DNA from: Escherichia coli
Lineage (GTDB): Bacteria > Pseudomonadota > Gammaproteobacteria > Enterobacterales > Enterobacteriaceae
Length of the DNA: 64,000 nucleotides
Direction: 5' to 3' (one strand)
Assembly: GCF_009931435.1 (NCBI RefSeq)
Contig: NZ_CP043414.1
Shown here: one piece after another, positions 1-64,000 of the stretch
How positions within the stretch are numbered: position 1 is the stretch's first letter
Layout: every line of letters starts with the position of its first letter
Made by a program: the position numbers and the translations under genes
Notes under the pieces: generated by a model
What the model saw: only the letters and a program-made list of their open reading frames with translations
What the model was told of the DNA's origin: nothing
Database searches by the model: none

Positions 1-1750
1 GCCCCTCCTTGCGTTGCCATTGCGCGACATTGAGTAACGGCGACGCGGGTAGCACCACTTCACAGGCTTCGCCACGGTTGATAGCCACCAGCACACGCTG
101 CTGATTCAGCACGCGGACAAATACCACTACGTGATCTTCCGCATATACCACCTGGCAGCCACCACGACGCAGCGCATGGCTTTTCTTACGTAGCGCAATC
201 ATTCGCTGGTACAGCGCGAATAATGCCGTATCCTGTTTATCCACCTGCCAGGGGAACGGTTTACGGCAAAACGGATCGTTTTTGCCATCCATCCCCACTT
301 CATCACCGTAATAAATACACGGTATGCCAGGCCAGGTAAGAAGCCAGACCACCGCCAGCGGCAGACGCGCGACATCCCGACCGAGCAGCGTTTTAAATCG
401 CGCAGTATCGTGGCTGTCGAGCTGATTAAACATGCGCAATTGCTGTTGATGAGAAAGCCCTGCGCGGTAATTATCCATCCAGGCCATACAGGTTTGGGCG
501 TCAATTTGCTGCGGATCATAAGAGATATCGGTGTTGGCAAGAAATCCCCACAACGGGAATGTGAAGCCGCGATAGTTCATGGCGGCATCTTCCACATCGG
601 CCTGTAACCATTGCCGTGCATCGCCAAAATGTTCGCCGACTATATACGCTTCCGGTTGGGTTTCTTTCGCGGCTTCGGTGATCCCAGCGACGTGCTGTAA
701 ATTATTGCGCGCCCCACCCGCTTCTCCCAGCATATGCACCACATCCAGCCGCCAGCCGTCCATATTCCATGGTGCTTTCAGCCAATGGCGGACAATGCTG
801 TCTTCCCCGCGATAAATTTCATTCACCAGACTTTCCGATTGATAATCCAGCTTCGGCAGGCTGGCATAGCCCAGCCAGTCGAGCGCCGTGCCATCATCGC
901 TAAATGAGTACCAGTCACGCCAGGGCGATTCGGGGTTGTGACAAGCGCCACCTGTCCCACGATTATGTCGGTCAAACCAGGCATGGGAATCGCCACTGTG
1001 GTTAAACACGCCGTCCAGCACTAGCCGCATTCCCATCTGCTGTGTATTGTTTCGTAAACGCAGCAACGCCCCATCGCCGCCAAACTGCGGATCGACATGG
1101 CGATAATCCTCGGTATCGTATTTGTGTACGCTGGGAGCTTTAAACACCGGATTAAGATACAACGCCGTCACGCCAAGTTTTTTCAGATACGGCAGTTTTT
1201 CGCTGATACCATCCAGATCACCGCCATAGAACGTTGATCCGCCCGCCTGCGCCGTGACCGGCTCATCCCAGTCACGCAAGATGATCTCTTGTCCGGCTGC
1301 GTGATGGTAATAGATATGATCCTGTTCAGCTTCGCGAGGAAGACTACGGGCGAAACGATCAGGAAAGATCTGATAAAAAATCTGATCCGCAGCCCATTGT
1401 GGGCCGATATCCGGGACATCGACGGCAAACTGCTCCAGTCGTGCTGGCGGCATTCGGCTGAAGCCCTGCGGTGTAAACCAACGCTGGCGATCGTGCCACA
1501 ATAATTTGAAGCTATAGCGCCGCCGGGGTTGCCCAATGGAAATATCGATGGCCGCCCGCCATGCCGTGACACCAGGCTGGGGCTGACTGCGCTGCTTATG
1601 CATCGGTACTGACGTTTCTTCGTTATCGTTTTCTGTACGTAGCATAATCCGCTGAGGTGGGTCTTCGCCTGTCAGCCACAGTGTAATGAGTAGTTGATCT
1701 TTGCTTTGTTTAACAAATGGGGGCACCGGCAGGTGCCATGCATTTAACAT
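1..1750 (-). CDS. malZ: Maltodextrin glucosidase MalZ, 3' end cut by window edge (about 583 codons present)
   Basis: Reverse-complement translation from ATG at 1750 reads [21 protein letters not shown]... and runs in frame to position 2 (...[20 protein letters not shown]), matching recalled MalZ. Absent from the ORF track because the stop lies outside the window. Confidence 0.9.
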
Positions 1751-1907
1751 CATAATTCCCCTGTGATGAAAATCTGATCACCTTGCCATAGCCTAATGCA
1801 GGATCACTCATCATCTGAAGGATATTTGGGGGAGGAGGACGGGGGCGGATAACTTTCGGAATAGCCGGATCAGGGCTTGCCTTGATCCGGCTTACAGAAC
1901 GCAGTGA

Positions 1908-3281
1908 TTAGTGATTTTCAGCCAGCTGACGATCGTGGCGGCGTTTAAACATCCAGCCAATCAACAGCAGAACAATCCACGCGAAACCAACGTACAGCGA
2001 GATACGTGTGTCCGGATGATAACCAATCAATCCGATAATAAAGAGCAGGAAAATCAAACCGCCGATGGTCGTTGCTACCCCACCTGGTACTTTAAATTTC
2101 AGTGCCTTCACTTCTTCTGGCGGCAAACGGCGACGGAAAGCAATTTGCGACAGCAGGATCATAATCCATACCCACACCGTGGCGAAGGTTGCCAGCGAAG
2201 CGATCACCAGGAAGACATTTTCCGGCATGATGTAGTTCAGATATACCGCAAACAATAGCGCGGTAGTCATCACCAGCACCGTGACCCACGGAATACCGCG
2301 ACGCGAGGTTTTGCTGAAAATTTTCGGCGCGCTACCCTGCTCTGCCATGCCGTGAAGCATACGACCTACGCCAAATACGTCACTGTTAATTGCTGACAGC
2401 GAAGCGGTCAGCACAACAAAGTTAAGAATGCTGGCGGCAAAGGTAATGCCCATATGCTGGAACGTCAGCACGAACGGGCTACCGGCAGTGCCAACCTGAT
2501 TCCACGGATAGATAGACATAATGACGAACAGCGTACCGACGTAGAACACCAGAATACGCATCGGCACGGAGTTAATCGCACGCGGAATCGATTTTTCCGG
2601 ATCTTTCGCTTCCCCGGCGGTAATACCGATAATTTCGATCCCGCCGTAAGCAAACATTACCATTTGCAGCGACATCACCATGCCAAGCCAGCCGTTGCTG
2701 AAGAAGCCGCCGTTGCTCCAAAGATTATGGATACCGGTCGGTTGCCCGCCGTTGCCAATCCCCCAGATGATGATGCCGAAACCGGCGACAATCATGATAA
2801 TGATGGTGGCGACTTTAAAGAACGAAAACCAGAACTCAAGCTCACCAAATACTTTCACGCTCATCAGGTTTACGGCGCAAATGATCAGCACCACGCTCAG
2901 TACCCAAATCCAGTGCGGCACCGTCGGGAACCAGACGCCCATATAGATACCGAAAGCGGTCACATCGGCGATGGCGACAATAAGGATTTCAAAGCAGTAG
3001 GTCCAGCCAGTGATATAACCTGCCAGTGGACCGAGGTTTTCCTGCGCATAGCGCGAGAAAGAGCTGGCTGCCGGGTTATGTACCGACATTTCCCCCAGCG
3101 CACGCATAATGATATACGCCGCGATACCACCGATAATATAGGCCAACAACACGCTCGGACCGGCCATTTTGATGGCGTCTGCCGAACCGTAAAACAACCC
3201 GGTGCCAATTGCTGAACCCAGTGCCATAAAGCGTATGTGTCGGGTACTTAGCCCACGCTTTAGCTTGTTCTTACTTTCCAT
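1908..3281 (-). CDS. proY: Proline-specific permease ProY (APC family)
   Basis: Track ORF 1908..3284 ([27 protein letters not shown]...); the first M is a TTG, the ATG at 3281 gives the 457-aa MESKNK... form. Position downstream of brnQ as in E. coli. Confidence 0.9.
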
Positions 3282-3356
3282 CAATTCCTAACCCATCAAC
3301 ACAATAAAAAACCACGGGGCATCGCAGCCCCGTGGTTAAAACAAATATTCAGTGAT

Positions 3357-4676
3357 TTAGTGAGCGCTGGAGGTCACCTGACGACCTGCCGCGCGATCCC
3401 AAATAATGGCCAGAACCACCATCACCACTGTTGGCATTAACCACGCAAGACCTTGTTCGGCCAGCGGTAAACGCTGCGCCCAGGACGGTAAGATATCGCT
3501 GAATGCAGATGCTTTGATCCCGTCGAGAATACCAAAAAGCAGGCTGATAAACATCGGCGGAGCAATCACGCGGGACGAATTATGCCACCATGAGCGTGTA
3601 AAACTTAATACAACCAGTGCGATACACGGCGGATAAATAGCGGTCAGCACCGGTACGGAGATCTGAATCAGCTGGCTCAAGCCGAGGTTAGACACCACCA
3701 TCGAGAAGCCGCCGAGGATAAACACCAGCGTACGATAGGAGAGCGGTACGTACTGAGCAAAGAATTCTGCACAAGCACAGGTCAGGCCAACCGCCGTGAC
3801 CAGGCAGGCGATAAAGATTAACGCCGCCAGCAGGAAGCTACCGCCGCCGCCAAAGGTGTGCTGAACGTAGGCATGCAGAATAGCCGCACCGTTTGCAGAC
3901 TGATCGACCAGCGACGCGCTGTCTGAACCCAGACGGAACAGCGCCAGGTACAGCAGAGTCAGACCGACACCCGCCATCAGGCCAGCCCAGACAGTATAAC
4001 GGGTCAGCAGACGCGCTTCGGTAACGCCGCGAGAACGCGCCGCATTAACAATAACGATACCAAACACCATCGCGCCCAGCGTATCCATGGTCAGATAGCC
4101 ATTAACGAAGCCGTTAGAAAACGCGGCGTTTTGATAAGCCTCAGTCGCCGTGCTGATAGAGCCCGCTGGCCAGACAATTGCCGCAACAGACAGGATGACC
4201 AGCGCGATAATTTTCAGCGGTGCCAGGAAGTTACCGACGGTATCCAGCAGTTTGCCCGGATAGAGCGAAACCAGAATAACGATAGCGAAATAGACCAGGC
4301 TGTAGATAAACAGCGGCAGCGCGGAGTCACCCGTCAGGGGCGCAATGCCCACTTCAAAGGAGACGGTGGCTGTACGCGGCGTGGCGAACAACGGCCCTAC
4401 AGCCAGGTAGCAAACCGTTGCCAGCAGTACGCCAGCGACTTTACCAATTGGCGTGCTGAGGCTGTCAACACCGCCGCCAACTTTCGCCAGCGCCACCACC
4501 GTTAATACCGGCAGGCCAACGGCAGTAATGAGGAAGCCGAATGCCGCAGTCCAGACGTGTTCGCCTGCCTGCAAGCCGACCATTGGAGGGAAAATGATGT
4601 TACCTGCGCCGACGAACAACGCAAATGTCATAAAGCCCAGAGCGATGATATCGCGCGATCTTAATTGATGGGTCAT
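3357..4676 (-). CDS. brnQ: Branched-chain amino acid transport carrier BrnQ
   Basis: 439-aa polytopic membrane protein [31 protein letters not shown]...; synteny phoR-brnQ-proY. Confidence 0.93.
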
Positions 4677-5024
4677 AAATCATACTGCCTGTGGATGTGG
4701 TGTTGTAACGTTAAATTTTTGTGCCAATCCCTGGGGATGATACAGCGGTATATTTAAACAATTTTAGCGGGAAATACTCCCAACCAGGCGCGGCGAAGAA
4801 TAGTTTTTCGATTTACCGCGTGAATGCAGTCAGTATGACAGCACCTGAAGCGCAATTTAAACGCTTATAACGTTTTAAAGCAAGAAGGGATCTAAAAACC
4901 AGAGGTATATAGCGATAAGAAATCACCAACCAGTATAAAACACTATTTCCGTGAAAAAGACATGGCTAATCATGCGAACAAAAAATCACCAACCGTTGTA
5001 AAATCTAACGCCCGTATTTTGACT

Positions 5025-5056
5025 GCAAAGAAAATAAGCCAGCATCAGCTGGCTTA
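5025..5056 (-). terminator. Rho-independent terminator downstream of phoR
   Basis: On the minus strand: hairpin AAGCCAGCTGATGCTGGCTT followed by ATTTTCTTTGC, located just 3' of the phoR stop. Confidence 0.65.
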
Positions 5057-5082
5057 TGGCAATAAAAGATGACAAAGGCGGA

Positions 5083-6378
5083 TTATTCGCTGTTTTTGGC
5101 AATTAAACGTTCCGGGATAACAAAACTGAAACGCGTACCTTTTCCCACCGCACTCTCAATATGCAGGCGACTTTCGTGATGATTCACCGCATGTTTCACG
5201 ATCGCTAACCCTAATCCGCTACCGCCAGTTTGTCGGGAACGTGCTTTATCAACGCGATAAAAACGCTCGGTCAGGCGCGGAATATGCTCCGGTGCGATGC
5301 CCGGTCCATTATCTTCAACGCTAAATTCGGCACCGTGCGGCACTCGCTGCCAGCGTACGGTGATATGCGTACCTTCCGGCGTATGATTCACGGCGTTATA
5401 AACCAGGTTCGAAATCGCGCTGCGAAGTTGGTCTTCGTTGCCAGACACCTTGAGGTCGTTATCTATTTCAAAGGTAAATGTCTGTTTCTGCTGGCTCAGA
5501 GTCTGGGCCTCACGCTCAACGACCCGCAGCATCATCGGCACATCAACCTTTTCATTAAGCAACTGCGTTGGCGCGGCTTCTATTTTTGACAGCGTCAGTA
5601 ACTGCTTCACCAGCCCTTCCATCCGCTGGGTCTGCTCGCGCATGGTGTGCAACGCTTTTTCACGTACCGCACCTTGCAGTGGTTGCTCATCCATCATCTC
5701 CAGGTAACCCTGTAACACTGTCAATGGCGTACGCAACTCATGGCTCACGTTGGCAAAAAAGTTACGCCGCGCCCCTTCCAGTTGATGCATTTGCGTGACA
5801 TCACGCGCCACCATCAGCAACTGTTTGTGGGTATAAGGCATGACGCGAATTTCCAGATGCCGCCCGGTATTGAGCACCAGATTGAGCGGGCGAGAAAAAT
5901 CACGCGTTTTCAGATATTGCGTAAACTCCGGATAACGAAGCAGATTAAGGATGTTCTGCCCGTTATCTTCCGGCCAGCGCAAACCAAGAATTTGTTGCGC
6001 CAGACCATTACACCAGAAAATACCGCCCTCTTCCGTGGTCAGCACCACCGCATCAGGCAGCGACTCCGCGCCGCTACGAAAGCGTTTAATCAGATTGCCC
6101 AGTTCGCGGCGACGTTTTTTATTACGCAGCTGCATCTGGTGTAAGCCGTATAGCAGCGGTTCCCAGCTACCACGCCCCGGAGGCGGGGTCATACTGCGAT
6201 CCACCCACAGCCACCATGAAAGGCGCAACAAATTCCAAAAATGCCAGATAAGCAGTCCTGTTACCGATGCCAGCAAAAACCAAGGCAGGTAACCAAAAAA
6301 TGCACCCAGGATGAAAGCCGGGAGGCAGCAAAGTAGCAGCTCCAGCACCAGCCTTTTCCACGACAGCCGTTCCAGCAC
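5083..6378 (-). CDS. phoR: Phosphate regulon sensor histidine kinase PhoR
   Basis: 431 aa, [18 protein letters not shown]...; H-box [11 protein letters not shown] and ATP-binding GLGLAIVK motifs; directly downstream of phoB. Confidence 0.95.
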
Positions 6379-6435
6379 GTAAGATACTCCAGTTAAGAAA
6401 TCATAAGCCCTGCTCTGCGTCCGATGAGCAAGGCG

Positions 6436-7125
6436 TTAAAAGCGGGTTGAAAAACGATATCCTGTACCGCGTACGGTCTGCACCATGCGGTCATGTCCGC
6501 CGGGCTCCAGTGCCTTACGCAGGCGACGAATGTGAACATCGACCGTGCGGTCTTCCACATATACGTTGGTTCCCCAGACGTGGTTTAACAGCTGCTCGCG
6601 GCTGTACACGCGCTCGGGATGCGTCATAAAAAAGTGCAGCAGTTTAAATTCTGTCGGCCCCATCTCCAGCGGTTCTTCGCCCGCCATCACCCGGTGAGAT
6701 GTCGGGTCGAGACTGAGCCCCTGCATCTCGATCACCTCTTCCACCGCCATTGGCGAAATACGGCGCATTACCGCTTTGATTCGCGCCACCAGTTCCTTCG
6801 GCGAAAACGGCTTGGTGATATAGTCATCCGCACCGGTTTCAAGGCCGCGCACGCGATCTTCTTCTTCCCCTCTGGCGGTCAGCATCACCACTGGAATATC
6901 TCGGGTCATCGATTCGCGCTTGAGGTGTTTGATGAACTGGATACCGGAGCCGCCAGGTAACATCCAGTCAAGGAGAATTAAATCCGGCCAGGGTTCATTC
7001 AGTTGATTCACAGCACTGTCATAATCTTCCGCTTCGACCGGCTGAAAGCCATTTTGTTCGAGCACGAAGCAGACCATTTCGCGAATTGGAGCTTCATCTT
7101 CTACGACCAGAATACGTCTCGCCAT
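6436..7125 (-). CDS. phoB: Phosphate regulon response regulator PhoB (OmpR family)
   Basis: 229 aa, [18 protein letters not shown]...; receiver domain plus winged-helix C-terminus; Pho box in its own promoter. Confidence 0.95.
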
Positions 7126-7178
7126 GATTTGCCCTGTTGTAATAAATAGGTTGCGATCATTAATGCGACGTCATTATG

Positions 7179-7206
7179 CGTCAGATTTATGACAGATTTA
7201 TGAAAA
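7179..7206 (-). promoter_or_regulatory. Pho box (PhoB binding site) in phoB promoter
   Basis: Reverse complement reads CTTTTCATAAATCTGTCATAAATCTGACG, containing tandem CTGTCAT 7-mers at 11-bp phasing, about 30-60 bp upstream of the phoB start. Confidence 0.8.
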
Positions 7207-7314
7207 GCACGTCGCACATATCTTCAGGTAGTTGATTTCCGTGGCGCAGAAAAAAGCAAATGGCACATCTGTTTGGGTATAATCGCGCCCATGCTTTTTC
7301 GCCAGGGAATCGTT

Positions 7315-8517
7315 ATGCGCATCCTTCACACCTCAGACTGGCATCTCGGCCAGAACTTCTACAGTAAAAGCCGCGAAGCTGAACACCAGGCCTTTCTTGA
7401 CTGGCTGCTGGAAACAGCGCAAACCCATCAGGTGGATGCGATTATTGTTGCCGGTGATGTTTTCGATACCGGATCACCACCCAGTTACGCCCGCACGTTA
7501 TACAACCGTTTTGTTGTCAATTTACAGCAAACGGGCTGTCATCTGGTGGTACTGGCAGGAAACCATGACTCGGTCGCCACGCTGAATGAATCGCGCGATA
7601 TCATGGCGTTCCTCAATACTACCGTGGTCGCCAGCGCCGGACATGCGCCACAAATCTTGCCTCGTCGCGACGGGACGCCAGGCGCAGTGCTGTGCCCCAT
7701 TCCTTTTTTACGCCCGCGTGACATTATTACCAGCCAGGCGGGGCTTAACGGTATTGAAAAACAACAACATTTGCTGGCGGCTATTACCGATTATTACCAA
7801 CAACATTATGCCGATGCCTGCAAACTGCGCGGCGATCAGCCTCTGCCCATCATCGCCACGGGGCATTTAACGACCGTTGGTGCCAGCAAAAGTGACGCCG
7901 TGCGTGACATTTATATTGGCACGCTGGACGCCTTCCCGGCACAAAACTTTCCGCCAGTCGACTACATCGCGCTCGGGCATATTCACCGCGCACAGATTAT
8001 TGGCGGCATGGAACATGTTCGCTATTGCGGTTCCCCCATTCCACTGAGTTTTGATGAATGCGGAAAAAGTAAATATGTCCATCTGGTGACATTTTCAAAC
8101 GGCAAATTAGAGAGCGTGGAAAACCTGAGCGTGCCGATAACGCAACCAATGGCGGTACTGAAAGGCGATCTGGCGTCGATTACCGAACAGCTGGAACAGT
8201 GGCGCGATGTATCACAGGAACCACCTGTCTGGCTGGATATCGAAATCACTACTGATGAGTATCTGCATGATATTCAGCGCAAAATCCAGGCATTAACTGA
8301 ATCACTGCCTGTCGAAGTATTGCTGGTACGCCGCAGCCGTGAACAGCGCGAGCGTGTGTTAGCCAGCCAACAGCGTGAAACCCTCAGCGAACTCAGCGTC
8401 GAAGAGGTGTTTAATCGTCGTCTCGCACTGGAAGAACTGGATGAATCACAGCAGCAACGTCTGCAACATCTTTTCACCACGACGCTGCAGACCCTCGCCG
8501 GAGAACACGAAGCATGA
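7315..8517 (+). CDS. sbcD: SbcCD nuclease subunit SbcD (Mre11-like phosphoesterase)
   Basis: ATG at 7315 gives [27 protein letters not shown]..., the calcineurin-like phosphoesterase motifs; stop overlaps the sbcC start (ATGA at 8514-8517). Confidence 0.93.
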
Positions 8518-11500
8518 AAATTCTCAGCCTGCGCCTGAAAAACCTGAACTCGTTAAAAGGCGAATGGAAGATTGATTTCACCCGCGAGCCGTTCGCCAGC
8601 AATGGGCTGTTTGCGATTACCGGCCCAACCGGCGCGGGGAAAACCACCCTGCTGGATGCCATTTGCCTGGCGCTGTATCACGAAACTCCGCGCCTTTCTA
8701 ACGTTTCACAATCGCAAAATGATCTAATGACCCGCGATACCGCCGAATGTCTGGCGGAAGTGGAGTTTGAAGTCAAAGGTGAAGCGTACCGTGCCTTCTG
8801 GAGCCAGAATCGGGCGCGTAACCAGCCAGACGGTAATTTGCAGGTGCCGCGCGTAGAGCTGGCGCGCTGTACCGATGGCAAAATTCTCGCTGACAAAGTG
8901 AAAGATAAGCTGGAACTGACGGCGACGTTAACCGGACTGGATTATGGGCGTTTCACCCGTTCGATGCTGCTTTCGCAGGGGCAATTTGCTGCCTTCCTGA
9001 ATGCCAAACCAAAAGAACGCGCGGAATTGCTCGAGGAATTAACCGGCACCGAAATCTACGGGCAAATCTCTGCGATGGTCTTTGAGCAGCACAAATCGGC
9101 CCGCACTGAGCTGGAGAAACTGCAAGCGCAGGCCAGCGGCGTTGCGTTATTAGCGCCAGAACAGCTGCAATCGCTGACAGAAAGTTTGCAGGTACTCACT
9201 GTCGAAGAGAAACAGTTACTCGCCGCGCAGCAGCAAGAACAACAATCGCTAAACTGGTTAACGCGTCTGGACGAATTGCAGCAAGAAGCCAGCCGACGTC
9301 AGCAGGCATTGCAACAGGCGTTAGCCGAAGAAGAAAAAGCGCAACCTCAACTGGCGGCGCTCAGCCTGGCACAACCGGCGCGAAATCTTCGTCCGCACTG
9401 GGAACGCATCGCAGAACACACTGCGGCACTGGCGCATACTCGCCAGCAGATTGAAGAAGTAAATACTCGCTTACAGCGCACAATGGCGCTTCGTGCGAGC
9501 ATTCGCCACCACGCGGCGAAGCAGTCTGCAGAATTACAGCAGCAGCAACAAAGCCTGAATGCCTGGTTACAGGAACACGACCGCTTCCGTCAGTGGAACA
9601 ACGAACTGGCGGGTTGGCGTGCGCAATTCTCTCAACAAACCAGCGAACGCGAGCATCTGCGGCAGTGGCAGCAACAGTTAACCCATGCAGAGCAAAAACT
9701 TAATTCACTTCCGGCGATCTCGTTGACGTTAAGCGCCGATGAAGTTGCTAGCGCCCAGGCGCAACATGCTGAGCAACGCACGCTGCGTCAGCGCCTGGTC
9801 GCGCTGCATGGACAGATTGTTCCCCAACAAAAACGCCTGGCGCAATTACAGATCGCTATCCAGAATGTCACGCAAGAACAGACGCAACGTAACGCCGCAC
9901 TTAACGAAATGCGCCAGCGTTATAAAGAAAAAACGCAACAACTTGCCGATGTGAAAACCATTTGCGAGCAGGAAGCTCGTATCAAAACGCTGGAAGTTCA
10001 ACGTGCGCAGTTACAGGCGGGTCAGCCTTGCCCACTTTGTGGTTCCACCAGCCACCCGGCGGTCGAGGCGTATCAGGCGCTGGAACCGGGCGTTAATCAG
10101 GCCCGGCTATTAACGCTGGAAAACGAAGTGAAAAAGCTCGGTGAAGAAGGTGCGCCGCTACGTGGGCAACTGGACGCCTTAACGAAGCAGCTTCAGCGTG
10201 ATGAAAACGAAGCGCAAAGCCTCCGACAAGATGAGCAAGCACTTACTCAACAATGGCAAGCTGTCACGGCCAGCCTCAATATCACCTTGCAGCCACAGGA
10301 CGATATTCAACCGTGGCTGGATGCACAAGATGAGCACGAGCGCCAGCTGCGGATACTCAGCCAACGGCATGAATTACAAGGGCAGATTGCTGCGCATAAT
10401 CAACAAATTATCCAGTATCAACAGCAAATTGAACAACGCCAGCAGCAACTCTCTGCGGCATTAGCGAGTTACGCGCTGGCATTGCCACAGGAAAATGAAG
10501 AAGAGAGCTGGTTAGCGACACGTCAGCAAGAAGCGCAGAGCTGGCAACTGCGTCAGAACGAATTAACTACGCTGCAAAACCGTATTCAGCAACTGACGCC
10601 GATTCTGGATACGTTACCGCAAGGTGATGAGTTATCGCACAGCGAAGAAACAGTGGCAATGGAAAACTGGCGGCAAATTCATGAACAATGTCTCGCGTTA
10701 CAAAGCCAGCAGCAGACGTTACAGCAACAGGATGTTCTGGCGGCGCAAAGTCTGCAAAAAGCCCAGGCGCAGTTTGACACCGCGCTACAGGCCAGTGTCT
10801 TTGACGATCAACAGGCGTTCCTTGCGGCGCTAATGGATGAACAAACACTAACCCAACTGGAACAGCTCAAGCAGAATCTGGAAAACCAGCGCCGTCAGGC
10901 GCAAACGCTGGTCACTCAGACAGCTGAAACGCTGGCACAGCATCAGCAACACCGACCTGACGGCCTGGATCTCAGTGTGACGGTGGAGCAGATTCAGCAA
11001 GAGTTAGCGCAAACTCACCAAAAGTTGCGTGAAAACACCACGAGTCAGGGCGAGATTCGTCAACAGCTGAAACAGGATGCGGAAAACCGTCAGCAACAAC
11101 AAACCTTAATGCAGCAAATTGCTCAAATGACGCAGCAGGTTGAGGACTGGGGATATCTTAATTCGCTAATAGGTTCCAAAGAGGGCGATAAATTCCGCAA
11201 GTTTGCCCAGGGGCTGACGCTGGATAATTTAGTCCATCTCGCTAATCAGCAACTTACCCGGTTACACGGGCGCTATCTGTTACAGCGCAAAGCCAGCGAG
11301 GCGCTGGAAGTCGAGGTTGTTGATACCTGGCAGGCAGATGCGGTACGCGATACCCGTACCCTTTCCGGTGGCGAGAGTTTCCTCGTCAGTCTGGCGCTGG
11401 CGCTGGCGCTTTCGGATCTGGTCAGCCATAAAACGCGTATTGACTCGCTGTTCCTTGATGAAGGTTTTGGCACGCTGGATAGCGAAACGCTGGATACCGC

Positions 11501-11657
11501 CCTTGATGCCCTGGATGCCCTGAACGCCAGCGGCAAAACCATCGGTGTGATTAGCCACGTTGAAGCGATGAAAGAGCGTATTCCGGTGCAGATCAAAGTG
11601 AAAAAGATCAACGGACTGGGATACAGCAAACTGGAAAGTGCGTTTGCAGTGAAATAA
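8514..11657 (+). CDS. sbcC: SbcCD nuclease ATPase subunit SbcC (Rad50-like SMC)
   Basis: 1047 aa; N-terminal Walker [10 protein letters not shown], long Q-rich coiled coil, CPLCG zinc hook, C-terminal signature/Walker B ([16 protein letters not shown]...[11 protein letters not shown]). Confidence 0.95.
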
Positions 11658-11782
11658 CTATTCAGCAGGATAATGAATACAGAGGGGCGAATTATCTCTT
11701 GGCCTCACTGGTCGTTATCCTGCAAGCTATCACTTTATTGGCTACGGTGATTGGTAGCCGTTCTGGTGGTTGTGATGGTGGT

Positions 11783-12967
11783 ATGAAAAAAGTTATTTTA
11801 TCTTTGGCTCTGGGCACGTTTGGTTTGGGAATGGCCGAATTTGGCATTATGGGCGTGCTTACGGAGCTGGCACATAACGTAGGTATTTCGATTCCTGCCG
11901 CCGGACATATGATCTCGTATTATGCGCTGGGGGTGGTGGTCGGTGCACCAATCATCGCACTCTTTTCCAGCCGCTACTCGCTCAAACATATCTTGTTGTT
12001 TCTGGTGGCGTTGTGCGTCATTGGCAACGCCATGTTCACGCTCTCTTCGTCTTACCTGATGCTCGCCATTGGTCGGCTGGTTTCCGGCTTTCCGCATGGC
12101 GCTTTTTTTGGCGTCGGGGCGATTGTGTTATCGAAAATTATCAAACCCGGCAAAGTCACCGCCGCCGTGGCGGGGATGGTTTCGGGGATGACAGTTGCCA
12201 ATTTGCTGGGCATTCCGCTGGGGACGTATTTAAGTCAGGAGTTTAGCTGGCGTTACACCTTTTTATTGATCTCTGTGTTTAATATCGCGGTGATGGCATC
12301 GGTCTATTTTTGGGTGCCGGATATTCGCGACGAGGCGAAAGGAAAGCTGCGCGAACAATTTCACTTTTTGCGCAGCCCGGCCCCGTGGTTAATTTTCGCT
12401 GCCACGATGTTTGGCAACGCGGGTGTATTTGCCTGGTTCAGCTACGTAAAGCCATACATGATGTTTATTTCCGGTTTTTCGGAAACGGCGATGACCTTTA
12501 TTATGATGTTAGTTGGGCTGGGGATGGTGTTGGGGAATGTGCTAAGTGGCCGGATTTCAGGACGTTATTCACCACTACGCATTGCGGCAGTGACTGATTT
12601 CATTATTGTGCTGGCATTGCTGATGCTCTTTTTCTTCGGCGGCATGAAAACAACGTCGCTTATTTTTGCTTTTATTTGTTGCGCGGGATTATTTGCCCTC
12701 TCTGCACCGCTGCAAATATTGTTACTGCAAAATGCCAAAGGTGGAGAATTATTAGGTGCCGCAGGTGGGCAAATAGCGTTTAACCTCGGTAGCGCCGTCG
12801 GCGCATATTGCGGAGGTATGATGCTGACGCTGGGGCTGACTTATAATTACGTGGCGCTGCCTGCCGCCCTGCTTTCGTTTGCTGCGATGTCGTCGTTGCT
12901 GCTGTATGGTCGCTATAAGCGCCAGCAAGCGGCGGATAGTCCGGTGCTGGCGAAACCAGTGGGGTAG
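11783..12967 (+). CDS. araJ: MFS transporter AraJ
   Basis: Track ORF 11699..12967; the internal ATG at 11783 gives MKKVILSLALGTFGLGMAEFGIMGVL..., a 12-TM MFS protein; position downstream of sbcC. Confidence 0.85.
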   Translation: MKKVILSLALGTFGLGMAEFGIMGVLTELAHNVGISIPAAGHMISYYALGVVVGAPIIALFSSRYSLKHILLFLVALCVIGNAMFTLSSSYLMLAIGRLVSGFPHGAFFGVGAIVLSKIIKPGKVTAAVAGMVSGMTVANLLGIPLGTYLSQEFSWRYTFLLISVFNIAVMASVYFWVPDIRDEAKGKLREQFHFLRSPAPWLIFAATMFGNAGVFAWFSYVKPYMMFISGFSETAMTFIMMLVGLGMVLGNVLSGRISGRYSPLRIAAVTDFIIVLALLMLFFFGGMKTTSLIFAFICCAGLFALSAPLQILLLQNAKGGELLGAAGGQIAFNLGSAVGAYCGGMMLTLGLTYNYVALPAALLSFAAMSSLLLYGRYKRQQAADSPVLAKPVG

Positions 12968-12984
12968 ATTGCAGCCACGGTGCA

Positions 12985-13095
12985 CGTTGCTTATTGCCGG
13001 ATGCGGCGTGAACACCTTATCCGGCCTACGGCTGCTCATTTTGTAGGCCTGATAAGACGCGGCAAGCGTCGCATCAGGCATGATGCACCAATTGC
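12985..13095. repeat. REP/BIME palindromic elements
   Basis: GCCGGATGCGGCGTGAACACCTTATCCGGCCTAC and GCCTGATAAGACGCGGCAAGCGTCGCATCAGGC type imperfect palindromes between araJ and mak. Confidence 0.8.
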
Positions 13096-13104
13096 CTGGT
13101 TTTT

Positions 13105-14013
13105 TTACTCTTGTGGCCATAACCACGCAGCGCCGCGTACGCCGCTGGAATCACCATGTTTCGCCTTACGCACCGGCGTTTCACATTCGCCGCCGAAGAC
13201 AAATTGTTTAATCAACTGCGGAACCGTTTGATATAAACGATCTACATTGCTCATCCCGCCCCCCAACACAATCACATCCGGATCGAGAATATTCACTACG
13301 TGTGCCAGCGATTTTGCCAGCCGCAGCTCGTAGCGACGCAATGCCAGTTCCGCTACCGGATCGCTTTCTTCTACCAAGCGGATAATTTCACTGCCTTTCA
13401 GCGCATGTCCGCTCAAACGATGATAATCCGTCGCGAATCCCGTGCCCGAAATAAAGGTTTCAATACAACCTTGTTTACCGCAATAACAAGGGACTTCCTC
13501 GCGATAACGCAGTTCATCTTCGTCCATCCACGGTAGCGGATTGTGTCCCCACTCGCCTGCCGTGCCATTGCCGCCGATATGCGCTCGACCATTGAACGCT
13601 ACGCCCGCGCCGCATCCCGTGCCGATAATCACGGCAAATACCGTCTGCGCTCCCGCTGCTGCGCCATCTACCGCTTCCGAGACCGCCAGACAGTTGGCGT
13701 CATTTGCCAACCGCACTTCCCGTTGCAACCGCGCGCTTAAATCTTTATCAAATGGCTGACCGTTAAGCCAGGTTGAATTGGCATTTTTCACCACGCCAGT
13801 GTAAGGCGAAATCGAGCCTGGAATGCCCATGCCTACCGTTCCGCGCTGCCCTGTCGCCTGCTCCGCCATATCAACCAACGTGGCGATCGTTTCGATGGTC
13901 TGATGGTAATCATCACGCGGTGTGGGCAGACGATGACGATACAACTGCTCCCCTGCATCGCCCAGTGCAATCACTTCAGTTTTAGTGCCGCCTAAATCGA
14001 TACCTATACGCAC
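13105..14013 (-). CDS. mak: Fructokinase / manno(fructo)kinase Mak (ROK family)
   Basis: GTG at 14013 gives [14 protein letters not shown]..., ROK sugar kinase with zinc motif [10 protein letters not shown]; the track ORF extends further upstream to 14151. Confidence 0.85.
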
Positions 14014-14137
14014 GGTACTCTCCTTATTTTTTTCAATATCAATAGCGTAGAGACGGACAACCGGATTGGCAATGCAAGGCCGCCGACAATTCGTTATCAT
14101 GCCCGCTAAATTTAACGACAAGGCCGTGGAAATTATC

Positions 14138-15049
14138 ATGCTGTGGTTCAAAAATTTAATGGTTTACCGTCTTAGCCGCGAGATTTCGCTGCGTGCAGAA
14201 GAGATGGAAAAACAGCTAGCCTCGATGGCATTTACCCCATGCGGCAGCCAGGACATGGCGAAGATGGGCTGGGTTCCTCCGATGGGATCGCACAGCGATG
14301 CGTTAACGCACGTTGCCAATGGTCAAATTGTTATCTGCGCGCGCAAAGAAGAAAAAATCCTCCCGTCTCCGGTGATTAAACAGGCGCTGGAAGCAAAAAT
14401 CGCCAAGCTGGAAGCGGAACAGGCGCGCAAGCTGAAGAAAACCGAAAAAGATTCGCTGAAAGATGAAGTGCTGCACTCTCTTCTGCCGCGCGCTTTCAGC
14501 CGTTTCAGCCAAACCATGATGTGGATCGATACGGTAAACGGTTTGATTATGGTGGACTGCGCCAGTGCCAAAAAAGCAGAAGATACGCTGGCATTACTGC
14601 GTAAAAGCCTGGGGTCGTTACCGGTTGTACCATTGAGCATGGAAAACCCGATTGAACTGACGCTGACCGAATGGGTACGCTCTGGTAGTGCGGCACAAGG
14701 CTTCCAGCTGCTTGATGAAGCCGAACTGAAATCGTTGCTGGAAGATGGCGGCGTGATCCGCGCGAAGAAACAAGATTTGACCAGCGAAGAAATCACCAAC
14801 CACATTGAAGCAGGAAAAGTGGTGACTAAACTGGCGCTCGACTGGCAGCAGCGCATTCAGTTTGTGATGTGCGACGATGGTTCACTCAAGCGTCTGAAGT
14901 TCTGCGACGAGCTGCGCGATCAAAACGAAGATATCGACCGTGAAGATTTTGCCCAACGTTTTGATGCCGATTTCATCCTGATGACCGGTGAACTGGCAGC
15001 ATTAATCCAAAACCTGATCGAAGGATTAGGTGGCGAAGCACAACGTTAA
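14138..15049 (+). CDS. rdgC: Recombination-associated protein RdgC
   Basis: ATG at 14138 gives [16 protein letters not shown]..., 303 aa; divergent from mak as in E. coli. Confidence 0.9.
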
Positions 15050-15074
15050 TTGCTGATTTGCCTTTAATGCCGGA

Positions 15075-15115
15075 TGCGACGCCTGCGGCGTCTTATCCGG
15101 CGTACGAATCCACAC
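15075..15115. repeat. REP element
   Basis: CCGGATGCGACGCCTGCGGCGTCTTATCCGG palindrome immediately 3' of rdgC. Confidence 0.7.
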
Positions 15116-15126
15116 CAGGCATATAA

Positions 15127-15582
15127 TCATTCGCTACGGCGGGCAATAATTTTTAGCGCAGCAATATTATGCGTTTTACGCCGTAACTGATCCAACCGTC
15201 TCATCCCTATTCGCCTGTCAGCGGCACGCAGAATATTCACTAACCCCCATTTATCGCTGGTACATTGTTTCGTTAACAGCTCCGCTTTTGGGGTATCAAT
15301 ATATTCACGCAATAAATCAGAAATTGAACAAATATCCGTCAGATAAGGATACCAGCAAGTTTCACCATGAAAATTACGCACTCCACCATTGCCTGCCATA
15401 AAGTCTTTTGGGTAATCCCAGATCACGTCTTTATCCAACGTGATCCAATAACGCGGTAAATCGGAGCTTCCACCATTTTGGCTGCGCATGGGATAACGGG
15501 TACAGTGAATTTGCAGGTTGATCGTTGGCGTCAGTAAGTCATAAATCTCCCTCTGTAACTTGCTCCAGGGGCGTTGTGTCAT
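15127..15582 (-). CDS. Hypothetical 151-aa cytoplasmic protein, second gene of an accessory two-gene operon
   Basis: ORF MTQRPWSKLQREIYDLLTPTINLQIHCTRYPMRSQNGG...; its ATG (15582) overlaps the upstream gene's TGA (ATGA, 15579-15582), implying translational coupling; local composition is AT-rich. No family recognised. Confidence 0.6.
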   Translation of the reverse strand: MTQRPWSKLQREIYDLLTPTINLQIHCTRYPMRSQNGGSSDLPRYWITLDKDVIWDYPKDFMAGNGGVRNFHGETCWYPYLTDICSISDLLREYIDTPKAELLTKQCTSDKWGLVNILRAADRRIGMRRLDQLRRKTHNIAALKIIARRSE

Positions 15583-17858
15583 TGTTTTTCCTCAAGCCGG
15601 TTACGCGCTTCACTGCGAATTTGCCGCGTTGCCCCGGTTTTCACTAAATGACGTAACTGCGAAAGATCGGGCTGATCAACAAATAAGATTAATGATGCAT
15701 CCTCCTTTAACCACGCCGTTTTCACATCGGCAGCCAACTGTGGATTATTAATAGCCAGCGCCCGATCCTGTGACTCAGTCAATGTCGTTAACAAAGAGGC
15801 TGGGGTATGTACATTGCGCAACGCCGTCTGCCGCAAATGATCATTGTGACTTTTCAGCAATCCGCACCACCATTCATCATCTGATTTATCTTTTATCGTA
15901 TCCAGCTCCGCAAAAATATCGCTTTCCTCATGATTCCAGCGGTGTAATCCCCTTTCACTTTGTCTACGGGTGCTATTTTTCATACTGACAACAGACAACG
16001 CCCAGTCGGAGTTAAAACGATACTGTTGATCGAGTTTGTTGATAATTCCGGAGGGTAAATCTTCATTATCAAATAGCTGGTTTCGCATCCGATAGCGGTA
16101 TTCAGCAGGTAAATAAACCAGTAAATCGATGGCATTATTAAACATCTCTTCGTCAATAATACCATTATCAATCAGCGCCAGCTGTACTTCGTAGGCTTGC
16201 TCTTGATCTTCTTGCCGTTTACTCATCATTAATTTTAAGGTGTGTTGCCATAATTGTTTCTTATACTCCAGAGGTAATAATTTATCGCGTGCCAGCTCAT
16301 ACCAGATGCTGGGAATGTCATGCTGATTCAGTAGATAACTAATCACTTCCTTCGAGGTCAGATAACGCATGCCGTCACGTAAGTTGTGCACATCTTCTTT
16401 TGCCAAAGTCAGTTGACGCGACTCCGGCAAAGCGACCAATAACGCCTTCACGATATTTTTATTTTCTTTATTATCCAGATACATTTGTTCTGCGATACGT
16501 TCAACATCCTCTGTCCTCAGGGTCGCTGACAGTTGGGTGATTTTTAGTTCAGTAAGCGTCCGGGCTAATGCTTGACGAACTTTCAGCGATTTATCTTTAC
16601 TCAACAACACCGCTTGTTGTGCGGTTAAATCGGTTCCGGTAATTCTTTCGCGTAACTCCGGAGCTTCGCTATTTATCAATTCATCGACCACTGCAGTTGG
16701 AACCAGCCAGGCGTAATCGTAATGGCTGATTAATGTCTTGCGCACACTGAGAAAAGGGCTTTGACTTAACGACACAACAATATCAGGAGAAAGATTATCC
16801 TGTCTGGCCTGCTCCAGCTGTACGCTCTCGACGGGTACAGACATTAATTTTTTATTCACTTCGGCGGATATATTGCTGTTTTTAACCAGTCCTCTGGCAA
16901 CAGCTTCATCTTTAATTATTTCGTCGGTAAGCAAATGCATCTGTTGAGCGGGCCAGGACTGCGCCATCGATTCACGCGTCTGGTCATCGGGGTGCTGTAA
17001 CAGTTGCAGCATAACGGCGGTTGACAAACGCTCTATATGAGTCAGAAAACGTGCCACCAGTGGATCTTCATGCTTTATTTTATCCGCAAGGAAATTATCG
17101 AGTTTCCCCGTTTCAATCCATTTTAATTTCTCATTAATTTCAGGAGCAGCTTTATCTCGAAAAAGAGGTAAACCCTGAACGATATTGTCTACGACGCTAT
17201 CATAGTCAGGATACGCATTGGAAATATTATCGGTTTCGATTTCACTATGATCATAAAGATTAGGCGTCACCAGTGAATAAACTTTTTGAATATTCTCGTC
17301 CCAGTTATATTCTTCACCGCTTTCATCTTCATTGATATAAAACTCAGCTTTAATGACCTCAAATTGCGTTGCTTTATCGGAAACAATAATGCCTCGCGCG
17401 CTAATTCCTTTCATCACTTCAAAGTTGTGATCATTATAATCAGCATAAACCAAACCTTTCGCTGTCATCTGCCCTTTGACATACGCGAAATCATGATTAA
17501 TAAAGTTGTCGACAATAACATTACCTAATACAATCAGATGACCATTACCTGACAGATAATCATCATAATCGCCGGAAATCGTTAAATTACCGTTCACCAC
17601 CAATTTATTTTGATTGCTGAAGTTAGCGGGTAATGATAGGTCACCATTATGATAATACCAACGGATATTATCTTTCAGCATATAAGCAGCTTCCATACTA
17701 TCGTTGGTTGCCGCTTTAACCACGTTGCGCTCATCTGCCGTCATAAGATGAAAGTCAGAGGTGATAAGGTCCTCGCTACTGATCCACTCTGTGGCACATG
17801 CATTGCCAGTCATAAAAAACACGACCATACAGATGACCAATATATTAATTCTATTCAT
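15579..17858 (-). CDS. Hypothetical large secreted protein (about 759 aa) with Sec signal peptide and helical-repeat C-terminal region
   Basis: Track ORF 15579..17867 starts at a GTG; the ATG at 17858 gives MNRINILVICMVVFFMTGNACA|TEW (hydrophobic core, AxA cleavage site). N-terminal region is beta-rich with Asn/Gly repeats, the C-terminal two thirds is helical with repeated L-x-x-[LA] units. Low GC (roughly 32-38% in sampled 60-bp stretches). Start choice uncertain by 3 codons. Confidence 0.65.
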   Translation of the reverse strand: MNRINILVICMVVFFMTGNACATEWISSEDLITSDFHLMTADERNVVKAATNDSMEAAYMLKDNIRWYYHNGDLSLPANFSNQNKLVVNGNLTISGDYDDYLSGNGHLIVLGNVIVDNFINHDFAYVKGQMTAKGLVYADYNDHNFEVMKGISARGIIVSDKATQFEVIKAEFYINEDESGEEYNWDENIQKVYSLVTPNLYDHSEIETDNISNAYPDYDSVVDNIVQGLPLFRDKAAPEINEKLKWIETGKLDNFLADKIKHEDPLVARFLTHIERLSTAVMLQLLQHPDDQTRESMAQSWPAQQMHLLTDEIIKDEAVARGLVKNSNISAEVNKKLMSVPVESVQLEQARQDNLSPDIVVSLSQSPFLSVRKTLISHYDYAWLVPTAVVDELINSEAPELRERITGTDLTAQQAVLLSKDKSLKVRQALARTLTELKITQLSATLRTEDVERIAEQMYLDNKENKNIVKALLVALPESRQLTLAKEDVHNLRDGMRYLTSKEVISYLLNQHDIPSIWYELARDKLLPLEYKKQLWQHTLKLMMSKRQEDQEQAYEVQLALIDNGIIDEEMFNNAIDLLVYLPAEYRYRMRNQLFDNEDLPSGIINKLDQQYRFNSDWALSVVSMKNSTRRQSERGLHRWNHEESDIFAELDTIKDKSDDEWWCGLLKSHNDHLRQTALRNVHTPASLLTTLTESQDRALAINNPQLAADVKTAWLKEDASLILFVDQPDLSQLRHLVKTGATRQIRSEARNRLEEKQ

Positions 17859-18001
17859 AATCTTCACTGATATTTATATCAACCTTGATGAATTATGAAT
17901 ATATCGGAAATCGAAAAAATCGCAGCAAAGGAAATATTATTATGGGTTAAAGAGAAGATATTTCAGAAAAATGCCCTCCCGTTCATGGGGAAGGCGAGGA
18001 A

Positions 18002-18286
18002 TTACAGATAGCGGCACAGATAAGAGGTGGGTTCGGCAACTTGCAGATGAAACTCGCTGTGACCGGGAACATTAAACACCGAACCGGCTTCATACACTTG
18101 CCAGTCGGTCGCGTCAGGCAGTAACACATTCAGCGCACCACTGATTACCGTCATCTCTTCAGGCTCAGCGGTGCTGAAGGTGTATTCGCCTTCAACCATA
18201 ACACCCACGCTGGCGCGACCAGTGCTGCTGCTGGAAAAGCCGATCGATTTCACTTTGCCGGAAAAGTACTCATTACTTTGAAGCAT
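18002..18286 (-). CDS. ppnP: Pyrimidine/purine nucleoside phosphorylase PpnP (YaiE)
   Basis: 94 aa, [37 protein letters not shown]...; synteny aroM-ppnP. Confidence 0.9.
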
Positions 18287-18357
18287 AAACTGGCCCTGTC
18301 TGGTAGTTGAACATCTACTTCACTATAGGGGCCAGAGGCGCTGGCTGTCACGCAAAA

Positions 18358-19035
18358 TTACACCAGTAATTCCGCAGCTAGCCTTGCAATCAATACGTTA
18401 GAGAGCAAGACAGGAACATCGAGCTGTTTTTGCAGTAAATCGCGATGACGCTGGTTAAATCCCAAACAATCCAGCATGATGACATCTGCGCCTTTTGCCA
18501 GTAATTCTTTCCCGGCATCAATGATTTTTTGTTCCGAATCATGAATGGGGTTACCCAATGAAAATACTGGCGGTTTCTGCAAAATTTGCCATTTTTGCGC
18601 CTGAACGGTCAGTAGCTCTTCAACCGGTACGATAACCCCCACCTGATGATCTTCAACAATAGATGAAACCAGCGGTGGCAATATTCGCGACGGCTCAAGA
18701 AAGATCGTATTACGCGCGGTCATACTCCTAATGTTTGCCGTACTCATTAATATAATGACGTCGTAACCCTGATTATCGAGCACTTCAACCACACCTTGCA
18801 GGTCTCGCTCCACTTTGCGACGCGAAACATGGGCCAGCTGGTTGTCATTTAATAATGTGAGAATTGTGTCTTCGCCTGCTTCTGGCGCGTACTCCGCCAT
18901 CACTTCTTCGCGGCTTAACTTCCCCAGCAGGCTATGATGGGAAATATTATCTTCGTCAATGTATTCTGTCAGGAGCGGCAAAACTTCCTGCATAGGTACA
19001 ATGCCGATGGTCAGGATCGCCAACGACGCACTCAT
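18358..19035 (-). CDS. aroM: AroM protein
   Basis: 225 aa, [26 protein letters not shown]...; downstream of aroL-yaiA. Confidence 0.9.
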
Positions 19036-19292
19036 TGTTCTTCCACCTTACTTTTATTTCGTCGTTAATTACCGGGCAAGCGCTAAGCACCACTGCCGAC
19101 ACTTACCTGTGCTACAAATGACAAAAAGCGTAGCAGCAGACCTGCACGGCATAATGTAAAGATTCCAAATGATTCCAGTAATGGATTGTTATTGTTTAAT
19201 ATTCTAATTATTTGAAAAACATGAATTGTGAAAAATGTGACGCAGATCCCTTGTGGTGGCACTCAGAATCCCTTCCGAGCAGTCTGATGCGG

Positions 19293-19493
<201 letters not shown>

Positions 19494-19533
19494 TTATTTC
19501 ACGGGATGAACGTTAAGTATAGGCGCTCGAAAA

Positions 19534-20058
19534 TCAACAATTGCTCGTCTGTGCCAGGGCGCTGCGAATTTCAGAAATCACCTGGCTGGGTTCGTTTGTT
19601 GCGTCGATGATAATATGCGCAACTTCGCGATATAGCGCATCGCGTTCTTCCAGCACTTCCTGAACTTCTTCGCTCAGCGGTTTCCCCGTTAAGGTTGGCC
19701 GTAAATCTTCTTCCGGTGCAGCTTGCAGTCGGTTAACCAGGACTGATACTGGCGCACACAAATAAACCACGATCCCGTTATTTTGCATAAAGTGACGATT
19801 AAATTCCGTCAGGATAATGCCGCCGCCCGTGGCGATAACGGTGGATGGCGCAGTTACCGCTTCCAACGCCGCCGTTTCTCTGGCGCGGAATCCCGCCCAC
19901 TCTTCCCTTTCGACGATCTCCGCGACCGTCATATTGAGCTGTGATTGCAACCACTGGTCGGTATCGACAAATCGACGGTTAAGCGAATCGGCAAGGGCCA
20001 TTCCGACCGTTGTTTTACCACAGCCCCGAGGCCCGATCAGAAAAAGAGGTTGTGTCAT
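19534..20058 (-). CDS. aroL: Shikimate kinase II AroL
   Basis: 174 aa, [26 protein letters not shown]... (P-loop). Confidence 0.95.
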
Positions 20059-20125
20059 CGTGGGTTTTCCCCAATAGGTCGCAATGCGGCGAAAGCCGGT
20101 GTCATGAGAATAGCGATCATACCAT

Positions 20126-20141
20126 CAAACTAGTACAATTT
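20126..20141. promoter_or_regulatory. Candidate TrpR operator in aroL promoter
   Basis: CAAACTAGTACAATTT contains the ACTAGT core typical of Trp repressor operators, about 70 bp upstream of the aroL start. Confidence 0.45.
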
Positions 20142-20221
20142 CGATTGTAAAGAAAAAATTCCACTTAAAGTGAAAATTTTAATACATCCCTTACTATACC
20201 AATAAATTTTCAAGAATGAAG

Positions 20222-20239
20222 TGTAAATAATAAATTACA
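20222..20239. promoter_or_regulatory. Candidate TyrR box in aroL upstream region
   Basis: TGTAAATAATAAATTACA fits the TGTAAA-N6-TTTACA consensus; a second weaker box TGTAAAGAAAAAATTCCA lies at about 20146-20163. aroL is a known TyrR/TrpR target. Confidence 0.55.
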
Positions 20240-20240
20240 T

Positions 20241-20699
20241 TCAGCCACGACTACGTTGCACTTCCAGCCACCACTTCTCCAGCTCCGCGGCAAAGGCCTG
20301 GCGGTCACGTTGTGAAAGGCTATCTGGTCCCCCGGTCTGGATCCCACTGGCGCGTAAGGTATCCATAAAATCGCGCATCGTCAGGCGCTCACGAATGGTC
20401 GCTGGTGTGTAACGTTCGCCGCGTGGATTAAGCGCCGCAGCGCCTTTCTCGATGACTTCAGCAGCCAAAGGAATATCTGCGGTGATCACCAAATCGCCAG
20501 CTTCACACTGCCGGACAATTTCGTTATCGGCAACGTCGAAACCTGCCGCGACGCGCAGCGTTCGAATAAATCGCGAAGGCGGTACGCGTAAACTCTGGTT
20601 TGCTACCAGTACCAGCGGCATCTGCATACGTTCAGCCGCGCGATACAAAATCTCTTTAATTACATTGGGACACGCGTCGGCATCCACCCAAATTGTCAT
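20241..20699 (-). CDS. yaiI: UPF0178 protein YaiI
   Basis: Internal ATG at 20699 gives [35 protein letters not shown]... (152 aa); the track ORF extends to 20819. Divergent from proC. Confidence 0.85.
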
Positions 20700-20818
20700 A
20701 AAGTCATCCTTTGTTGGGTAATTCTCTATTGTGTCGCGCTTTTGCCTTCCGGCATAGTTCTGTTTATGCTTCTGCCAGCGATTATCAAAACAATGAATTT
20801 CACGGCAGGAGTGAGGCA

Positions 20819-21628
20819 ATGGAAAAGAAAATCGGTTTTATTGGCTGCGGCAATATGGGAAAAGCCATTCTCGGCGGTCTGATTGCCAGCGGTCAGGTGC
20901 TTCCAGGGCAAATCTGGGTATATACCCCCTCCCCGGATAAAGTCGCCGCCCTGCATGACCAGTTCGGCATCAACGCCGCAGAATCGGCGCAAGAAGTGGC
21001 GCAAATCGCCGACATCATTTTCGCCGCCGTTAAACCAGGCATCATGATTAAAGTGCTTAGCGAAATCACCTCCAGCCTGAATAAAGACTCTCTGGTCGTT
21101 TCTATTGCTGCGGGTGTCACGCTCGACCAGCTTGCCCGCGCGCTGGGCCATGACCGGAAAATTATCCGCGCCATGCCGAACACTCCCGCACTGGTTAATG
21201 CCGGGATGACCTCCGTAACGCCAAACGCGCTGGTAACCCCAGAAGATACCGCTGATGTGCTGAATATTTTCCGCTGCTTTGGCGAAGCGGAAGTAATTGC
21301 CGAGCCGATGATCCACCCGGTGGTCGGTGTGAGCGGTTCTTCGCCAGCCTACGTCTTTATGTTTATCGAGGCGATGGCCGACGCCGCCGTGCTGGGCGGG
21401 ATGCCACGCGCCCAGGCGTATAAATTTGCCGCTCAGGCGGTAATGGGTTCCGCAAAAATGGTGCTGGAAACGGGAGAACATCCGGGGGCACTGAAAGATA
21501 TGGTCTGCTCACCGGGAGGCACCACCATTGAGGCGGTACGCGTACTGGAAGAGAAAGGCTTCCGTGCCGCAGTGATCGAAGCGATGACGAAGTGTATGGA
21601 AAAATCAGAAAAACTCAGCAAATCCTGA
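20819..21628 (+). CDS. proC: Pyrroline-5-carboxylate reductase ProC
   Basis: ATG at 20819 gives [25 protein letters not shown]... (269 aa), NAD(P)-binding GxGxxG. Confidence 0.95.
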
Positions 21629-21644
21629 TGACTTTCGCCGGACG

Positions 21645-22760
21645 TCAGGCCGCCACTTCGGTGCGGTTACGTCCGGCTTTCTTTGCTTTGTAGAGCGCCA
21701 AATCTGCCGATTTCAACCACTCCCGATAGTGACTCATTTGTGGATTCAGCGGCGCGACACCCACACTAATCCGTAACATCACCTGCGGTGTATTCGGCAA
21801 ACGTAACGTATTTAGCCCTTCATGTACCCGTAACATGGCGGTAATGGCGCTCTCAGCTGGCGTACCGGACATGATCACCGCAAACTCATCGCCACCAAAC
21901 CGACCAATCACATCGCTACCGCGCAGGGTAATTTGTAATTGTCGGGTAAGCGCCACAATCGCTTCATCGCCCACATCATGGCCCCAGGTATCGTTGATGC
22001 TCTTGAAATGGTCGATATCGATAATCAGTAACGTCGCATCGCGGTTATGCCGCCGACAGTTATCAAATTCATTGCGTAACATAGTTTCCCAATGACGTCG
22101 GTTATACACGCCCGTCATACCGTCGCGGGTACTCATGACCTGCAATCGGCGTTTATGTTCCGCCAGTTTAGTCGCCGTCTGGTAGCTGACCCAACCAAAC
22201 AGCAGAGGATAAATGACGATAATGGGAAGGGAGAGCCACCATTCCAGCGGCGCACTATTGAACGACACGGTGATACCCGTCAGTTCGAGGGTGACAAGGC
22301 AGGAAACCACCATCAACACCAGACCCGCGACAAACAGACGGGGGCCGCCTGCCCCCATCAAATTCAGACACATAATCATCAACATCGCGGTGGAAGGCAG
22401 CACGTTTACGCCCATTACGCCTACCCACATTCCCGCTAATACTGCATCGGTTTTTAAGTTATAAATTTCCCGGCTAAGCGGATCGACAGCCCTACTCGCA
22501 ATCTGCCAGGCTAAATGCGGCCAGACGAACGCCCAGCCGACCAACACCAGCCACCACCAGCCCGGCGGCGGGTGCGAAACCAGCGTTGAAGCAATCGGTA
22601 AGAACATGCCAGCCAGGCCAACCGCGCGGGGTAGTCTGACGCGACGGGCGAAGCGCAGCCCGGACCGCTGATGTTCGTTTTGAGGAGTTAAAGGAGGTTC
22701 CTCCCCATGCGCCGCCGCTTTTTTGAAAAAGTTTTCATCATTCATTATTTTTGGGAACAT
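21645..22760 (-). CDS. dgcC: Diguanylate cyclase DgcC (AdrA/YaiC), MASE2 membrane domain plus GGDEF
   Basis: 371 aa; N-terminal TM region, C-terminal GGDEF domain with RFGGDEF active site. Confidence 0.9.
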   Translation of the reverse strand: MFPKIMNDENFFKKAAAHGEEPPLTPQNEHQRSGLRFARRVRLPRAVGLAGMFLPIASTLVSHPPPGWWWLVLVGWAFVWPHLAWQIASRAVDPLSREIYNLKTDAVLAGMWVGVMGVNVLPSTAMLMIMCLNLMGAGGPRLFVAGLVLMVVSCLVTLELTGITVSFNSAPLEWWLSLPIIVIYPLLFGWVSYQTATKLAEHKRRLQVMSTRDGMTGVYNRRHWETMLRNEFDNCRRHNRDATLLIIDIDHFKSINDTWGHDVGDEAIVALTRQLQITLRGSDVIGRFGGDEFAVIMSGTPAESAITAMLRVHEGLNTLRLPNTPQVMLRISVGVAPLNPQMSHYREWLKSADLALYKAKKAGRNRTEVAA

Positions 22761-22861
22761 TCAGAAACAATTTTCCCAAATTATAGAGACGGGGCTAAAG
22801 GCAGAAGTATGAAATTTCGGGTGAGCCATTTTCGTAGCTCACCCGTTAGCACTATCAGGTA

Positions 22862-23182
22862 TCAGGCGGCTTTCTTGAGGCAGGCGCTCATAAACTTATT
22901 ACGATCATCACCTTTCAGAGATTGTTGCGTTGCTTGATTATTACATTCGCGCATCTTTTGCTGCTGTGGCGTCAAACTTTTTTCACCAGGCGCAGACTTG
23001 CTGTTCTTCAGGCAATCACTCATGTAGGTCTTACGAGCATCCCCTTTCAACGCCTGCGCCGTCGCCTGCTGATTACAGGAGGTCATACGCTGTTGTTGCG
23101 GGGTTAAGGTTCTCTCGGCAGCGCCGACGGTGGTTAAAAAAACCAGTCCGAAAAGCAAGGTAACCAGTAATGTTATTTTCAT
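22862..23182 (-). CDS. psiF: Phosphate starvation-inducible protein PsiF
   Basis: ATG at 23182 gives MKITLLVTLLFGLVFLTTVGA... with two repeated TPQQQ(R/K)M...C halves; immediately downstream of phoA. Confidence 0.85.
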   Translation of the reverse strand: MKITLLVTLLFGLVFLTTVGAAERTLTPQQQRMTSCNQQATAQALKGDARKTYMSDCLKNSKSAPGEKSLTPQQQKMRECNNQATQQSLKGDDRNKFMSACLKKAA

Positions 23183-23257
23183 AGCACCATCCCTCTTCAT
23201 GTTTTAACCATGAGCGTTTGCGCCCGTGATCTGCCATTAAGTCTGGTTGCTAACCGC

Positions 23258-23294
23258 AAAAAAACCACCCGGCAGCGAAATTTCACCGCCGGGC
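23258..23294 (-). terminator. Rho-independent terminator / attenuator between phoA and psiF
   Basis: Minus-strand reading: CCCGGCGGTGAAATTTCGCTGCCGGG hairpin followed by TGGTTTTTTT. Confidence 0.7.
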
Positions 23295-23300
23295 GAGGTT

Positions 23301-24716
23301 TTATTTCAGCCCCAGGGCGGCTTTCATGGTGTAGAAGAGATCGGTCTGGTCGGTCAGTCCAACGACATTGGCGGCATGTGGGCCATACGCCGCAATACGC
23401 AGCTGACTACCGGTATGTTCTTGTGAATCCTCTTCGGAGTTCCCGTAACTCATCACCATCACTGCGCCATCTTTGGTATTTAGCGCCTGGGTGAGGCCCG
23501 GCGCTTTGGTGTCCGGCGCGACAATCTGGCTGGCGTGGGCGTGATCAGCGGTGACTATGACCAGCGTGTTGCCATCCTTTTTAGCGAATTCCAGCGCCCG
23601 TTGTACGGCTTCGTCGAGATCGACCGTCTCGCCAATTTGCCCACAAGGATTCGCCGCGTGATCCTGTTTATCGATTGATGCACCTTCAACTTGCAGGAAA
23701 AAGCCTTTCTCATTTTTACTCAACAATTCAATGGCTTTATCAGTCATCTGCGCCAGGGTCGGTACGCTGTCATTACGTTGCGGATTAGGCGTACAGGTAA
23801 CTGCGGGCTTGTCGATATTGCCGTGGTACGTTGCTTTCGGTCCTTGCCAGCGCACTGGCATATTGCCGTCAGCAAACAGTCCTAGCAGGGGTTTTTGCTG
23901 GTTCGCTTCCGTCACCGCATTCAGTGAGGCAGCATCGCTCACCAACTGATAACCACGCGCCTGCGCCTGTTCACGCAGCGTTTTTCCCTGCCATTCACCG
24001 GCGGTTGCCGTTTCCGCAAAGGTTTTTGCGCCGCCGCCAAGCGTAACATCGGCACGGGCGTTAAGCAGCTGTTCGGTAATCGATCCTTTTCCGCCTTTTT
24101 CCAGCGCGTTACGCGGACATTTTTCACTGGTCGCGCTCGGACCGTAGCATTTGCGCGAAGTCACATGCGCCACCAACGCGGCGGGAGTGGCATCCTGCAA
24201 CTCTGCGGTAGAAACGTTACCGGTCGCCAGCCCTGCGGCTTTTGCCATTTCCAGAATCGTTGGGTGATCTTTTTCATGAATATCGACACCCAATGCGCCG
24301 TTATAGGTTTTGACACCGGTTGACCAGGCAGTTGCTGATGCAGCCGAGTCGGTAACGTAGTCCGGTTTGCCGGTTTTTTTATTCAGCGCATAGTGAGTGT
24401 ATTGCCCGGTAAGCGGTAAGGCATCAATACCTTTAAAAAAGCCGCCCGCACCTTCGGCATAATTACGTGCGGCAGTAATTTCCGAATCCCCCATCCCATC
24501 GCCAATCAGCAAAATAATATTTTTTGCAGGCTTATCGCTAAGAGAATCACGCAGAGCGGCGCTCTGATCACCCGTTAAGCGGCGAGCACCGCCGGGTGCA
24601 GTAATATCGCCCTGAGCAGCCCGGTTTTCCAGAATAGGCATTTCTGGTGTCCGGGCTTTTGTCACAGGGGTAAACAGTAACGGTAAGAGTGCCAGTGCAA
24701 TAGTGCTTTGTTTCAC
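23301..24716 (-). CDS. phoA: Alkaline phosphatase PhoA
   Basis: GTG start at 24716 preceded by GGAGAAAATAAA; [21 protein letters not shown] signal peptide; active-site region [12 protein letters not shown]. Confidence 0.95.
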
Positions 24717-24775
24717 TTTATTTTCTCCATGTACAAATACATTAAAAAATAAAAACAAAGCGACTATAAGTCTCA

Positions 24776-24796
24776 GCCGTGACAGCTTTATGACAG
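24776..24796 (-). promoter_or_regulatory. Pho box of phoA promoter
   Basis: Reverse complement CTGTCATAAAGCTGTCACGGC, tandem CTGTCA(T/C) repeats about 60-80 bp upstream of the phoA start. Confidence 0.8.
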
Positions 24797-24816
24797 CTGT
24801 TGAAAAGATTACCTTT

Positions 24817-25077
24817 TTACTGACGAGGATGCTTCAATAACTTCTTTACATAATCGCGCAGCAGCTCCGTATCGTCGTCAGGAATGCTGGCATCGGGCTT
24901 TACCTCGTAAAGTGCCCCCTCAACCTGATCAATCAACCGCTGTTGGTCATTTTGCGCCATATTACGAAGCATTGCAGTGACGATAATCTCCAGTGCTTCT
25001 ACCTGCGCGCACAGTTCTTTCGACTCTTCTTCTTTTTGGGCAAGCTTAAATAACAACTCAGCAATGAGATTTTTCAT
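24817..25077 (-). CDS. iraP: Anti-adaptor protein IraP (YaiB)
   Basis: 86 aa, [37 protein letters not shown]...; upstream of phoA. Confidence 0.85.
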
Positions 25078-25539
25078 GTCTGTATTTCCTTATCCAAAGT
25101 ATGGAGAAGTTAACATTATGCTTCACAACTTCATAGTGTCTGGAGGTAGTATTTTTATGACGAATGAAATACTTTGCGCAAATATTTTTTCCATATTTAT
25201 CAGCGAAACGTTTCTCTTATTTAAATAAGTAACCATACAAAGTATAGGTTTTTAATTATCAACCTTTATTATAAGTAAAAGTTATGAAATATATTCTCTT
25301 TGCTAACTTATAATTAAGAGAAAAAAACTCACTGCATGGCCATTTAAACCAGGAATAAATTAGCTTCCCGTTCATCATTTTTGTGATCTTGCGCACATCT
25401 TTGAGATAACGCACTTTCTTCACCAGTACGTTGCACACTTTGTCAGTAGAAGATTGCAACATTCTGTCAGAAGGCCGCGAATCCCCCGTTTTGTCGTGGT
25501 AATGTATGCACTTTGTGTTAGACGGGATAGGTTTTCAAG

Positions 25540-26634
25540 ATGGAAAAACTGCGGGTAGGAATCGTTTTTGGTGGTAAATCAGCGGAACATGAAGTGTCTT
25601 TGCAATCGGCAAAAAACATTGTCGATGCCATTGATAAAAGTCGCTTCGACGTTGTGCTGCTGGGCATTGATAAACAAGGGCAATGGCACGTCAGCGATGC
25701 CAACAATTATCTGCTAAATGCAGACGATCCTGCCCATATTGCGTTGCGCCCTTCGGCGACCAGTCTTGCGCAGGTGCCTGGTAAACATGAGCATCAGCTT
25801 ATCGACGCACAAAACGGTCAGCCATTGCCGACGGTGGATGTCATTTTCCCGATTGTTCACGGTACGCTAGGCGAAGATGGTTCCTTGCAGGGAATGCTGC
25901 GGGTCGCCAATTTACCGTTTGTGGGTTCTGATGTTTTGGCGTCAGCGGCCTGTATGGATAAAGATGTCACCAAACGTCTGCTACGCGATGCCGGGCTGAA
26001 CATTGCGCCATTTATTACCCTGACACGCACCAATCGTCAAAACATCAGTTTTGCCGAAGTGAAGTCAAAACTGGGGTTACCGCTGTTTGTAAAACCCGCT
26101 AACCAAGGCTCTTCTGTTGGTGTCAGCAAAGTAACCAGTGAAGAAGAGTACGCAATTGCCGTCGATCTGGCGTTCGAGTTCGATCATAAAGTGATCGTTG
26201 AGCAAGGGATCAAAGGTCGTGAGATCGAATGCGCGGTTCTGGGCAACGACAATCCGCAAGCCAGTACCTGTGGCGAGATCGTACTAACCAGCGATTTCTA
26301 TGCCTACGACACCAAGTACATTGACGAAGATGGCGCGAAAGTGGTGGTTCCGGCAGCCATTACGCCTGAAATTAACGATAAGATCCGGGCAATTGCCGTT
26401 CAGGCTTATCAAACGTTGGGTTGCGCAGGCATGGCGCGTGTAGACGTGTTTTTAACCCCAGAGAACGAAGTGGTAATCAACGAGATCAACACACTGCCAG
26501 GCTTCACCAACATCAGTATGTATCCGAAGCTGTGGCAAGCCAGCGGTTTGGGTTACACCGACCTGATCACACGTCTGATCGAGTTGGCGCTGGAGCGTCA
26601 CGCTGCGGATAACGCATTGAAAACCACAATGTAA
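25540..26634 (+). CDS. ddlA: D-alanine--D-alanine ligase A
   Basis: 364 aa, [31 protein letters not shown]...; ATP-grasp fold. Confidence 0.95.
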
Positions 26635-26641
26635 TTTTTAA

Positions 26642-26666
26642 ATGCCCAATAACTGTTATTGGGCAT
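26642..26666 (+). terminator. Palindromic hairpin 3' of ddlA (probable terminator)
   Basis: ATGCCCAATAACTGTTATTGGGCAT perfect hairpin 8 bp after the ddlA stop; the following T-tract is short, so terminator strength is uncertain. Confidence 0.45.
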
Positions 26667-26679
26667 TTAAGACTGTAAG

Positions 26680-26790
26680 ATTGCCTGATGCGCTTTGCTT
26701 ATCAGGCCTACAAGATAATTGCAATATACTGATTTTGTAGGCAGGATAAGGCGTTCGCGCCGCATCCGGCAAAAACAACGAGCACTTTGT
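26680..26790. repeat. REP/BIME palindromic elements
   Basis: GCCTGATGCGCTTTGCTTATCAGGCCTAC ... GTAGGCAGGATAAGGCGTTCGCGCCGCATCCGGC between ddlA and yaiZ. Confidence 0.75.
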
Positions 26791-26816
26791 CAGCCCCCAG
26801 AACGCCCAATCCTCTG

Positions 26817-27029
26817 TTATTGGGCGTTTTCAGTTTCTTCATCGCGACGACGAATAATCAGCCCCGCGAGCCAGAAACTAATCACCCACGTCACCAGACC
26901 AACGGCATAGGTCTGCCAACCTTTTGCTTCAAATCCCAGTAACCCCACCACGCCATTAAGAATGAATATCAGGCCAATGGCGAACGCATAGTAGTGCCAG
27001 TCACGGCGAATTTTTACAGGCAGACTCAT
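26817..27029 (-). CDS. yaiZ: Small inner-membrane protein YaiZ
   Basis: ATG at 27029 gives MSLPVKIRRDWHYYAFAIGLIFILNGVVGLLGF... (70 aa, two predicted TM helices); the track ORF extends to 27056. Confidence 0.7.
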   Translation of the reverse strand: MSLPVKIRRDWHYYAFAIGLIFILNGVVGLLGFEAKGWQTYAVGLVTWVISFWLAGLIIRRRDEETENAQ

Positions 27030-27288
27030 GGCAGCTCCGTTAACGAAAAATAACATCTTCGCATAATCGATAACTTACGTCTGTGGGGTAGACAGCATTT
27101 CCCGTATCGTTAAAAAATTTAACTTAAAGTTACCTTTTTGTGACTCGTGACAAATATTCCCGCTTCGGGAATATTCCCAACATCAATTTACCATGATTCT
27201 GATATTGACAATCTTAATGACCTGTCAGACTTGCCATAAGCCGCTGGTATGACACCAGAAGAGAAGCAGATGACTTCCGGAGGTTTTT

Positions 27289-27597
27289 ATGGCTGATTTC
27301 ACCCTGTCAAAATCGCTGTTTAGCGGAAAATATCGCAATGCCTCTTCTACGCCTGGCAACATTGCCTATGCGTTGTTTGTGCTGTTTTGCTTTTGGGCTG
27401 GGGCGCAATTGCTGAACCTGTTAGTGCATGCGCCCGGCGTCTATGAGCGTTTAATGCAGGCTCAGGAAACAGGCCGCCCACGGGTGGAAATTGGTTTAGG
27501 TGTCGGTACCATTTTCGGGCTGATCCCATTTTTAATTGGCTGCTTCATTTTTGCATTAGTGGCGCTATGGCTGCACTGGCGACATCGCCGCCAGTAA
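27289..27597 (+). CDS. yaiY: Inner-membrane protein YaiY
   Basis: 102 aa, [42 protein letters not shown]...; divergent from yaiZ. Confidence 0.75.
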
Positions 27598-27654
27598 GAG
27601 TAGGTTGTCAGATGCGGCCTAAAATGCCTTATCTGGCCTGGCGTTCCCTTTTGC

Positions 27655-28749
27655 TTACTGTTTCATACAACGCGCCCGCCGTTCGTCTACGCGCTTCGCA
27701 AACCAGGCCGTAGTCAGATTGCGGGTAATTTTCGGGCTTTCCAGTTGGATGCCGGGCAACATTTCGCGGGGTAGTGATCTACCCGTTTTCGCTTCGGCAA
27801 GTTGATAAACTTTCTTGTACAGCGCCGTCTCCTCAAAAGAGAAGCTGTCCCCTTTCTCTAACTGACGGCGAATTTCGCTGTCGCTCATCCCCAGTTTGCC
27901 TGCCAGTTTGCGCGTTGCCAGCTCTGTTTTCCCAGGTTCTTTACTGTCGTAACGAATTAAATCACCGTCCAGCGCCAGCTTCATGCCAGTGGCCTTACTG
28001 ACCGCGTTCTGAAAAGCGGCATTACGGCTGGCGTACCAGCCAGCGTTAAAATCGGCAAAACGGTATATCGGCGCGCTATAACTGGCGGGATAATTCAGTA
28101 AATGGTAAGTACCGAACCACAATCCGCCGCGGCGACTGAAGACTTCCTGACGGACTGTACCGTCCATTTTCCACGGATACCCTTTGGTATGCTGTTCGGC
28201 AAACGCAATGCTGACCTGCATCGGTCCACCGGTACGTACCGGATTAAGCGAACCAAACAGCGTCTGCCCCATTGGCACCATGCTGATCAAATCGTCAAAA
28301 ATCGCGCTTAATTGCTTTTCTGTACGCACAGAATCTAACCGCTCACTATAACTTTTGCCGTTTGGCGATTTGATTTTTAGCGCGGTATGAACCAGAAAAG
28401 CTGGGATGTACATCCGTTCGGCACGACGGTCAATCTCTTGCCAGGCGATCTTGCTTAAGCCTGGAACGGCCGGATCTGCCTGATAATTTGACTCCTGCTG
28501 CGCCACCGCCAGCACCGAGCAGACGTTTTCCAGCGTCGGTGCCAGCCCCTGACTTTCAAACGTGGTGGCAAGATCTTTCGCCCAGGCATCGCGGTCTTTC
28601 ACACTCGCGGGCATCTTCTGCCGCACGACGCTCGCCACATCTATCGCTTTTTCGCCCTTTTTCAACGGTTGCGGAGCCTGACTACTACACCCTGCTAAAA
28701 CCAGAACCGCCAATAACGAAAGCGAAGATAGATGATTGACGCGCGACAT
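27655..28749 (-). CDS. yaiW: Surface-exposed lipoprotein YaiW
   Basis: 364 aa, MSRVNHLSSLSLLAVLVLAGCSSQAPQ (lipobox LAGC); co-oriented immediately downstream of sbmA. Confidence 0.85.
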   Translation of the reverse strand: MSRVNHLSSLSLLAVLVLAGCSSQAPQPLKKGEKAIDVASVVRQKMPASVKDRDAWAKDLATTFESQGLAPTLENVCSVLAVAQQESNYQADPAVPGLSKIAWQEIDRRAERMYIPAFLVHTALKIKSPNGKSYSERLDSVRTEKQLSAIFDDLISMVPMGQTLFGSLNPVRTGGPMQVSIAFAEQHTKGYPWKMDGTVRQEVFSRRGGLWFGTYHLLNYPASYSAPIYRFADFNAGWYASRNAAFQNAVSKATGMKLALDGDLIRYDSKEPGKTELATRKLAGKLGMSDSEIRRQLEKGDSFSFEETALYKKVYQLAEAKTGRSLPREMLPGIQLESPKITRNLTTAWFAKRVDERRARCMKQ

Positions 28750-28761
28750 TACTTCTCCTTT

Positions 28762-29982
28762 TTAACTCAAGGTATGGGTTACTTCCTGAATTTTGTCACC
28801 ATCCAGCTCATGTTCAAAGCTGCGCAGACGTTTGTAGATAGACATCAACTCAACCAGCGTGGTCCATGAGTTAATCAGGTACTGAAAAGCACCGCGAACC
28901 TGACCAAAAACGTTGGTAATCTGCGTCATCAGGCCGAGCGTAATCGTACCGGCAACAATCGACGGAAACAGCAAGAACAAACCGAAAACGTTATCGACCT
29001 GCAAATAGAGAATGCGGGCGATGTTGAAATACATATAGTGAAAATAGAGGCGGAAATAGTTTTTCCGCACGGCGCTAAACAGCTCGCGTACCGTAGGCGG
29101 CGTCGCGCGCGATGCATCGTCTTCACCATAAACCAACTCTTTACGGTAGGCAGCCTCTACACGCTGATTTTTAAACTCCAGTCCCGGCAGTTTGATCCCT
29201 ACCACTGCCAGCAATCCGGTCCCCATCAACGACCATACGATAGCAGCAATCACCAGACCATACGGAATATGCCCGACAATCGGCAGCTCCGGCACATGCG
29301 CAGAGAGCGTTACCAGTACCGGCAGGAAGGCGATCAACGTCATGATAGCGTTGATAAAACTGACGCCCATATTCTCAAGCGTTGAAGCAAAACGCATGGT
29401 GTCTTCCTGCACACGCTGGGCGGCACCTTCGATATGACGCAGTTGTTGCCAGTTCGCCATGTAATATTCGTTCATCGCCGTACGCCAGCGGAACACGTAG
29501 TGACTGACAAAGAAGTTGTTCAGCACACTGATCACCACCGCGATCAGCGCAATCCCCAGAAAGACGCCCACTTCGCGGTAAAATTGTTCGATAGTGACTT
29601 TATGCGGCGAACTTAGCGCAGTTTGAATCAGATCATAAAACGGCGCATACCAGGCGTTGACGGCAACTCCAACTTCTACCAAAAACCAGGTGACGAAGAT
29701 AATCAACGCAGTACCGAGTATTGACCAGTATTGCCAACGATGCGGGCTATAAATAAACCAGAACAGTGCAAAAAGCCCTACGCAAACAATGTAGTAAGCG
29801 TAAAAAATCAGGAAATCTAACGACCAGAAACGCGCGGCGCTAATTGGGATCTGCCCGGAAGCTCCGGTGATGCGCGCCACCCAGTCCCCCCCACCGGCTT
29901 GCCAGAAGATAACGGCAATCAATGCCCAAACAAAGGCCGAGAGAAAAAACGTTCCCGGCTTTGGGAAAAAAGACTTAAACAT
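28762..29982 (-). CDS. sbmA: Peptide antibiotic/microcin transporter SbmA
   Basis: ATG at 29982 gives [34 protein letters not shown]... (406 aa, polytopic membrane protein). Confidence 0.9.
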
Positions 29983-30333
29983 ATGCACTCCTGCTAACTT
30001 CTTATCGTTTTAACAACTGCTGTGTATTAACCGCATGACCGCTACAAAGAATCAGCCAAATGAAACCGCCCATTGTGACCCATAGCAAGGCGCATAGTTC
30101 GCCAGCCTGACCATAAGAATTGTTTCGACGGATTTCACAAACCAAAGATTGTTTACATTAGCGGATTAACACGCGCAGGATCACAAATGCAGGCATTGGT
30201 GAGCAGGAAAAAGATCGTGTTTTCGCGCCGTTACGTTTTTAACACTATTATTGCACTAATTCGCCCTTTGCAATCCATCAATGAGTAGTATAAATACGCT
30301 CAGTTACCTTCATTCAATCTATGGACACCACCG

Positions 30334-31491
30334 TTGAAACGTAGTCTGCTTTTTTCTGCCGTGCTTTGTGCGGCGTTATTGACCCCCGTCCATGCGGCGC
30401 AGCCGATCACTGAACCGGAGTTCGCCTCTGATATTGTCGATCGTTATGCCGATCATATTTTTTATGGCAGTGGTGCCACGGGGATGGCGCTGGTTGTTAT
30501 CGACGGTAACCAGCGCGTCTTTCGCAGTTATGGCGAAACGCGCCCGGGTAATAACGTTCGCCCGCAGCTGGATTCGGTCGTGCGTATTGCTTCGCTCACC
30601 AAGCTAATGACCAGTGAGTTGCTGGTGAAATTGCTCGACCAGGGGACCGTGAAGTTAAACGATCCGCTAAGTAAATATGCTCCACCAGGCGCACGTGTGC
30701 CGACTTACAATGGCACGCCTATTACCCTGGTGAATCTGGCAACCCATACCAGTGCCCTGCCCCGTGAACAGCCGGGAGGTGCGGCACATCGTCCAGTGTT
30801 TGTCTGGCCAACGCGCGAGCAACGCTGGAAATACCTTTCTACGGCGAAGCTGAAAGCCGCGCCAGGCAGTCAGGCGGCATACTCTAACCTTGCGTTCGAC
30901 CTGCTGGCAGATGCACTGGCGAATGCTTCTGGCAAGCCTTATACCCAGTTGTTTGAAGAGCAGATTACCCGTCCGTTGGGGATGAAAGACACGACCTATA
31001 CTCCATCGCCGGATCAGTGCCGACGTTTAATGGTTGCTGAGCGCGGTGCCAGTCCATGCAATAACACGCTGGCGGCAATTGGCAGTGGCGGCGTCTATTC
31101 CACGCCTGGCGATATGATGCGCTGGATGCAGCAGTATTTGTCATCTGATTTTTATCAGCGCAGTAATCAGGCGGATCGTATGCAGACGTTGATTTATCAG
31201 CGCGCGCAGTTTACGAAAGTGATTGGCATGGATGTCCCCGGCAAAGCGGATGCACTTGGTTTAGGCTGGGTATATATGGCCCCGAAAGAGGGTCGTCCGG
31301 GGATTATTCAGAAGACAGGTGGTGGTGGCGGTTTCATTACCTATATGGCGATGATCCCGCAGAAGAATATTGGCGCATTTGTGGTGGTCACTCGTTCGCC
31401 ATTGACGCGCTTTAAAAATATGAGCGATGGCATCAATGACCTGGTGACAGAACTGAGCGGGAATAAACCGTTGGTCATCCCCGCGTCCTGA
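30334..31491 (+). CDS. ampH: Penicillin-binding protein AmpH (class C beta-lactamase fold)
   Basis: 385 aa with signal peptide MKRSLLFSAVLCAALLTPVHA; SxxK motif in RIASLTKLMT. Confidence 0.9.
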   Translation: MKRSLLFSAVLCAALLTPVHAAQPITEPEFASDIVDRYADHIFYGSGATGMALVVIDGNQRVFRSYGETRPGNNVRPQLDSVVRIASLTKLMTSELLVKLLDQGTVKLNDPLSKYAPPGARVPTYNGTPITLVNLATHTSALPREQPGGAAHRPVFVWPTREQRWKYLSTAKLKAAPGSQAAYSNLAFDLLADALANASGKPYTQLFEEQITRPLGMKDTTYTPSPDQCRRLMVAERGASPCNNTLAAIGSGGVYSTPGDMMRWMQQYLSSDFYQRSNQADRMQTLIYQRAQFTKVIGMDVPGKADALGLGWVYMAPKEGRPGIIQKTGGGGGFITYMAMIPQKNIGAFVVVTRSPLTRFKNMSDGINDLVTELSGNKPLVIPAS

Positions 31492-32178
<687 letters not shown>

Positions 32179-32179
32179 T

Positions 32180-35110
<2,931 letters not shown>

Positions 35111-35635
35111 TTGTCATCCCTCCTCAGGGACGTAATAAGTTGATCCATCAATTATCAATGCATAGAAAACATATTATGTTTCGCGTTTACGATTATGCGG
35201 CGTTATAGAGGAATGGTTCAATTATTCTTTCCCCTAAGTCCGATTGCGGACATATATAAAGCACGTGAACACACATAAAGAAATAAATAACAAAAATACA
35301 TTATTTCAATAGGTTAATGAAAGCGCCAATTTTAAAACATAGACCATAAAAATATAAAACAACCAAACCAGACAAATAATGTATCAATAAGCAATGAACT
35401 TTACGCCATTCACTTTTTGAAAACGTCACCAAATCCCCAAAAACAATAATCTATAGCTATAAATAAAAATTAAAAATATTTTCAATGAATATAAATTTAT
35501 TGCTATTTCTATTACAAAGATGTCCTGACCTCTCATTCATTCTCTTCTTGTCAACATCGCGACAACTTTCGTAAAACATCCCCACCCTGCTTCAGGTATA
35601 CTATGCCCCTCGATTCCACAAACATCAGGCAGACC

Positions 35636-36610
35636 ATGACAGACCTAATCCAACGCCCTCGTCGCCTGCGCAAATCTCCTGCGCTGCGCGCTATGTTTGA
35701 AGAGACAACACTTAGCCTTAACGACCTGGTGTTGCCGATCTTTGTTGAAGAAGAAATTGACGACTACAAAGCCGTTGAAGCCATGCCAGGCGTGATGCGC
35801 ATTCCAGAGAAACATCTGGCACGCGAAATTGAACGCATCGCCAACGCCGGTATTCGTTCCGTGATGACTTTCGGCATCTCTCACCATACCGATGAAACCG
35901 GCAGCGATGCCTGGCGGGAAGATGGACTGGTGGCGCGTATGTCGCGCATCTGCAAGCAGACCGTGCCAGAAATGATCGTCATGTCAGACACTTGTTTCTG
36001 TGAATACACATCTCACGGTCACTGCGGTGTGCTGTGCGAGCATGGCGTCGACAACGACGCGACTCTGGAAAATTTAGGCAAGCAAGCCGTGGTTGCAGCT
36101 GCTGCAGGCGCAGACTTCATCGCCCCTTCCGCCGCGATGGATGGCCAGGTACAAGCAATTCGCCAGGCGCTGGACGCTGCGGGCTTTAAAGATACGGCGA
36201 TTATGTCGTATTCGACCAAGTTCGCCTCCTCCTTTTATGGCCCGTTCCGTGAAGCGGCCGGAAGCGCATTAAAAGGCGACCGCAAAAGTTATCAGATGAA
36301 CCCAATGAACCGTCGCGAGGCGATTCGTGAGTCACTGCTGGATGAAGCCCAGGGCGCAGACTGCCTGATGGTTAAACCAGCCGGAGCTTACCTCGACATC
36401 GTGCGTGAGCTGCGTGAGCGTACTGAATTGCCGATTGGTGCGTATCAGGTGAGCGGTGAGTACGCGATGATTAAGTTCGCCGCGCTGGCGGGTGCTATAG
36501 ATGAAGAGAAAGTCGTGCTCGAAAGCTTAGGTTCGATTAAGCGTGCGGGTGCGGATCTGATTTTCAGCTACTTTGCGCTGGATTTGGCTGAGAAGAAGAT
36601 TCTGCGTTAA
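35636..36610 (+). CDS. hemB: Porphobilinogen synthase (delta-aminolevulinate dehydratase) HemB
   Basis: ATG at 35636 gives [28 protein letters not shown]... (324 aa); the track ORF starts 11 codons earlier at 35603. Confidence 0.95.
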
Positions 36611-36620
36611 TGATCATTAT

Positions 36621-36647
36621 GCCGGGTTATCCAACCCGGCATTTCCC
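36621..36647 (+). terminator. Hairpin between convergent hemB and tauD (probable bidirectional terminator)
   Basis: GCCGGGTTATCCAACCCGGC stem-loop followed by ATTTCCCCC; sits in the 39-bp gap between the two stops. Confidence 0.5.
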
Positions 36648-36649
36648 CC

Positions 36650-37501
36650 TTACCCCGCCCGATAAAACGGAATATCCCCAAGAATCGTCGCCCGATGCAT
36701 AATCCGCCGCTGTGGCAGGTAATCCGCATTGGCATAGTGCTGAGTCACGCGGTTATCCCAAATCGCAATATCATTCGGTTGCCAGCGCCAGCGCACCTGA
36801 AACTCCGGTTTAGTGATATGGGCAAACAAAAAACCTAACAAGGCTTCGCTCTCTTTATCGCTGACATCAACAATTCGTGTGGTAAAACCTTCGTTCACAA
36901 ACAGCGCCTGTTTACCGGTCACCGGATGCGTTCGCACAACCGGATGGAGCAACGGTGGATTTTTCGCGACCGCCTCGCGCCAGCGTTGATGCTCATCCTC
37001 GGTTTTGCGGTACTTGTATTCCGGGAACGATTTACGGAAATCATGCTCCGCACGTAGCCCGCTCAATAGTTGACGGAAGGGAGCTGAGAGCGCCTCATAG
37101 GCCGCAATACCGCTGCTCCAGAGCGTATCGCCGCCAGTCGAGGGTAACTCTTTCGCCGCCAGAATCGCCCCTGCGGGTGGCGTTTCAATAAATGTCACAT
37201 CGGTGTGCCAGTTATCGTTATCCGGCGGATTATCGTTATGAGTATCCAGTACGATGATCTCCTCAACCCCTTCGGCATGAGGGTAAACAGGATGAATATG
37301 CAGTTCGCCAAAACGCTGGGCCAGCGCGCGTTGCTGCTGCGGTGTAATGGCTTGATCGCGCAGAAACACCACCTGATGGCGCAGTACCGCATGGTAAAGC
37401 TGTTCAAACTGATTATCGCTTAACGGACGCGTCAGGTCGGCACCTGAAATTTGTGCACCGATATACGGCCCCAGCGGGGTAATGCTCAGACGTTCACTCA
37501 T
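36650..37501 (-). CDS. tauD: Taurine dioxygenase TauD (alpha-ketoglutarate dependent)
   Basis: 283 aa, [27 protein letters not shown]...; HxD...H iron ligands. Confidence 0.95.
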
Positions 37502-38325
37502 TGTACTTCTCCATGCCAGGGCGTCAGGCGGCGCTGTAACGCGCGCAGACCCAGTTCTAAAAGAAAGGCGATAATCGCAATCACCGCGATCCCCGCCAGC
37601 ACCACGTCAGTCGCGAGAAATTCACCCGCTGACTGAACCATAAATCCTAAACCGCGCGTTGCGGCAATCAGCTCCGCCGCCACCAGCGTTGACCAGCCCA
37701 CACCCAGACCAATGCGTAATCCGGTGAGGATTTCCGGCAGCGCGCCGGGCAAAATAACAAACCACAGCACCTGCGCACGGCTGGCCCCCAGCGACTGAGC
37801 GGCACGAATGCGAACCTGCTGCGCGCTTTTCACCCCCGCCAGCGCCGACATCGCCACCGGTGCAAAAATCGCTAAATAGATCAGTAAGATCTTCGAGGTT
37901 TCGCCAATACCAAACCAGATCACCATCAGCGGCAAATAAGCCAGCGGCGGCACCGGACGATAAAGCTCGATTATCGGATCCAGAATGCCGCGCACCGTCG
38001 GGCTTAGTCCCATGGCGATCCCAACCGGAATGCCGATCAACACCGCCGCAAGTAGCGCCAGCACAATGCGCGTCAGGCTGGCTGCCAGATGTTGCCACAG
38101 GGTGGCGTCCATAAATCCTTGAGGTCCGGCAATAGTGAGCAGTTTTGCCATTACCTGTTGCGGCGGCGGCAGAAACAGCGGGCTAATCAGTTGCAGCGCC
38201 GCCACCGCCCACCATACCGTGAGTAAAACCGCTAACGTGCCAATGCTTAAGGTCACCTGACGCGAGAGCGGCCAGCGCCATTTCAGCCGATGCGAATGCA
38301 GTTTTTCATTAATGAGCACACTCAT
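37498..38325 (-). CDS. tauC: Taurine ABC transporter permease TauC
   Basis: 275 aa membrane protein; 4-bp overlaps with tauD and tauB. Confidence 0.93.
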
Positions 38326-39089
38326 GAGAACGCCTCCCGTTGCTCAAATACGCGGCTTAAAACATATTCGCGCATGGCGATGAATTGTGGATCGGACTTG
38401 ATGCTGCGGCTCGGTTCCCCGGCAACAAAGCGGCGGGCGAAGTTGAGCGGCAGGCGTTCCAGCACGCGGCCTGGGCCGGGTGAAAGCAGAACCAGTTCAG
38501 TCGCCATAAACACCGCTTCTTCTATATCGTGGGTAATCAACAGCACCTGCTTGCCCGTCTCCTGCCAGAGTTTCAGCAGCAGGGTTTGCATCTGGTCGCG
38601 GGTGAAGGCGTCCAGCGCGCCAAACGGTTCGTCGAGTAATAACAGCTGGGGATTTGCCGCCAGCGCGCGGGCAATCCCTACCCGCTGACGTTGACCGCCG
38701 GAAAGCTGCCAGATATAGCGTTTTTCTGCGCCTTCCAGCCCCACTTTTTTCAGCATCTGGTGCGCGATTTCCAGGCGCTGTACTTTCTCTACACCTGCCA
38801 GTTGCAGGCCGAATGCCACGTTGTCTACCACATTACGCCACGGCAACAGCCCTTCATTCTGAAAAACCACGCCCCGCTCTGCGCCCGGTCCCTCAATGCA
38901 CTTACCCGCCAGTTGAATGCTGCCATGCTGATAAGGCACAAAACCGGCAATCAGATTCAGCAAGGTGGTTTTGCCGCAGCCAGACGGTCCCAGAACCACC
39001 AGAAGCTCGCCGCTTTCCAGCGTCAGGTTGATATCTTCCAACGCCGGTTTGCCGCCATAATCGGCGTAAAGATGAGAGATTTGCAGCAT
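38322..39089 (-). CDS. tauB: Taurine ABC transporter ATP-binding protein TauB
   Basis: 255 aa; Walker [10 protein letters not shown], signature [15 protein letters not shown], Walker B LLLLDEP. Confidence 0.95.
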
Positions 39090-39101
39090 CTGCGCCTCCT
39101 T

Positions 39102-40064
39102 TTATTGCACGAAGCGCGAGGTCACGTACTGGCTGTAATCATTCGCCACGGCAGGGACTTTGCCCTGATCTTTCAAAAACTGCGCGGTATCAATGATCGC
39201 TTTATTCACCGGTCCGGTCAGTTCTGCCGTTTGTTGCTGCGGCGTCAGATAGGTATTCCCCTTCACCAGCCCCGGAACGTCACCTTCCGGCACGGCGCTT
39301 AAACGCGCCAGCTTGCTGATGTTTTCCGGCTGTTTCAGCCACGCGTCTGGGTTAGCAATGTACGGTTGCTGAGCATCGATGGCGCTTTTAGCGAACGCTT
39401 TCACGACTTCAGGATGTTTCTCGGCAAAATCTTTGCGCACGACCCAGACGTCCAGTGTCGGCGCGCCCCACTGCCCGACCTGTTCAGAATCGGTCAGCAC
39501 CTTGCCATCTTTTTCCAGGGCGTTAACCGCCGGTGCCCAGACATAAGCACCATCAATATCTCCCCGCTGCCATGCGGCGATAATCGCGGGCGGCTGCAGG
39601 TTCACAATCTCAACTTGCCCAGGTTTAATACCCCAGTGTTTCAGCGCCGCCAGCAGGCTGTAGTGGGTGGTGGAGATAAACGGTACGGCGATGCGTTTAC
39701 CAATGAGATCTTCGGGTTTGCTGATGGTTTTCTTCACCACCAGCGCTTCGGAGTTACCCAGTTTTGACGCCAGCAAGAAGACTTCAATCGGCACCTGTTG
39801 GCTGGCTGCAACCGCTAATGGGCTGGAACCGAGGTTGCCGATTTGCACGTCGCCAGAAGCCAGTGCTCGCACGATGCTGGCTCCGCTGTCAAACTTGCGC
39901 CAGTCCACCGTCGCCCCGCTCTCTTTAGCAAAGGTGTTATCAGCCTGAGCCACTTTCGCCGGTTCAGCGGAGGTTTGATAGGCCACGGTGACGTTCACCG
40001 CCTGTGCCTGAAAAGCGATGAATGCCAGTGCGGCAAGAAGTGTGTTACGCGATGAAATTGCCAT
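39102..40064 (-). CDS. tauA: Taurine ABC transporter periplasmic binding protein TauA
   Basis: 320 aa with signal peptide MAISSRNTLLAALAFIAFQAQA. Confidence 0.93.
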   Translation of the reverse strand: MAISSRNTLLAALAFIAFQAQAVNVTVAYQTSAEPAKVAQADNTFAKESGATVDWRKFDSGASIVRALASGDVQIGNLGSSPLAVAASQQVPIEVFLLASKLGNSEALVVKKTISKPEDLIGKRIAVPFISTTHYSLLAALKHWGIKPGQVEIVNLQPPAIIAAWQRGDIDGAYVWAPAVNALEKDGKVLTDSEQVGQWGAPTLDVWVVRKDFAEKHPEVVKAFAKSAIDAQQPYIANPDAWLKQPENISKLARLSAVPEGDVPGLVKGNTYLTPQQQTAELTGPVNKAIIDTAQFLKDQGKVPAVANDYSQYVTSRFVQ

Positions 40065-40294
40065 GATTGTCTGCTCCCCTGTCTTGTTATGGGAGCAGTA
40101 TTTCGTTGCGGGTCAGTTTGATAAAGGAATTAAAACGTCTTGTTAAGAACAAAGCGTTTTTAGAAAAAAACTGGCAATGGTTAGCGAATATGCGCATTTT
40201 GCTATTTTTAACAAACATCGCCTGGTGCAGCGCTCACGCCTCTTATCATGCATACAAATACTGGGGCCGGATAAATTTTATGCTCCAATGCTAT

Positions 40295-40343
40295 ATACTA
40301 TAGGGGGGTATGCATTGACATATATCATACCCCCCTATAGTAT
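40295..40343. promoter_or_regulatory. frmRAB promoter with FrmR-type operator (G6/C6-tract inverted repeat)
   Basis: Perfect 17-bp inverted repeat ATACTATAGGGGGGTAT (40295-40311) / ATACCCCCCTATAGTAT (40327-40343) bracketing a TTGACA -35 hexamer (40315-40320), with TATAGT at 40336-40341; 27 bp upstream of frmR. G/C-tract plus AT-rich arms is the site architecture of the RcnR/FrmR (CsoR) family. Confidence 0.75.
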
Positions 40344-40369
40344 ATTGCGTGCAGATGATGAGGTGCGAA

Positions 40370-40645
40370 ATGCCCAGTACTCCGGAAGAGAAGAAAAAGG
40401 TCCTTACTCGAGTTCGTCGTATTCGGGGGCAAATTGATGCTCTGGAACGGTCGCTGGAGGGTGATGCCGAATGCCGTGCCATACTCCAACAGATCGCTGC
40501 CGTTCGGGGCGCGGCTAACGGGCTGATGGCAGAAGTGCTTGAAAGCCATATCCGGGAAACGTTTGACCGAAATGACTGCTACAGCCGCGAAGTCAGCCAA
40601 TCCGTTGACGACACTATTGAACTGGTTCGTGCCTATCTTAAATAG
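40370..40645 (+). CDS. frmR: Formaldehyde-responsive repressor FrmR (CsoR/RcnR family)
   Basis: ATG at 40370 (RBS GAGG) gives [48 protein letters not shown]... (91 aa). Confidence 0.9.
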
Positions 40646-40649
40646 CTGA

Positions 40650-41789
<1,140 letters not shown>

Positions 41790-41881
41790 TTTCCCGCTGA
41801 TTTCGCCCCGTCCAGTTCAGACGGGGTTCTCAATACCGTCCCCGGGCAGCCGTCCGGGGATTAACCATGAGATAATGACTG

Positions 41882-42715
41882 ATGGAACTCATTGAAAAAC
41901 ATGCCAGCTTTGGCGGCTGGCAAAATGTGTATCGGCATTATTCCCAATCACTGAAATGTGAAATGAATGTCGGTGTCTATCTCCCGCCAAAAGCCGGGAA
42001 TGAAAAATTGCCGGTACTGTACTGGCTTTCGGGCCTGACCTGTAACGAGCAGAATTTCATTACTAAATCGGGGATGCAACGTTACGCGGCTGAGCACAAC
42101 ATTATTGTTGTTGCGCCAGACACCAGTCCGCGAGGCAGTCATGTCGCAGATGCCGACCGTTACGATCTCGGACAAGGTGCCGGGTTTTACCTGAACGCAA
42201 CGCAAGCGCCGTGGAATGAACATTACAAAATGTATGATTATATCCACAACGAGCTGCCGGATTTAGTGATGCAACATTTTCCGGCAACGACCAGAAAGTC
42301 TATCTCAGGTCATTCTATGGGCGGGCTGGGCGCGCTGGTGCTGGCGTTACGTAACCCAGATGAATATGTCAGCGTCTCGGCGTTTTCGCCCATTGTCTCC
42401 CCATCGCAAGTACCGTGGGGACAGCAAGCCTTTGCCGCGTATCTTGGTGAAAATAAAGATGCCTGGTTGGATTACGATCCGGTGAGCCTTATTTCACAAG
42501 GTCAACGCGTTGCGGAAATCATGGTTGATCAGGGATTGAGTGATGATTTTTACGCAGAACAGCTGCGGACTCCAAATCTTGAAAAGATCTGCCAGCAGAT
42601 GAATATCAAAACGTTAATCCGTTATCACGAGGGTTATGATCACAGCTATTATTTTGTCTCCAGTTTTATTGGCGAGCATATTGCCTACCACGCCAATAAA
42701 CTGAATATGCGTTGA
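41882..42715 (+). CDS. frmB: S-formylglutathione hydrolase FrmB (esterase D family)
   Basis: 277 aa, MELIEKHASFGGWQNVYRHYSQSLKCEMNVGVYLPP...; GHSMGG serine nucleophile motif. Confidence 0.93.
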   Translation: MELIEKHASFGGWQNVYRHYSQSLKCEMNVGVYLPPKAGNEKLPVLYWLSGLTCNEQNFITKSGMQRYAAEHNIIVVAPDTSPRGSHVADADRYDLGQGAGFYLNATQAPWNEHYKMYDYIHNELPDLVMQHFPATTRKSISGHSMGGLGALVLALRNPDEYVSVSAFSPIVSPSQVPWGQQAFAAYLGENKDAWLDYDPVSLISQGQRVAEIMVDQGLSDDFYAEQLRTPNLEKICQQMNIKTLIRYHEGYDHSYYFVSSFIGEHIAYHANKLNMR

Positions 42716-43030
42716 GCATCCGCGCACGCCAGCCGGATGCGGCGTGAACGCCTTATCCGCCTACATTTCGCCCATAAACCGTAGGCATGATAAGACGCGC
42801 ATAGCGTCGCATCAGGCATCTGCGCACAACTGCCGGATGCGGCGTGAACGCCTTATCCGGCCTACATTTCGCCCATGAGCCGTAGGCATGATAAGACGCG
42901 CATAGCGTCGCATCAGGCATCTGCGCACAACTGCCGGATGCGGCGTGAACGCCTTATCCGGCCTACATTTCGCCCATGAGCCGTAGGTATGATAAGACGC
43001 GTCAGCGTCGCATCAGGCATCTGCGCACGA
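42716..43030. repeat. Tandem BIME/REP array, about 3 copies of a ~100-bp unit
   Basis: The unit ...GCCGGATGCGGCGTGAACGCCTTATCCGGCCTACATTTCGCCCATGAGCCGTAGGCATGATAAGACGCGCATAGCGTCGCATCAGGCATCTGCGCACAACT... recurs at about 42731, 42831 and 42931. Confidence 0.85.
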
Positions 43031-43041
43031 CTTATCTATGT

Positions 43042-43581
43042 TTACCACATCAAATCATCAGGCACTTTAAAGTCGGCATACGGATCGTCTTCATCCTGCT
43101 CTTCGGCGCTGAGCGCGCTGTGCAACACAATACTGCTGGCATCACGCTGAGCAATTTTATCGGCAACGCTGGCGGGAATAATGGCGTATTCACCTTCGCT
43201 ATTGTTATCGACCAACAAGCGGGCAATCGCCAGACGACCATTAATCAACTGCGTTTGTGTGAGCTTATCGACAAAAATCTTCTTAATCAGATTGCCATCG
43301 GTAAAGTTAAAACCGATATCGCCATTGGCAATGGTGATCCGGTTCATTTCAATAAGCTGCTTCACCTGAGCTTTATATTCTTTCGCCAGTGCCGCTTGTT
43401 TTTGCTGCTCGCTAAGCTGTTTATCACGCTCAAGCTGTGCCTTTTTATTTTCTTCTACCGCCGCCCGAGCTTCACGCGCCTGAACGCGCGATTTTTTCGC
43501 CGTTCTCTCGACCTTCGCCGCTTTTTTGCTGGTGACTAATCCTGCTTTGAGCAACTGCTCTTGTAAGGTAAGTTTTGCCAT
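43042..43581 (-). CDS. yaiL: DUF2058-type nucleoprotein/polynucleotide-associated protein YaiL
   Basis: ATG at 43581 gives MAKLTLQEQLLKAGLVTSKKAAKVERTAKKSRVQAREARAAVEENKK... (179 aa, Lys/Glu-rich N-terminus). Confidence 0.8.
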   Translation of the reverse strand: MAKLTLQEQLLKAGLVTSKKAAKVERTAKKSRVQAREARAAVEENKKAQLERDKQLSEQQKQAALAKEYKAQVKQLIEMNRITIANGDIGFNFTDGNLIKKIFVDKLTQTQLINGRLAIARLLVDNNSEGEYAIIPASVADKIAQRDASSIVLHSALSAEEQDEDDPYADFKVPDDLMW

Positions 43582-43683
43582 CTTTGTTTCCAAACCCGCT
43601 GAATAATTTTTAGCGAGTATACCTGTAAACGCCGTGGGTGTATTGGGGGGCAAGTCCCTTTCGCCCCGGCTTAATAAGGCGCG

Positions 43684-44895
43684 TCAGGCATCAGCGCACG
43701 GCTGCATTCGGGATTTTCGACTCATCAAAATAAACACCGCTAATCCAGCAACAAGAATACCCGGCGCAGATGCGGCCATTACGCCAACCGTGCCAGTGCC
43801 TAATGCCAGCATTTTCCCTGCCAGCAACGGGCCGCTCATGGCACCCAGACGCCCAATCGCCACGGCGGTTCCCACGCCGGTTGCGCGGATCTGCGAACTG
43901 TAAAACAACGGAGCCAATGCATACAAAACGCTTTGCCCACCTGTTGCAAACAACCCTGCGACGAATCCCGCCAGCAACATACCGTTAAATGATGACACCG
44001 TTCCCAGCGCTAACAGCGAAGCTAACATACCGCTATAAATCAGTAGCGACATGGTCATTGGACGCAGTTTATCCATCAAGGCGCCCAATATTAACGTCCC
44101 GCTTGCCGCCCCCATTTGTAGTGCAAACATCACCCCTGCCGCCTGCGATGGCTGGAATCCTTGTTCCACTAAAAGCAGCGGTAGCCAGTTGATCAACATG
44201 TAGACCACCAGCAAAGTGAAGAAATAACACAACCACAGCAGCAGCGTTGCGGTTGCCGTTTCTGGCGCAAATAACGCACGCAGTGGAGGCGCGGCCTGTT
44301 TTTCGCCAGCGAACACCGCCGACTCCGGCAGCCAGTGCATTAATAGCGGCACCAGAATCAGCGGCACTACACCACCGACCCAAAACACCGTTTGCCAGGC
44401 TAAGTTTGCCCCTGCAAAACCCAGTGTCGCCGCCAGCGCCGCGCCAATGGGAACCCCGCAATACATCAGGCTCACCGCCGTTCCACGAAAACGTGGCCCC
44501 GCCGCTTCAGACGTCAGGGCGATAAGATTCGGCAACGCCGCCCCCAGCCCGACACCGGTCATCAGCCGCGCAAAGACCAGTGAGGGGAAATCCCAGGCAA
44601 TAGCCGTTGCCAGCGAGAACAAACCAAACAGCGCAACTGAACCAATCAAAATGCGTTTACGACCATAACGGTCCGCCAGCATTCCGCCAACCAGCGCGCC
44701 GGGTAGCAAACCGAGTATTCCGGCACTGAATATCCAGCCCATTTGCATTTTATCGAGTGCAAAAGCCTGGGCGATGCCACCCGCCGCAATGCCAGCCGCC
44801 TGAAGATCCAGTCCTTCCATCAGAGCGACTAAAAAACAAAGCCCGATGGTCAGCATCAGGCGGGATGAAGATGATGAAGGGGTACGAGTCGACAT
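43684..44895 (-). CDS. mhpT: 3-(3-hydroxyphenyl)propionate transporter MhpT (MFS)
   Basis: ATG at 44895 gives MSTRTPSSSSSRLMLTIGLCFLVALMEGLDLQAAG... (403 aa). Confidence 0.85.
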   Translation of the reverse strand: MSTRTPSSSSSRLMLTIGLCFLVALMEGLDLQAAGIAAGGIAQAFALDKMQMGWIFSAGILGLLPGALVGGMLADRYGRKRILIGSVALFGLFSLATAIAWDFPSLVFARLMTGVGLGAALPNLIALTSEAAGPRFRGTAVSLMYCGVPIGAALAATLGFAGANLAWQTVFWVGGVVPLILVPLLMHWLPESAVFAGEKQAAPPLRALFAPETATATLLLWLCYFFTLLVVYMLINWLPLLLVEQGFQPSQAAGVMFALQMGAASGTLILGALMDKLRPMTMSLLIYSGMLASLLALGTVSSFNGMLLAGFVAGLFATGGQSVLYALAPLFYSSQIRATGVGTAVAIGRLGAMSGPLLAGKMLALGTGTVGVMAASAPGILVAGLAVFILMSRKSRMQPCADA

Positions 44896-44959
44896 AAGAT
44901 GAACCTCGTTGCGAATGCAGGTGAATCGCGGCTGATACATTGCCAGCCGCGTAATCAAA

Positions 44960-45295
<336 letters not shown>

Positions 45296-45303
45296 GTCAG
45301 CAG

Positions 45304-46319
45304 TCAACATGATTTGTTGTTGCACAGATCCAGCGCCACGTCGACGATCATATCCTCCTGGCCGCCGACCATCCGGCGTTTACCCAGCTCAACGAGAATA
45401 TCCACCGCGCTTAAACCATAACGCGCCGCCGCCGTTTCACAGTGACGCAAAAAGCTTGAGTAAACACCAGCGTATCCCAGCGCCAGCGTTTCGCGGTCGA
45501 CACGTACCGGACGATCCTGCAACGGACGCACCAGGTCGTCAGCAGCATCCATTAACGCATAGAGATCGGTCCCATGCTGCCAGCCCAGTTTATCCGCGGC
45601 GGCAATAAACACTTCCAGCGGTGCGTTACCTGCACCCGCGCCCATCCCCGCGAGGCTAGCGTCGATGCGGTCACAGCCCTCTTCCACCGCCGCGATAGAG
45701 TTCGCCACGCCAAGACTCAGGTTATGGTGAGCATGCATGCCAGTTTGCGTTTCCGGTTTCAGCACCGCTTTCAGGGCGCGGAAACGGTCGCGGATATCGC
45801 TCATGTTCATCGCACCGCCAGAATCCACCACATAAATACAGGTCGCACCGTAGCCTTCCATCAGCTTTGCCTGCTTTGCGAGATTCTCCGGCGTGGTCAT
45901 GTGGCTCATCATCAGAAAGCCAACGGTATCCATTCCGAGTTCGCGGGCATACTGAATATGCTGAGCGGAAACATCAGCTTCGGTGCAGTGCGTAGCCACA
46001 CGAACCACCCGCGCGCCAGCCTGCCAGGCATTTTTCAAATCGTGAATAGTGCCGATTCCTGGCAGCAACAACGTCGCGATTTTGGCGTGCTTCACCACAT
46101 CCGCCGCCGCTTCAATCCATTCAAGGTCGCTATGTGCGCCGAAACCATAGTTAAAGCTGGAACCCTGCAAACCATCGCCATGGGCCACTTCAATCGAATC
46201 CACGCGGGCATCATCCAGTGCTTTGGCAATCTGGCGGACATTTTCAAGTGAATACTGATGACGAATGGCGTGCATACCGTCACGCAACGTGACGTCTGAA
46301 ATATAAAGTTTTTTACCGT

Positions 46320-46323
<4 letters not shown>
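45304..46323 (-). CDS. mhpE: 4-hydroxy-2-oxovalerate aldolase MhpE
   Basis: 339-aa [40 protein letters not shown]... Confidence 0.95.
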
Positions 46324-48085
<1,762 letters not shown>

Positions 48086-48952
48086 TTAAGGACGTGCGAG
48101 GAAATTCAGCACCAGTTGATTGAAAGCGTCGGCATGTTCCCACTGCGCCCAGTGACCACAGTCGCGGAAGATATGCAGCTCAGAACCGGCGATGCCAGAA
48201 AGCAGACGCAGCCCTGCGTCCATCGGCACAAAACGGTCATTACGCCCCCAGACAATCAGAGTTTGCGCTTTGATTTCCGCCAGACGTGGGCCAAAATCCG
48301 GGAACTGTTTCGGATTGGCTTCCAGGCTCTTAACGAAGTTTTCCAGGTGATCGCGGCGCGACAGCATATTATTCAGGCGCGCTTCAAACAGGGCGTCGGT
48401 CAAATCGCTGGTATCGAAAACGAAGATATCCATCATCAGCTTCAGATTTTCGATAGTCGGCTGGCGATAAAGCTGATTCAGTCGCTTAATGCCTTCAGTT
48501 GGCATCGGCGTAAACAAACTCATGCCACCTGTACCGCCGCCCATCAGCACCAGTTTGCCGACGCGCTCCGGCCAGTTAAGGGTGAACGCCACAGAACTGT
48601 GACCGCCCATCGAGTTGCCCAGCAGGTGGATTTTGGCGATATCCAGTTGATCCACCACGCTTTTCAGGATGCGCGCATTGAGATCCGATCGCGAACCACT
48701 GTTAACGATCGAATCGCTCTTTCCCCAACCAGGACAATCCAGCAGGATCACCCGATAGCCAGCTTCTACCAGCGGATCGATATTGCGGCTGAAGTTCGCC
48801 CAGCCCGTAGCCCCCGGGCCGGAGCCGTGCAGCAGGACAACGGTTTCGTCGCCTTGACCGCAGTCATTAAAATGGATGCGCAGCGTTTTACCCGCTTCTT
48901 CTACATTCAGAAAACGGCTGGTGGCGGCTTCGGTTTGTGGCTGATAACTCAT
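48086..48952 (-). CDS. mhpC: 2-hydroxy-6-ketonona-2,4-dienedioate hydrolase MhpC (alpha/beta hydrolase)
   Basis: [28 protein letters not shown]...; GNSMGG nucleophile elbow. Start ambiguous: alternative in-frame starts at 48955, 48967 and 49015. Confidence 0.88.
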
Positions 48953-48969
48953 CATCTTCTCCTGCATAT

Positions 48970-49914
48970 TCAGTTCTCTGTTCTGGCGCTTAACGAGCCA
49001 AATCCGGCAATCCACTCCGGGATCGGGCGGTAATAACGCCCTTCGCTACGCCAGTTGCCAAACGCAGAAATAGCGGCAAAAGCAGCGACCCAGGTTTTGA
49101 TTTCATGTGTCGACTTTCCTGCAATGGCGGAAAGCTCTTCGTTACTGACGGCATCCAGTTCCTGTATGCGTCCCTGCTCCAGCAAAGACATGAACTGGTT
49201 ATCCCAAATCGGGTTGAGCGGATGCAGAGTTCTCTGATCCTCAACAAACCTCTCAGCGGCGCTAATCACCCGTTGCTGGCGCATTTCGCGCTCATTGGCG
49301 GGCAAATCTTTCCCGCTACCCAACAGACGATCGCGCATATGGGCATCCGCTTTCGCCAGTTCTGGCACTGGCGGCTGATGGGAAAGCCCACCGGAACCCA
49401 GGAACAGCACGCGCTTATTCAGCGTGCTGGTGAAACGTCCAATGGCTTCACCCAACATGCGGGTACGCTGAAAACCAGGTAGCGGCGTGGCGACACCGTT
49501 GATGAATACAGGCAGGACCGGCACCTTATCCAGCCCACCGAGCAAGAACTCCAGCGGCTGGGCGAACCCATGATCCACCTGCATACAGTAAGAAACGGCA
49601 AGATCAATCCCGCTCTTCATGACGGCATGCGCACAAGCCTCCGCCAACTCCACAGGCACGGGCAGCTCTCCTGCCGCACTGCCGAAATCACCAATTGCCG
49701 TCGCTCCAACGCCTAAACAGAACGGTGGCATCACGTCATAGAAAAAGCCGTTGTAATGATCTGGCGCAAACAGCACCACCAGTTCAGGGGAGAAGGCCGC
49801 AATACGCTCGCGGGCACTGGCAATCACGCCATTGACCTCATCAAGTATCTCTTGCGCCGGGTCGACATACCCTACCAGCGGCGAGTGGGAAAGACAGTGA
49901 AGATAAGCGTGCAT
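48970..49914 (-). CDS. mhpB: 3-(2,3-dihydroxyphenyl)propionate 1,2-dioxygenase MhpB (extradiol)
   Basis: 314 aa, [30 protein letters not shown]... Confidence 0.93.
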
Positions 49915-49915
49915 A

Positions 49916-51580
49916 TCAGGCTACCTTTTCGACAGAAACGTCGACATCAGGGCGGTTGAGTGTCATCACGGACGCCAGTTTATTCAGCGTATTACCCAGA
50001 GTTTGCGGAATGGCGATGGCGGCAACAAAGCGATCCGGGCGCATCACCACTAGCGAAGCATTATGTTGTGCGAACCAGCTACGCAGGCGACCTTGCGTAT
50101 CGCCCACGCGCAGCACGCCGTCGTGGTTATCCTGCGCGGTATGAATTTGCACATCCGGCACCACCTGAATGAAGCAAGTACCCAGCGCGCGCCATTGCTG
50201 GATTTGCTCATCGCTCATCCCCCACAGTGGATTGCATCCCCAGCCAATTACCGCGAAGTTCGCGCCGATCGCGTTATCGAGCAACGTCACGTCGCCGTTT
50301 TCCAGCGTAACTTTCGGCTGAATAAACATCTTGCCGACCGGAGAGTGTTTCGCTTCGCCTTCACGCACCAGCGCACCGGCGTAATATTGCGGCATCGGCT
50401 TGAAGCGCATTTCGAGAAAGTAGCGTTTTACTGGCGGCAGATAATTCAGCAGCCAGGAAACACCGTCACGTAACGTACCCTGCCAGCGTTTCGGCGGAGC
50501 CAGTACGTTGCCCGCCGTCACCGACAGATCAATCATCGCTTTGGCGTGATCGCGACGTTCTTGTTGATAGGTATCGAGCAGCGCATCGCGAGCTTTCCCC
50601 TGGATAACCAACGCCAGTTTCCAGGCGAGGTTAAAGGCGTCGCGCATACCACTGTTATAGCCCTGCCCCTGCCACACCGGCATGATATGTGCGGCATCGC
50701 CCGCCAGCAGTACGCGGTCAATACGAAAACGTTGTGCCAGTCGCGCGTTGTGGGTGTAGACACGCTGACGAATCAACTCGACGTTGTCCGGATTAGGCAG
50801 CACTTTGCTTAACAGTTTGCGCATATTTTGCGGCTCGCGGAGCTGTTCTTCGGTTTCGCCCGGCATCACCATAAATTCAAAGCGACGTACCGCATGAGGC
50901 AGAGCTGCAGAAACATACGGGCGCACCGGATCGCAACACAAATAGATATGCGGCGTACTTAACGGATCGTTGGCGATATCCACCACAATCCACTGATTTG
51001 GTGCGGTTTTACCTTCAAACGGCACATTCAGGGTGCGCCGGACAAAACTTGCTCCACCGTCACAGGCTACCAGCCACTGGGCTTTGACCGTTTCCCGCTG
51101 CCCTTCTGCCGTTTTCAGATACAAGGTCACTTCGTCATCTTGCTGGCTGAAGGCCTCCAGCTCGCGGGAAAACAGGCAGCGCACATTCGGAAACCGCGAC
51201 AACCCTTCCAGCATCACCGCATCGACCTGCGGCTGAATAAAGGCGTTACGACGCGGCCAGCCAAATTCATCGGTCATTGGCTGAATATCAGCAAAACAGC
51301 GGCCTTTTGGGGTAAGAAAACGCATCGCATGCCACGGCGTAGTGTGCGGCAGAACATTATCGACAAGGCCAACCGACTGCATGGTGCGCAGCGCCTCGTC
51401 ATCAATTCCAATCGCGCGTGGATAGTCGATCAACTTATCGAGTTTCTCCACCACCAGCACGTCAATGCCCATCTGGCCGAGATAGTTCGCCATCATCAGC
51501 CCGACCGGACCGGCACCAGCGATCGCCACCTGAACGCAATGGTTAACAGCAGGCTGGATGTCAGGGTGTTGTATTGCCAT
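49916..51580 (-). CDS. mhpA: 3-(3-hydroxyphenyl)propionate hydroxylase MhpA (FAD monooxygenase)
   Basis: 554 aa, [39 protein letters not shown]... (FAD-binding GxGxxG). Confidence 0.93.
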
Positions 51581-51770
51581 TTCAGTACCTCACGACTCGG
51601 ACAAAATGCCGTTGCGCGCACAGTTCTACGCAACTTATTTTGTTAAAAACATGTAAATGATTTTTTATTGTGCGCTCAGTATAGGAAGGGTGTTTTCGGC
51701 TACAATCAAAACATGCCTGAGTGTGCACCAAGTGCACAACGTTGTTTTAACTATAGAAATGTCAATTAAT
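51581..51770. promoter_or_regulatory. Divergent mhpR / mhpA promoter-operator region
   Basis: 190-bp spacer between divergent mhpA (-) and mhpR (+) starts; individual MhpR/CRP sites not resolved by eye. Confidence 0.5.
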
Positions 51771-52604
51771 ATGCAGAAAGATGAGCAGACGGAATACAAA
51801 ACCGTGCGCGGCTTAACCCGCGGTCTAATGTTATTAAATATGTTAAATAAACTCGATGGCGGTGCCAGCGTCGGGCTGCTGGCGGAGCTCAGCGGCCTGC
51901 ATCGCACCACTGTGCGGCGACTGCTGGAAACGCTGCAGGAAGAGGGATATGTCCGGCGCAGTACCTCCGATGACAGTTTTCGTCTGACCATCAAAGTGCG
52001 GCAATTAAGCGAAGGATTTCGTGACGAACAATGGATTTCTGCACTGGCAGCCCCGCTGCTGGGCGATCTGTTGCGCGAAGTGGTATGGCCGACAGATGTG
52101 TCCACGCTGGATGTTGATGCAATGGTGGTACGCGAAACCACCCACCGTTTCAGCCGTTTATCTTTTCACCGGGCAATGGTCGGACGGCGTTTACCGCTCC
52201 TGAAAACCGCCTCGGGCCTGACCTGGCTGGCCTTTTGCCCGGAACAAGAACGCAAGGAGTTAATCGAAATGTTAGCCGCCCGTCCCGGTGATGACTATCA
52301 GCTGGCACGGGAGCCGTTAAAGCTGGAAGCCATTCTGGCGCGCGCACGCAAAGAGGGTTACGGACAGAACTACCGTGGCTGGGATCAGGAAGAGAAGATC
52401 GCCTCCATTGCCGTGCCCCTACGCAGTGAACAACGGGTGATTGGCTGTCTGAATCTGGTGTATATGGCAAGCGCAATGACCATCGAACAGGCAGCGGAAA
52501 AGCATCTTCCGGCGCTACAACGGGTAGCAAAACAGATCGAAGAAGGGGTTGAATCGCAGGCTATTCTGGTGGCCGGACGGCGAAGCGGCGTGCATTTACG
52601 CTAG
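51771..52604 (+). CDS. mhpR: IclR-family transcriptional activator MhpR
   Basis: ATG at 51771 gives MQKDEQTEYKTVRGLTRGLMLLNMLNKLDGGASVGLLAELSGLHRTTVRRLLETL... (277 aa); the track ORF starts at 51657. Confidence 0.9.
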   Translation: MQKDEQTEYKTVRGLTRGLMLLNMLNKLDGGASVGLLAELSGLHRTTVRRLLETLQEEGYVRRSTSDDSFRLTIKVRQLSEGFRDEQWISALAAPLLGDLLREVVWPTDVSTLDVDAMVVRETTHRFSRLSFHRAMVGRRLPLLKTASGLTWLAFCPEQERKELIEMLAARPGDDYQLAREPLKLEAILARARKEGYGQNYRGWDQEEKIASIAVPLRSEQRVIGCLNLVYMASAMTIEQAAEKHLPALQRVAKQIEEGVESQAILVAGRRSGVHLR

Positions 52605-52718
52605 TTGCGCCAATGTGTAATTTGGCCCATTCTCATCGTTATTCGCCCATTTGCCCACATGCACAGTACGGGCTGCACGCTACGCTAATGCCATCAATAC
52701 TGTGATGTGGAGCAAATC

Positions 52719-53495
52719 ATGAAAATTACTCAAATTCGTAATGCCACCCAAATTATCCAATACGCTGGCAAAACATTTCTTATTGACCCGTTACTCGCGC
52801 CTAAAGGAAGTTATCCGGGTTTTGCCGGAACGGCACGCGCAGAAATCCGCAATCCAACGGTAGAATTACCGTGCGATTTAACAACGTTACTCAACGTTGA
52901 CGCCCTAATAGTGACCCATTTGCATGAAGATCACTGGGACGAAACAGCCTCCCGCGTCGTCCCCAAAGATAAACGGATTTATGTGCAAAATGAGCAAGAT
53001 GCTGAATCACTGCATAAACAAGGATTTACGCATCTTACCGTACTTGCCGACGAGACTAAATTTGGCGATATTACTCTGCATAAAACGACAGGGCAGCACG
53101 GCTCCGATCACACCTATGCAGACCCGGCTATGGCGAAGCGTTTAGGCGCAGCCTGCGGCGTTGTTTTCCAGCACCCGACAGAGAAAACGCTCTATCTGGC
53201 TGGCGATACCCTCTGGCGTGATGACGTCGAGGCTACAATGCTAACTTTCCAACCAGAAGTGGTGGTGTTGAATGCCGGATTTGCGCATGTTCTGGGGCAT
53301 GGCGCGATAATTATGGGAGCTGAAGATATTCTCAAAACACATTTTACCCTGCCAGAAGCGCAAATTGTCGCGACACATATGGAGGCCGTAAACCACTGTT
53401 TGCTGACGCGTGATGCGCTCAAGGAATACGCCAGAGATAATCAAATTATCGAATTTGTGAACGTACCAGAAGATGGTGAAACGTTGACATTCTAA
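52719..53495 (+). CDS. Metallo-beta-lactamase-fold hydrolase, uncharacterised (258 aa)
   Basis: ATG at 52719 preceded by GGAG; MKITQIRNATQIIQYAGKTFLIDPLL... with the MBL metal-binding signature THLHEDHWDE (HxHxDH) and downstream His/Asp residues. Not part of the K-12 mhpR-lacI junction as I recall it. Confidence 0.7.
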   Translation: MKITQIRNATQIIQYAGKTFLIDPLLAPKGSYPGFAGTARAEIRNPTVELPCDLTTLLNVDALIVTHLHEDHWDETASRVVPKDKRIYVQNEQDAESLHKQGFTHLTVLADETKFGDITLHKTTGQHGSDHTYADPAMAKRLGAACGVVFQHPTEKTLYLAGDTLWRDDVEATMLTFQPEVVVLNAGFAHVLGHGAIIMGAEDILKTHFTLPEAQIVATHMEAVNHCLLTRDALKEYARDNQIIEFVNVPEDGETLTF

Positions 53496-53514
53496 TTCGG
53501 AGATAAAGAGTGTT

Positions 53515-54468
53515 ATGCGCCCGCTAACTGTTGCCATTATCGCCGTTGCCGGTTTTAGTCCTTTTCACCTTTCCGTACCGTTTATCGTGTTTAGCGAAAA
53601 AATGGCGGAGAAAAAACGCTTTCATGTAATTATCTGCGCTGAAAAGCCGGGAAACGTGGACTCTGCCGATGGGTTTTCCGTAACCGCCACCCATGACTAT
53701 ACGGCAGTCATCCAGGCGGATATTGTGATAATTCCTTACTGGGGAACAATTACACAAAAACCGCCACAAAAACTGCTGGAAGCCTTAACGACCGCACGAG
53801 ATAACGGGGCACAGATTGTCGGGCTTTGCCTGGGCACGTTTGTGCTCGGCTATGCAGGTTTACTGAACAATAAGCGTGCTGCCACGCACTGGGAGTTCGA
53901 GCGTGAATTTCAGGCACGTTTTCCACAAACACATCTGGATATTAACGCGTTGTATGTAGACGATGATGGCATTATTACCTCTGCCGGTACTGCCGCGGCG
54001 CTGGATTGCTGTTTGTATATTGTTCGGCAACATTTTGGCAGCGACTATGCTAACCATATTGCCCGACGGATGGTCGTACCGCCATATCGCACCGGCGGTC
54101 AGGCGCAGTTTATAGAGCAACCGGTGCCGAAAAATACCCATGATGAACGCATTAACCTCCTGCTGGATTACCTGCGGCAAAACATTGCGCAACAGCATGA
54201 TCTCGACTCGCTGGCTCAGCGAGTAATGATGAGTCGCCGCACACTAACCCGTCATTTTATGAAAGCGACCGGTTCGAGTATCGCCGAATGGCTCATCACT
54301 GAACGCTTACGCCGTAGCCAGGAACTGTTGGGATCCAGTCAGTTGCCCGTTGAGCGGATAGCGGCTGAGGTGGGTTTTCTCTCACCTGTGACCTGGCGTC
54401 AGCATTTTAAATCTCACTTCGGCGTCAGCCCCGCAGAATGGCGCAAAACCTTTCGTGGTATGGCATGA
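53515..54468 (+). CDS. GlxA/GbdR-type transcriptional regulator (DJ-1/PfpI-like domain plus AraC-type HTH)
   Basis: 317 aa; N-terminal DJ-1/PfpI-like region (IVGLCLGTFVLGYAGLL), C-terminal AraC-type HTH (LDSLAQRVMMSRRTLTRHF...IAAEVGFLSPVTWRQHFKSHFGVSPAEWRK). Starts 19 bp after the MBL gene, same strand. Confidence 0.75.
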   Translation: MRPLTVAIIAVAGFSPFHLSVPFIVFSEKMAEKKRFHVIICAEKPGNVDSADGFSVTATHDYTAVIQADIVIIPYWGTITQKPPQKLLEALTTARDNGAQIVGLCLGTFVLGYAGLLNNKRAATHWEFEREFQARFPQTHLDINALYVDDDGIITSAGTAAALDCCLYIVRQHFGSDYANHIARRMVVPPYRTGGQAQFIEQPVPKNTHDERINLLLDYLRQNIAQQHDLDSLAQRVMMSRRTLTRHFMKATGSSIAEWLITERLRRSQELLGSSQLPVERIAAEVGFLSPVTWRQHFKSHFGVSPAEWRKTFRGMA

Positions 54469-54504
54469 TAGCGCCCGGAAGAAAGTCAATTCAGGGTGGT
54501 GAAT

Positions 54505-55587
54505 GTGAAACCAGTAACGCTATACGATGTCGCGGAGTATGCCGGTGTCTCTTATCAGACCGTTTCCCGCGTGGTGAATCAGGCCAGCCACGTTTCAGCG
54601 AAAACGCGGGAAAAAGTGGAAGCGGCGATGGCGGAGCTAAATTACATTCCCAACCGCGTAGCACAACAGTTAGCGGGCAAACAGTCGTTGCTGATTGGCG
54701 TTGCCACCTCCAGTCTGGCCCTGCACGCACCGTCGCAAATTGTCGCGGCGATTAAATCTCGCGCCGATCAACTGGGTGCCAGCGTGGTGGTGTCGATGGT
54801 AGAAAGAAGCGGTGTCGAAGCCTGTAAAGCGGCAGTACACAATCTTCTCGCGCAACGCGTAAGTGGTCTGATCATCAACTATCCGCTGGATGACCAGGAT
54901 GCCATTGCTGTGGAGGCAGCCTGCGCTAATGTTCCGGCGCTATTTCTTGATGTCTCTGACCAGACTCCCATCAACAGTATTATTTTTTCCCATGAAGACG
55001 GTACACGGCTGGGCGTAGAGCATTTGGTCGCATTGGGTCACCAGCAAATCGCGCTGTTAGCGGGCCCATTAAGTTCTGTCTCGGCGCGTCTGCGTCTGGC
55101 GGGCTGGCATAAATATCTTAAACACAATCAAATTCAACCGATAGCGGAACGGGAAGGCGACTGGAGCGCCATGTCCGGTTTTCATCAAACCATGCAGATG
55201 CTGAATGAGGGCATCATTCCTACTGCGATGCTGGTTGCCAACGATCAGATGGCGCTGGGTGCAATGCGCGCCATTACCGAGTTCGGGCTGCGCGTCGGCG
55301 CGGATATCTCGGTAGTGGGATACGACGATACCGAAGACAGCTCGTGTTATATCCCGCCATTAACGACCATCAAACAGGATTTTCGCCTGCTTGGGCAAAC
55401 CAGCGTGGACCGCTTGCTGCAACTCTCTCAGGGCCAGGCAGTGAAGGGCAATCAGCTGTTGCCCGTCTCACTGGTGAAACGAAAAACCACCCTGCCACCC
55501 AATACGCAAACCGCTTCTCCCCAGGCGTTGGCTGATTCCTTAATGCAGCTGGCGCGACAAATTTCCCGACTGGAAAGCGAGCAGTGA
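54505..55587 (+). CDS. lacI: Lactose operon repressor LacI
   Basis: GTG start at 54505 gives VKPVTLYDVAEYAGVSYQTVSRVVNQASHVSAKTREKVEAAMAELNYIPNRVAQQLAGK...; 360 aa. Confidence 0.95.
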   Translation: MKPVTLYDVAEYAGVSYQTVSRVVNQASHVSAKTREKVEAAMAELNYIPNRVAQQLAGKQSLLIGVATSSLALHAPSQIVAAIKSRADQLGASVVVSMVERSGVEACKAAVHNLLAQRVSGLIINYPLDDQDAIAVEAACANVPALFLDVSDQTPINSIIFSHEDGTRLGVEHLVALGHQQIALLAGPLSSVSARLRLAGWHKYLKHNQIQPIAEREGDWSAMSGFHQTMQMLNEGIIPTAMLVANDQMALGAMRAITEFGLRVGADISVVGYDDTEDSSCYIPPLTTIKQDFRLLGQTSVDRLLQLSQGQAVKGNQLLPVSLVKRKTTLPPNTQTASPQALADSLMQLARQISRLESEQ

Positions 55588-55600
55588 GCGCAACGCAATT
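55580..55600. promoter_or_regulatory. lac operator O3
   Basis: GCAGTGAGCGCAACGCAATT overlapping the lacI 3' end. Confidence 0.8.
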
Positions 55601-55603
55601 AAT

Positions 55604-55619
55604 GTGAGTCAGCTCACTC
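55604..55619. promoter_or_regulatory. CRP (CAP) binding site of lac promoter
   Basis: TGTGAGTCAGCTCACT (TGTGA-N6-TCACT palindrome). Confidence 0.85.
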
Positions 55620-55635
55620 ATTAGGCACCCCAGGC

Positions 55636-55666
55636 TTTACACCTGATGTGTCCGACTCGTATGTTG
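55636..55666 (+). promoter_or_regulatory. lacZYA promoter (-35 TTTACA, -10 TATGTTG)
   Basis: TTTACA at 55636-55641 and TATGTTG at 55660-55666, 18-bp spacer; the spacer sequence differs from the K-12 version I recall. Confidence 0.8.
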
Positions 55667-55671
55667 TATGA

Positions 55672-58784
<3,113 letters not shown>

Positions 58785-58790
58785 TAATAA

Positions 58791-60089
<1,299 letters not shown>

Positions 60090-60094
60090 GTAAT

Positions 60095-60140
60095 CAATGT
60101 CGGATGCGGCGCGAGCGCCTTATCCGACCAACATATCAGG
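60095..60140. repeat. REP element in lacY-lacA spacer
   Basis: GTCGGATGCGGCGCGAGCGCCTTATCCGAC palindrome. Confidence 0.8.
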
Positions 60141-60154
60141 ACGGAATGATCGCA

Positions 60155-60784
60155 ATGAACATGCCAATGACAGAAAGAATAAAAGCAGGCAAGCTATTTA
60201 CCGATATGTGCGAAGGCTTACCGGAAAAAAGACTTCGTGGGAAAACGTTAATGTATGAGTTTAATCACTCGCATCCATCAGAAGTTGAAAAAAGGGAAAG
60301 CCTGCTTAAAGAAATGTTTGCCACGGTAGGGGAAAACGCCTGGGTAGAACCACCCGTCTATTTCTCTTACGGCTCCAACATCCATATAGGCCGCAATTTT
60401 TATGCAAATTTCAATTTAACCATTGTCGATGATTACACGGTAACGATCGGTGATAACGTACTGGTTGCCCCCAACGTTACCATTTCCGTTACGGGACACC
60501 CTGTACACCATGAATTGAGAAAAAACGGCGAGATGTACTCTTTTCCGATAACGATTGGCAATAACGTCTGGATCGGAAGTCATGTGGTTATTAATCCAGG
60601 CGTCACCATCGGGGATAATTCTGTTATTGGCGCGGGTAGTGTCGTCACAAAAGACATTCCACCAAACGTCGTGGCGGCTGGCATTCCTTGTCGGGTTATT
60701 CGCGAAATAAACGACCGGGATAAGCAATATTATTTCAAAGATTTTAAAGTTGAATCGCCAGTTTTAATAAGCAAAATTGCCTGA
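60155..60784 (+). CDS. lacA: Galactoside O-acetyltransferase LacA (hexapeptide repeat)
   Basis: ATG at 60155 gives MNMPMTERIKAGKLFTDMCEGLPEKRLRGKTLMYEFNHS...; the track ORF starts at 60104. Confidence 0.93.
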   Translation: MNMPMTERIKAGKLFTDMCEGLPEKRLRGKTLMYEFNHSHPSEVEKRESLLKEMFATVGENAWVEPPVYFSYGSNIHIGRNFYANFNLTIVDDYTVTIGDNVLVAPNVTISVTGHPVHHELRKNGEMYSFPITIGNNVWIGSHVVINPGVTIGDNSVIGAGSVVTKDIPPNVVAAGIPCRVIREINDRDKQYYFKDFKVESPVLISKIA

Positions 60785-60865
60785 TGCGCTCCGCTTATCA
60801 GGCCTATAAGTTCAGTGATCTACGTAGGCCGCATCCGGCGTAAACAAAGCGCAGGAACGAGCGTC
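60785..60865. repeat. REP elements between lacA and cynX
   Basis: CCTGATGCGCTCCGCTTATCAGGCCTA ... GTAGGCCGCATCCGGCG palindromes. Confidence 0.75.
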
Positions 60866-60868
60866 GCA

Positions 60869-62023
60869 TCATGCCTCTTTGACCCACAGCTGCGGAAAAC
60901 GTGCTGGTGCAAAACGCAGGGTTATGATCATCAGCCCAACGACGCACAGCGCATGAAACGCCCAGTCCATCAGGTAATTGCCACTGATACTACGCAGCAC
61001 ACCAGAAAACCACGGAGCAAGCCCGGCAATGATAAAACCGATCCCCTGCATAAACGCCACCAGTTTGCCAGCAATAGCGGGTTGCGCAGAGTGATCGAGC
61101 GCCAGCAGCAAACAGAGCGGAAATGCGCCCCCCAGACCTAACCCACACACCATTGCCCACAATACCGGCAATTGCAGCGGCAGCCAGATAAAGCCGCAGA
61201 AACCCACCAGTTGTAACGCCAGTGCCAGCATTAATAGTTTGCGCCGATCCTGATGGCGAGCCATAGCAGGCATCAGCAATGCCCCTGCGGCTTGACCAAG
61301 CGTCATCAACGCCAGCAAGGAACCGCTGTACTGCGTGCTGGCACCGATCTCAATATAGAAGGCGGGTAACCAGGCAATCAGACTGGCGTAACCGCCGTTA
61401 ATCAGACCGAAGTAAATACCCAGCGTCCAGGCGCGGGGAGTGAAGACTACGCGAACCGGAGTGGTTGTTGTCTTGTGGGAAGAGACGACCTCGCGGCAGC
61501 TTTGCCACCACCAGGCAAAGAGCGCAATAATGGCAGGCAGCGCCCACCAGGCGAGAGTCTGGAACCAAATCTCGCTGTGTTGAACTAACCAGGGCGTCAG
61601 GGCGGCACCAAGTCCACCGCCGCCCATCAGAGCCGCAGACCACAGCCCCATCACCAGTGGCGTGCGCTGCTGAAACCGCCGTTTAATCACCGAAGGCATC
61701 ACCGCCTGAATGATGCCGATCCCCACTCCACCGAGCAGTGCGCTGCTAAGCAGCAGCACACTTTGAGGGTAAAGCTCTCGCATCAATGCGCCGACGGCTA
61801 TCAGCAACAAACTGATGGCGACGCTGCGACGTTCGCTGACATGCTGATGAAGCCAGCTTCCGACCAGCGCCAGCCCGCCCATGGTGACCACCGGCAGAGC
61901 CGTCAACAGGGCAGCCACGCTAAAGCTCATTCCGCTCGCCTGGCGCAATTGCGGTAGCAGTGGCCCGACGGAGGTGAGCAGTGGTCGCATATTAAGACCA
62001 ATCAGCACCAGAACCAGCAGCAT
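60869..62023 (-). CDS. cynX: Cyanate transporter CynX (MFS)
   Basis: ATG at 62023 gives MLLVLVLIGLNMRPLLTSVGPLLPQLRQASGMS... (384 aa); the track ORF extends to 62050. Confidence 0.9.
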   Translation of the reverse strand: MLLVLVLIGLNMRPLLTSVGPLLPQLRQASGMSFSVAALLTALPVVTMGGLALVGSWLHQHVSERRSVAISLLLIAVGALMRELYPQSVLLLSSALLGGVGIGIIQAVMPSVIKRRFQQRTPLVMGLWSAALMGGGGLGAALTPWLVQHSEIWFQTLAWWALPAIIALFAWWWQSCREVVSSHKTTTTPVRVVFTPRAWTLGIYFGLINGGYASLIAWLPAFYIEIGASTQYSGSLLALMTLGQAAGALLMPAMARHQDRRKLLMLALALQLVGFCGFIWLPLQLPVLWAMVCGLGLGGAFPLCLLLALDHSAQPAIAGKLVAFMQGIGFIIAGLAPWFSGVLRSISGNYLMDWAFHALCVVGLMIITLRFAPARFPQLWVKEA

Positions 62024-62055
62024 CGTGAACGTCTTTTGATGGTCGCGCATGGCTG

Positions 62056-62544
<489 letters not shown>

Positions 62545-62556
62545 TTAAAAATAAGG

Positions 62557-63216
62557 TTACGCTGCGGTCGGCTGGCGTAGCGGTATGGCACAAACGCAAG
62601 GATTAGCTGCCAGTGGCACAAACTGGCGGGTTACGCCGTCAAAGGCTGCGATACTGCCGCTTTCAATGTCGTAGACCCAGCCGTGCAGGGCGATCCGCCC
62701 CTCTTCGAGCGCCAGGCGCACCGATGGATGAGTTTGCAAATTAGCCAACTGAGCAATGACGTTTTCACGTACCATCGCCGCAGCTTTTGACGCTAAATCG
62801 GAATGCGGGCGCGCCTCATTAACGACGCGAGCTGAATCGGCATAACGCAGCCAGTGGGAAACAGCAGGCATATGGTCCATGCACTGACAGCTGGCAATGG
62901 CAGTCATCGCGCCACAGTTGGAATGACCGCAAATCACAATGTCAGATACCCGAAGCGCAGCGACGGCATACTCCACCGAAGCAGAAACGCCACCAGGTTC
63001 CGGTCCGTAGGAAGGGACGATATTGCCTGCGTTGCGAATCACGAACAGATCGCCAGGTTCGCGTTGCGTCACCAGCTCAGGGACCAGACGGCTGTCGGAG
63101 CAGGAGATAAAAAGTGTGCGCGGGCTTTGCTTTGTCGCCAGCTGTTTAAACAAGGCTTCCCGCTCAGGAAATGCCTCGCGCTGGAATTTAAGGAATCCAT
63201 CAATAATCTCTTTCAC
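62557..63216 (-). CDS. cynT: Beta-class carbonic anhydrase CynT
   Basis: 219 aa, [49 protein letters not shown]... (CxDxR and HxxCG zinc-ligand motifs). Confidence 0.93.
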
Positions 63217-63325
63217 CGTTAACCTCTGTCTGTCTCTGGAATGAGAGGCAGACTACTCGCCGATTGCCATAAGGTAAAAGACTCATTTATGATGAGTTCT
63301 ATTGGATTTACTTATAGGTTGGCGA
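63217..63325. promoter_or_regulatory. Divergent cynR / cynTSX promoter region
   Basis: 109-bp spacer between divergent cynT (-) and cynR (+) starts, where a LysR-type activator site is expected; not resolved by eye. Confidence 0.45.
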
Positions 63326-64000
63326 ATGCTCTCTCGACATATCAATTACTTTCTTGCCGTGGCTGAACATGGCAGCTTCACCCGTGCCGCCAGTGCGTTG
63401 CATATCTCCCAACCTGCGCTTTCCCAGCAGATTCGCCAGTTAGAAGAGAGTTTGGGCGTACCGCTGTTTGACCGTAGCGGGCGAACGATTCGTCTCACCG
63501 ATGCGGGAGAAGTCTGGCGACAGTACGCCAGCCGTGCGTTACAGGAACTGGGGGCGGGTAAACGGGCGATTCATGATGTTGCCGATTTGACGCGAGGATC
63601 GCTGCGCATCGCCGTCACCCCCACCTTCACGAGCTACTTTATCGGCCCTTTAATGGCGGATTTCTATGCGCGTTATCCCGGCATCACGCTCCAGCTACAG
63701 GAAATGTCACAGGAGAAAATCGAAGATCTGCTTTGCCGCGACGAGCTGGATGTTGGGATTGCCTTCGCGCCGGTGCATTCGCCGGAACTGGAGGCAATAC
63801 CTTTACTGACAGAAAGTTTAGCGTTAGTCGTGGCGCAACATCATCCACTGGTAGCCCATGAACAGGTGGCGTTGAGTCGCTTGCATGATGAAAAACTGGT
63901 ACTGCTCAGCGCGGAATTTGCCACCAGAGAGCAAATTGACCACTACTGCGAGAAAGCGGGGCTACATCCACAGGTGGTGATAGAGGCGAACTCAATTAGC
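63326..64000 (+). CDS. cynR: LysR-family activator CynR, 3' end cut by window edge
   Basis: ATG at 63326 gives [71 protein letters not shown]...; runs to the window edge. Confidence 0.9.

Follow-up and report, generated by a model that had tools for sequence, protein, structure and literature searches.

The window, by which we mean the whole 64,000-nucleotide stretch of DNA that was analysed, is a piece of Escherichia coli chromosome that is reverse-complemented with respect to K-12, and its annotation places four neighbouring genes on the minus strand: proY (1908–3284), brnQ (3357–4676), phoR (5083–6378), and phoB (6436–7125). Since brnQ and its neighbours lie on the minus strand, this is also the regulatory sense of the phoR–brnQ spacer, and the positions given below relative to the transcription start follow it. 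The spacer itself, of 406 bp (4677–5082), has its K-12 orthologue between the same two genes, is richer in A+T than the window (60% vs 49%), carries no annotated feature, and is matched at 95% identity or more in 5424 of 5426 complete E. coli genomes. The original prediction, made from the letters of the window, had described a direct repeat in an AT-rich region of about 400 bp upstream of brnQ and adjoining the terminator of phoR, and this description of the setting proved accurate, the terminator hairpin having been recovered by the inverted-repeat and terminator searches; among genera its stem sequence varies while the hairpin is kept, in an alignment judged by eye. To our knowledge, the control region of brnQ has never been dissected before. 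The features that frame it are the following.

5034 to 5057, minus strand: intrinsic terminator hairpin of phoR, the upstream limit of the brnQ regulatory region
4846 to 4883, minus strand: sigma-70 promoter of brnQ, with the -35 hexamer TTGCTT at 4883–4878, a 17-nt spacer, the -10 hexamer TTAAAT at 4860–4855, and the start at A4846
4677 to 4846, minus strand: leader (5' UTR) of brnQ, 170 nt
4688 to 4705, minus strand: CA-rich CAACACCACATCCACAGG just upstream of the brnQ AUG, invariant in 80 species, the expected GcvB R1 pairing site together with the ribosome-binding site

The transcription start was placed with the help of published data, in which the brnQ start stands at position 418645 of NC_000913.2, with 54 reads and a 5' UTR of 170 nt (Kim et al. 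2012, PMC3415461, supplementary file 2); as the upstream sequence given there ends in ...GCGTTTAAATTGCGCTTCA, the start corresponds to window position 4846. The brnQ orthologue of Klebsiella pneumoniae starts at the equivalent position and has the same promoter sequence. To follow the region through the family, we used a BrnQ search of genome contigs, which yielded 80 loci from about 30 genera, and aligned their upstream regions; the most conserved block among these 80 Enterobacteriaceae is TTGCyTTAAAACGTTATAAGCGTTTAAATTGCGC (window 4850–4883, minus strand), which is nearly invariant, the 17-nt spacer included. A consensus scan of 4600–5150 picked up the phoR terminator and a single weak hairpin on the plus strand but no sigma-70-like hexamer pair, and it missed the brnQ promoter because the -35 hexamer fits at just three of six positions. 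Within the promoter spacer there is an imperfect palindrome, TTTAAAACG-N7-CGTTTAAAT, invariant in the 80 species, and the conservation of this spacer suggests an operator for a putative repressor overlapping the brnQ promoter. A GATC (Dam) site at 4890–4893, set in a CGATCCC motif at -44 to -47, adjoins the -35 hexamer on its upstream side and is at least 95% conserved in the 80 species.

The leader downstream of this start has its own conserved parts, namely invariant stretches such as GGTAAATCGAAAAACTATTCTTCGCC at 4817–4792, on either side of which the two arms of a stem may lie, with pairs that covary from C:G to U:A (UA in 14 sequences, CG in 5), a hand-drawn pairing to be read as a hint. 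RNAalifold, applied to 24 brnQ UTRs, gave no consensus structure, and the brnQ leader of the window gave no Rfam match; the leader could hold either an undescribed leader element or sites that act at the level of DNA. Just past the start, at 4825–4843 (minus strand), lies the imperfect palindrome TGCTGTCATACTGACTGCA, of the form GTCA-N3-TGAC, which is kept as CAGTC-N7-GACTG in Kluyvera and Raoultella and may represent either a 5'-terminal mRNA hairpin or an operator; its likeness to half a Pho box (CTGTCAT) is merely superficial. At the other end of the leader, the CA-rich site at the AUG fits the published targeting of brnQ by the R1 region of GcvB, brnQ being a verified Salmonella GcvB R1 target that is conserved in E. 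coli (PMC9299463). Similar CAACA-rich sites are seen in the leaders of livJ and livK.

The direct repeat lies upstream of this promoter. An exact 12-mer, AAATCACCAACC on the plus strand and GGTTGGTGATTT in the sense of brnQ, occurs at 4920–4931 and again at 4983–4994, and the longer copies read AAATCACCAACCAGTATAAAAC (4920–4941) and AAATCACCAACCGTTGTAAAATC (4983–5005), while the repeat search paired 24 nt at 4917–4940 with 24 nt at 4980–5003 at an identity of 20/24. The repeat that the original prediction reported therefore exists, although not in all of its details: the distance from start to start is 63 bp rather than 64, copy 1 begins at 4920 rather than at 4919, and the gap that had been written as a variable (N)T(N) is NNTN. 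The two copies, in the limits used here, are as follows.

4917 to 4941, brnQ sense TTTTATACTGGTTGGTGATTTCTT: copy 1 of the direct repeat, -71 to -95 from the brnQ start
4980 to 5005, brnQ sense TTTTACAACGGTTGGTGATTTTTT: copy 2 of the direct repeat, -134 to -159 from the brnQ start

Measured from the starts of the 12-mers, the copies stand at -74 to -95 and at -137 to -159, and a transcription start at 4846 thus makes them upstream regulatory DNA and not promoter elements.

How unusual such a pair is depends on the amount of sequence over which it is judged. When this spacer was simulated with a Markov-1 model, 1.0% of the simulations contained a direct repeat of 12 nt or more, and 1.3% attained the 24-nt diagonal score of the repeat; for all 64 kb of the window, the expected number of local 12-mer repeats is 0.36, at least one being present in 30% of random windows, and four were observed, one in the brnQ spacer, one in sbcC, and two in REP-like repeats. 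Given the amount of sequence surveyed, the repeat is real but only marginally above chance. The sbcC example, ACAAGATGAGCA at 10226–10237 and 10325–10336 (99 bp apart, in the coding region), serves as a chance-level comparator. The remaining two are exact direct repeats of 28 and 25 nt, GCCGGATGCGGCGTGAACGCCTTATCCG and AGCGTCGCATCAGGCATCTGCGCAC, at 42732–42859 and 42904–43028, each 100 bp apart, and in appearance they resemble REP/BIME elements. A third exact copy of AAATCACCAACC, the sole other one in the window, is found at 14790 within the coding sequence of rdgC, and an exact 16-mer, AAGAAATCACCAACCA, is common to copy 1 (4917–4932) and to rdgC (14787–14802, ..SEEITNH..); this sharing is probably coincidental, about one 16-mer pair being expected per 64-kb window.

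Within E. coli, the 96-nt stretch that spans both copies is identical in 3331 of 5423 complete genomes (61%), and K-12 and W3110 have a T at 4993 that turns copy 2 into AAATCACCAATC, an 11/12 match, so that the exact pair is not fixed in the species. In four more divergent Escherichia genomes (L002–L005: E. albertii, one genome labelled E. coli, and two Escherichia sp.), each 12-mer is changed at zero to three positions and the two copies vary independently of each other; the 12-mer cores show 16/96 differences as against 43/652 in the rest of 4847–5033 (Fisher p=0.0018), which means that in these four genomes the cores change about 2.5 times as fast as the sequence around them. Mean identity to the window among the 80 Enterobacteriaceae is distributed over the region as follows.

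4850 to 4900: promoter block, 0.90, with most columns at 95% or more
4954 to 4978, minus strand: 25-bp conserved block TTTTTTGTTCGCATGATTAGCCATG between the copies, -108 to -132, 0.82, with many columns at 95% or more
4677 to 5082: whole spacer, 0.685
4983 to 4994: core of copy 2, 0.68
4920 to 4931: core of copy 1, 0.46

No other part of the brnQ upstream region is as poorly conserved as the 12-mer cores. The similarity of the two copies in register, which is 20/24 in the window, amounts to 17/24 in other Escherichia, 10–14 in Citrobacter, and about 8, the background level, in distant genera, and in the family consensus the two copy positions have little in common except T-runs; the spacer as such is collinear, both in 34 aligned genomes from about 20 genera and in the 80-genome alignment. 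We found no purifying selection on the repeated bases, either in Escherichia or across the 80 Enterobacteriaceae, and conservation in other enterobacterial brnQ promoters, the lack of which the original prediction had named as one part of what would count against the motif, is absent for the 12-mer across these 80 loci. Upstream of livJ and livK, no motif related to AAATCACCAACC was found with up to two mismatches, the only similarity being the TTTTATACTG 10-mer near the livK promoter.

The block that lies between the copies is nearly invariant in the family and contains CATG-N6-CATG, with most of its columns 80–100% conserved across genera, and no conserved open reading frame begins there in the 80 species. 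None of the Pho box, CRP, FNR, sigma-54, IHF, PurR, and TyrR consensuses, compared informally by eye, appeared to fit the repeat or the conserved blocks.

Lrp, the regulator put forward in the original prediction, can be compared with published binding data. Genomic SELEX places an Lrp peak at W3110 position 418534, in the spacer between phoR and brnQ, and names brnQ-proY as its target operon (Shimada et al. 2015, PMC5320599, Table S1). The W3110 coordinates are 418408 for the end of phoR and 418815 for the start of brnQ, and the peak stands 126 nt past the phoR stop; from these gene coordinates it corresponds to about window position 4957 (-111), between the two copies, as a SELEX-chip measurement of in vitro binding with a resolution of about 100 bp. 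A literature search on brnQ, Lrp, and ChIP found nothing specific to E. coli brnQ, and the main text of the preprint by Kroner et al. does not mention brnQ. Scored against the 15-bp SELEX consensus YAGHAWATTWTDCTR, the region has four best positions.

4900 to 4914, minus strand, centre 4907 (-61): Lrp-like box I, CGCTATATACCTCTG in E. coli (10/15), with the family consensus CGGTATATTCTTCTG (13/15)
4931 to 4945, minus strand, centre 4938 (-92): Lrp-like box II, TAGTGTTTTATACTG (13/15), overlapping the promoter-distal third of copy 1
centre 4970 (-124), minus strand: Lrp-like match within the conserved block (11/15)
4996 to 5010, minus strand, centre 5003 (-157): weak Lrp-like box IV, CGTTAGATTTTACAA (11/15), overlapping the promoter-distal part of copy 2

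The intervals between these centres are 31, 32, and 33 bp, and the 63 bp between the copies equal two such periods. Scores of 10, 11, and 13 are reached at 2.7%, 0.65%, and 0.009% of window positions, respectively. Among the 80 species, matches of at least 12/15 occur at the aligned position of 4907 in 59 and at that of 4938 in 27, these being the two commonest positions, and the position of box IV is poorly conserved across genera. Box II overlaps the A+T-rich TTTTATACTG part of copy 1, and its conserved columns (T4945, G4943, C4933, and T4932, each 80–100%) are those of the consensus edges, T.G-N9-CT. The consensus is degenerate, and matches to it with two mismatches or fewer number 7 over the window as against 8.5 expected from shuffles, a chance level that makes the phasing argument a post hoc one. 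Taken as a whole, the suggestion of Lrp is partly supported and gains from the SELEX peak near 4957 and from boxes at 31–33 bp, whereas the 12-mer loses its standing as the determinant, being the least conserved element and absent at livJ and livK.

We therefore lean, with moderate confidence, towards an explanation in which the repeat is a by-product of a phased, degenerate array of Lrp-type boxes at -61, -92, -124, and -157, and not a specific 12-mer operator. Each copy would join the part of one box nearer the promoter (TTTTAYAMYG), box II in one case and box IV in the other, to the linker that follows it (GTTGGTGATTT). A distance of 63 bp spans two box periods, so that the copies would be equivalently placed in every second module and would face the same side of the helix. 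For the contacts, the wrapping, and the way in which brnQ is regulated, we infer the following: Lrp oligomers would bind the boxes cooperatively and wrap the DNA, and this wrapping would tune transcription of brnQ-proY to leucine and to the nutrient state, the proximal site at -61 being one that, as a guess, would suit activation. Lrp would recognize the edges of the boxes (YAG...CTR) and their A+T-rich centres, with the GGTTGGTGATTT core not read sequence-specifically, and the near-identity of the cores in most E. coli would reflect either drift within the lineage or what is left of an older similarity. Several observations count against this explanation: box I scores just 10/15 in E. coli itself; 4954–4978 exceeds typical Lrp sites by far in its conservation, which means that another factor may dominate the region; and the repeat has a local p of about 0.01, at which the cores could still serve some function specific to Escherichia.

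A serious competing account is coincidence, in which two similar T-rich stretches have come about by drift in a spacer of 60% A+T, without any sequence-dependent binding, and which we regard as less likely than the array. It draws on the expectation for local 12-mer repeats given above, on the comparable repeat in sbcC and the same 12-mer in rdgC, and on the behaviour of the cores, which outpace their surroundings in change, are not conserved across genera, and have already slipped to 11/12 in K-12; what it leaves aside is that the repeat is unusual inside the spacer (p about 0.01), that it coincides with the Lrp SELEX peak, and that its A+T-rich halves overlap consensus-like boxes of conserved position. 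The high conservation of the 25-bp block raises a different prospect, which we consider unlikely, namely that the block is the operator of a putative regulator of branched-chain amino-acid uptake, that the palindrome in the promoter perhaps belongs to the same system, and that the copies in Escherichia are symmetric accessory sites cooperating with it; such accessory sites could be for Lrp or a bending protein, for example. Very unlikely, in our judgement, is a paired operator specific to Escherichia, whereby a regulator other than Lrp would read GGTTGGTGATTT twice, at a distance of six helical turns, and form a DNA loop. That the 12-mer is exact and falls twice on one face of the helix would suit it, as would the 61% of E. 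coli genomes that keep the 96-nt stretch identical and the roughly symmetrical flanking of the conserved block (copy midpoint 4962, block centre 4966); yet the cores differ in K-12, in E. albertii, and in the cryptic Escherichia clades, with the copies changing independently, conservation outside Escherichia is lacking, and the upstream regions of livJ and livK do not contain the motif. We also know of no E. coli factor with the GGTTGGTGATTT motif.

The likeness of the copies might instead have a historical origin, as the relic of an ancient tandem duplication of a two-box module of about 63 bp, a reading that is compatible with the Lrp array and would explain where the similarity came from, but that we hold to be decidedly improbable. 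The in-register similarity does extend beyond the 24-mer (26/43, a shared ACGG included), the spacing equals two Lrp-box periods, and copy 2 of Enterobacter (TTTTATACGGTTGGTGCTTT) is close to copy 1 of E. coli; against this, all 80 loci agree in the length of the spacer and in the order of its blocks, which speaks against a recent duplication, the family-consensus positions share little except T-runs, and identity is near background outside the 24-mer. A search for the marks of a recent tandem duplication, that is, extended similarity of the units or a difference in length from relatives, found neither, the similarity decaying to 26/43. Least credible of all, to the point of being next to impossible, are duplicated or tandem promoters and an RNA or small-ORF function of the copies. 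The "duplicated promoter element" of the original prediction is unsupported, since the sole mapped start, at 4846, lies downstream of both copies, 74 nt downstream of copy 1, and since neither the copies nor the rest of 4600–5150 offered a promoter-like hexamer pair to the scan. As for a small ORF, a frame of 16 codons, MISHVFFTEIVFYTGW at 4973–4923 (minus strand), starts in the conserved block, with copy 2 supplying a Shine-Dalgarno-like GGTGAT 11 nt before the ATG and copy 1 the stop codon; the same mapped start, however, leaves it upstream of the transcript, its ATG is missing in 23 of the 80 species, and its length ranges from 2 to 53 codons. A plus-strand frame starting ATGGCTAATCATGCG was likewise set aside, its first ATG being lost in Kluyvera and Raoultella and its second standing in another frame, as judged by eye. 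An RNA function is met by the lack of an Rfam match, a scan of 4400–5400 at E<=10 having returned noise only. As far as sequence analysis allows, the promoter, small-ORF, and RNA readings are rejected.

The repeat itself matters little, the eye-catching pair being the least constrained part of the region. The useful yield of the analysis is a map of the sequence that controls brnQ, with a promoter conserved in two genera whose starts are mapped, four phased Lrp-like boxes under the published in vitro Lrp peak, a nearly invariant 25-bp block, and an invariant palindrome in the promoter spacer, and these mapped elements are concrete targets for the study of how LIV-II transport is regulated.

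Three known kinds of arrangement bear comparison with this locus. Like REP/BIME elements, the brnQ repeat is a short repeated intergenic sequence adjoining a terminator, but it is without dyad symmetry, is not G+C-rich, and occurs at one locus per genome (median); the REP-like repeats at 42.7–43.0 kb of the window look quite different from it. The looping operators of lac, gal, and ara are identical sites that lie an integral number of helical turns apart, and they are conserved and usually palindromic. The brnQ copies resemble them in being near-identical, in lying on the same face upstream of a promoter, and in their separation of 63 bp (6.0 turns), and differ from them in being non-palindromic direct repeats that change faster than their surroundings and are not shared with the other promoters examined (livJ, livK). 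Phased arrays of Lrp sites, for their part, precede Lrp-controlled promoters such as those of ilvIH, pap, gltBDF, and livJ/livK. Unlike these, the brnQ spacer has just one box at 13/15 in E. coli, the centre of the array holds a much more conserved block that is dissimilar to the Lrp consensus, and the repeated 12-mer falls mostly in the linkers and not in the boxes. Like these, it presents several degenerate, A+T-rich 15-bp boxes with YAG...CTR edges at intervals of 31–33 bp, or about three helical turns, placed upstream of the sigma-70 promoter of an amino-acid transport gene, in a spacer to which Lrp binds in vitro.

Follow-up and report, generated by a model that had tools for sequence, protein, structure and literature searches.

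Gene content and signals of the rdgC-ppnP spacer

In the window (the whole 64,000-nt stretch of Escherichia coli contig NZ_CP043414.1 that was analysed), the spacer between rdgC and ppnP measures 2952 nt and holds two minus-strand genes. A first-pass annotation of this DNA had described two co-oriented minus-strand reading frames overlapping in ATGA, a spacer of 2.95 kb and a REP element beside the cassette, and all of these were recovered at the positions listed here.

about 15069-15101, no strand given: REP-type palindrome (GCCGGATGCGACGC-CTGC-GGCGTCTTATCCGGC), lying between the stop codon of rdgC and the 3' end of the small gene
15127-15582, minus strand: small gene, 151 aa, SF0329 family (PF25753, NF049912), full-length form of K-12 YkiD
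15579-15582, minus strand: ATGA stop/start overlap of 4 nt, seen in the sequence; the same overlap is annotated in O157:H7
15589-15593, minus strand: GAGGA Shine-Dalgarno of the small gene, 6 nt 5' of its ATG and within the 3' end of the large gene
15579-17858, minus strand: large gene, 759 aa, RefSeq "DUF2773 domain-containing protein", full-length form of the K-12 pseudogene ykiA
15579-17867, minus strand: large-gene reading frame as called in the ORF scan
17859-18001, minus strand: ppnP-cassette intergenic region, with the ppnP terminator at 17995-17973 and a promoter-like site at 17966-17939

The ATG at 17858 is the start of the large gene used by RefSeq and by the homologues, and the GTG at 17867 would give 3 extra residues. 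The RefSeq annotation is that of strain R32_14_1F, which is 99.7% identical. The small-gene start, with its Shine-Dalgarno, is the same start that is translated in K-12 as YkiD, a product detected there by epitope tagging (PMC6001520). At two related loci (L014 and L015), where the small protein is 84% identical, the overlap is replaced by a 2-nt gap. The earlier statement that neither protein could be placed in a characterised family holds in substance: the families can be named (DUF2773 and SF0329) and RefSeq names for both genes already exist, but the function is known for neither.

Both genes are lower in GC than their flanks. The large gene has 42.1% GC (GC3 42.2%) and the small gene 45.0% (GC3 44.7%), compared with 51-54% (GC3 53-57%) in mak, rdgC, ppnP and aroL and a window mean of 51.4%; aroM, on the ppnP side, has 46.8% (GC3 49.1%). 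The first-pass figure of 32-38% for sampled 60-bp stretches was right in direction but too extreme, with 36-37% reached only in 300-nt windows across 17100-17700.

The ppnP-cassette intergenic region is 96.7% identical to the K-12 region upstream of ykiA, and the K-12 ykiA promoter is activated by BglJ-RcsB (PMC3950696). By analogy, we infer that a ykiA-type promoter functions in this strain as well; promoter-like sites detected in this region by consensus scan are no commoner than in shuffled sequences.

Predicted export and folds of the two proteins

Four features of the large protein were assigned, two of them by fold matching.

17793-17858, minus strand: Sec signal peptide, aa 1-22, with n-region, h-region and A-C-A in the sequence and cleavage at MNRINILVICMVVFFMTGNACA-TEW
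17331-17657, minus strand: right-handed beta-helix domain, aa about 68-176, bactofilin-like or adhesin-like (fold match)
15582-17141, minus strand: LRV/HEAT-type alpha-solenoid, aa about 240-759 (fold match)
15582-15824, minus strand: Pfam DUF2773 (PF10971) match, aa 679-759, E 5.6e-37, 81-residue model

The signal peptide MNRINILVICMVVFFMTGNACA|TEW proposed earlier is backed by the wider family, in which most of the 39 full-length homologues begin with a hydrophobic segment, after which come A-x-A and a conserved E/D-W. Judged from its sequence, the large protein is predicted to be Sec-exported. We also considered a lipoprotein, and this was rejected because the residues preceding the Cys (T-G-N-A), read from the sequence, form no lipobox.

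The AF2 model of the large protein has a pLDDT of 90.9 and a pTM of 0.79. Its beta-helix resembles in fold those of bactofilins and adhesins (2n3d and 6ria, tapirin 6n2b, and the autotransporter passengers 4om9 and 3ak5). Unlike bactofilins, which are cytoplasmic polymers, the protein is predicted to be exported, has no bactofilin Pfam match and gives no sign of polymerisation, and unlike autotransporters it lacks an autotransporter barrel. The fold match of the C-terminal part to LRV/HEAT proteins is clear, although the only HEAT match in a Pfam search fell below threshold at E 9.9, and among the 39 homologues LRV_2 was matched by six and LRV by four. From known LRV/HEAT proteins (PF01816, PF25591; 1lrv) the large protein differs in staying below the Pfam thresholds, in its predicted export and in being fused to a beta-helix. 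The DUF2773 model spans no more than the final 11% of the sequence; DUF2773 is the terminal LRV-like repeats of the solenoid, which K-12 ykiA has kept.

Pfam and fold searches found no toxin or enzyme domain in the large protein, and the C-terminus of the family consists of conserved LRV repeats, with no variable toxin module of the kind found in polymorphic toxins. Sequence searches of both proteins against PDB, PADLOC and PHROGs gave nothing informative. Members of the large family with as little as 20-30% identity still show the same architecture and a signal peptide. Taken together, the signal peptide, the beta-helix and the long LRV/HEAT alpha-solenoid make a non-enzymatic periplasmic binding or scaffold protein the most likely reading.

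The small protein matches NCBIfam NF049912 over aa 6-148 with 91.2 bits (cut-off 60) and Pfam PF25753 with E 5.4e-22. It has no signal peptide and is predicted to be cytoplasmic. Its predicted fold is confident, with no solved structural relative; a Foldseek search of AFDB50 returned only family members and DUF4304 proteins. The AFDB "DUF4304 domain-containing" proteins match the model with E 1.9e-11, a TM score of about 0.75 and 31% identity, and DUF4304 is also present among the SF0329 neighbours scanned; the likeness rests on Foldseek, and the function of DUF4304 is itself not known, as for SF0329. A literature search on the two families returned nothing informative, DUF4304 being mentioned in no paper of the library searched. 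Between phyla the protein is 50-65% identical. Across SF0329, about 26 mostly polar residues are invariant, including K8, Q10, R44, D56, D110, D122, R124 and N139, and the motif WGLxNILRAADRRIG is conserved.

Remnants in K-12 and loss within Escherichia

The K-12 spacer between rdgC and ppnP is 646 nt long, shorter than the roughly 0.9 kb assumed in the first-pass annotation. Two segments account for the difference in gene content.

15921-17859, no strand given: segment absent from K-12 and Escherichia sp. MOD1-EC7003, taking in the start and the greater part of the large gene (blastn junctions 15920|17860 in loci L002 and L018)
15189-15552, no strand given: segment absent from K-12, an in-frame loss of 124 small-gene codons that leaves the 27-aa YkiD

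In K-12, 1939 nt of the large gene are missing, and what corresponds to positions 15553-15920 of the window is kept. Its ykiA is the final 113 codons of the large gene, as the first-pass annotation had supposed in calling it a cassette remnant, and a remnant of the small gene is kept as well: YkiD is MTQRPWSKLQR+KTHNIAALKIIARRSE, in which residues 1-11 of the 151-aa protein run on in frame into its last 16. The K-12 genes share the chromosomal site and the sequence of the cassette, but both are truncated, whereas here both are complete. On alignment, K-12 ykiA and ykiD are the residue of the operon after two internal deletions.

The whole cassette is present in 443 of 5426 complete E. coli genomes (about 8%), O157:H7 included, and a full-length small gene in 920 of the 5426 (about 17%). 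In about 477 E. coli genomes the small gene is intact with the large gene lost, and E. albertii and Escherichia sp. MOD1-EC7003 likewise have an intact small gene next to a degraded large one. Frameshifts occur in part of the E. coli small-gene copies, so that retention of this gene is not universal.

Relative to O157:H7, the dS of the cassette is 0.17-0.22, compared with 0.18-0.20 for mak and rdgC, and at the same site E. albertii and other Escherichia have either remnants or intact copies. Because the dS equals that of the flanks and relatives keep remnants or copies at the same site, the cassette is old there, and the variability among E. coli reflects loss and no recent gain. The earlier view of an accessory, horizontally acquired cassette stands in that the genes are variable in E. 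coli and AT-richer than their flanks; a recent gain is what the dS values and the shared site contradict.

Against O157:H7 each of the two genes has a dN/dS of 0.18; at a dS of about 0.2, this shows that both are still under purifying selection. This bears on the idea that they are functionless relics, that is, horizontally acquired leftovers drifting to deletion with no role even when intact. Such drift would account for the loss of the genes from most E. coli via at least two independent deletions, for the frameshifted copies, and for a constraint that is weaker than that of the flanks by a factor of about 6-20. The ongoing selection, the strong conservation of SF0329 across phyla and the architecture and signal peptide kept by the large family argue against it, and we regard it as highly improbable.

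Separate distributions and the immunity-gene context of SF0329

An exhaustive search for the large family yielded 167 representatives. Within 5-6 kb of homologues of the large protein at 49%, 35%, 29% and 25% identity, SF0329 genes are absent. SF0329, in turn, occurs in 86 of about 100,000 species genomes at 45-67% identity, in Proteobacteria, Bacillota, Bacteroidota, Spirochaetia and others. A large-family gene adjoins it in Escherichia only and is absent beside it in about 80 other species; presence and absence were checked by tblastn. Clustering of 670 SF0329-neighbour proteins gave 436 clusters, with no conserved partner beyond single clades, and no SF0329 paralogues were found near SF0329 genes. 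The SF0329 gene is usually lower in GC than its host locus. As for vehicles, IMG/VR gave zero matches to SF0329, and a plasmid vehicle was rejected, with only 2 plasmid records found, one of them a 1.2-Mb replicon.

These distributions bear on the original proposal of an effector or toxin with an immunity or chaperone partner. According to this proposal, the large secreted protein would be the effector and the small one its cognate immunity protein or export chaperone, in an obligate pair. The ATGA overlap with its internal Shine-Dalgarno would fit such a pair, as would the conservation of pair and order in E. coli lineages and in the relative with an 84% identical small protein, the equal dN/dS and the company that relatives of the small protein keep with immunity genes (see below). 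However, neither a toxin nor an enzyme domain was found in the large protein, which ends in conserved LRV repeats, its homologues exist without an SF0329 gene, and the small gene has stayed intact after loss of the large one in E. albertii, MOD1-EC7003 and the about 477 E. coli genomes. The products are also predicted to lie in different compartments, since the small protein lacks a signal peptide. We consider an obligate pair very unlikely. No recognisable toxin domain was found in the gene upstream of the E. coli SF0329, and no cognate toxin directly upstream of SF0329 elsewhere: at the 10 non-Escherichia loci with a gene of at least 200 aa within 60 nt upstream, these are housekeeping genes.

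Outside Bacteroidales, many SF0329 genes stand as solo inserts, and the genes around them say little. A pooled Pfam search of 148 mixed neighbours, whose matches are not tied to single proteins (for example, a 1731-aa gene in locus L062), found no family more than twice among the matches listed, and an NCBIfam scan of neighbours in Campylobacter-labelled and Leminorella loci gave housekeeping matches or none. Among 60 neighbours from seven Bacteroidales arrays, the matches listed were Imm51 (2), Imm43, Imm17, SUKH_6 (2), SMI1_KNR4, DUF4240 (2) and DUF1963. Two metagenomic loci (L009 and L010) have a tyrosine recombinase and, after it, 13-19 small genes in one orientation, Imm10 and Macro among them, at 35-37% GC, and a further locus (L100) has the order DUF4240-SF0329-Imm33-Imm9-AbiE-Imm25-Ank-SMI1_KNR4. 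Recurrent presence beside Imm/SUKH families, the criterion of PMC3482391, was found in these three loci and in the seven Bacteroidales arrays.

Polyimmunity loci are heterogeneous arrays of immunity genes (Zhang et al. 2012, PMC3482391), and rAID-1 clusters are made up of orphan immunity genes (Ross et al., bioRxiv 10.1101/471110). The SF0329 arrays in gut Bacteroidales match features of both: SF0329 relatives lie in co-oriented, low-GC arrays of small genes with Imm9/10/17/25/33/43/51, SUKH, Ank and DUF4240, some of these arrays are headed by a tyrosine recombinase, and the family is patchy across phyla, as transferred cassettes would be. The E. coli SF0329 differs in lying outside any array with the large solenoid gene as its sole neighbour, and its locus has no recombinase, two genes and 42-45% GC. 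Judged by the neighbours of its relatives, the small protein looks immunity-type, and it would be an orphan and no antidote of the large protein. The immunity partner of the first-pass annotation may accordingly be retained as to type but not as the antidote of the upstream gene. Some observations weigh against an immunity role: the cross-phylum conservation of SF0329, at 50-65%, is unusually high for an immunity protein and would fit an enzyme equally well, leaving protection a candidate role, and polyimmunity arrays also hold non-immunity genes such as AbiE modules.

Could the two genes themselves form a mini polyimmunity locus, with the solenoid neutralising a periplasm-acting effector and the small protein a cytoplasm-acting one? 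Polyimmunity loci of two or three genes have been described, and HEAT-repeat proteins are listed among the immunity proteins of polymorphic toxin systems (both PMC3482391). In addition, the rAID-like array L009 encodes an LRV-like protein of 138 aa that the large-family profile matches with E 6e-8, and both E. coli genes are AT-rich and similarly constrained. A protein of 759 aa with a beta-helix is, however, far above the typical size of immunity proteins, and none of the five large-family loci examined outside rdgC-ppnP lies in an immunity array or beside a toxin, which leaves this arrangement quite unlikely.

SF0329 might instead be a small enzyme or repair factor, possibly with NAD/ADP-ribose chemistry on nucleic acids, that reverses damage and is no stoichiometric toxin binder. 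Its very high cross-phylum conservation, with the invariant residues and the WGLxNILRAADRRIG motif, points in this direction. So does one metagenome-assembled genome (contig CAKPLX010000079.1) in which SF0329 is fused to a Tpt1/KptA RNA 2'-phosphotransferase domain, as do the Macro-domain genes in the same arrays as SF0329 and the ADP-ribosylglycohydrolases (ARH) among its neighbours. The fusion is single and could be an assembly error or frameshift artefact, and Macro and ARH genes are common in such arrays anyway; we judge a repair enzyme improbable.

The reading that we prefer, and to which we give an even chance, is that the locus preserves, in intact form, an old two-gene operon of Escherichia, in which an orphan immunity-type SF0329 gene has been joined by chance to a periplasmic scaffold gene, the two forming no toxin-antidote couple. 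SF0329 would be a highly conserved single-gene cassette moving between phyla. Its product would most likely protect the cell against a cytoplasm-acting toxin from competing bacteria, either by binding to this toxin or by reversing the damage it does. The two genes would have been joined once, in an Escherichia ancestor, and would share one promoter downstream of ppnP and a translational link while being otherwise functionally independent; most E. coli have since lost one or both by deletion. Against this independence, the tight ATGA coupling and equal dN/dS also fit a real functional link between the genes.

A bolder version, which we hold to be unlikely, is that SF0329 is a new, structurally unprecedented protective factor, conserved at 50-65% identity from Escherichia to Bacteroides, Ruminococcus and Leptospira, that acts on the damage done by a widespread interbacterial toxin or on its conserved core, and would therefore be broad, with no immunity specific to a toxin allele. 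The toxin would possibly be NAD/ADP-ribose-based and directed at nucleic acids, as the single Tpt1/KptA fusion hints, and K-12 YkiD would be an inactivated stump.

If the preferred reading is true, it gives an origin to two oddities of K-12, the BglJ-RcsB-activated pseudogene ykiA and the translated 27-aa YkiD, and it splits two families that annotation and gene order suggest as a pair; apart from that, the locus is a case of ordinary accessory genes decaying. It would also make SF0329 an easily tested candidate orphan immunity family, present in E. coli and in gut Bacteroidales arrays. An immunity or repair factor that combines broad conservation with a new fold would help in understanding competition in the gut.

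Anatomy and database identity of the cassette

The two minus-strand ORFs reported in the first-pass annotation, with their 4-nt ATGA overlap, are present as described. The features of the cassette and of its large product are as follows.

15579..17867, minus strand: large-gene ORF; the ATG at 17858, the RefSeq start of its homologue, gives 759 aa
15127..15582, minus strand: small gene, 151 aa (from the sequence)
4 nt, ATGA: overlap of the large and small genes (from the sequence)
6 nt 5' of the small-gene ATG: GAGGA motif (from the sequence)
15069-15101: canonical REP-type palindrome, in the gap from the rdgC stop to the small gene's 3' end
5' of the large gene: terminator of ppnP, plus a candidate promoter-like site seen in the sequence
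Large protein, AlphaFold2 model: signal helix
Large protein, AlphaFold2 model, aa 68-176: right-handed beta-helix
Large protein, AlphaFold2 model, aa 240-759: alpha-solenoid

The start of the large gene follows the RefSeq annotation of the closest genome, that of the goat isolate E. coli R32_14_1F (99.7% identity across 3 kb). Terminator- and promoter-like sites upstream of this gene are no more frequent than in shuffled sequence. The REP palindrome is also kept in K-12, suggesting that it is part of the rdgC flank of the junction.

Overall, the cassette is moderately AT-rich, with a GC content of 42.1% in the large gene (GC3 42.2%) and 45.0% in the small gene (GC3 44.7%); the flanking mak, rdgC, ppnP, and aroL have 51-54% (GC3 53-57%), and the value for aroM, a gene on the ppnP side, is smaller (46.8%, GC3 49.1%). 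The 32-38% GC estimated earlier applies only to the lowest stretch (36-37% in 300-nt windows, 17100-17700).

RefSeq names the large product "DUF2773 domain-containing protein" and the small one "SF0329 family protein". The Pfam DUF2773 match is confined to aa 679-759 of the large protein, and the matches to PF25753 and NF049912 span the entire small protein. Both families have existing database entries, and names exist for the K-12 remnants as well; no function is described for either family, our literature search found no mention of SF0329 as a protein family, and searches of PDB sequences, PADLOC, and PHROGs returned nothing informative.

Independence of the two protein families

The large protein has 167 relatives among 1.84 billion cluster representatives searched exhaustively, many of these relatives being 750-800 aa long and sharing 20-35% identity along their full length. 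The AlphaFold2 model, for which an alignment with 39 of these relatives was used, is confident (pLDDT 90.9, pTM 0.79). Because most members have a hydrophobic stretch at the N-terminus, then A-x-A and a conserved E/D-W, export is predicted to be a trait of the family. The large protein showed no toxin, enzyme, or secretion-system domain, and its C-terminus of conserved repeats is the opposite of the pattern in polymorphic toxins.

The small protein has more than 550 relatives at 55-65% identity, few of them from named sources (Prevotellaceae, Bradymonadia, Paenibacillus, Zoogloeaceae, and Leminorella), with about 26 invariant residues and a strongly conserved motif, WGLxNILRAADRRIG. Among approximately 100,000 genomes (one per species), SF0329 is found in 86, including Escherichia, Leminorella, Ruminococcus and other Bacillota, Bacteroidales, Leptospira, Photobacterium, Sutterellaceae, and many Campylobacter-labelled MAGs. 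Usually the gene has a lower GC content than its host locus; it was found in no viral contig of IMG/VR and in almost no plasmids. Two AFDB50 proteins annotated as DUF4304 (A0A962PLC4 and A0A916M7E1) match the SF0329 model (Foldseek E ~1e-11, 31% identity), and these two uncharacterised families probably form one superfamily.

The large protein and SF0329 are not a pair, and their families are independent. No SF0329 gene was found near large-family homologues at 49%, 35%, 29%, and 25% identity, six-frame check included, nor was a large-family gene found at any SF0329 locus outside Escherichia. Clustering of the 670 genes around SF0329 gave 436 clusters, and no partner recurs beyond single clades. 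Conservation of the pair is limited to the rdgC-ppnP site of Escherichia and its close relatives; in one of these relatives, a 2-nt gap between the genes replaces the overlap. The two products are predicted to be destined for different compartments. The first-pass annotation was correct in its observation, and its interpretation is only partly supported: an effector/immunity pair is unlikely given that no toxin domain was found in the large protein, that homologues of this protein stand without SF0329, and that SF0329 loci outside Escherichia lack a large-family gene.

Loss of the cassette within Escherichia

Among 5426 complete E. coli genomes, all but 2 match some part of the cassette region, just 443, O157:H7 included, have 80% or more of the 3 kb, and 920 have a full-length small gene. 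K-12 retains three separate pieces (window 15002-15188, 15553-15920, and 17860-18100) and has therefore undergone two internal deletions. The first took out the start and the greater part of the large gene, leaving the pseudogene ykiA; the second, in frame, removed 124 small-gene codons, leaving YkiD (MTQRPWSKLQR-KTHNIAALKIIARRSE), 27 aa, which epitope tagging has shown to be produced in K-12 (PMC6001520). The large-gene junction (15920|17860) is exactly the same in Escherichia sp. MOD1-EC7003, where the small gene is still intact, the second deletion being present only in K-12 of these two; the common junction implies either an old shared deletion or spread by recombination. In E. albertii, a degraded remnant of the large-gene C-terminus precedes an intact small gene (87% identity), and in E. 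coli strain 268.2 the large gene is wholly lost and the small gene frameshifted. The cassette is undergoing loss, and the large gene tends to disappear first.

Compared with O157:H7, synonymous divergence is 0.17-0.22 for the cassette, equal to that of mak and rdgC (0.18-0.20), and dN/dS is 0.18 for each cassette gene and 0.008-0.03 for the flanks. Because dS equals that of the flanks and dN/dS is 0.18, the cassette is old at the rdgC-ppnP site, co-inherited with its flanks, and under purifying but relaxed selection. From its low GC, we infer a foreign origin predating the diversification of Escherichia. The window strain itself appears to represent a divergent E. coli lineage, since its flanking core genes (12000-21000) are only 94-98% identical to O157:H7 and K-12 (mak 95.5%, rdgC 96.4%; dS ~0.2); the same region is 99.8% identical to R32_14_1F.

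Genomic company and possible role of SF0329

Two metagenomic loci (L009 and L010) have a tyrosine recombinase at the head of 13-19 co-oriented small genes, among them Imm10, a Macro-domain gene, and SF0329. Another locus, L100, has the order DUF4240, SF0329, Imm33, Imm9, AbiEi/AbiEii, Imm25, an ankyrin protein, and SMI1_KNR4, and 60 neighbours in seven Bacteroidales arrays match Imm51 (2), Imm43, Imm17, SUKH_6 (2), SMI1_KNR4, DUF4240 (2), DUF5071 (2), DUF1963, and similar families. Such arrays bear the hallmarks of heterogeneous polyimmunity loci (PMC3482391) and also fit recombinase-associated acquired interbacterial defence clusters, in which orphan immunity genes have been shown to confer protection from T6SS toxins (bioRxiv 10.1101/471110). 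Outside such arrays, SF0329 is a solo insert; its tight upstream neighbours are housekeeping genes (e.g., isocitrate dehydrogenase, aminotransferase, tRNA synthetase, pyruvate kinase, and ribosomal protein L17), none with a toxin domain.

Several loci have further peculiarities. A 138-aa gene in the L009 array (8522-8938) matches the LRV-repeat part of the large-family profile (E 6e-8), and short LRV proteins are therefore members of such arrays. In Mediterranea sp. An20 (L062:8713-13908), a 1731-aa gene 250 nt downstream of SF0329 ends a 12-gene co-oriented array. In 22 loci from MAGs labelled 'uncultured Campylobacter' (L040, L047, L049, L052-L054, and about 16 more), the genes immediately 5' of SF0329 are the same unannotated pair (227 aa and 177 aa, without NCBIfam match), preceded by rseP- and yggS-like genes; the GC content of these loci, ~46%, is odd for Campylobacter. 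In Leminorella grimontii (L003/L020), a series of small genes has been inserted after tolB-pal-cpoB; SF0329 is the last of them, and an HTH_35 gene and one for a WGR+DUF4240 protein are among the others. In L100-L102, too, DUF4240 adjoins SF0329, and the K-12 WGR-family gene molR responds to BglJ-RcsB, like the ykiA promoter.

The small gene is best read as an orphan immunity-type cassette, with immunity function suggested by context only; no cognate toxin for SF0329 was found. A weak lead is that SF0329 is instead an enzyme or repair factor, which its unusually high conservation would suit too, as would nearby Macro and ADP-ribosylglycohydrolase genes and a fusion in an uncultured Bacilli MAG (CAKPLX010000079.1, L085:2162-3199). 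There, one 345-aa ORF joins SF0329 (aa 3-158) to a C-terminal Tpt1/KptA RNA 2'-phosphotransferase domain (Pfam PTS_2-RNA, E 4e-44; RANQGHS and HGT motifs visible), although this single case could be a frameshift or assembly artefact. Under the orphan-immunity reading, the small gene would have landed behind an exported-solenoid gene in an Escherichia ancestor and become translationally linked to it. The upstream promoter region, 96.7% identical to that of K-12 ykiA, which is activated by BglJ-RcsB (PMC3950696), may drive the full operon in the window strain.

Relative to the annotations and papers found, what is new is the reconstruction of how two deletions gave rise to ykiA and ykiD, a predicted fold for the large protein, SF0329 as a family without any solved fold relative, the independence of SF0329 from the DUF2773-type large family, and its placement in polyimmunity arrays. 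Rather than a new kind of system, the small protein is a candidate addition to the orphan immunity genes.

Follow-up and report, generated by a model that had tools for sequence, protein, structure and literature searches.

The systems described in Escherichia coli that lie closest to the ampH–iprA locus are (i) the tail-to-tail mscL–arfA pair, (ii) intrinsic terminators embedded in a convergent partner gene, (iii) overlapping bidirectional terminators, and (iv) Rho-dependent 3′ ends with stem-loops. In the first of these, arfA has a hairpin close to the 3′ end of its coding sequence, and cleavage or termination at this hairpin leads to a stop-less mRNA under tmRNA control. Antisense crosstalk between mscL and arfA has been demonstrated experimentally. 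Embedded terminators are predicted for about a third of the 58 convergent overlaps of E. coli, 19 of which hold one embedded terminator and 2 of which hold one for both partners (Lillo and Krakauer 2007, PMC2174442). Overlapping bidirectional terminators (Ju et al. 2019, SEnd-seq) are described together with a collision model for hundreds of E. coli genes in a preprint that cites that work (bioRxiv 10.1101/2022.10.23.513370). Rho-dependent E. coli transcripts, according to Dar and Sorek (PMC6061677), end just past stem-loops that lack a U-tract and guard against PNPase and RNase II.

The ampH–iprA locus resembles the embedded terminators (PMC2174442) in that one gene's hairpin and U-tract lie within the other's 3′ codons with no intergenic space; it differs from the convergent overlaps of that study in that the coding sequences meet without sharing a base in Escherichia (0 nt) and overlap by 4 nt in Enterobacter and Leclercia. 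With the bidirectional class it shares a convergent pair, a single hairpin, and overlapping 3′ ends, but its element is asymmetric, has a good U-tract on the ampH-sense side only, and sits inside one reading frame rather than in a shared 3′ UTR. The Rho-dependent class offers a parallel in the stable stem-loop at an mRNA end where a Rho signal is called, and in Enterobacter and Leclercia the U-tract is likewise absent; that class lacks a U-tract, whereas the hairpin of Escherichia, Citrobacter, and Salmonella is accompanied by a conserved U-rich tract. Finally, mscL and arfA are also convergent neighbours with overlapping transcript 3′ ends (PMC10070815), but stop-less mRNA control and antisense crosstalk are features of the mscL–arfA pair.

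The window is a 64,000-nt stretch of E. coli DNA (RefSeq assembly GCF_009931435.1, contig NZ_CP043414.1). Its ampH gene (30334..31491, plus strand, from the ORF list) starts with TTG, stops with TGA at 31489-31491, and encodes a peptidoglycan DD-carboxypeptidase/endopeptidase of 385 aa, which is 100% identical to the annotated ampH product of E. coli MFDS1022581 and matches K-12 b0376 in length and position. The iprA gene, formerly yaiV, occupies 31492..32115 on the minus strand and encodes 207 aa from a RefSeq start at an internal ATG; the open frame reaches 32160 (31492..32160, minus strand, 222 aa in the ORF list), and the TAA stop lies as its reverse complement at 31492-31494. Pfam PF15977 (HTH_46) is present on all IprA homologues. 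The junction (31489..31494, no strand) reads directly as gcg tcc TGA followed at once by TTA ata ctc, with a spacer of 0 nt. Annotation gives the two genes the same 0-nt spacer in K-12 MG1655 (iprA 394506..395129, plus strand; ampH 395130..396287, minus strand), in O157:H7, and in the closest genome. The two coding sequences have no base in common in the window or in any sampled Escherichia and are therefore not convergent overlapping genes in the sense of at least one shared nucleotide. The initial annotation named the genes correctly as ampH and yaiV (now iprA in RefSeq), the stop-to-stop abutment it described is real, and it soundly inferred that the two mRNAs overlap at their 3′ ends. The arrangement itself is ordinary and can be read from any annotated E. 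coli genome.

The initial annotation further held that the junction leaves no room for terminators. In effect this does not hold, as a terminator-like hairpin and U-tract lie in the last 17 codons of iprA, 11-55 nt beyond the ampH TGA, and are under strong nucleotide-level selection. The hairpin spans 31503..31535 (plus strand; inverted-repeat search and RNA fold), falls within iprA codons 197-207, and can be extended to 31501-31537. Its outer arms form a perfect 9-nt repeat, AAGGCAAAC (31503-31511) and GTTTGCCTT (31527-31535), and its inner stem, GGTTG/CAACC (31512-31516, 31521-31525), closes on the loop ATAG (31517-31520), with a bulged A at 31526. As ampH-sense RNA, it is a stable, GC-containing stem-loop, predicted at 14-16 bp, that begins 11-14 nt after the ampH TGA and folds at −21.2 kcal/mol (z −5.5, with 0 of 200 shuffles as stable); the iprA-sense fold is −18.0 kcal/mol (z −4.1). 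Directly 3′ of the GC-rich stem base lies a T-rich tract, TTTATTCATTT (31534..31544, plus strand), which corresponds to the iprA codons Glu-Met-Asn-Lys on the other strand and provides the ampH-sense side with the U-tract UUUAUUCAUUU at a T-score of 3.52. The iprA-sense tail, UUCAGAGUAUUAA, is poor in the window, with a T-score of 1.82, and in all Escherichia. The full hairpin was judged by RNA folding and T-tail score in place of an automatic terminator scan, which does not allow the bulged A and gave the inner 5-6 bp stem alone on either strand, with reported tails that are the outer stem arm. An Rfam 15 search of 30000-32400 on both strands returned no match at E≤1.

The best explanation, to which we assign a probability of roughly 0.6, is that the last 17 codons of iprA hold an embedded intrinsic terminator or 3′ stabiliser of ampH. 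With the genes tail to tail and no spacer between them, the signal for the end of ampH would be accommodated within these codons, and the stem-loop followed by its U-tract has the anatomy of a Rho-independent terminator. We infer that ampH-sense transcription terminates at this hairpin and that, from the usual 7-9 nt rule, the ampH mRNA would stop ~50 nt into iprA, near 31540-31544; the hairpin would also shield the 3′ end of the message from exonucleases. Given the embedded hairpin and U-tract, the transcript overlap on the ampH side probably amounts to only some 50 nt.

Read on the iprA-sense strand, this hairpin falls within the translated frame, where ribosomes would be expected to unwind it. 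A poor U-tract together with a hairpin under translation suggests that iprA has no dedicated terminator. Because the last 25 codons of ampH, which serve as a control, vary normally at synonymous sites (diversity 0.46) and hold no counterpart of the element for iprA, only iprA appears to lack a terminator of its own. Its transcripts would most likely run on antisense into ampH, untranslated past the stop, until they meet Rho or a colliding polymerase. A C-rich, G-poor stretch antisense to ampH, at 31258..31387 (minus strand; 100-230 nt beyond the iprA stop), is by composition a candidate Rho-loading region, with a C/G ratio on the iprA-sense strand of 1.9-2.6 in 78-nt windows versus about 1.0-1.3 elsewhere.

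The synonymous-site and covariation evidence for the hairpin comes from this analysis. Synonymous codon diversity, measured by a diversity index in 18 non-redundant species, averages 0.42 over the gene and falls to 0.07 in iprA codons 194-200 and 204-207 (p<1e-5 by permutation), and the 14-codon window 194-207 has the lowest synonymous diversity in iprA. The loop codons 201-203 vary even at the amino-acid level. The T-tract codons GAA, AAT, and AAA show little or no variation across the 18 species, and the neighbouring codons vary freely. Among the frozen codons, TTG (Leu) and CCT (Pro) are non-preferred in E. coli. A palindrome with no nucleic-acid function could arise simply because IprA has a conserved C-terminal peptide (EMNKGKL..NRLP) encoded under codon preference, and the amino acids of the stem arms are indeed conserved in all homologues, with double changes confined to three stem pairs. 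However, equally conserved residues upstream (such as Gly190/191, Tyr192, Ile193, and Ala185/186) have synonymous diversities of 0.48-0.62 compared with 0-0.2 for the stem and tail codons (p<1e-5), and the changes within the stem are compensatory or proceed via G·U. A by-product of this kind is already disfavoured, and we regard it as highly improbable.

Substitutions within the stem favour pairing in the ampH-sense RNA. Across 30 species, 94% of the stem positions scored are paired, versus 23-58% when the partners are slid, and the GGC/GCC stem base is invariant. Three stem pairs have changes on both sides. Double changes from A-U to G-C occur in L023, Yokenella, and Trabulsiella via synonymous AAA>AAG and CGT>CGC in the iprA frame, and intermediates with a G·U pair are seen in E. 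fergusonii, Raoultella, and C. sedlakii. The strands are asymmetric, with 14 G·U combinations, which pair in ampH-sense RNA only, against 2 A·C combinations, which pair on the iprA-sense side only, an excess imposed in part by the set of changes that iprA can take synonymously. A REP element or a protein-binding DNA palindrome was considered as the source of the inverted repeat and rejected because the continuous helix extends inward and G·U-type substitutions are sensible for RNA only.

The U-tract has a narrower distribution than the hairpin. It is present in Escherichia, Citrobacter, and Salmonella, is weaker in L023 (T-score 1.74), and has been lost in Enterobacter and Leclercia (T-scores 0.12 and 0.95), in which the hairpin is kept; canonical intrinsic termination is thus not the sole reason for the conservation of the hairpin. 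In Salmonella, the spacer between the genes contains another hairpin, with a T-run, and the embedded hairpin is retained too. Trabulsiella, the only case among the recovered loci in which ampH looks frameshifted, retains the hairpin. A Ser-to-Phe change in the C. freundii complex creates an iprA-sense TTTTGAG tail (T-score 3.35), a UUUU tail having arisen on that side, and the element is nearly symmetric.

SMRT-Cappable-seq presents ampH (b0376) as a monocistronic unit with start sites at 396318, 396319, and 396363, and the files searched contain no coordinate within 394.6-395.2 kb, hence no ampH termination site (PMC6131387). No 3′ end near 395,0xx is listed in the curated K-12 Term-seq table (Adams et al., PMC7815308), and the names and locus tags of ampH and iprA are absent from the TERMITe supplements searched (PMC12207403). 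These absences say little because expression of ampH and iprA is weak in the K-12 datasets consulted. On the ampH-sense strand, a region of Rho termination has been called at K-12 395316 (score 2.48, p 5e-5; PMC7815308), a call that is coarse in position, given its 800-nt windows and low read counts. Without bicyclomycin, this region has 56 reads upstream and 57 downstream, and with the drug the corresponding counts are 98 and 247 (PMC7815308). The call suggests that ampH-sense termination is at least partly Rho-dependent and that the hairpin may be leaky, and it fits either a leaky terminator with Rho as backup or Rho as the main mechanism.

Under the latter arrangement, the hairpin would mainly be a 3′-end protector, with Rho ending ampH-sense transcription downstream and exonucleases trimming the message back to the stem-loop. 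Such a role would account for the rise in downstream reads with bicyclomycin and for the hairpins without a U-tract in Enterobacter and Leclercia, and it has a precedent in the protected Rho-dependent ends of E. coli described above. It is nevertheless unlikely in our estimation, as the T-tract codons GAA-ATG-AAT-AAA are synonymously frozen in Escherichia, Citrobacter, and Salmonella, which is not predicted for a pure protector, and the Rho call that favours it is imprecise.

The same hairpin is the only one in a region crossed by both transcripts of the convergent pair, a placement that also recalls the overlapping bidirectional terminators, at which polymerases arriving from both sides pause and head-on and trailing collisions free both transcripts. 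The nearly symmetric element of the C. freundii complex has the form expected of such a site. In the window, however, termination signals are not found on both sides, the iprA-sense tail being poor as it is throughout Escherichia, and the hairpin is under translation on the iprA-sense strand. An iprA-sense end 7-9 nt past the stem would moreover fall at or before the iprA stop (31494-31492) and yield a stop-less mRNA. Weakly expressed pairs terminate less efficiently, according to the preprint on the collision model (bioRxiv 10.1101/2022.10.23.513370), and both genes here are weak in the K-12 datasets. Bidirectional termination at this hairpin is distinctly unlikely.

On the iprA-sense strand, just 8 nt separate the end of the hairpin from the iprA stop codon. 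An additional action on iprA mRNA can be imagined, in which pausing, termination, or RNase cleavage on the iprA-sense side would produce a stop-less mRNA for tmRNA, an arfA-like switch on the level of an oxidative-stress regulator. We consider this highly improbable; were it to exist, convergent ampH transcription could modulate it.

The junction beside the proposed ampH terminator or stabiliser is close to universal in the species. Of 5426 complete E. coli genomes, 5409 match a 130-nt query across the junction at a coverage of at least 80%, with a gap-free alignment in every sampled row, so the tight packing is not a one-strain accident. The spacer between iprA and ampH is 0 nt in all sampled Escherichia, Raoultella, and C. 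rodentium, 1 nt in the C. freundii complex, and −4 nt (a true coding overlap) in Enterobacter (E. cloacae) and Leclercia. Trabulsiella, L023, and Yokenella have 2-13 nt between the genes, Salmonella has 42-44 nt, and a single C. amalonaticus strain has 157 nt. It follows that close packing is conserved and the exact value of 0 nt is not. The gene order autotransporter, iprA, ampH, sbmA is kept at every locus recovered. An iprA homologue away from ampH, which would separate an ampH terminator from an element intrinsic to iprA, was sought, and none occurs among the recovered loci.

Close packing of convergent genes is common in this part of the chromosome. The 16 convergent CDS pairs between 350 and 450 kb in K-12 have spacers of 336, 102, 223, −21, 106, 0, 58, 23, 16, 77, 244, 4, 176, 53, 53, and 127 nt; 3 of the 16 are at or below 4 nt and 5 are below 25 nt. 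This frequency argues against the idea that the forced overlap serves mutual regulation, in which a cell-wall enzyme gene and a gene for an oxidative-stress regulator would control each other by antisense pairing or by transcriptional interference. The drift of the spacer from −4 to +157 nt and the extra terminator inserted in Salmonella likewise argue against selection for the overlap itself. In favour of such regulation, the anatomy makes transcript overlap unavoidable, the close packing is conserved across genera, and iprA is inducible, so that polymerase traffic into ampH can change: in E. coli W, yaiV/iprA is raised by cysteine with a log2FC of 4.5 by RNA-seq, confirmed by RT-qPCR (PMC11408624). 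The same induction contradicts the possibility, entertained alongside the initial annotation, that yaiV is untranscribed. A search of the window that allowed up to 3 mismatches did not recover the CyuR box described upstream of yaiV in E. coli W. On balance, we hold selection for mutual regulation to be very unlikely.

The importance of the element is small, as tightly packed convergent genes are common and embedded terminators are a known kind. It does serve as a caution for the reading of genomes, in which an absent intergenic space does not amount to an absent terminator. The element constrains synonymous sites in the last iprA codons, not only in Escherichia, Citrobacter, and Salmonella but also in more distant relatives. 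The point bears on any deletion, tagging, or recoding at the iprA 3′ end; with a C-terminal tag or a clean deletion, for instance, the putative 3′-end element of ampH would be lost and ampH expression could alter, and this effect on ampH is a possible confounder of iprA mutant phenotypes.

The convergent genes ampH (30334..31491, + strand, 385 codons in the ORF list) and iprA (formerly yaiV, − strand) abut without an intervening nucleotide, as the initial annotation had stated: 31480-31499 reads cccgcgtccTGATTAatact, in which the ampH TGA (31489-31491) adjoins TTA (31492-31494), the complement of the iprA TAA stop. The identical 0-nt abutment is annotated in K-12 MG1655 (iprA 394506..395129, ampH 395130..396287), O157:H7, and the genome closest to the window, and is already known from public annotation. 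A 130-nt junction probe is present in 5409 of 5426 complete E. coli genomes and aligns gap-free in every row sampled. RefSeq names the iprA product hydrogen peroxide resistance inhibitor and starts it at an internal ATG (31492..32115, 207 aa), while the full open frame (31492..32160, 222 aa) runs 15 codons further upstream (32116-32160); the ORF length first reported would correspond to the longer version. In every iprA homologue the alignment starts at this Met (MLSV...), evidence in favor of the 207-aa gene model.

Across 31000-32200, the top DNA identity among the 5426 genomes is only 98.7%, with most at 96-97%. The nearest IprA sequences (99%) come from Escherichia whittamii and Escherichia sp. 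E1V33, and one E. coli strain has an AmpH with 100% identity. The DNA may come from an Escherichia lineage that is atypical, or the segment may be recombinant. Upstream of iprA, the 969-aa ehaB/yaiT autotransporter gene (32201-35110, − strand), an IS3-split pseudogene in K-12, is intact in the window; because it lies on the same strand as iprA with a gap of 85 nt, co-transcription of the two is possible.

Tight convergent packing is an ordinary genome feature, and a 0-nt junction is not very unusual. The 16 convergent CDS pairs in the surrounding 100 kb of K-12 have spacers of 336, 102, 223, -21, 106, 0, 58, 23, 16, 77, 244, 4, 176, 53, 53, and 127 nt, i.e., ≤4 nt in 3/16 and <25 nt in 5/16, the latter being in our judgment too short for a terminator hairpin and U-tract. 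A survey of E. coli lists 58 true convergent overlaps, a configuration in which a Rho-independent terminator must fall within the coding sequence of the partner; 19 pairs have such an embedded terminator for a single partner, and 2 pairs have them for both partners (PMC2174442).

Homologues of iprA (PF15977) occur across Escherichia, Citrobacter, Salmonella, Raoultella, Enterobacter, Leclercia, Yokenella, and Trabulsiella, and the order autotransporter, iprA, ampH, sbmA is invariably kept. The spacer is 0 nt in all Escherichia sampled (coli, whittamii, albertii, fergusonii), Raoultella, and C. rodentium; 1 nt in the C. freundii complex; 2, 3, and 13 nt in Trabulsiella, the relative's locus L023, and Yokenella; 42 and 44 nt in S. 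bongori and S. diarizonae; and 157 nt in one C. amalonaticus strain. In Enterobacter cloacae and Leclercia it is −4 nt, a true coding overlap, which the Escherichia pair is not. On the basis of these sequences, close packing is ancestral, and the precise 0-nt value is not the conserved trait. The 157 nt of C. amalonaticus S646 (locus L010, 3125-3281) are a GC-rich, palindrome-rich insertion that separates iprA from ampH and replaces the last AmpH residues, such that the alignment ends at 378 and a new TAA stop is used. The 259-aa predicted protein P0074 carries the beta-lactamase-family domain PF00144 found in AmpH and is 98% identical to IprA over 61% of the query; the probable explanation is gene chimerism or miscalling on a short metagenomic contig.

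The abutment had been taken to leave no room for terminators, which is incorrect: a terminator-like hairpin and U-tract on the ampH-sense strand lie within iprA, starting 11 nt past the ampH stop. An inverted-repeat search finds there a perfect 9-nt repeat, AAGGCAAAC-N15-GTTTGCCTT (arms 31503-31511 and 31527-31535), extended inward by a GGTTG/CAACC inner stem and an ATAG loop. The ampH-sense RNA folds with −21.2 kcal/mol (z −5.5; 0/200 shuffles as stable), and TTTATTCATTT directly follows the GC-rich stem base (tail T-score 3.52), while the iprA-sense RNA reaches −18.0 kcal/mol (z −4.1) and continues into TTCAGAGTATTAA (T-score 1.82). The same nucleotides encode iprA residues 194-207 (E-M-N-K-G-K-L-V-A-I-N-R-L-P). 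No Rfam family matches the region. In its stem, U-tract, and position, the putative ampH element resembles intrinsic terminators at the sequence level; the predicted structure has their anatomy and lies where the ampH terminator is expected.

Selection on this element is visible in synonymous codon diversity per conserved residue, calculated from iprA codon alignments of 18 non-redundant species. The gene mean is 0.42, and the 23 codons immediately preceding the element have values of 0.29-0.75, while codons 194-200 (T-tract and 3′ arm) and 204-207 (5′ arm) average 0.07 (permutation p<1e-5), 194-207 being the lowest 14-codon window of the gene. The loop codons 201-203 vary even at the amino-acid level. 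Codon bias fails to explain the frozen codons because they include TTG (Leu) and CCT (Pro), which are non-preferred in E. coli. As a control, diversity in the last 25 ampH codons, where an element serving iprA would need to fall, is ordinary, at 0.46 for the last bin. Of the stem cells compared across 30 species, 94% are in standard pairs; sliding the partners by 1-3 columns lowers this to 23-58%. Three stem pairs carry double-sided changes; at one of them, in L023, Yokenella, and Trabulsiella, A-U is replaced by G-C through the paired synonymous changes AAA>AAG and CGT>CGC in the iprA frame, with the G·U intermediate present in E. fergusonii. These comparisons show that a predicted ampH-sense RNA hairpin with a U-tract is conserved and selected within the 3′ codons of iprA, and that the ampH interior has no counterpart.

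The wobble cells comprise 14 G·U, which pair only in ampH-sense RNA, and 2 A·C, which pair only in iprA-sense RNA. This asymmetry is suggestive of the ampH-sense strand but falls short of proof, given that silent substitutions are limited by the iprA reading frame. It also disfavors a protein-binding palindrome acting at the DNA level, and a palindrome devoid of RNA function is given little weight. At the other end of ampH, across 16 species, diversity falls to 0.04 in codons 1-10 and 0.17 in codons 11-20 (together 30334-30393; gene mean 0.39), which hints at a nucleotide-level constraint, e.g., translation initiation, signal-peptide mRNA structure, or regulation in common with the divergent sbmA promoter region.

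We consider the hairpin to be an embedded intrinsic terminator and 3′ stabilizer of ampH, with a probability of roughly 0.6. Transcription of ampH would stop at the hairpin and U-tract, giving an mRNA 3′ end at ~31540-31544 (K-12 ~395,077-395,081), so that the message would overlap the last ~50 nt of iprA. The claim that the two transcripts must overlap is thus upheld. Transcripts of iprA would encounter the hairpin under translation and with a poor U-tract, continue past the stop untranslated and antisense to ampH, and cross the C-rich, G-poor stretch 31387-31258 (C/G ratio 1.9-2.6 on the iprA-sense strand), which could load Rho. The overlap would be asymmetric: a short, defined extension on the ampH side and a probably long, diffuse one on that of iprA. 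Functional antisense regulation between the two genes receives small weight.

In SMRT-Cappable-seq (PMC6131387), ampH forms a monocistronic unit that starts at 396318, 396319, and 396363; the files examined contain no coordinate within 394.6-395.2 kb and so give no ampH termination site. The curated K-12 Term-seq list (PMC7815308) has no 3′ end near 395,0xx, and neither gene name is present in the TERMITe supplements examined (PMC12207403). Both genes are weakly expressed in these datasets. That yaiV is untranscribed, named initially as a possible refutation, does not hold: iprA is a live gene, rising with a log2FC of 4.5 upon cysteine addition in E. coli W, as confirmed by RT-qPCR (PMC11408624).

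A Rho termination region is called in the ampH sense at 395316 (window 31305; score 2.48, p 5e-5; PMC7815308). Reads in 800-nt windows up- and downstream are 56/57 without and 98/247 with bicyclomycin; therefore, Rho limits ampH-sense transcription across antisense iprA. Two schemes fit this: an intrinsic terminator that leaks and is backed up by Rho, or termination by Rho followed by trimming of the transcript to a protective stem-loop, a process described by Dar and Sorek (PMC6061677). That the hairpin is such a protective loop, with Rho performing termination, is unlikely; this possibility draws on the Rho call and on three comparative facts, and these keep the terminator reading from a higher probability. 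Enterobacter cloacae (L027 3121-3124) and Leclercia (L033 3124-3127), with their 4-nt iprA/ampH overlap, retain the hairpin and lack the U-tract (T-scores 0.12 and 0.95). Salmonella spacers (L021 3125-3168, S. enterica subsp. diarizonae; L028 3125-3166, S. bongori) contain their own ampH-sense hairpin and T-run, and the iprA-embedded hairpin is conserved despite this tandem arrangement. In Trabulsiella odontotermitis (L032 3178-4264), no gene is called at the ampH position, and tblastn recovers ampH as two pieces (residues 1-253 and 257-385) with overlapping coordinates, which suggests a frameshift; the iprA hairpin is nevertheless intact, with a compensated GGCAAGC/GCTTGCC stem.

A bidirectional, collision-type terminator is less probable still. 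The Escherichia element is not symmetric in the manner of the overlapping bidirectional terminators that Ju et al. described, while that of the C. freundii complex comes close. In that complex (L011, L013-L017, L019, L025), a Ser-to-Phe (TTT) change in the last 4 iprA codons yields a TTTTGAG tail on the iprA-sense side, where the T-score is 3.35 against 3.52 for the ampH sense. The element there looks like a symmetric, bidirectional terminator, and termination in the iprA direction would fall on the iprA stop codon or slightly ahead of it.

The closest known kind remains the intrinsic terminator embedded in a convergent neighbor (PMC2174442); the tail-to-tail mscL-arfA pair is alike in geometry only. 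The analysis adds evidence for the missing ampH terminator within iprA codons, where it limits synonymous sites across genera. The element is a modest further example of partner-embedded terminators and a practical caution for anyone editing the 3′ end of iprA.

Follow-up and report, generated by a model that had tools for sequence, protein, structure and literature searches.

The tauA–frmR spacer of the window (the whole stretch of 64,000 nucleotides of Escherichia coli DNA that was analysed, with a GC content of 51%) is best explained as the empty allele of a multi-state cassette site, at which the K-12 state is derived and changes of state are driven by recombination; we give this reading as a whole a probability of about 0.75. 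According to it, three contents would alternate between the same flanks, directly upstream of the tauA promoter: an empty state with one putative decayed REP (the window, the JJ1886 haplotype, E. albertii and Escherichia sp. E1V33), the yai cassette (K-12, about 80% of E. coli and E. whittamii) and O-island 20, or OI-20 (O157:H7, phylogroup E and many other Enterobacteriaceae). The empty allele would keep both divergent regulatory regions and lack the yai and OI-20 gene sets. In the K-12-type allele, the whole interval between a point 38 bp upstream of the tauA ATG and another about 103 bp upstream of the frmR ATG would have been replaced, and a very divergent, apparently homologous tauA promoter would stand in for the ancestral one. 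Lineages probably switch state mainly when their tau and frm genes on either side recombine with homologous DNA, and not by new insertions or deletions; in the window lineage, a tract of about 4.3 kb (tauDCBA and the empty spacer) seems to have been brought into a background in which the nearest relatives have OI-20.

NCBIfam equivalog models were used to identify the genes around the spacer: hemB, tauDCBA, frmR, frmA, fghA/frmB and mhpT. The left conserved flank of the variable site is tauA (39102–40064, minus strand; taurine ABC transporter substrate-binding protein), which matches NF008553 over its full length with 693.6 bits and is 95.4% identical to K-12 tauA. On the other side lies frmR (40370–40645, plus strand; formaldehyde-responsive repressor), which matches NF008464 with 189 bits over 91/91 residues; the FrmR protein (WP_001141271.1) is the same in the window, K-12, O157:H7 and JJ1886. 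A yaiL homologue is found between frmB and mhpT in the window, and likewise in strain R32_14_1F. Since the start codon of tauA, read as CAT on the plus strand, occupies 40062–40064 and the frmR ATG stands at 40370, the spacer spans 40065–40369 and is 305 bp long. The contiguous tauA–frmR arrangement is shared by 593–595 of 5,426 complete E. coli genomes, so the adjacency is no artefact.

In MG1655, the two start codons are separated by 5.35 kb containing yaiS, ykiC, yaiP, yaiX (split by IS2) and yaiO. The earlier note on this DNA was thus right about the distance in the window (it had given roughly 300 bp), about the K-12 gene order and about an accessory-genome breakpoint at the site, where three alternative contents lie between the same conserved flanks. 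It had described the spacer as containing only the frm promoter/operator palindrome and the tauA promoter; both regions are there, together with a putative decayed REP element at 40220–40255. In a pairwise blastn alignment with K-12, homology extends to window position 40102 (38 bp upstream of the tauA ATG) and resumes at 40267 (103 bp upstream of the frmR ATG), which places the breakpoints between 40102 and 40103 and between 40266 and 40267. The 164 bp in between (40103–40266) have no blastn match to K-12, in which the counterpart is 5,209 bp long. For a clean indel, the short allele should equal the long one minus the block, and this expectation failed, as the 164 bp have no K-12 counterpart; with 164 bp on one side and about 5.2 kb on the other, the difference is a replacement rather than a clean indel. 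Relative to both other states, 58 bp of the window spacer are private. A repeat search found no direct repeats in the spacer; apart from the FrmR operator, the inverted repeats there are limited to two 10-nt pairs at chance level. No IS similarity was found in the spacer by blastn against K-12, so that it does not resemble the scar of an IS deletion or transposon excision, and the annotations of the K-12 and O157:H7 blocks at the locus include no integrase, which an integrase-borne island would be expected to carry. IS-mediated deletion and integrase-mediated excision were rejected on these grounds (direct repeats, IS remnants and annotated integrases are all absent).

Across the 5,426 complete genomes, the yai block of the K-12 type occupies the site in about 80% (approximately 4,350 genomes at an identity of at least 90%), the empty state is found in about 11% and OI-20 in about 8% (fusRK occur in 520 genomes, in about 450 at the tauA–frmR locus). 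All three states lie between tauA and frmR, as at a multi-allelic cassette site. Some other arrangement is indicated for 17 genomes, in which the spacer query finds nothing better than a 60–80% match; the single one inspected has the order tauA–mmuM–mmuP. This genome, labelled E. coli (strain 'ExPEC', from mussels; L086), has the Enterobacter-like order hemB–olsF–tauDCBA–mmuM–mmuP–AI-2E transporter, no frmRAB beside tau and a tauA promoter only 76% identical to that of the window; it may be a divergent or misassigned lineage. Nearly all empty alleles belong to one haplotype, which is 93.7% identical to the middle segment of the window and includes the ST131 strain JJ1886. Only two genomes, R32_14_1F among them, carry an empty allele at least 99% identical to that of the window. 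In about 450 genomes (O157:H7, O55:H7 and relatives), window positions 40090–40208 are matched at about 94%, and then a different 8-kb block follows, which carries genes for a response regulator, a MASE1 histidine kinase, a UhpC-like protein and an ABC transporter: this block is OI-20 (fusR, fusK, the uhpC-like gene and afuABC). The breakpoints against O157:H7 lie at about 40208 and at about 40267–40278. Concerning the junctions, five empty alleles from three species-level lineages (the window, R32_14_1F, JJ1886, E. albertii and E1V33) are colinear with zero indels, and the K-12-type junctions are common to K-12, CFT073 and E. whittamii. Breakpoints common to all carriers of one state imply a single origin spread by recombination. 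The yai cassette with its AT-rich 5' region measures roughly 4 kb; the GC content of the yai block is 45%, with an intergenic region of 30%, versus 51% for the window.

The tauA leader (40065–40102, minus strand) is invariant between the allele types; the window and K-12 agree at 100% along its 38 nt and diverge beyond it, where blastn places the left breakpoint. The leader contains an 8-bp hairpin, in which 40071–40078 pairs with 40091–40098 (CUGCUCCC/GGGAGCAG) and which includes the Shine–Dalgarno sequence GGGGAG. The fold of the minus-strand RNA at 40071–40098 has an energy of −16.5 kcal/mol (z = −2.9); as modelled, the hairpin may sequester the Shine–Dalgarno sequence, with translation control as a possibility. 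Across genera the hairpin has no clear compensatory changes. Beyond the leader lies the putative ancestral-type tauA promoter region (40103–40208, minus strand), whose function we infer from the sequence and which is common to OI-20-type E. coli and other genera and replaced in K-12-type alleles. On the tauA sense strand (minus) it contains TAATTCCTTTATCAAA at 40117–40132 and, at 40160–40171, a T7 tract (GTTTTTTTCTAA). A consensus promoter scan of the spacer found no sigma-70-like site for tauA, which is unsurprising for an activator-dependent promoter. Sites for Cbl and CysB have reportedly been mapped at the K-12 tauA promoter. The yaiS–tauA spacer is listed with H-NS in a genomic SELEX study (PMC3946193).

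The tauA-proximal 145 bp or so of the window spacer are conserved in Citrobacter, Klebsiella and Enterobacter, and the K-12-type sequence beyond −38 is found only alongside the yai block (K-12, CFT073, E. whittamii). When the two upstream types are compared in register, 52/108 positions match, against an expectation of 30.5 ± 4.5 from 2,000 dinucleotide shuffles, and only two islands are kept between them: TAATTCyTTTA and the T7 tract. Because the in-register match is above chance, the window-type and K-12-type sequences look like very old homologues and not like unrelated DNA. When gaps are allowed, the window spacer does not align convincingly with the sequence upstream of K-12 tauA, and over one range an offset of −21 does as well in identity as register 0. 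Since the local alignment score is marginal (93 of the 2,000 shuffles score equally high), the case for homology between the promoter types is made by the in-register test and the two conserved motifs.

The segment private to the empty allele (40209–40266) is absent from the K-12-type and OI-20-type alleles and consists of one putative, decayed REP element (GCCTGGTGCAGCGCTCACGCCTCTTATCATGCATAC, 40220–40255) with short flanks. The element matches the window REPs at 42983, 45036 and 45137 at 30/36 positions. The REP consensus matches these three other sites of the window with at most three mismatches, where 0 are expected by chance. The E. albertii orthologue of the spacer REP is better preserved and nearer to the consensus than the window copy. 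The well-preserved REPs lie between frmB and yaiL (42983–43018) and between mhpT and mhpE (45036–45071 and 45137–45172, 101 bp apart); K-12 has three REPs at the same spacing, and the 45.0–45.5 kb bin of the window is only 85% identical to K-12.

The right conserved flank is the frmRAB regulatory region (40267–40369, plus strand), delimited by blastn breakpoints; all alleles share a right breakpoint at about 40267 (CCGGATAAATTTTAT). Within this region lie the tandem inverted repeat of the FrmR operator (40290–40312 and 40326–40348; 23 nt, 96% complementary) and the promoter-like site Pfrm (40315–40343, plus strand; 10/12 positions), with the −35 element TTGACA at 40315–40320 and the −10 element TAGTAT at 40338–40343, spaced by 17. 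The arms carry ATACTATAGGGGGGTAT and ATACCCCCCTATAGTAT and overlap the promoter-like site, a pattern which points to a FrmR/RcnR type I operator. An Rfam scan of the spacer returned only sub-threshold miRNA models on the FrmR palindrome; these were rejected as spurious.

Both gene sets are also found at other positions. The four-gene yai cassette occurs on a CNF2 plasmid, on an island in strain 2547 (86% identity) and at an unrelated locus in Citrobacter sp. FP75. One Citrobacter braakii (L090:4107-16783) has a 60%-identical yaiS-P-X-O set between hemB and fusR–fusK–afu; there, the cassette stands in place of the whole tauABCD operon, with a junction in a REP/BIME region. The island and plasmid copies are divergent (86–91%) and lie on the chromosome of strain 2547 (L003:6965-10171) and on plasmid NS-NP030_P1 (L088:5691-8889), and the yaiS–yaiP–acetyltransferase–yaiO copy on the island adjoins an IbrB-like gene, a PAPS-reductase gene and IS66. 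The divergent copy only is present in 579 records, a total close to that of the empty-allele genomes. As for OI-20, a similar block (fusR, fusK, the uhpC-like gene and afuABC; about 93% to O157:H7) is found in E. coli G6/7 (L092:7631-16887). In about 69 genomes an OI-20-like block lies in the ulaE region beside a tyrosine integrase, so the block is also carried by a mobile island.

For the question of which state is older we used a TauA-based scan with one genome per species, of which the best 80 loci were mapped by tblastn (E. fergusonii, E. marmotae and E. ruysiae are not among them). E. albertii and Escherichia sp. E1V33 also have the 305-bp empty spacer, and its colinearity there shows that the empty allele is old. 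Between the window and E. albertii the spacer is 89.2% identical and tauB, tauA, frmA and frmB are 86–92% identical; the spacer is therefore like its flanking genes, as vertical descent predicts, and the empty allele dates back at least to the split from E. albertii. E. whittamii carries the K-12-type block and is the only outgroup with the K-12-type upstream sequence among the best 80 loci. OI-20 is the immediate upstream neighbour of tauA in Citrobacter, Klebsiella, Raoultella, Enterobacter, Lelliottia, Leclercia, Silvania and others, and frmRAB beside tau was not detected outside Escherichia among the best 80 loci. Several outgroup loci lack OI-20; both that were checked (one Enterobacter, one Citrobacter) have mmuM adjoining tauA, with mmuP preceding mmuM in the Enterobacter locus.

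Because the tauA-proximal 145 bp are kept across genera and the K-12-type sequence occurs only with the yai block, the latter is, on sequence comparison, the derived state, and deletion from a K-12-like ancestor is excluded. The earlier note had suggested that the K-12 block is an insertion into an ancestral tau–frm divergent promoter region, or the reverse. Of this, the derived status of the K-12 state stands; a clean insertion into the spacer does not, 164 bp having been swapped for 5.2 kb, and the reverse falls, since 40103–40208 matches Citrobacter, Klebsiella and Enterobacter and not K-12. The divergent tau–frm promoters are not clearly ancestral either, because OI-20 adjoins tauA in many other genera. 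The survey of lineages does not settle the order of the empty and OI-20 states; we lean slightly towards OI-20 adjacency as the oldest arrangement in Escherichia.

The opposite order, in which the empty tauA–frmR spacer is ancestral for Escherichia and the yai cassette and OI-20 inserted there later and independently of each other, stands a little short of even odds. It accounts well for an E. albertii empty allele that has diverged as much as its flanks, for the empty alleles of E1V33 and the B2 strain JJ1886, for the outgroup loci without OI-20 and for the mobility of both cassettes elsewhere (yai on a plasmid and an island, the OI-20-like block by an integrase at ulaE). It is less at ease with OI-20 standing flush with the same tauA promoter in many genera, where the fusR-proximal spacer is also homologous, and for a block to re-enter at exactly the same junction, homologous recombination on the tauA side would have to be combined with an illegitimate join on the frmR side. 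The proteins bear on this as well: those of OI-20 are 83–96% identical between O157:H7 and Citrobacter, and TauA, TauB and HemB of the window are 91–97% identical to those of Citrobacter, so that the OI-20 proteins resemble their core neighbours in divergence, as would be expected for vertical descent.

Concerning changes of state, CFT073 (yai block) and JJ1886 (empty) both belong to B2 and are 99.3% identical in tauCBA and 98.7% in frmRAB, yet they carry opposite alleles with the standard junctions; the allele has therefore been swapped on one background. The genome closest to the window is R32_14_1F (99.6% over the first 20 kb), which has the empty allele too. OI-20 is present in the next relatives (N96, 2017-02-2CC and MFDS strains), which agree with the window at about 99% in the flanks. 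Measured over sliding 500-bp segments, the identity of the window to N96 reaches about 99% at 20–33 kb, about 98.8% at 35.0–35.5 kb and about 99% from 40.5 kb, but only 93.4–97.6% across 36.0–40.2 kb, which corresponds to tauDCBA and the spacer; the drop is confined to 36.0–40.27 kb. Because tauDCBA and the spacer are 93–97% identical to N96 while the flanks are at about 99%, the divergent tract of about 4.3 kb (36000–40266, left end approximate) probably reflects an exchange by homologous recombination that brought the empty allele, with crossovers near hemB/tauD and the frm operator. Among many E. coli lineages, tauCBA (in the tauABCD operon, window 36650–40064) is 95–96% identical, frmRAB 96.5–99.5% and hemB 97–98%, which suggests several old tau haplotypes linked to the variable site. 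As the tau operon is unusually diverse across E. coli (4–5% between many lineages), the direction of transfer is uncertain, and the tract could reflect imports into the relatives instead of the window lineage. Further upstream, window 33500–35000 is 68–79% identical to N96 and CFT073, with neighbouring DNA at 95–99%; this segment, in an ehaB-like autotransporter gene upstream of hemB, is probably a hypervariable passenger domain.

A recent in situ deletion of OI-20 from an N96-like ancestor would also leave an empty allele among OI-20-carrying relatives with flanks of about 99%, and it would explain why the tauA-proximal 113–119 bp are common to OI-20-type genomes at 94–96.5%. We nevertheless consider it improbable: the window spacer is colinear with those of E. 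albertii, E1V33 and JJ1886 and includes a putative REP that OI-20-type E. coli lack there, and left of the spacer the entire tau operon differs from N96 by 3–7%, which a local deletion of OI-20 would not cause. Loss of yaiS–yaiO from a K-12-like ancestor, for example via the IS2 inside K-12 yaiX, has that element and the prevalence of the K-12-type block, by far the commonest state, in its favour, but it can hardly be upheld, as a deletion cannot recreate the 106 bp (40103–40208) that match other genera and not K-12, nor the putative REP at 40220–40255, the spacer has no IS remnant or direct repeat, E. albertii has the same junctions, and the IS2 is a K-12-specific secondary insertion (the acetyltransferase gene of CFT073 is intact).

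With recombination between alleles of a multi-state site as the preferred reading, the consequences concern gene content and regulation. The strain analysed here is without the putative surface-glycan module YaiS/P/X/O (a PIG-L deacetylase, a GT2 glycosyltransferase, an acetyltransferase and an outer-membrane beta-barrel), and it is without the genes for the FusKR fucose sensor and the AfuABC sugar-phosphate transporter at tauA–frmR. The locus is a tidy case of accessory content changing through homologous exchange of whole alleles and not through new insertions. Regulatory conclusions drawn from the K-12 tauA promoter might not transfer to strains with the empty or OI-20 allele. Tentatively, and with more doubt than confidence, we propose that the K-12 tauA promoter is not ancestral but a divergent one that arrived with yaiS–yaiO, with the corollary that OI-20 is ancestral and was lost from most E. 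coli. If so, the sequence driving tauABCD would be a different one in around 20% of E. coli (those with the empty or OI-20 allele) and in most other Enterobacteriaceae, where sulfur-starvation control or silencing by H-NS might differ as well, and OI-20 (FusKR, AfuABC) would be an ancestral enterobacterial block and not an EHEC acquisition. In the literature on yaiO/yaiP/yaiS and tauA/frmR/afuABC, we found no paper that describes the polymorphism as such; an ST131 preprint reports only a 31.9-kb deletion spanning the region. Two minor points may be new: that the promoter of the model K-12 tauA rides on an accessory haplotype, and that OI-20 looks ancestral in the family rather than EHEC-specific. 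The site itself is already known as the OI-20/K-island position, and the finding is for this reason ordinary accessory-genome variation; its practical consequences are modest and it opens no long-standing question.

The site can be compared with several known systems. Hotspots of integration and replacement in the E. coli core genome are known under the term 'organised genome dynamics'. The tauA–frmR site is like them in that several unrelated cargos occupy one interval between core genes and changes of state probably spread by homologous recombination of the flanks. It differs in that there is no tRNA, integrase or att repeat, the cargo ends within regulatory sequence, and cargo of the K-12 type comes with a tauA promoter version of its own. 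The likeness to REP/BIME elements lies in the REP-like 36-mer, the only non-regulatory sequence in the window spacer, with copies at the equivalent junction in Citrobacter and at the yaiO–fusR junction in C. braakii; in contrast, the window spacer copy is single and decayed (30/36 against the local REPs). The frm side corresponds to the E. coli Pfrm, where tandem type I FrmR sites (CsoR/RcnR family) lie over the promoter, with ATAC/GTAT repeats flanking G/C tracts (PMC5146963). The window has the same architecture, a large inverted repeat over the promoter which is nearly identical to that of K-12; two bases differ, both in the loop between the arms, and otherwise there is no material difference. 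Another counterpart is the site of O157:H7 OI-20 and the K-12 K-island (PMC4546632), at which strain-specific blocks alternate in the same tauA–frmR position with identical conserved flanks; the window differs in carrying neither block. OI-20 comprises FusKR and AfuABC and is described as a putative EHEC pathogenicity island, in which the fucose sensor and the sugar-phosphate transporter matter for gut colonisation by EHEC and Citrobacter (PMC4546632). In our comparison, this EHEC island by description stands flush with tauA in many non-pathogenic Enterobacteriaceae, and its presence at tauA therefore looks old and not recently acquired.

Follow-up and report, generated by a model that had tools for sequence, protein, structure and literature searches.

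What is the long inverted repeat, marked by runs of six G and six C residues, that lies directly upstream of frmR in the 64-kb stretch of Escherichia coli DNA analysed here (hereafter the window), and does it constitute one regulatory site or two? As laid out below, it is almost certainly the operator-promoter of the frmRAB formaldehyde-detoxification operon, in which two type I FrmR sites of the CsoR/RcnR family bracket the -35 region, the proximal one covering the -10 region. The element as such is already known, having been experimentally characterised in strain K-12 with identical arms and an identical repressor. The mildly new material is comparative only, in that a 17-mer forming each arm appears to be common to three sensor classes and the doubled layout appears to be restricted.

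Anatomy of the repeat and of the frmR promoter

The window stretch carrying the repeat reads ...GCTATATACTATAGGGGGGTATGCATTGACATATATCATACCCCCCTATAGTATATTGC.... Its left arm, taken as the distal FrmR site (40295-40311, plus strand), is ATACTATAGGGGGGTAT, a type I site of the form ATAC-TATAGGGGG-GTAT with a G6 tract. The right arm, taken as the proximal site (40327-40343, minus strand), reads ATACCCCCCTATAGTAT on the plus strand, covers the promoter spacer and the -10 region, and is the exact reverse complement of the left arm, with 15 nt between the two. The initial annotation, made from the letters of the window, had called a perfect 17-bp inverted repeat with G6/C6 tracts and a 15-bp spacer; this description holds and even understates the perfection of the repeat, as complementarity is perfect over 20 nt (40293-40312 and 40326-40345, 13-nt spacer) and the full extent of the repeat is 40290-40348, with 23-nt arms containing one mismatch (40290-40312 and 40326-40348) around the same 13-nt spacer. 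Its length is far above chance expectation: in 60 dinucleotide-preserving shuffles of the whole window, in which perfect inverted repeats with a spacer of at most 30 nt were counted, the longest one measured 9-13 nt (mean 10.2) versus the 20 nt observed. The repeat finder returned no longer inverted repeat anywhere in the 64-kb window, and no second copy of ATACTATAGGGGGGTAT was present elsewhere in it with up to three mismatches allowed. The G/C tracts (G6 at 40303-40308, C6 at 40330-40335) are uninterrupted and fall within the 3-8 bp that define type I sites, and each arm shows the flanks of this type, ATA-G6-TAT (6 bp apart) plus ATAC-N9-GTAT (9 bp apart). The two sites face each other at a centre-to-centre distance of 32 bp, with the centre of the repeat at 40319. 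Elsewhere in the window, a perfect 16-nt palindrome, TTAAATGCCCAATAAC-t-GTTATTGGGCATTTAA (26638-26670), directly follows the ddlA stop codon and is itself followed by REP-like sequence; it is probably the ddlA terminator hairpin, and the ddlA-yaiZ spacer is variable, with only 225 of 5425 genomes covering at least 80% of the surrounding 700 bp.

The repeat centre falls inside a consensus -35 hexamer, TTGACA (40315-40320, plus strand), which lies between both sites and had rightly been placed in the spacer from the start. The last six bases of the right arm form a -10 hexamer and consensus match, TAGTAT (40338-40343, plus strand), 17 nt from the -35. The TATAGT originally proposed as the -10 candidate is indeed present in the right arm (40336-40341), but the scanner prefers TAGTAT with its optimal spacing of 17 nt to the 15-nt alternative. 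TTGACA-17-TAGTAT, with 10 of 12 positions matched, is the sole sigma-70-like promoter found by consensus scan in 40000-40700. With the predicted start near 40349, the two sites would span approximately -54 to -38 and -22 to -6. The right arm, overlapping the -10 hexamer, ends 26 nt upstream of the frmR ATG and hence falls within a DUF156 gene's promoter; in between, a sequence reading as the frmR Shine-Dalgarno element (GAGGTG, 40360-40365, plus strand) is the same in all sequences aligned. On the 5' side, the repeat is preceded by an AT-rich block, GGATAAATTTTATGCTCCAATGCTAT (40267-40294, plus strand).

The gene behind this promoter, frmR (40370-40645, plus strand), encodes 91 amino acids including Pro2, Cys35 and His60. 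The encoded protein agrees with K-12 FrmR at every residue (100% identity), and likewise with the crystal structure PDB 5LBM (E = 4e-55). The fingerprint columns (residues 2, 3, 35, 60 and 64) read P-S-C-H-T, which carries the P-C-H-x fingerprint of the FrmR subgroup, and frmA and fghA follow downstream. According to the RefSeq annotation of a 99.4%-identical strain, these two genes encode S-(hydroxymethyl)glutathione dehydrogenase (frmA, 40680-41789, plus strand) and S-formylglutathione hydrolase (frmB/fghA, 41882-42715, plus strand). The upstream neighbour tauA (39102-40064, minus strand) is divergent and belongs to the context outside the operator.

Published binding data and the proposed circuit

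For the K-12 promoter Pfrm, Denby et al. (2016; Sci Rep 6:38879, Fig. 6a, PMC5146963) described a large inverted repeat centred at -29 and comprising two tandem type I CsoR/RcnR-family sites, ATAC-N9-GTAT; the definition of the type I site and the TAC-X9-GTA motif are found in Tan et al. 2014 (PMC3902906). Comparison with this published operator identified the same element: both arms, the -35 and -10 hexamers, the Shine-Dalgarno sequence and FrmR are identical between K-12 and the window, so that the CsoR/RcnR-type architecture assigned to the repeat initially agrees with an existing description of the same sequence. In the aligned region, the window departs from K-12 in the spacer (TC for GA at 40325-40326), at 40349 (G for A) and at three nucleotides of the upstream flank; 5' of about 40267, the window shows the tauA-adjacent arrangement, where K-12 has yaiO. 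The centre-to-centre spacing, counted here as 32 bp, is given as 31 bp by Denby et al. (2016).

FrmR binds the K-12 Pfrm fragment specifically, with a Kd of about 220 nM versus about 3600 nM for an unrelated control promoter, a value for the fragment as a whole; formaldehyde causes loss of binding and dissociation of FrmR and relieves repression of in vitro transcription, and FrmR was necessary for repression (PMC5146963). On a K-12 fragment with identical arms, experiments have thereby shown that FrmR binds specifically, is released by formaldehyde and represses both in vitro and in vivo, which, together with the identity of the two repressors, supports the earlier proposal that FrmR autoregulates frmRAB. 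The published fragment has a different spacer, and the window's T-40325 variant is here assumed to behave alike. Osman et al. (2016; PMC5016687) compared the frm promoters of E. coli and Salmonella in an alignment that indicates the G/C tracts and the T/A-rich repeats, and found binding to the Salmonella operator abolished when one flanking T/A repeat was mutated. More recently, ATAC-N9-GTAT sites moved into a synthetic promoter conferred FrmR-dependent repression, and cutting the native promoter just upstream of the sites led to loss of repression (PMC11127321, 2024). The latter result suggests that the two arms alone may be insufficient. Since the AT-rich block at 40267-40294 is kept in every upstream arrangement aligned and the upstream truncation abolished repression, this block may add contacts, either as an UP-element or as flanking contact DNA. 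In the literature searched, neither a footprint at nucleotide resolution nor mutagenesis of the single arms nor a mapped start was found for the E. coli frm promoter; a sort-seq study of Pfrm (Rohlhill 2017) lay outside that search. A full-text search with the arm sequences gave no matches, probably as such sequences appear in figures only.

A simple circuit would be consistent with these data. Without formaldehyde, tetrameric FrmR would occupy both sites, most simply with one tetramer on each, and would keep RNA polymerase off the otherwise strong promoter TTGACA-17-TAGTAT. Occlusion of the polymerase is thus the presumed mode of repression, the exact contacts being presumptive as well. Formaldehyde, as shown in the literature, bridges Pro2 and Cys35, here of different subunits, and releases FrmR; the basic DNA-binding face is remodelled by this cross-link, and once FrmR has left, frmR, frmA and frmB are transcribed. 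Because frmR is the first gene of the operon, the circuit is negatively autoregulated. One tetramer per arm is our inferred stoichiometry and is not certain, given that Salmonella FrmR loads two tetramers onto a single site in vitro (PMC5016687). For the E. coli operator, BLItz binding data were fitted 1:1, and the stoichiometry was modelled (PMC5146963).

The unit site beyond E. coli

To what extent is one arm a site in its own right? We scanned the exact 17-mer against 100,044 species genomes (298 Gb, both strands), which gave at least 120 matching stretches versus about 35 expected by chance. Among the matches listed, 78 were accompanied by a FrmR homologue detectable with tblastn, and an iterative HMM search placed a DUF156 ORF within 1.5 kb of 91 of the 120. 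At 87 of the listed loci, the E. coli representative included, the 17-mer lies 0-300 nt upstream of a DUF156 gene, and it thus recurs beside genes of this family in other genomes. The taxa represented among the matches listed include Enterobacteriaceae, Janthinobacterium, rhizobia, Sphingomonadaceae, Bacillales, Actinobacteria and Verrucomicrobia, among others. A second arm within 90 nt was found at only two of the 87 listed loci, those of E. coli and E. albertii, the other 85 species having a single site. Because the 17-mer occurs singly upstream of family genes in these 85 species, each arm is, as judged by sequence comparison, a complete, free-standing unit operator of the DUF156 family, and the repeat represents two operators, not one.

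Leaving E. coli and E. albertii aside, the listed loci fall into two orientations. The C6 orientation (ATACCCCCCTATAGTAT on the coding strand) is found at 40 loci, mainly in Proteobacteria, where 9-22 nt separate the end of the site from the ATG and a TTTACA-like -35 precedes the left edge of the site by about 18 nt. The G6 orientation (ATACTATAGGGGGGTAT on the coding strand) is found at 45 loci, mainly in Bacillales and Actinobacteria, at 29-109 nt upstream of the ATG, often with a TTGACA-like hexamer just upstream; here, the full palindromic flank TATAGTA is present in 31 of the 45. According to the fingerprints of the associated regulators, 21 of the listed loci belong to Salmonella-type FrmR (P-H-C-H-E; class III alcohol dehydrogenase downstream), 15 to the DmeR/RcnR type (H-C-H-H; CDF cation-efflux gene downstream) and 39 to the CsoR type (x-C-H-C; copZ/copA downstream), and the orientation of the 17-mer relative to the gene differs by effector class. 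Sharing of the 17-mer across formaldehyde, Ni/Co and Cu sensors was computed here and is consistent with the known type I/TAC-X9-GTA generalisation.

How the doubled layout relates to characterised operators of the family can be seen from several systems. One is the Salmonella-type frmRA operator (Osman et al. 2015, 2016), in which a T/A-rich inverted repeat encloses one C6 tract and which contains the 17-mer in the orientation of the window's right arm. Its carriers (R478, Citrobacter, Enterobacter and others) read ACTATA-C6-TATAGT, are of the formaldehyde-responsive type and have frmA downstream. They differ from the window in having one site only, which stops 9-18 nt short of the ATG and overlaps both the -10 region and the start, and in a P-H-C-H-E regulator that is only 52-58% identical to the window's FrmR. 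The tandem type I sites of the E. coli rcnR-rcnA intergenic region, TACT-G6-N-AGTA (Iwig and Chivers 2009, as cited in later papers), likewise combine a G6 tract, an AT-rich inverted repeat, two sites per promoter and a tetrameric DUF156 autorepressor. The flanks of the RcnR sites abut the G tract, the site centres are 19 bp apart and the effector is Ni/Co, whereas the sites in the window have four extra bases, TATA, between ATAC and G6 on one side, have centres 32 bp apart, are inverted around the -35 and answer to formaldehyde. The DmeR boxes of rhizobial dmeRF (PMC6044271) and the TAC-X9-GTA operators of CsoR (PMC3902906) belong to the same site family as the arms, and some loci of the DmeR type (H-C-H-H, CDF efflux) and CsoR type (x-C-H-C, copZ/copA) carry the window's 17-mer verbatim; such loci differ in effector, in the genes regulated and in having single sites, and characterised CsoR sites are mostly of type 2, with an interrupted G/C tract.

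Two inverted arms are also kept by plasmid-borne frmR genes whose products are about 90% identical to the E. coli protein, with centres 34-35 bp apart versus 32 bp and with degenerate G tracts (GTGGGG/GGGGAG and GGGTAG/GGGTGG), whereas in more distant plasmid FrmR homologues (57% and 53% identity) the -10 is covered by just one site. Among the loci compared, the doubled inverted layout around the -35 is therefore, at the level of sequence, specific to Escherichia and the related plasmid lineage. A cassette of the order frmR-frmA-(VOC protein)-fghA, its FrmR about 90% identical to that of E. coli, was found on 466 plasmids of Klebsiella, Enterobacter, Serratia and others, often beside IS1; examples are a K. 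pneumoniae plasmid (locus L003, 2400-2500), a Plesiomonas plasmid (L004, 1900-2000) and an E. coli plasmid (L134). The frmR copy on the E. coli plasmid NZ_CP114224.1 is annotated as frameshifted.

One may speculate, and we offer this as a tentative and rather doubtful scenario only, that the double operator is a lineage-restricted elaboration of a pan-bacterial unit site, ATACTATA-G6-TATAGTAT, which would be used verbatim by P-H-C-H-E, H-C-H-H and x-C-H-C sensors in at least eight phyla. DNA recognition would then have been frozen while effector chemistry diversified, and a second, half-degenerate copy would have been added upstream of the -35, needed together with a conserved 25-bp upstream block for tight repression.

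Conservation, upstream context and competing explanations

When 5426 complete E. coli genomes were queried with 69 bp spanning the repeat, 5415 of them gave a match, each at a single locus; the median count of two places arises because a palindrome matches on both strands. Multiple intergenic copies per genome, as expected of REP/BIME elements, were thus not seen, nor was there a second copy in the window; the initial annotation had named such multiplicity as what would overturn the operator interpretation, and the interpretation stands. Arm-by-arm conservation rests on an alignment of 11 sequences, namely E. albertii and 10 E. coli strains picked to cover the range of identities. None of the ten E. 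coli strains shows a change in either 17-nt arm, while the spacer and the upstream flank vary; in E. albertii, the left arm is unchanged and the right arm differs by 1 nt (ATACTCCCC). The -35 hexamer TTGACA is kept in 10 of the 11 sequences, strain 38 having TTGAAA. Variation in the spacer concerns positions 40321-40326, which read TATATC in the window, TATAGC in most E. coli, TATAGA in K-12 and TATGGC or TGTAGT in others. The T at 40325, between the -35 and the right arm, is rare (most strains have G), and no more than 3 of 5424 records reach 99% in their match to the 69-bp operator region; owing to this T, the palindrome extends less far inwards than in strain B (GC...GC).

Further upstream, the sequence context differs between genomes. 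Homology on the tauA side stops at about 40202-40208, and on the frmR side it starts at about 40267-40268 in yaiO-carrying genomes, which defines a junction zone at 40202-40267. The tauA-frmR adjacency seen in the window is shared by 593 of 5404 matching genomes; the rest have yaiO (and more) in between, with IS1 as an additional component in strain B. E. albertii has the tauA-frmR adjacency as well (L012, 1168-1475), its whole 308-bp intergenic region being 89% identical, and since the adjacency is common to this species, the window's arrangement looks ancestral, and the yaiO arrangement found in K-12, in B and in the majority of strains seems to be due to an insertion. Altogether, three different upstream sequences abut the promoter, with junctions 17-28 bp upstream of the repeat and never within it; the third of these occurs in strain SCPM-O-B-8794, at a contig end. 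That the repeat itself sits on the accessory breakpoint, as first supposed, was not borne out, as about 22-28 bp separate the repeat from the breakpoint upstream, and there is no sign that the repeat took part in the rearrangement. Strains of the yaiO type carry a poly-C run downstream of yaiO, about 60-80 nt upstream of the left arm and directly ahead of the conserved promoter block; the run varies in length (C10 in K-12, C8 in B) and is absent from the window.

How, then, do other explanations of the repeat compare with two FrmR sites occupied separately? The one with the best prospects, although in our view rather improbable, retains the operator and alters its assembly: either one tetramer contacts both arms with both of its faces, an idea raised by Denby et al. 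(2016; PMC5146963) since the site centres are far apart, or two tetramers sit on each arm (four in total) with the flanking DNA wrapped, as has been suggested for other members of the family. The second version would draw on Salmonella FrmR (PMC5016687) and Streptomyces CsoR, both of which bind a single site as two tetramers, and wrapping or extended contact would be in line with the repression lost once DNA upstream of the sites is removed (PMC11127321). Bridging by one tetramer is difficult to picture, however, as the sites are 32 bp apart (about 109 Å of B-DNA) and the 13-15 bp between them would be too short to loop round a disc of about 45 Å. The spacing of 32 bp in Escherichia versus 34-35 bp in the plasmid lineage indicates that there is no strict helical phasing, and the unit site is self-contained in the 85 other species. 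Much less probable still is that the repeat mainly serves another regulator, be it the paralogue RcnR by cross-talk or an unrelated helix-turn-helix dimer with the long palindrome as its target. Admittedly, family members of the Ni/Co type (H-C-H-H) and of the Cu type (x-C-H-C) in other bacteria use the identical 17-mer, so that sequence alone does not specify FrmR; yet it is FrmR that is necessary for repression and binds the fragment specifically (PMC5146963), the E. coli RcnR sites have a different geometry (TACT-G6-N-AGTA), and Salmonella rcnR-PrcnRA is not induced by formaldehyde (PMC5016687).

Two further explanations, to which we assign only a marginal likelihood each, dispense with a regulator. 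One takes the repeat as a nucleic-acid structure, whether a cruciform extruded from supercoiled DNA or, in a transcript, a hairpin, terminator or small RNA, and appeals to the folding of single-stranded 40290-40348 into a stem of 20-22 bp at -21.1 kcal/mol (z = -6.8). No terminator-like site was called in 40000-40700, though, and there is no T-run; a search of the repeat against Rfam gave only sub-threshold eukaryotic miRNA hairpin models (22-27 bits versus gathering scores of 90-100), so that the features of an intrinsic terminator or a structured RNA are lacking. Moreover, tauA is divergent, which leaves no upstream transcription into the repeat; the right arm ends upstream of the predicted start, which places the repeat outside the frmR mRNA; and no such hairpin could form in the 85 species with a single 17-mer. 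A terminator, attenuator or small RNA is ruled out by the scan of 40000-40700, the Rfam result and the position of the repeat upstream of the predicted start. The other explanation sees in the repeat a REP-like or mobile-element remnant, or the recombination site behind the adjoining accessory-gene junction, for which one could cite the three upstream sequences abutting the promoter within about 30 bp of the repeat, and the IS1 adjoining frmR in strain B and on plasmids. The single locus per genome in 5415 genomes and the lack of another copy in the window rule out a REP-like element. Likewise, a role as recombination junction is ruled out by junctions that lie 17-28 bp upstream of the repeat and never inside it, and by the uninterrupted spacer of the E. 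albertii outgroup: the insertion-free arrangement is common to this species, meaning that the repeat predates the insertion.

The reading as a FrmR operator-promoter with two unit sites thus places a known regulatory element, intact, in a strain whose upstream context is unusual, being ancestral and devoid of yaiO. In practical terms the relevance is modest: Pfrm/FrmR finds wide use for formaldehyde biosensing and, as a dynamic promoter, in synthetic methylotrophy. For such uses, the natural variation described here amounts to a small map of tolerated changes, in which the arms are invariant while the spacer (40321-40326) and, in one variant, the -35 differ. For the family at large, a 17-mer that serves regulators of the FrmR, DmeR and CsoR types may help in the design of orthogonal DUF156-based sensors.

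Follow-up and report, generated by a model that had tools for sequence, protein, structure and literature searches.

The window, a stretch of 64,000 nucleotides of Escherichia coli DNA (NCBI RefSeq assembly GCF_009931435.1, contig NZ_CP043414.1), carries two intact co-oriented genes between mhpR and lacI, at positions 52719-53495 and 53515-54468. They encode a hydrolase of the metallo-beta-lactamase (MBL) fold and a regulator with an AraC-type helix-turn-helix (HTH). The original prediction had pointed out two co-oriented open reading frames separated by 19 bp at this place, and both are present as described. The features of the locus are as follows.

51771-52604: mhpR, the 5' neighbour of the cassette.
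52605-54435, + strand: segment without a K-12 counterpart, corresponding to O-island 19, delimited by junction alignments of the window, K-12 and Sakai.
52622-52664, + strand: operator-like element of about 43 bp, TTGGCCCATTCTCATCGTTATTCGCCCATTTGCCCACATGCAC, a predicted OvrA/SaxC-type site based on cross-genus conservation.
52680-52686, + strand: predicted -10 element CTACGCT, being TACGCT (52681-52686) with the preceding C, sigma-S-like.
52719-53495, + strand: z0443 orthologue, a putative cytoplasmic MBL-fold metallo-hydrolase of the SaxA family, 258 residues, assigned by homology and an AlphaFold model.
53515-54468, + strand: ovrA (z0442 orthologue), with a DJ-1/PfpI-like sensor domain and an AraC-type HTH, 317 residues, assigned by Pfam matches and identity to ECs_0399.
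54436-54469, + strand: last 11 codons of ovrA (EWRKTFRGMA*), kept in K-12, from the alignment of K-12, Nissle, Sakai, the window and Citrobacter rodentium.
54505-55587: lacI, the 3' neighbour, 36 bp downstream of ovrA.

Both cassette genes are real and not chance reading frames, because they are under purifying selection relative to the alleles of O157 Sakai, with 22 synonymous and 1 non-synonymous codon differences in ovrA and 11 and 5, respectively, in the hydrolase gene, and because their homologues number in the thousands. The hydrolase reading frame can start at GTG 52707 or ATG 52719 and ends at 53495; the ATG is the annotated RefSeq start in a 99.9%-identical genome and is preceded by GGAG at 52709-52712. 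The terminator scan found no terminator-like site between the hydrolase gene and ovrA, and an Rfam scan of positions 52300-54800 at E ≤ 1 gave no match.

Directly after the mhpR stop codon, 1831 bp of the window are replaced in K-12 by 7 nucleotides (CACCATC), and K-12-type genomes cover with 667 bp a region that takes up 2491 bp in the window. In K-12 MG1655, mhpR and lacI are 76 bp apart and the cassette is missing, so the K-12 junction had been stated correctly in the original prediction. The cassette is O-island 19 (OI-19) of enterohaemorrhagic E. coli (EHEC) O157:H7, consisting of z0443 and z0442/ovrA, and is an already described locus. The chromosomal position between mhpR and lacI, the gene pair and the gene order are shared with EDL933 and Sakai. 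The window regulator is identical to Sakai ECs_0399 (z0442) at 316 of 317 residues (99.7%), the hydrolase is identical to ECs_0400 (z0443) at 253 of 258 (98%), and recent RefSeq annotations name the regulator "ovrA: OI-19-encoded virulence regulator OvrA". The size of OI-19 in EDL933 is given as 1834 bp (PMC8565820). The lineage of the window is nevertheless distinct from O157, with 97.5-97.8% nucleotide identity, and is 99.9% identical to an isolate from human faeces in Viet Nam. The label "uncharacterised", under which the cassette had been proposed, does not hold, as the regulator is the published LEE1/ler activator OvrA. Prior functional characterisation applies to one gene of the pair, ovrA, and not to the hydrolase gene.

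Among 5426 complete E. coli genomes, 435 carry the cassette. Part of the ovrA 3' end is retained without it, amounting to 33 bp in K-12 and roughly 98 bp in Nissle. C. rodentium shows the order hydrolase, regulator and lacIZY of the window with a homologous ovrA-lacI junction. The two remnants indicate that the cassette is ancestral to E. coli and Citrobacter and has since been deleted by most E. coli lineages, at least twice. Together with the C. rodentium gene order, they back one of the two options left by the original prediction, an ancestral state lost in K-12. The reverse scenario, in which the EHEC lineage gained the cassette by recent horizontal transfer into an mhpR-lacI junction like that of K-12, is highly improbable, although the G+C content of the hydrolase gene is 0.477 against 0.55-0.56 in the flanks and the gene occurs in no other Escherichia species representative. 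The window and Sakai also differ less within the island (2.1-2.4%) than in the sequence on either side of it (4-5%), which would suit a recent arrival but could reflect later exchange between lineages. An insertion cannot create ovrA remnants, so those of K-12 and Nissle, which include the codons for R310 and F313 (at least 97% conserved in distant homologues), count against a recent gain. So do the homologous C. rodentium junction and the absence of mobility genes and flanking repeats at the cassette. Microhomology at the K-12 deletion junction is limited to a weak CGT match, and 10 nucleotides at this junction (TGACACCATC, including the K-12 TGA stop) are without a clear counterpart.

The 3' end of ovrA also contains what we take to be the lacI promoter (-35 GCGCAA at 54441-54446 and -10 CATGAT at 54464-54469; presumably the promoter of Calos 1978 and of the lacIq mutation), and the -10 element presumably overlaps the ovrA stop codon. 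What textbooks show as the lacI promoter of K-12 thus seems to be left over from the 3' end of ovrA.

The hydrolase matches the Pfam family Lactamase_B_2 (1.9e-10), no signal peptide was found in it, and the metallo-beta-lactamase motif THLHEDHWDE noticed earlier is confirmed, with H67, H69, D71 and H72 invariant in homologues. The closest relative is the crystallised isothiocyanate hydrolase SaxA (PDB ID 6BRM), which aligns over the full length with an E value of 2.7e-87 and 54% identity. All metal ligands (H67, H69, D71, H72, H127, D163 and H220) are invariant in the alignment of the hydrolase with 6BRM and 3RPC. The AlphaFold model has a pLDDT of 94 and superposes on 6BRM with a TM score of 0.98 and an rmsd of 1.0 Å. 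Beyond the SaxA family, PDB sequence matches have E values of 0.007 or higher, the best non-family match reaching 18.9 bits. The fold matches following 6BRM and 3RPC are NAPE-PLD, Igni18 and UlaG-like proteins, with TM scores of at most 0.77 and at most 20% identity, and the first arylsulfatase appears at rank 33 with a TM score of 0.59. The AHL lactonases, glyoxalase II and alkylsulfatases, against which a structural comparison had been suggested, are far more distant (TM ≤ 0.77, ≤ 20% identity). We rejected these three readings as well as that of a beta-lactamase, since the closest relatives in sequence and in fold are SaxA proteins. The substrate had been left open in the original prediction; sequence and fold point to the SaxA isothiocyanate hydrolase family. 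Functional SaxA proteins share pairwise identities as low as 44.9%, and isothiocyanate hydrolase activity was reported in all five enterobacterial SaxA clusters (PMC7036374). Homology and model thus give strong support to z0443 as a predicted SaxA-family isothiocyanate hydrolase, cytoplasmic and with a di-metal MBL fold. A literature search covering z0443/ECs0400, SaxA in E. coli or the gut, and sulforaphane returned, among the papers searched, neither a link between OI-19 and isothiocyanates nor a report of isothiocyanate hydrolysis by the E. coli protein.

The regulator combines a DJ-1_PfpI domain (residues 6-171, 7e-12) with C-terminal matches to HTH_18 (residues 233-311) and, twice, to HTH_AraC (3e-19 for HTH_18/HTH_AraC), so that the domain architectures proposed for both proteins, the MBL hydrolase and the DJ-1/PfpI-like protein with an AraC-type HTH, are right. 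The best NCBIfam model is FtrA, with 324 bits under a cut-off of 425, and GbdR reaches 126 bits under a cut-off of 480. Because the regulator misses both cut-offs, the quaternary-amine chemistry suggested earlier is not indicated, and we rejected a GbdR-type reading. The nearest solved relative of the sensor domain is the isocyanide hydratase InhA (E value 7e-13). The cysteine of the nucleophile elbow, Cys105, is present in all 65 distinct regulators that adjoin SaxA homologues.

In 65 of 84 loci, drawn from many genera, the hydrolase gene has an OvrA-like gene no more than 300 bp away, which bears out the earlier suggestion that the enzyme is coupled to a cognate small-molecule-responsive regulator. 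In Enterobacterales, Pectobacterium among them, the regulator gene follows the hydrolase gene in the same orientation; in Pseudomonas it lies upstream and is divergent. The order of enzyme followed by regulator, considered less usual in the original prediction, is the conserved Enterobacterales arrangement (55 of the 84 loci). The pair is also found on IncY plasmids, where a third gene, annotated as "ester cyclase", accompanies it. In Pseudomonas viridiflava, the locus tags of saxA and saxC are adjacent; with isothiocyanate, saxA rises only about 1.4-fold and saxC does not rise, which weighs against the reading favoured below. We use the label "SaxC-type" on the basis of other Pseudomonas loci and the P. 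viridiflava locus tags, and not of the P. syringae SaxC sequence.

A SaxA-family hydrolase whose substrate in enteric bacteria is not a plant isothiocyanate (but, for example, another heterocumulene, an electrophile or an endogenous metabolite), with a regulator responsive to the same compound, seems unlikely to us. The relation of the sensor domain to isocyanide hydratase and the plasmid-borne "ester cyclase" gene would suit such a substrate, and the family is widespread in bacteria without plant association, for which the SaxA authors suggested additional purposes (PMC7036374). In EDL933, Z0443 is transcribed with 10-fold RpoS dependence in plain rich medium containing no isothiocyanate (PMC2907692). 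Isothiocyanate hydrolysis is, however, the only activity demonstrated in the family, and the fold and metal ligands of the hydrolase are essentially identical to those of crystallised SaxA. Furthermore, E. coli in the cattle and human gut is plausibly exposed to dietary isothiocyanates, which fits an isothiocyanate hydrolase better than an enzyme with a different substrate.

The operator-like element consists of a direct repeat, TTGGCCCATT and TTCGCCCATT, spaced 20 bp apart, and extends to the -35 region. Amid unrelated flanks, it is conserved ahead of the hydrolase gene in E. coli as well as in Pectobacterium, Pseudomonas, Massilia and Pseudaminobacter, and its distance to the -10 box that precedes this gene is constant across loci. 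The predicted -10 of the window is 20 nucleotides downstream of the CCCACAT of the operator, and the spacing is equal in Citrobacter (to TACGAT) and Pectobacterium (to TATACT). The 10-fold RpoS dependence of Z0443 in EDL933 would suit a sigma-S-like -10. A weight matrix trained exclusively on 10 non-enterobacterial sites was run over whole loci. In 58 of 74 other loci its top hit falls 0-250 bp ahead of the hydrolase gene, and across the 64-kb window the top hit is the element at 52622-52664. With this matrix the window site scores 7.1, within the range of shuffled sequences (mean maximum 6.2), so that what supports it is its position and the alignment to sites of Citrobacter and Enterobacter. 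The motif is also missing from the seven loci that have adequate flank but no regulator (L045, L078, L079, L081, L082, L084 and L088); two others (L028 and L038) have the motif with no detectable adjacent regulator. The sigma-70 and terminator scan of positions 52500-54600 gave no promoter on the + strand and nothing above shuffle expectation; the proposed promoter rests on cross-genus conservation. From the conservation we infer that 52622-52664 is a binding site for an OvrA/SaxC-type regulator.

In the work of Liu et al. 2020, of which PMC8565820 and PMC10877973 give summaries, activation of LEE1/ler by OvrA was established with deletion, EMSA, ChIP-qPCR and footprinting; the same summaries mention mouse colonisation data. 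For z0443, the phenotype given in PMC8565820 is negative only, with adherence and LEE expression unaffected. As late as 2024, reviews of EHEC still gave z0443 as unknown and saw in OvrA nothing but a LEE activator. At LEE1, the site published for OvrA is the 17-bp, AT-rich GACATTTAATGATAATG; in Sakai, this site lies ahead of ler and overlies the hexamer TTGACA. It is unrelated to the GC-rich predicted operator, which counts against the operator reading, and the best operator score within 700 bp upstream of ler is -6.1. A search of the window gave no copy of the LEE1 site near the cassette. The sole match in the window, with 3 mismatches, lies inside lacZ and was rejected as chance because 18 of 100 shuffles do as well.

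The published data, and the absence of a virulence phenotype for the z0443 deletion in the accounts of PMC8565820 and PMC10877973, would be expected if OI-19 were a small virulence islet supplying OvrA for LEE1/ler, with z0443 as an unrelated passenger. Most of the 435 carriers, moreover, belong to O157:H7, O55:H7 or O145:H28, which are LEE-positive lineages. We consider this reading improbable, and somewhat more so than that of a different substrate. Dozens of LEE-free genera, among them Enterobacter, Klebsiella, Yersinia, Pectobacterium and Pseudomonas, have the gene pair with its upstream element, so a LEE-specific role cannot explain the conservation. The K-12 and Nissle remnants speak for loss rather than a pathogen-specific gain, and the activation of LEE may be true and yet secondary.

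The reading we favour, and regard as probable, is that OI-19 is an ancestral module in which z0443 is a SaxA-family isothiocyanate hydrolase and OvrA is its cognate SaxC-type autoregulator acting through the operator at 52622-52664. The enzyme would catalyse R-N=C=S + H2O -> R-NH2 + COS and would detoxify mustard-oil compounds of crucifer plants from diet or feed. Comparative genomics suggests OvrA as the regulator of z0443, a dimer of which would most likely bind the predicted direct-repeat operator and drive a z0443-ovrA transcript from the putative TACGCT promoter (52681-52686), resulting in autoregulation. More speculatively, the DJ-1-like domain may sense the electrophile, for example by a reversible thiol adduct at Cys105. 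We infer a SaxA/SaxC-type isothiocyanate detoxification module whose own operon would be the ancestral target of OvrA; in EHEC, a detoxification regulator would then have been co-opted for LEE1 activation as a secondary output. A more tentative extension, which we put forward as possible but doubtful, is that OvrA is isothiocyanate- or electrophile-responsive with its own operon as ancestral target, and that in LEE-positive E. coli, and possibly C. rodentium, dietary crucifer isothiocyanates feed through it into type III secretion and colonisation. The z0443-ovrA transcript may also continue into lacI, 36 bp downstream, and such read-through past the promoter inside the ovrA 3' end might alter Lac repressor levels.

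As the locus and its virulence regulator are already known, the finding is a rediscovery; the new part is the proposed functional reinterpretation of the pair as a conserved isothiocyanate detoxification module with its own predicted operator. If true, it would give EHEC work a candidate OvrA signal, the mustard-oil compounds from brassica feed and vegetables, provide the native promoter as a benchmark for OvrA DNA binding, and explain why a "virulence regulator" occurs in many non-pathogens. It also bears on the use of allyl isothiocyanate against O157 in food safety and on bacterial sulforaphane degradation in the gut.

OvrA shares its two-domain architecture with the AraC-type regulators GlxA, FtrA, GbdR and CdhR, whereas the adjacency to SaxA and its own predicted operator define a distinct subfamily. 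Its sensor domain has the nucleophile-elbow cysteine (Cys105) in common with isocyanide hydratase InhA, which, unlike OvrA, is an enzyme without a DNA-binding domain. The hydrolase shares the ligand set HxHxDH, H, D and H with the SaxA proteins of a Delia radicum gut bacterium (6BRM), Pectobacterium and Pseudomonas syringae. Like the E. coli protein, 6BRM has no signal peptide, whereas the examined Pseudomonas homologues have one at the N-terminus. The E. coli hydrolase, known here from sequence and model, belongs to a gut commensal or pathogen and not to a plant-associated bacterium. As in the E. coli cassette, the Pseudomonas sax cluster has a regulator gene beside the isothiocyanate hydrolase gene, and in the Pseudomonas loci examined this neighbour is an OvrA homologue with 44-46% identity and the operator motif is shared and intergenic. 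The two genes diverge in Pseudomonas but run in the same direction in E. coli, and the E. coli cassette, unlike the Pseudomonas sax cluster, carries neither saxB nor efflux genes.

The cassette between mhpR and lacI consists of two co-oriented genes with the following features.

51771-52604, mhpR, 5' flank of the cassette
52622-52664, predicted operator, TTGGCCCATTCTCATCGTTATTCGCCCATTTGCCCACATGCAC, with the direct repeat TTGGCCCATT / TTCGCCCATT, 20 bp apart
52719-53495, hydrolase gene, 258 aa, ATG start as RefSeq annotates it in a genome sharing 99.9% identity with the window
53515-54468, regulator gene, 317 aa, 19 bp 3' of the hydrolase gene
54505-55587, lacI, 3' flank of the cassette

The two reading frames, their 19-bp spacing and the domain content of their products are as originally predicted. 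Pfam finds the MBL-fold domain Lactamase_B_2 (1.9e-10) in the hydrolase, whose HxHxDH motif (H67, H69, D71, and H72) is invariant in a ten-sequence alignment together with H127, D163, and H220, and a DJ-1/PfpI domain followed by AraC-type helix-turn-helix motifs in the regulator. An alternative hydrolase start is the GTG at 52707, and a GGAG (52709-52712) precedes the ATG at 52719. A scan showed no terminator-like structure between the two genes. The longest mhpR reading frame begins at 51657 (51657-52604, 315 aa), compared with 277 aa from 51771 in RefSeq and K-12; the 51657 start is probably just an upstream in-frame ATG.

The cassette had been taken for uncharacterised. In a megablast search of 5,426 complete E. 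coli genomes, some matching records carry the RefSeq label "ovrA: OI-19-encoded virulence regulator OvrA". OI-19 of EHEC O157:H7 EDL933 is an island of 1834 bp with two ORFs, z0442, being the AraC-type regulator gene ovrA, and z0443, listed as of unknown function (PMC10877973, PMC8565820). Where these two reviews cite Liu et al. 2020 (J Infect Dis 221:820), OvrA is described to bind GACATTTAATGATAATG in the LEE1 promoter, to activate ler, and to promote adherence and mouse colonisation, and the z0443 deletion to be without a virulence phenotype. The gene order of O157 Sakai, lacZ-lacI-ECs_0399-ECs_0400-mhpR, is the same as in the window, and the regulator and hydrolase are identical to the Sakai proteins at 316/317 and 253/258 residues; the cassette therefore is OI-19 in a non-O157 lineage. 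At the nucleotide level, the locus is 97.5-97.8% identical to O157; a human faecal isolate from Viet Nam matches it at 99.9%. The finding as first stated is already known, its regulator being the published OvrA. The searchable literature still calls the function of z0443 unknown, and we did not find in it z0443 recognised as an isothiocyanate hydrolase of the SaxA type (enteric representatives may already be covered by van den Bosch et al. 2018), OvrA as the cognate regulator of z0443, the conserved operator, or a lacI promoter inside the ovrA 3' end.

The cassette interior is found in exactly 435 of the 5,426 genomes (8%), mostly O157:H7, O55:H7, and O145:H28, and is always single-copy, chromosomal, and full-length in the carriers. 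Among 60 evenly spaced records, 49 have a K-12-type junction (all with a 667-bp span) and 5 a Nissle-type junction. In K-12 MG1655, mhpR and lacI are 76 bp apart, in agreement with the originally stated gap of less than 100 bp. K-12 keeps GAATGGCGCAAAACCTTTCGCGGTATGGCATGA, which corresponds to the last 11 ovrA codons including the stop (window 54436-54468). A different, larger deletion in Nissle 1917 took out the complete mhp operon together with the hydrolase gene and the bulk of ovrA; in a Nissle derivative (L004 6001-6099), yaiL is joined to a 98-99-bp ovrA 3' fragment, a truncated GlxA-family pseudogene according to PGAP. The retained codons include R310 and F313, conserved at 97% or more in distant homologues, and Citrobacter rodentium has a homologous ovrA-3'/lacI junction. 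From the remnants, the conserved residues, and this junction, we conclude that the ancestor of E. coli had the cassette and that at least two deletions removed it later, so that, of the two origins originally offered, ancestral loss is retained and a strain-variable insertion is discarded.

At the K-12 junction (window 52602-52614 against the K-12 locus, L001), 10 nt (TGACACCATC) do not clearly correspond to sequence at either end of the island; they supply the mhpR stop TGA, the window stop being TAG; microhomology is limited to a weak CGT. The classic lacI promoter, which we take to have the -35 element GCGCAA (GTGCAA in lacIq) and the -10 element CATGAT, sits in the last 28 bp of ovrA, with the -10 element overlapping the ovrA stop (54436-54469; also in K-12 L001). 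Read this way, the lacI promoter of K-12 is a remnant of the 3' end of ovrA, and this would account for both independent deletions having spared the stretch. The ovrA-lacI gap is 36 bp without a terminator, making read-through into lacI possible in carriers.

Relative to Sakai, 22 codon changes in ovrA are synonymous and 1 is non-synonymous; for the hydrolase gene, the corresponding numbers are 11 and 5. Over 51771-55587, the island differs from the Sakai locus (L002) at 2.1-2.4% of nucleotides, compared with 4.1% for mhpR and 5.1% for lacI; the lower divergence of the island hints at recombination or exchange of the segment between lineages. Farther upstream (about 32500-40300, tauA to frmR), the window encodes a response regulator, a MASE1 histidine kinase, a UhpC-like transporter, and an ABC transporter, presumably resembling O157 O-island 20. 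In C. rodentium (L006 1-4981), similar MFS and ABC transporter genes immediately precede the cassette, suggesting a wider shared synteny that was broken in E. coli by frmRAB-yaiL-mhp.

The order hydrolase, DJ-1/AraC regulator, lacI, lacZ, and lacY in C. rodentium is that of the window, and Yersinia has the pair in an unrelated context. Scanning one genome per bacterial species gave at least 597 relatives, and the best 80 of these include Citrobacter as the closest (77-80%) and no representative of another Escherichia species. An OvrA-like gene (more than 200 aa aligned, within 300 bp of the hydrolase gene) is present in 65 of 84 loci. It is downstream and co-oriented in 55 loci, all from Enterobacterales and including Pectobacterium at about 57% identity; the enzyme-then-regulator order, which the original prediction called less usual, is the norm for the module in this order. 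In Pseudomonas, Stutzerimonas, Massilia, and others, the regulator is upstream, mostly divergent, and 44-46% identical. The Pseudomonas sax cluster is described as saxCAB, where saxC is a transcriptional regulator, and P. viridiflava saxA and saxC have neighbouring locus tags. Given this description, the tags, and the conserved pairing, we regard OvrA as a putative SaxC-type cognate regulator. OvrA scores below the NCBIfam equivalog cut-offs for FtrA (324 bits, cut-off 425) and GbdR (126 bits, cut-off 480).

A paralogous module is located on the IncY plasmid pTET-GZEC065 (L093 5001-7192). Its hydrolase is 63% and its regulator 58% identical to their chromosomal counterparts; two operator-like repeats precede the module, and a third gene is annotated 'ester cyclase'. 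Overall, the module is found on 367 plasmids, 128 of them from Escherichia; further hosts are Salmonella, Cronobacter, Providencia, Pantoea, and others.

The regions 5' of the hydrolase genes share an element of about 43 bp within otherwise unrelated DNA, which reads TGGCCCGAT-N3-ATCG-N5-TGTCATTCAGGCCACTGT in Pseudomonas, Massilia, Advenella, and Pseudaminobacter. A weight matrix made from only ten non-enterobacterial sites has its best match in the 64-kb window exactly at 52622-52664. When both strands of 74 other loci of about 12.7 kb each were scanned, the best match was 0-250 bp 5' of the hydrolase gene on the same strand in 58 of them. With a score of 7.1, the window site does not exceed shuffled sequence (mean maximum 6.2); it is supported by its position (roughly 250 of 128,000 placements) and its near-identity to the Citrobacter and Enterobacter sites. 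Seven loci whose flanks are long enough have no regulator next to the hydrolase gene (L045, L078, L079, L081, L082, L084, and L088), and all seven lack the motif; two loci (L028 and L038) have the motif, with no regulator detected. A -10-like hexamer follows the 3' box (CCCACAT or GCCACTG) at a distance of 20 nt; it is TACGCT preceded by a C in E. coli, TACGAT in Citrobacter, and TATACT in Pectobacterium. AraC-type activator sites typically abut the -35 region, and a C before the -10 element is a feature of sigma-S promoters. The spacing would thus be the typical geometry of such an activator site, and we infer that OvrA-type regulators bind the operator and activate the hydrolase promoter. 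The C fits the reported expression of z0443 in EDL933, where it is transcribed with a 10-fold RpoS dependence (PMC2907692).

Among proteins of solved structure, isocyanide hydratase, an enzyme of the DJ-1 family, is closest to the N-terminal domain of OvrA (E 7e-13). The nucleophile-elbow Cys105 (in GLCLG) does not vary among 65 distinct regulators whose genes lie beside those of SaxA homologues. Sensing through Cys105 is attractive because isothiocyanates are thiol-reactive electrophiles, yet it is speculative, and the wider regulator family may have this cysteine in general. In P. viridiflava, isothiocyanate induces saxA weakly (log2 fold change 0.5-0.6) and does not induce saxC. The published OvrA footprint, the 17-mer GACATTTAATGATAATG, is located in the Sakai LEE (L090) at 201-185 nt 5' of the annotated start of ler. 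It lies within TTTTTGTTGACATTTAATGATAATGTATTTTACACATTAG, where it overlaps a TTGACA hexamer along with the spacer next to it. This AT-rich site is not related to the GC-rich element before z0443. A matrix of 12 enterobacterial operator sites reaches no more than -6.1 over the 700 bp before ler, and no more than 2.4 over the entire 45-kb LEE locus. OvrA may have two modes of binding, or else its LEE1 contact is of a different kind or less specific. The most far-reaching interpretation, with dietary isothiocyanates acting via OvrA on EHEC virulence gene expression, seems rather unlikely.

In a PDB sequence search, the hydrolase matches 6BRM, deposited as isothiocyanate hydrolase SaxA ("isothiocyanate hydrolase from Delia radicum gut bacteria"), over its full length (E 2.7e-87), followed by the unassigned Veillonella homologue 3RPC (E 2.4e-72), the next match reaching only 18.9 bits. 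It is 54% identical to 6BRM in the ten-sequence alignment, and its AlphaFold model (pLDDT 94.2) superposes on 6BRM with a TM score of 0.98 and an rmsd of 1.0 A. The best folds outside the family (NAPE-PLD, Igni18, and UlaG-like) reach a TM score of at most 0.77 at no more than 20% identity, so the lactonases, glyoxalase II, and alkylsulfatases originally suggested for comparison are much more remote than SaxA. SaxA converts isothiocyanates to an amine and carbonyl sulfide (PMC7303113, PMC7036374); saxA is widespread in Enterobacterales, where it forms five clusters that all keep the catalytic properties, and two functionally interchangeable Pectobacterium SaxAs are only 44.9% identical (PMC7036374). 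By its identity to the crystallised enzyme, z0443 appears to fall within the functional range of the SaxA family. The locus fits OI-19 and the SaxA family at every feature testable from sequence and predicted structure.

About 6 kb downstream of the cassette (60869-63216) are cynX, cynS, and cynT of the cyanate operon, CynT being a carbonic anhydrase. Isothiocyanate hydrolysis is predicted to release carbonyl sulfide, which carbonic anhydrases accept as a substrate, and cyanate is a heterocumulene related to isothiocyanate; the proximity is probably a coincidence.

The SaxA homologue of Pseudomonas orientalis (L073 5896-6777) has 293 aa and a signal-peptide-like N-terminal extension, whereas the E. 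coli, Citrobacter, and Pectobacterium (L042) proteins and 6BRM lack this extension, and the enteric SaxA-type enzymes are therefore predicted to be cytoplasmic.

Follow-up and report, generated by a model that had tools for sequence, protein, structure and literature searches.

Genes at the mhpR-lacI junction

The window analysed in the present study, a stretch of 64,000 nucleotides from Escherichia coli, contains three genes in front of lacI, all on the + strand. The left neighbour, mhpR (51771..52604, +), encodes an IclR-family activator; its product matched NCBIfam PRK09834.1-3 with 346 bits, above the cutoff, and is 99% identical in amino acid sequence to that of K-12 mhpR, and the PGAP annotation of identical loci agrees. 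It is followed by a gene for an MBL-fold metallo-hydrolase (52719..53495, +; orthologue of Z0443), named after PGAP in identical loci and matching NCBIfam PRK00685 weakly, and by ovrA (Z0442; 53515..54468, +), which is intact and encodes 317 amino acids according to the open reading frame list, Pfam, and the PGAP name of a 99% identical protein. The hydrolase gene and ovrA, separated by a 19-nt gap, are likely a two-gene operon with the hydrolase gene first. Then comes lacI (54505..55587, +), which starts with GTG and encodes 360 amino acids with 97% identity to K-12 LacI. The window probably represents the undeleted mhpR-lacI junction, in the order mhpR, MBL-fold hydrolase gene, ovrA, and lacI-lacZYA.

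The earlier note on this DNA described the gene upstream of lacI as an AraC-type regulator gene within a cassette, which is correct but can be made more exact: the gene is ovrA, with a GlxA/FtrA-like product, and the cassette is O-island 19 (OI-19). OvrA has an N-terminal DJ-1/PfpI domain (Pfam PF01965, residues 6-171, E 7e-12) and a C-terminal AraC-type double helix-turn-helix (HTH_18, Pfam PF12833, residues 233-311, E 3e-19). It scored 324 bits against the FtrA equivalog NCBIfam PRK09393, below the cutoff of 425, and by this measure it is FtrA-related and GlxA/FtrA-like, but not FtrA. It is 99% identical in amino acid sequence to WP_001247692.1, annotated by PGAP as 'OI-19-encoded virulence regulator OvrA' and sited between the MBL gene and lacI; judged from these comparisons, the window gene is ovrA, the orthologue of Z0442 of O157:H7. 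According to the literature, OvrA is an activator of ler that binds the LEE1 promoter. The window strain may be without the LEE. The published OvrA operator (GACATTTAATGATAATG) had a sole match in the window, inside lacZ and with 3 mismatches, which was taken as chance.

The 3' end of ovrA reads gaa tgg cgc aaa acc ttt cgt ggt atg gca tga (E W R K T F R G M A stop), and the protein ends ...PAEWRKTFRGMA before the TGA stop codon at 54466-54468. The end of the frame at 54468 had been given correctly in the earlier note, but not the 37 bp to the lacI GTG: 36 nucleotides lie between the stop codon and the GTG at 54505, and 37 is the stop-to-start offset.

The ovrA 3' end and the lacI promoter

We take the lacI -35 hexamer to be GCGCAA (54441..54446, +), after the work of Calos in 1978, in which lacIq is reportedly GTGCAA. 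It coincides with ovrA codons Trp309-Arg310-Lys311, so that the -35 would be formed by the Trp-Arg-Lys codons closing the AraC-type HTH domain; ovrA codons 308-311, which are part of the K-12 relic described below, fall within HTH_18. After a 17-nt spacer, the putative TG-extended -10, TGgCATGAT (54461..54469, +), would run across the Met-Ala codons and the stop, its hexamer (54464-54469) holding the TGA. The transcription start is presumably G54477, placed after Steege's work of 1977, in which the 28-nt lacI leader is reported to be GGAAGAGAGUCAAUUCAGGGUGGUGAAU; transcription would then begin 9 nt past the ovrA stop. The putative 28-nt 5' leader (54477..54504, +) contains a Shine-Dalgarno-like AGGGTGG at 54493-54499. 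These positions support the view, already expressed in the earlier note, that the weak lacI core promoter hexamers are embedded in the last codons and stop of an intact coding sequence. A consensus promoter scan of the window did not call the lacI promoter, as is expected from a -35 that matches at just 2/6 positions. The promoter would be poor because it consists of an accidental TG-extended -10 and such a -35 in the end of another gene.

The K-12 leader with EWRKTFRGMA-stop, on which the earlier note relied, is an exact match to the sequence upstream of lacI in MG1655 (tgacaccatcgaatggcgcaaaacctttcgcggtatggcatgatagcgcccggaagagagtcaattcagggtggtgaatgtg). In the alignment with the K-12 mhpR-lacI region, as called for in the earlier note, homology begins at 54436 (54435 against the O157-type allele), and from there to 54513 the sequences agree at 76 of 78 positions. 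They differ at 54456 (T/C), in the promoter spacer and synonymous in an Arg codon, and at 54483 (A/G), in the leader; the hexamers, the 17-nt spacing, and the distance to the GTG are the same in the window and MG1655. The -35, -10, and start site are identical to those of the K-12 lacI promoter, known for its low-level constitutive activity and the lacIq up-mutation. Since the hexamers are identical and the changes are limited to one in the spacer and one in the leader, the embedded promoter is probably active in the window strain as in K-12. However, mhpR of K-12 is followed by a 76-nt non-coding spacer that holds the promoter, whereas the promoter of the window is inside an intact coding sequence, and the DNA upstream of position -41 is wholly different.

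The segment missing in K-12-type genomes, equivalent to OI-19, spans about 1.83 kb (52605..54435 by the alignments, the left edge being accurate to about 10 nt). What K-12-type genomes retain of ovrA is the last 33 nt (54436..54468, +), E308-A317 and the stop, which make the K-12 lacI core promoter. An ancient deletion of about 1.8 kb, ancestral to most E. coli including K-12, would have taken out the hydrolase gene together with ovrA except for this tail, with its endpoint 5-6 bp upstream of the lacI -35. Homology between K-12 and other strains would end there because the deletion left the ovrA stump at that point. In K-12 the mhpR stop codon is 6 nt away from the relic. At the left breakpoint 9 nt of K-12 align with nothing, and a search of the cassette gave no convincing source for this filler (TGACACCAT). 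The same junction, filler included, recurs in an assembly that resembles Escherichia and shares about 90% identity with E. coli, and on this evidence the K-12-type deletion is old. A repeat search detected an 11/13 inverted repeat with the left arm TTGCGCCAATGTG at 52605..52617 and the right arm CAGAATGGCGCAA at 54434-54446, each arm coinciding with one end of the K-12 deletion. In Citrobacter sedlakii the left arm is not conserved.

The stretch homologous to the K-12 lacI upstream region is carried by 5387 of the 5426 complete E. coli genomes, and the match between the ovrA tail and K-12 thus reflects orthology, not chance. The comparison supports the interpretation of the K-12 lacI promoter region as a relic of the ovrA C-terminus. 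For the combined reading, that the window retains the undeleted junction, that the lacI promoter derives from the last codons of ovrA, and that the K-12 promoter is the stump left by a deletion in ovrA, we estimate a probability of about 85%. In the literature searched, with subscription journals largely outside it, we found no earlier statement that ties ovrA, GlxA, or a remnant to the lacI promoter, and the reviews of OI-19 and OvrA that were consulted are silent on lacI in this connection. The separate components were already known.

Coupling of the upstream cassette to lacI by read-through or occlusion is plausible, since no terminator was found between ovrA and lacI in the window. A candidate terminator or attenuator at 54420-54530 was rejected (fold no stabler than shuffles, z = -0.30, no U-tract), and an Rfam scan of 52500-55800 gave no match at E<=1. 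Transcripts of the hydrolase gene and ovrA may continue into lacI, adding to or interfering with its promoter-driven expression. Promoters in the 3' end of an upstream gene are common in bacteria, and there likewise the hexamers are embedded in coding sequence, a terminator is missing, and both read-through and internal start are expected. Unlike in those cases, the upstream gene ovrA appears to have been lost repeatedly with the promoter-bearing stump kept, so that the history may be read from the relic lengths. It is also conceivable that the embedded promoter is mostly occluded and that the promoters of hydrolase-ovrA or mhpR drive most lacI expression through read-through, with LacI tracking, for example, RpoS. 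Besides the terminator-free gap, this would agree with the 10-fold RpoS dependence of Z0443 in EDL933 (PMC2907692) and with EcoCyc, which treats mhpR-lacI as one operon in K-12 (PMC8674286), an entry that is consistent with coupling in general as well. However, the core promoter is the same as the functional K-12 one, and retention of the promoter tail after every deletion argues for a need for the tail by itself; we consider predominant read-through rather unlikely.

Truncated ovrA tails and the source of the promoter

The full cassette is kept in 435 of the 5426 complete E. coli genomes, and 4465 have the K-12-type junction with the 33-nt ovrA tail. In about 503 genomes, a tail of 99 nt (54370..54468, +, in the window) adjoins yaiL; these genomes are without the mhp cluster and include Seattle 1946/ATCC 25922, Nissle, and LF82, and CFT073 also belongs to this group (Table 1, PMC4549013). 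The pseudogene that PGAP annotates in yaiL-type strains as 'GlxA family transcriptional regulator, missing N-terminus' is the same 99-nt remnant. This automatic annotation makes no link to the lacI promoter, and the 33-nt remnant of K-12 is too short to be annotated. Outside E. coli, the tail is 86 nt with a frameshift in lac plasmids of Klebsiella (1277 plasmids), 46 nt in Citrobacter koseri, and 32 nt in Salmonella bongori, and 12 nt and 10 nt are left in S. enterica IIIa/b and K. oxytoca, respectively. There are thus at least six different truncation endpoints of ovrA, and the promoter-proximal tail is kept in all. The junction comparison covers loci with recorded upstream DNA; the Serratia LacI contig is without it and the LacI of C. 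amalonaticus is not on record, so that both stand outside. In all lacI loci examined save Pectobacterium, TRTGGCATSAT is found at a constant distance from the GTG.

Orthologues of OvrA show that the tail is also conserved away from lacI. Some 80 orthologous loci from various Proteobacteria share the motif EWR[KR]TF; the hydrolase gene is adjacent in most of them, and a downstream lacI was found in Citrobacter only. SP.EWR[KR]TF is kept in orthologues from Aeromonas, Geomonas, Marinobacter, Burkholderiales, Leclercia, Enterobacter, and Kluyvera, with no lacI in the loci fetched; those of Leclercia and Enterobacter, compared as proteins with genomic context aside, share an invariant SPAEWRKTFR. 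Over the stretch of the K-12 relic, Kluyvera ovrA matches at 26 of 30 bases (hand count). The gene order is mhpR-MBL-ovrA-36 nt-lacI-lacZ in C. sedlakii and MBL-ovrA-33 nt-lacI-lacZ in C. rodentium; C. sedlakii and the C. freundii complex carry the cassette at the site that it occupies in the window, and in C. rodentium it adjoins lacI. Amino acid identity between Citrobacter and E. coli is 77-80% for OvrA, 76-80% for the MBL protein, and 81-85% for LacI. The conserved motif in lacI-free loci and the Citrobacter synteny, together with the 76/78 alignment, uphold the suggestion of the earlier note that the promoter region of K-12 lacI descends from the C-terminal end of the upstream gene. No ovrA was detected by a scan for OvrA in representative genomes of other Escherichia species, and the order of events within Escherichia thus rests on the relics and on Citrobacter.

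An ovrA stump was present in every E. coli-type lac locus examined that showed any upstream similarity, namely the E. coli chromosome, the Klebsiella lac plasmids, C. koseri, S. bongori, and perhaps S. enterica IIIa/b and K. oxytoca. This raises the possibility that the ovrA tail was the source of the entire enterobacterial lacI core promoter (-35 to +1), recruited once lacI had arrived behind ovrA in a Citrobacter/Escherichia-like ancestor, nonsense changes in a proposed tail ...EWRKTFRGMASER-stop making the -10; we give this even odds. Synonymous sites of the tail were compared for signs of double constraint from coding and promoter use. In tight-junction species, third-position identity was 0.79 in the ovrA tail and 0.47 in the rest of the gene (p about 0.001-0.006), but the tail was also elevated in controls free of lacI downstream, at 0.67 against 0.44. 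Alternatively, ovrA gave the -35 and spacer only, and the -10 and leader (TGGCATGATAGCGC...) arrived with lacI and supplied the last two to three codons and the stop of ovrA. In S. enterica IIIa/b and K. oxytoca, what survives ahead of the ovrA stop position, approximately 10-12 nt, is the -10 block alone, as this explanation would have it, and the tails beyond TFR differ among the Leclercia and Enterobacter orthologues. However, Kluyvera ovrA, at a locus without lacI, ends GMASER* (one lacI-free lineage, about 19 nt), and the intact proteins of the C. rodentium (GVAS) and C. amalonaticus types end G[VM]AS*; these tails match the nucleotides of the -10 region, fitting GGT ATG GCA T[CG]A TAG CGC codon for codon. 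A separate origin of the -10 is accordingly doubtful, and we judge it improbable.

Ancestry of O-island 19 and implications

OI-19 of O157:H7 EDL933 comprises 1834 bp with z0442 and z0443 (PMC8565820), the same two genes at the same place as in the window, with 97.8% nucleotide identity. The EHEC literature describes OI-19 as an O157-specific island with a virulence regulator gene, whereas on the present comparison it is ancestral Escherichia/Citrobacter DNA that was lost by K-12, not an insertion, with a 3' end doubling as the lacI promoter. Horizontal insertion of OI-19 into a K-12-like mhpR-lacI spacer, with the last codons of ovrA borrowed from an existing lacI promoter, would suit the O157-specific label, the absence of ovrA from the other Escherichia representatives, the age of the K-12-type junction, and a GC content (47.7% in the MBL gene and 51.3% in ovrA; whole window, 51.4%) somewhat below the 55-56% of the neighbours, but it is very improbable and already largely refuted: the 'borrowed' codons are the conserved AraC HTH end EWRKTF found in distant orthologues without lacI nearby, Kluyvera ovrA matches across the stretch, Citrobacter shows synteny with a divergence similar to that of the flanking genes, the truncation endpoints are several and differ, and the cassette, of two open reading frames only, has no mobility genes and, in the repeat search, no flanking direct repeats, just the 11/13 inverted repeat.

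If OI-19 is ancestral, the recruitment of OvrA to LEE control is to be read differently. Furthermore, LacI dosage and the RpoS-dependent upstream operon may be coupled in the approximately 8% of E. coli that keep the cassette, O157:H7 among them. Few pieces of DNA are used as widely in biology as lacI with its promoter, and countless cloning vectors carry the textbook K-12 lacI promoter. As a simple marker, the ovrA stumps of graded length in Klebsiella plasmids, C. koseri, and S. bongori may help to trace how the lac operon evolved and was mobilised. If the entire core promoter was indeed recruited from ovrA, the length of the stump would be a scar marking the single ancestral home of the lac operon and each later mobilisation, and would allow the long-standing question of the origin of the E. 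coli lac operon to be addressed directly.

The gene pair upstream of lacI and the lacI promoter

The ORF directly upstream of lacI (window 53515-54468, + strand) encodes a protein of 317 aa in which Pfam recognizes DJ-1/PfpI at residues 6-171 and AraC-type HTH_18 at residues 233-311, and its top NCBIfam match, FtrA, is under the equivalog cutoff. RefSeq annotation of E. coli gives mhpR, an MBL-fold metallo-hydrolase, a GlxA-family regulator and lacI at the same locus, and one RefSeq E. coli genome names the regulator "ovrA: OI-19-encoded virulence regulator OvrA"; this protein and that of the window share 99% identity. The island OI-19 of O157:H7 EDL933 spans 1834 bp and carries z0442 (ovrA) and z0443 (PMC8565820), and OvrA binds the LEE1 promoter and activates ler (PMC8565820; PMC10877973). 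Thus, the upstream cassette, composed of the hydrolase gene (52719-53495, + strand) and ovrA, is an already known gene pair.

OvrA ends with ...SPAEWRKTFRGMA, followed by TGA at 54466-54468, and 36 bases separate this stop from the lacI GTG at 54505, which bears out the earlier note that the regulator ORF ends just before lacI. The K-12 sequence quoted there is exactly the mhpR-lacI spacer of MG1655 (tga caccatcgaatggcgcaaaacctttcgcggtatggcatgatagcgcccggaagagagtcaattcagggtggtgaat gtg, within NC_000913.3 365400-368200). Its similarity to the window is real: in multiple and local alignments the homology begins at window 54436 (at 54435 when compared with the O157-type allele, which carries C at that position), and 76 of 78 positions are identical from there through 54513. 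The two differences are T for C at 54456, in a synonymous Arg codon within the promoter spacer, and A for G at 54483, in the lacI leader.

We positioned the lacI promoter elements as reportedly assigned by Calos 1978 and Steege 1977. The presumed -35 hexamer GCGCAA (54441-54446) falls on ovrA codons Trp309-Arg310-Lys311, the 17-nt spacer on codons 311-316, the TG of the extended -10 (54461-54462) inside Met316, and the presumed -10 hexamer CATGAT (54464-54469) on Ala317 and the TGA stop; codons 308-311 lie within the Pfam HTH_18 match. The presumed start G (54477) is 9 nt past the ovrA stop, and the 28-nt leader carries a Shine-Dalgarno-like AGGGTGG. Judged from these hexamer positions relative to codons 308-317, the promoter from -35 through -10 (54441-54469) is contained in ovrA, that is, in an intact coding sequence as had been proposed. 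It was missed by a generic promoter scan, consistent with a -35 matching the consensus at only 2 of 6 positions.

Probable descent of the lacI promoter region from ovrA

The proposal of the earlier note that the K-12 lacI promoter region is a relic of the C-terminus of the regulator is supported by orthologue C-termini, Citrobacter synteny, multiple truncations and a cassette free of mobility genes and flanking direct repeats. One scan of representative genomes gave 364 relatives, and in most of the best 80 of these 364 loci the hydrolase gene adjoins the regulator, either co-oriented or divergent. Among these best 80, the fetched loci of Aeromonas, Geomonas, Marinobacter and many Burkholderiales contain no lacI, and all of their C-termini have SP.EWR[KR]TF. 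In Leclercia and Enterobacter orthologues SPAEWRKTFR is invariant and the few residues beyond it vary. Kluyvera sichuanensis ovrA, without lacI nearby, has gagtggcgcaaaacctttcaggggatggcgagcgagcgctag, which by hand count agrees with E. coli at 26 of the 30 bases. In C. sedlakii the order is mhpR-MBL-ovrA, 36 nt, lacI-lacZ, with the tail ...RGMA-TGA as in the window, and in C. rodentium it is MBL-ovrA (318 aa, ...RGVAS-TAG), 33 nt, lacI-lacZ. The near-equal amino acid identities between Citrobacter and E. coli (OvrA 73-80%, MBL 76-80%, LacI 79-85%) suggest shared descent of the cassette and lacI rather than recent import. Citrobacter sp. R56 (L005) has the hydrolase gene and ovrA and then lacZ, with no detectable lacI between.

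How far toward lacI the ovrA origin reaches is a separate matter. TRTGGCATSAT occurs at a constant distance from the GTG in all lacI loci examined, Pectobacterium excepted, and in the ovrA frame it reads G-M/V-A-S/stop. The intact OvrA of C. rodentium ends in GVAS-TAG-CGC and the Kluyvera sequence in GMAS-GAG-CGC-TAG, with GMASER as the K. sichuanensis C-terminal end; comparison of these tails suggests that the ancestral tail was GMASER, with GAG later becoming TAG. A later change of TCA to TGA would have converted CATCAT to CATGAT in E. coli and C. sedlakii. On the basis of one lacI-free lineage and ~19 nt, the chance that the lacI promoter was coding sequence as far as its start site appears about even, the rival account being that the -10 block is native to lacI and not derived from ovrA.

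Third-position identity between E. coli and other species was compared at codons for the same amino acid, Met and Trp excluded. For codons 288-315 and 1-287, respectively, it was 0.79 and 0.47 at the tight junctions of C. sedlakii and C. rodentium (p = 0.006 and 0.001 for the two species), 0.58 and 0.50 where an insert parts ovrA and lacI, and 0.67 and 0.44 where no lacI lies downstream. The contrast between tight and separated junctions fits promoter constraint, whereas the raised tail without downstream lacI does not. In the C. freundii complex (L004, L006-L015, L017), the insert is ~770 bp (e.g., 4948-5720 of locus L010) and carries an ORF for a 202-aa SAM-methyltransferase-like protein on the opposite strand. 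There, ovrA retains GAATGGCGCAAAACCTTTCGCGG and then ends differently (RGD, RGV, RGA or RGAA), and a second, diverged copy of its tail adjoins lacI (CAAAACCgTcCcgcTGTGGCATCATAGCGCGC). Since both are preserved across the insert, the ovrA gene end and the lacI promoter both seem to matter. C. youngae ATCC 29220 has just 151 nt at this site.

Elsewhere the ovrA tail is truncated at many distinct points, and the lacI-proximal portion is kept every time: 33 nt in the K-12 type, 99 nt in the yaiL type (in which the entire mhp cluster is gone too, and the stump is already marked by PGAP as a GlxA pseudogene), 86 nt in the Klebsiella/Enterobacter lac plasmids (1-nt frameshift, ~89% identity), 46 nt in C. 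koseri, 32 nt in Salmonella bongori, 12 nt in S. enterica IIIa/b and 10 nt in the K. oxytoca chromosome; upstream of Pectobacterium lacI no ovrA tail was detectable. A search of the window cassette for mobility genes and flanking direct repeats found none. Together with the lacI-free orthologues, the Citrobacter synteny and the varied truncations, this makes it very unlikely that OI-19 was inserted into a K-12-like mhpR-lacI site and that ovrA borrowed its end from lacI.

The 86-nt stump beside plasmid lacI points to capture of the widespread plasmid lac operon from a chromosome that carried an ovrA-lacI junction. The stump is seen in a K. pneumoniae IncF plasmid (L085, 2500-2620) and in 1277 plasmids; next to it lies a small hypothetical gene, together with one for an alcohol dehydrogenase. 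In S. bongori (L087, 4089-6042), lacI and lacZ are ~1.9 kb apart with a YebC/TACO1-like gene between them on the opposite strand, and lacI, as in C. koseri, has an mmuM-like S-methyltransferase gene as its neighbour.

Distribution and the K-12-type junction

Among 5426 complete E. coli genomes, the region is present in 5387, the K-12-type junction in 4465 and the full cassette in 435, including O157:H7 at 97.8% identity. As 938 genomes cover at least 80% of window 54370-54570, ~503 would be of the yaiL type. Only ~50 of the 5426 match the cassette region of the window at 99% or more, which argues for a less-sampled E. coli lineage. The nearest strain is 2017-02-2CC; LacI and the LacZ N-terminus of the window (54505-58784) are 97% and ~95% identical to K-12, respectively.

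The K-12-type junction (window ~52601-52615) contains nine bases, TGACACCAT, without a clean alignment to either flank; they supply the TGA stop of K-12 mhpR, where cassette strains have TAG. The same junction including these bases is found in an Escherichia-like lineage (L093 and L094, Logan ERR3985422 and ERR3985434) whose mhpA-lacI region shares only ~90% identity with E. coli; thus, the deletion is either old or has spread between lineages through recombination. This lineage has GAGCAA instead of GCGCAA at the -35, and lacZ of L094 is divided into two ORFs. In one scan, ovrA was absent from representative genomes of other Escherichia species. An 11/13 inverted repeat (52605-52617 and 54434-54446; TTGCGCCAATGTG and CAGAATGGCGCAA) lies exactly at both ends of the segment missing from K-12; its right arm includes the lacI -35, whereas the O157-type allele has a weaker left arm and C. 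sedlakii has none. The repeat could be due to chance or be an element of the deletion mechanism.

Possible coupling of the cassette and lacI expression

The genes, the OI-19 island and the lacI promoter are each already known. A literature search of incomplete coverage found no paper equating the lacI promoter with the ovrA tail or calling OI-19 ancestral. A promoter inside the end of an upstream gene is an ordinary arrangement, and so it is here, although in this case the history is unusually readable and the promoter famous.

Upstream of the hydrolase gene (window ~52623-52661) is a conserved element common to E. coli and C. sedlakii (GGCCCAtTCTCATCGtTATTCGCCCATTTGCCCACAT), with GCCCA(T) three times. 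As an operator candidate, it could be recognized by OvrA or by a different regulator of this gene pair. The lacZ control region (55575-55720) departs from K-12 at several points, the O157-type allele being intermediate: the CAP site is GAGTCAGCTC in the window and GAGTTAGCTC in K-12, five differences occur from the lac -35 to -10 (CCTGATGTGTCCGAC versus CTTTATGCTTCCGGC), two changes lie directly upstream of O1, and A is changed to T beside the Shine-Dalgarno sequence.

A 19-nt gap separates the hydrolase gene from ovrA, and the pair has the appearance of an operon. Between ovrA and lacI, no intrinsic terminator, stable structure or Rfam family match was found. EcoCyc already places mhpR and lacI of K-12 in one operon (PMC8674286). 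Considering the operon-like pair and the lack of a terminator or structure, lacI mRNA in the window strain is predicted to have two sources, the embedded promoter and upstream read-through, and elongating polymerases could occlude the weak lacI promoter. Coupling of the upstream cassette to lacI expression is thus a reasonable expectation from sequence. Because Z0443 is ~10-fold RpoS-dependent (PMC2907692), LacI dosage could increase in stationary phase in cassette-bearing strains.
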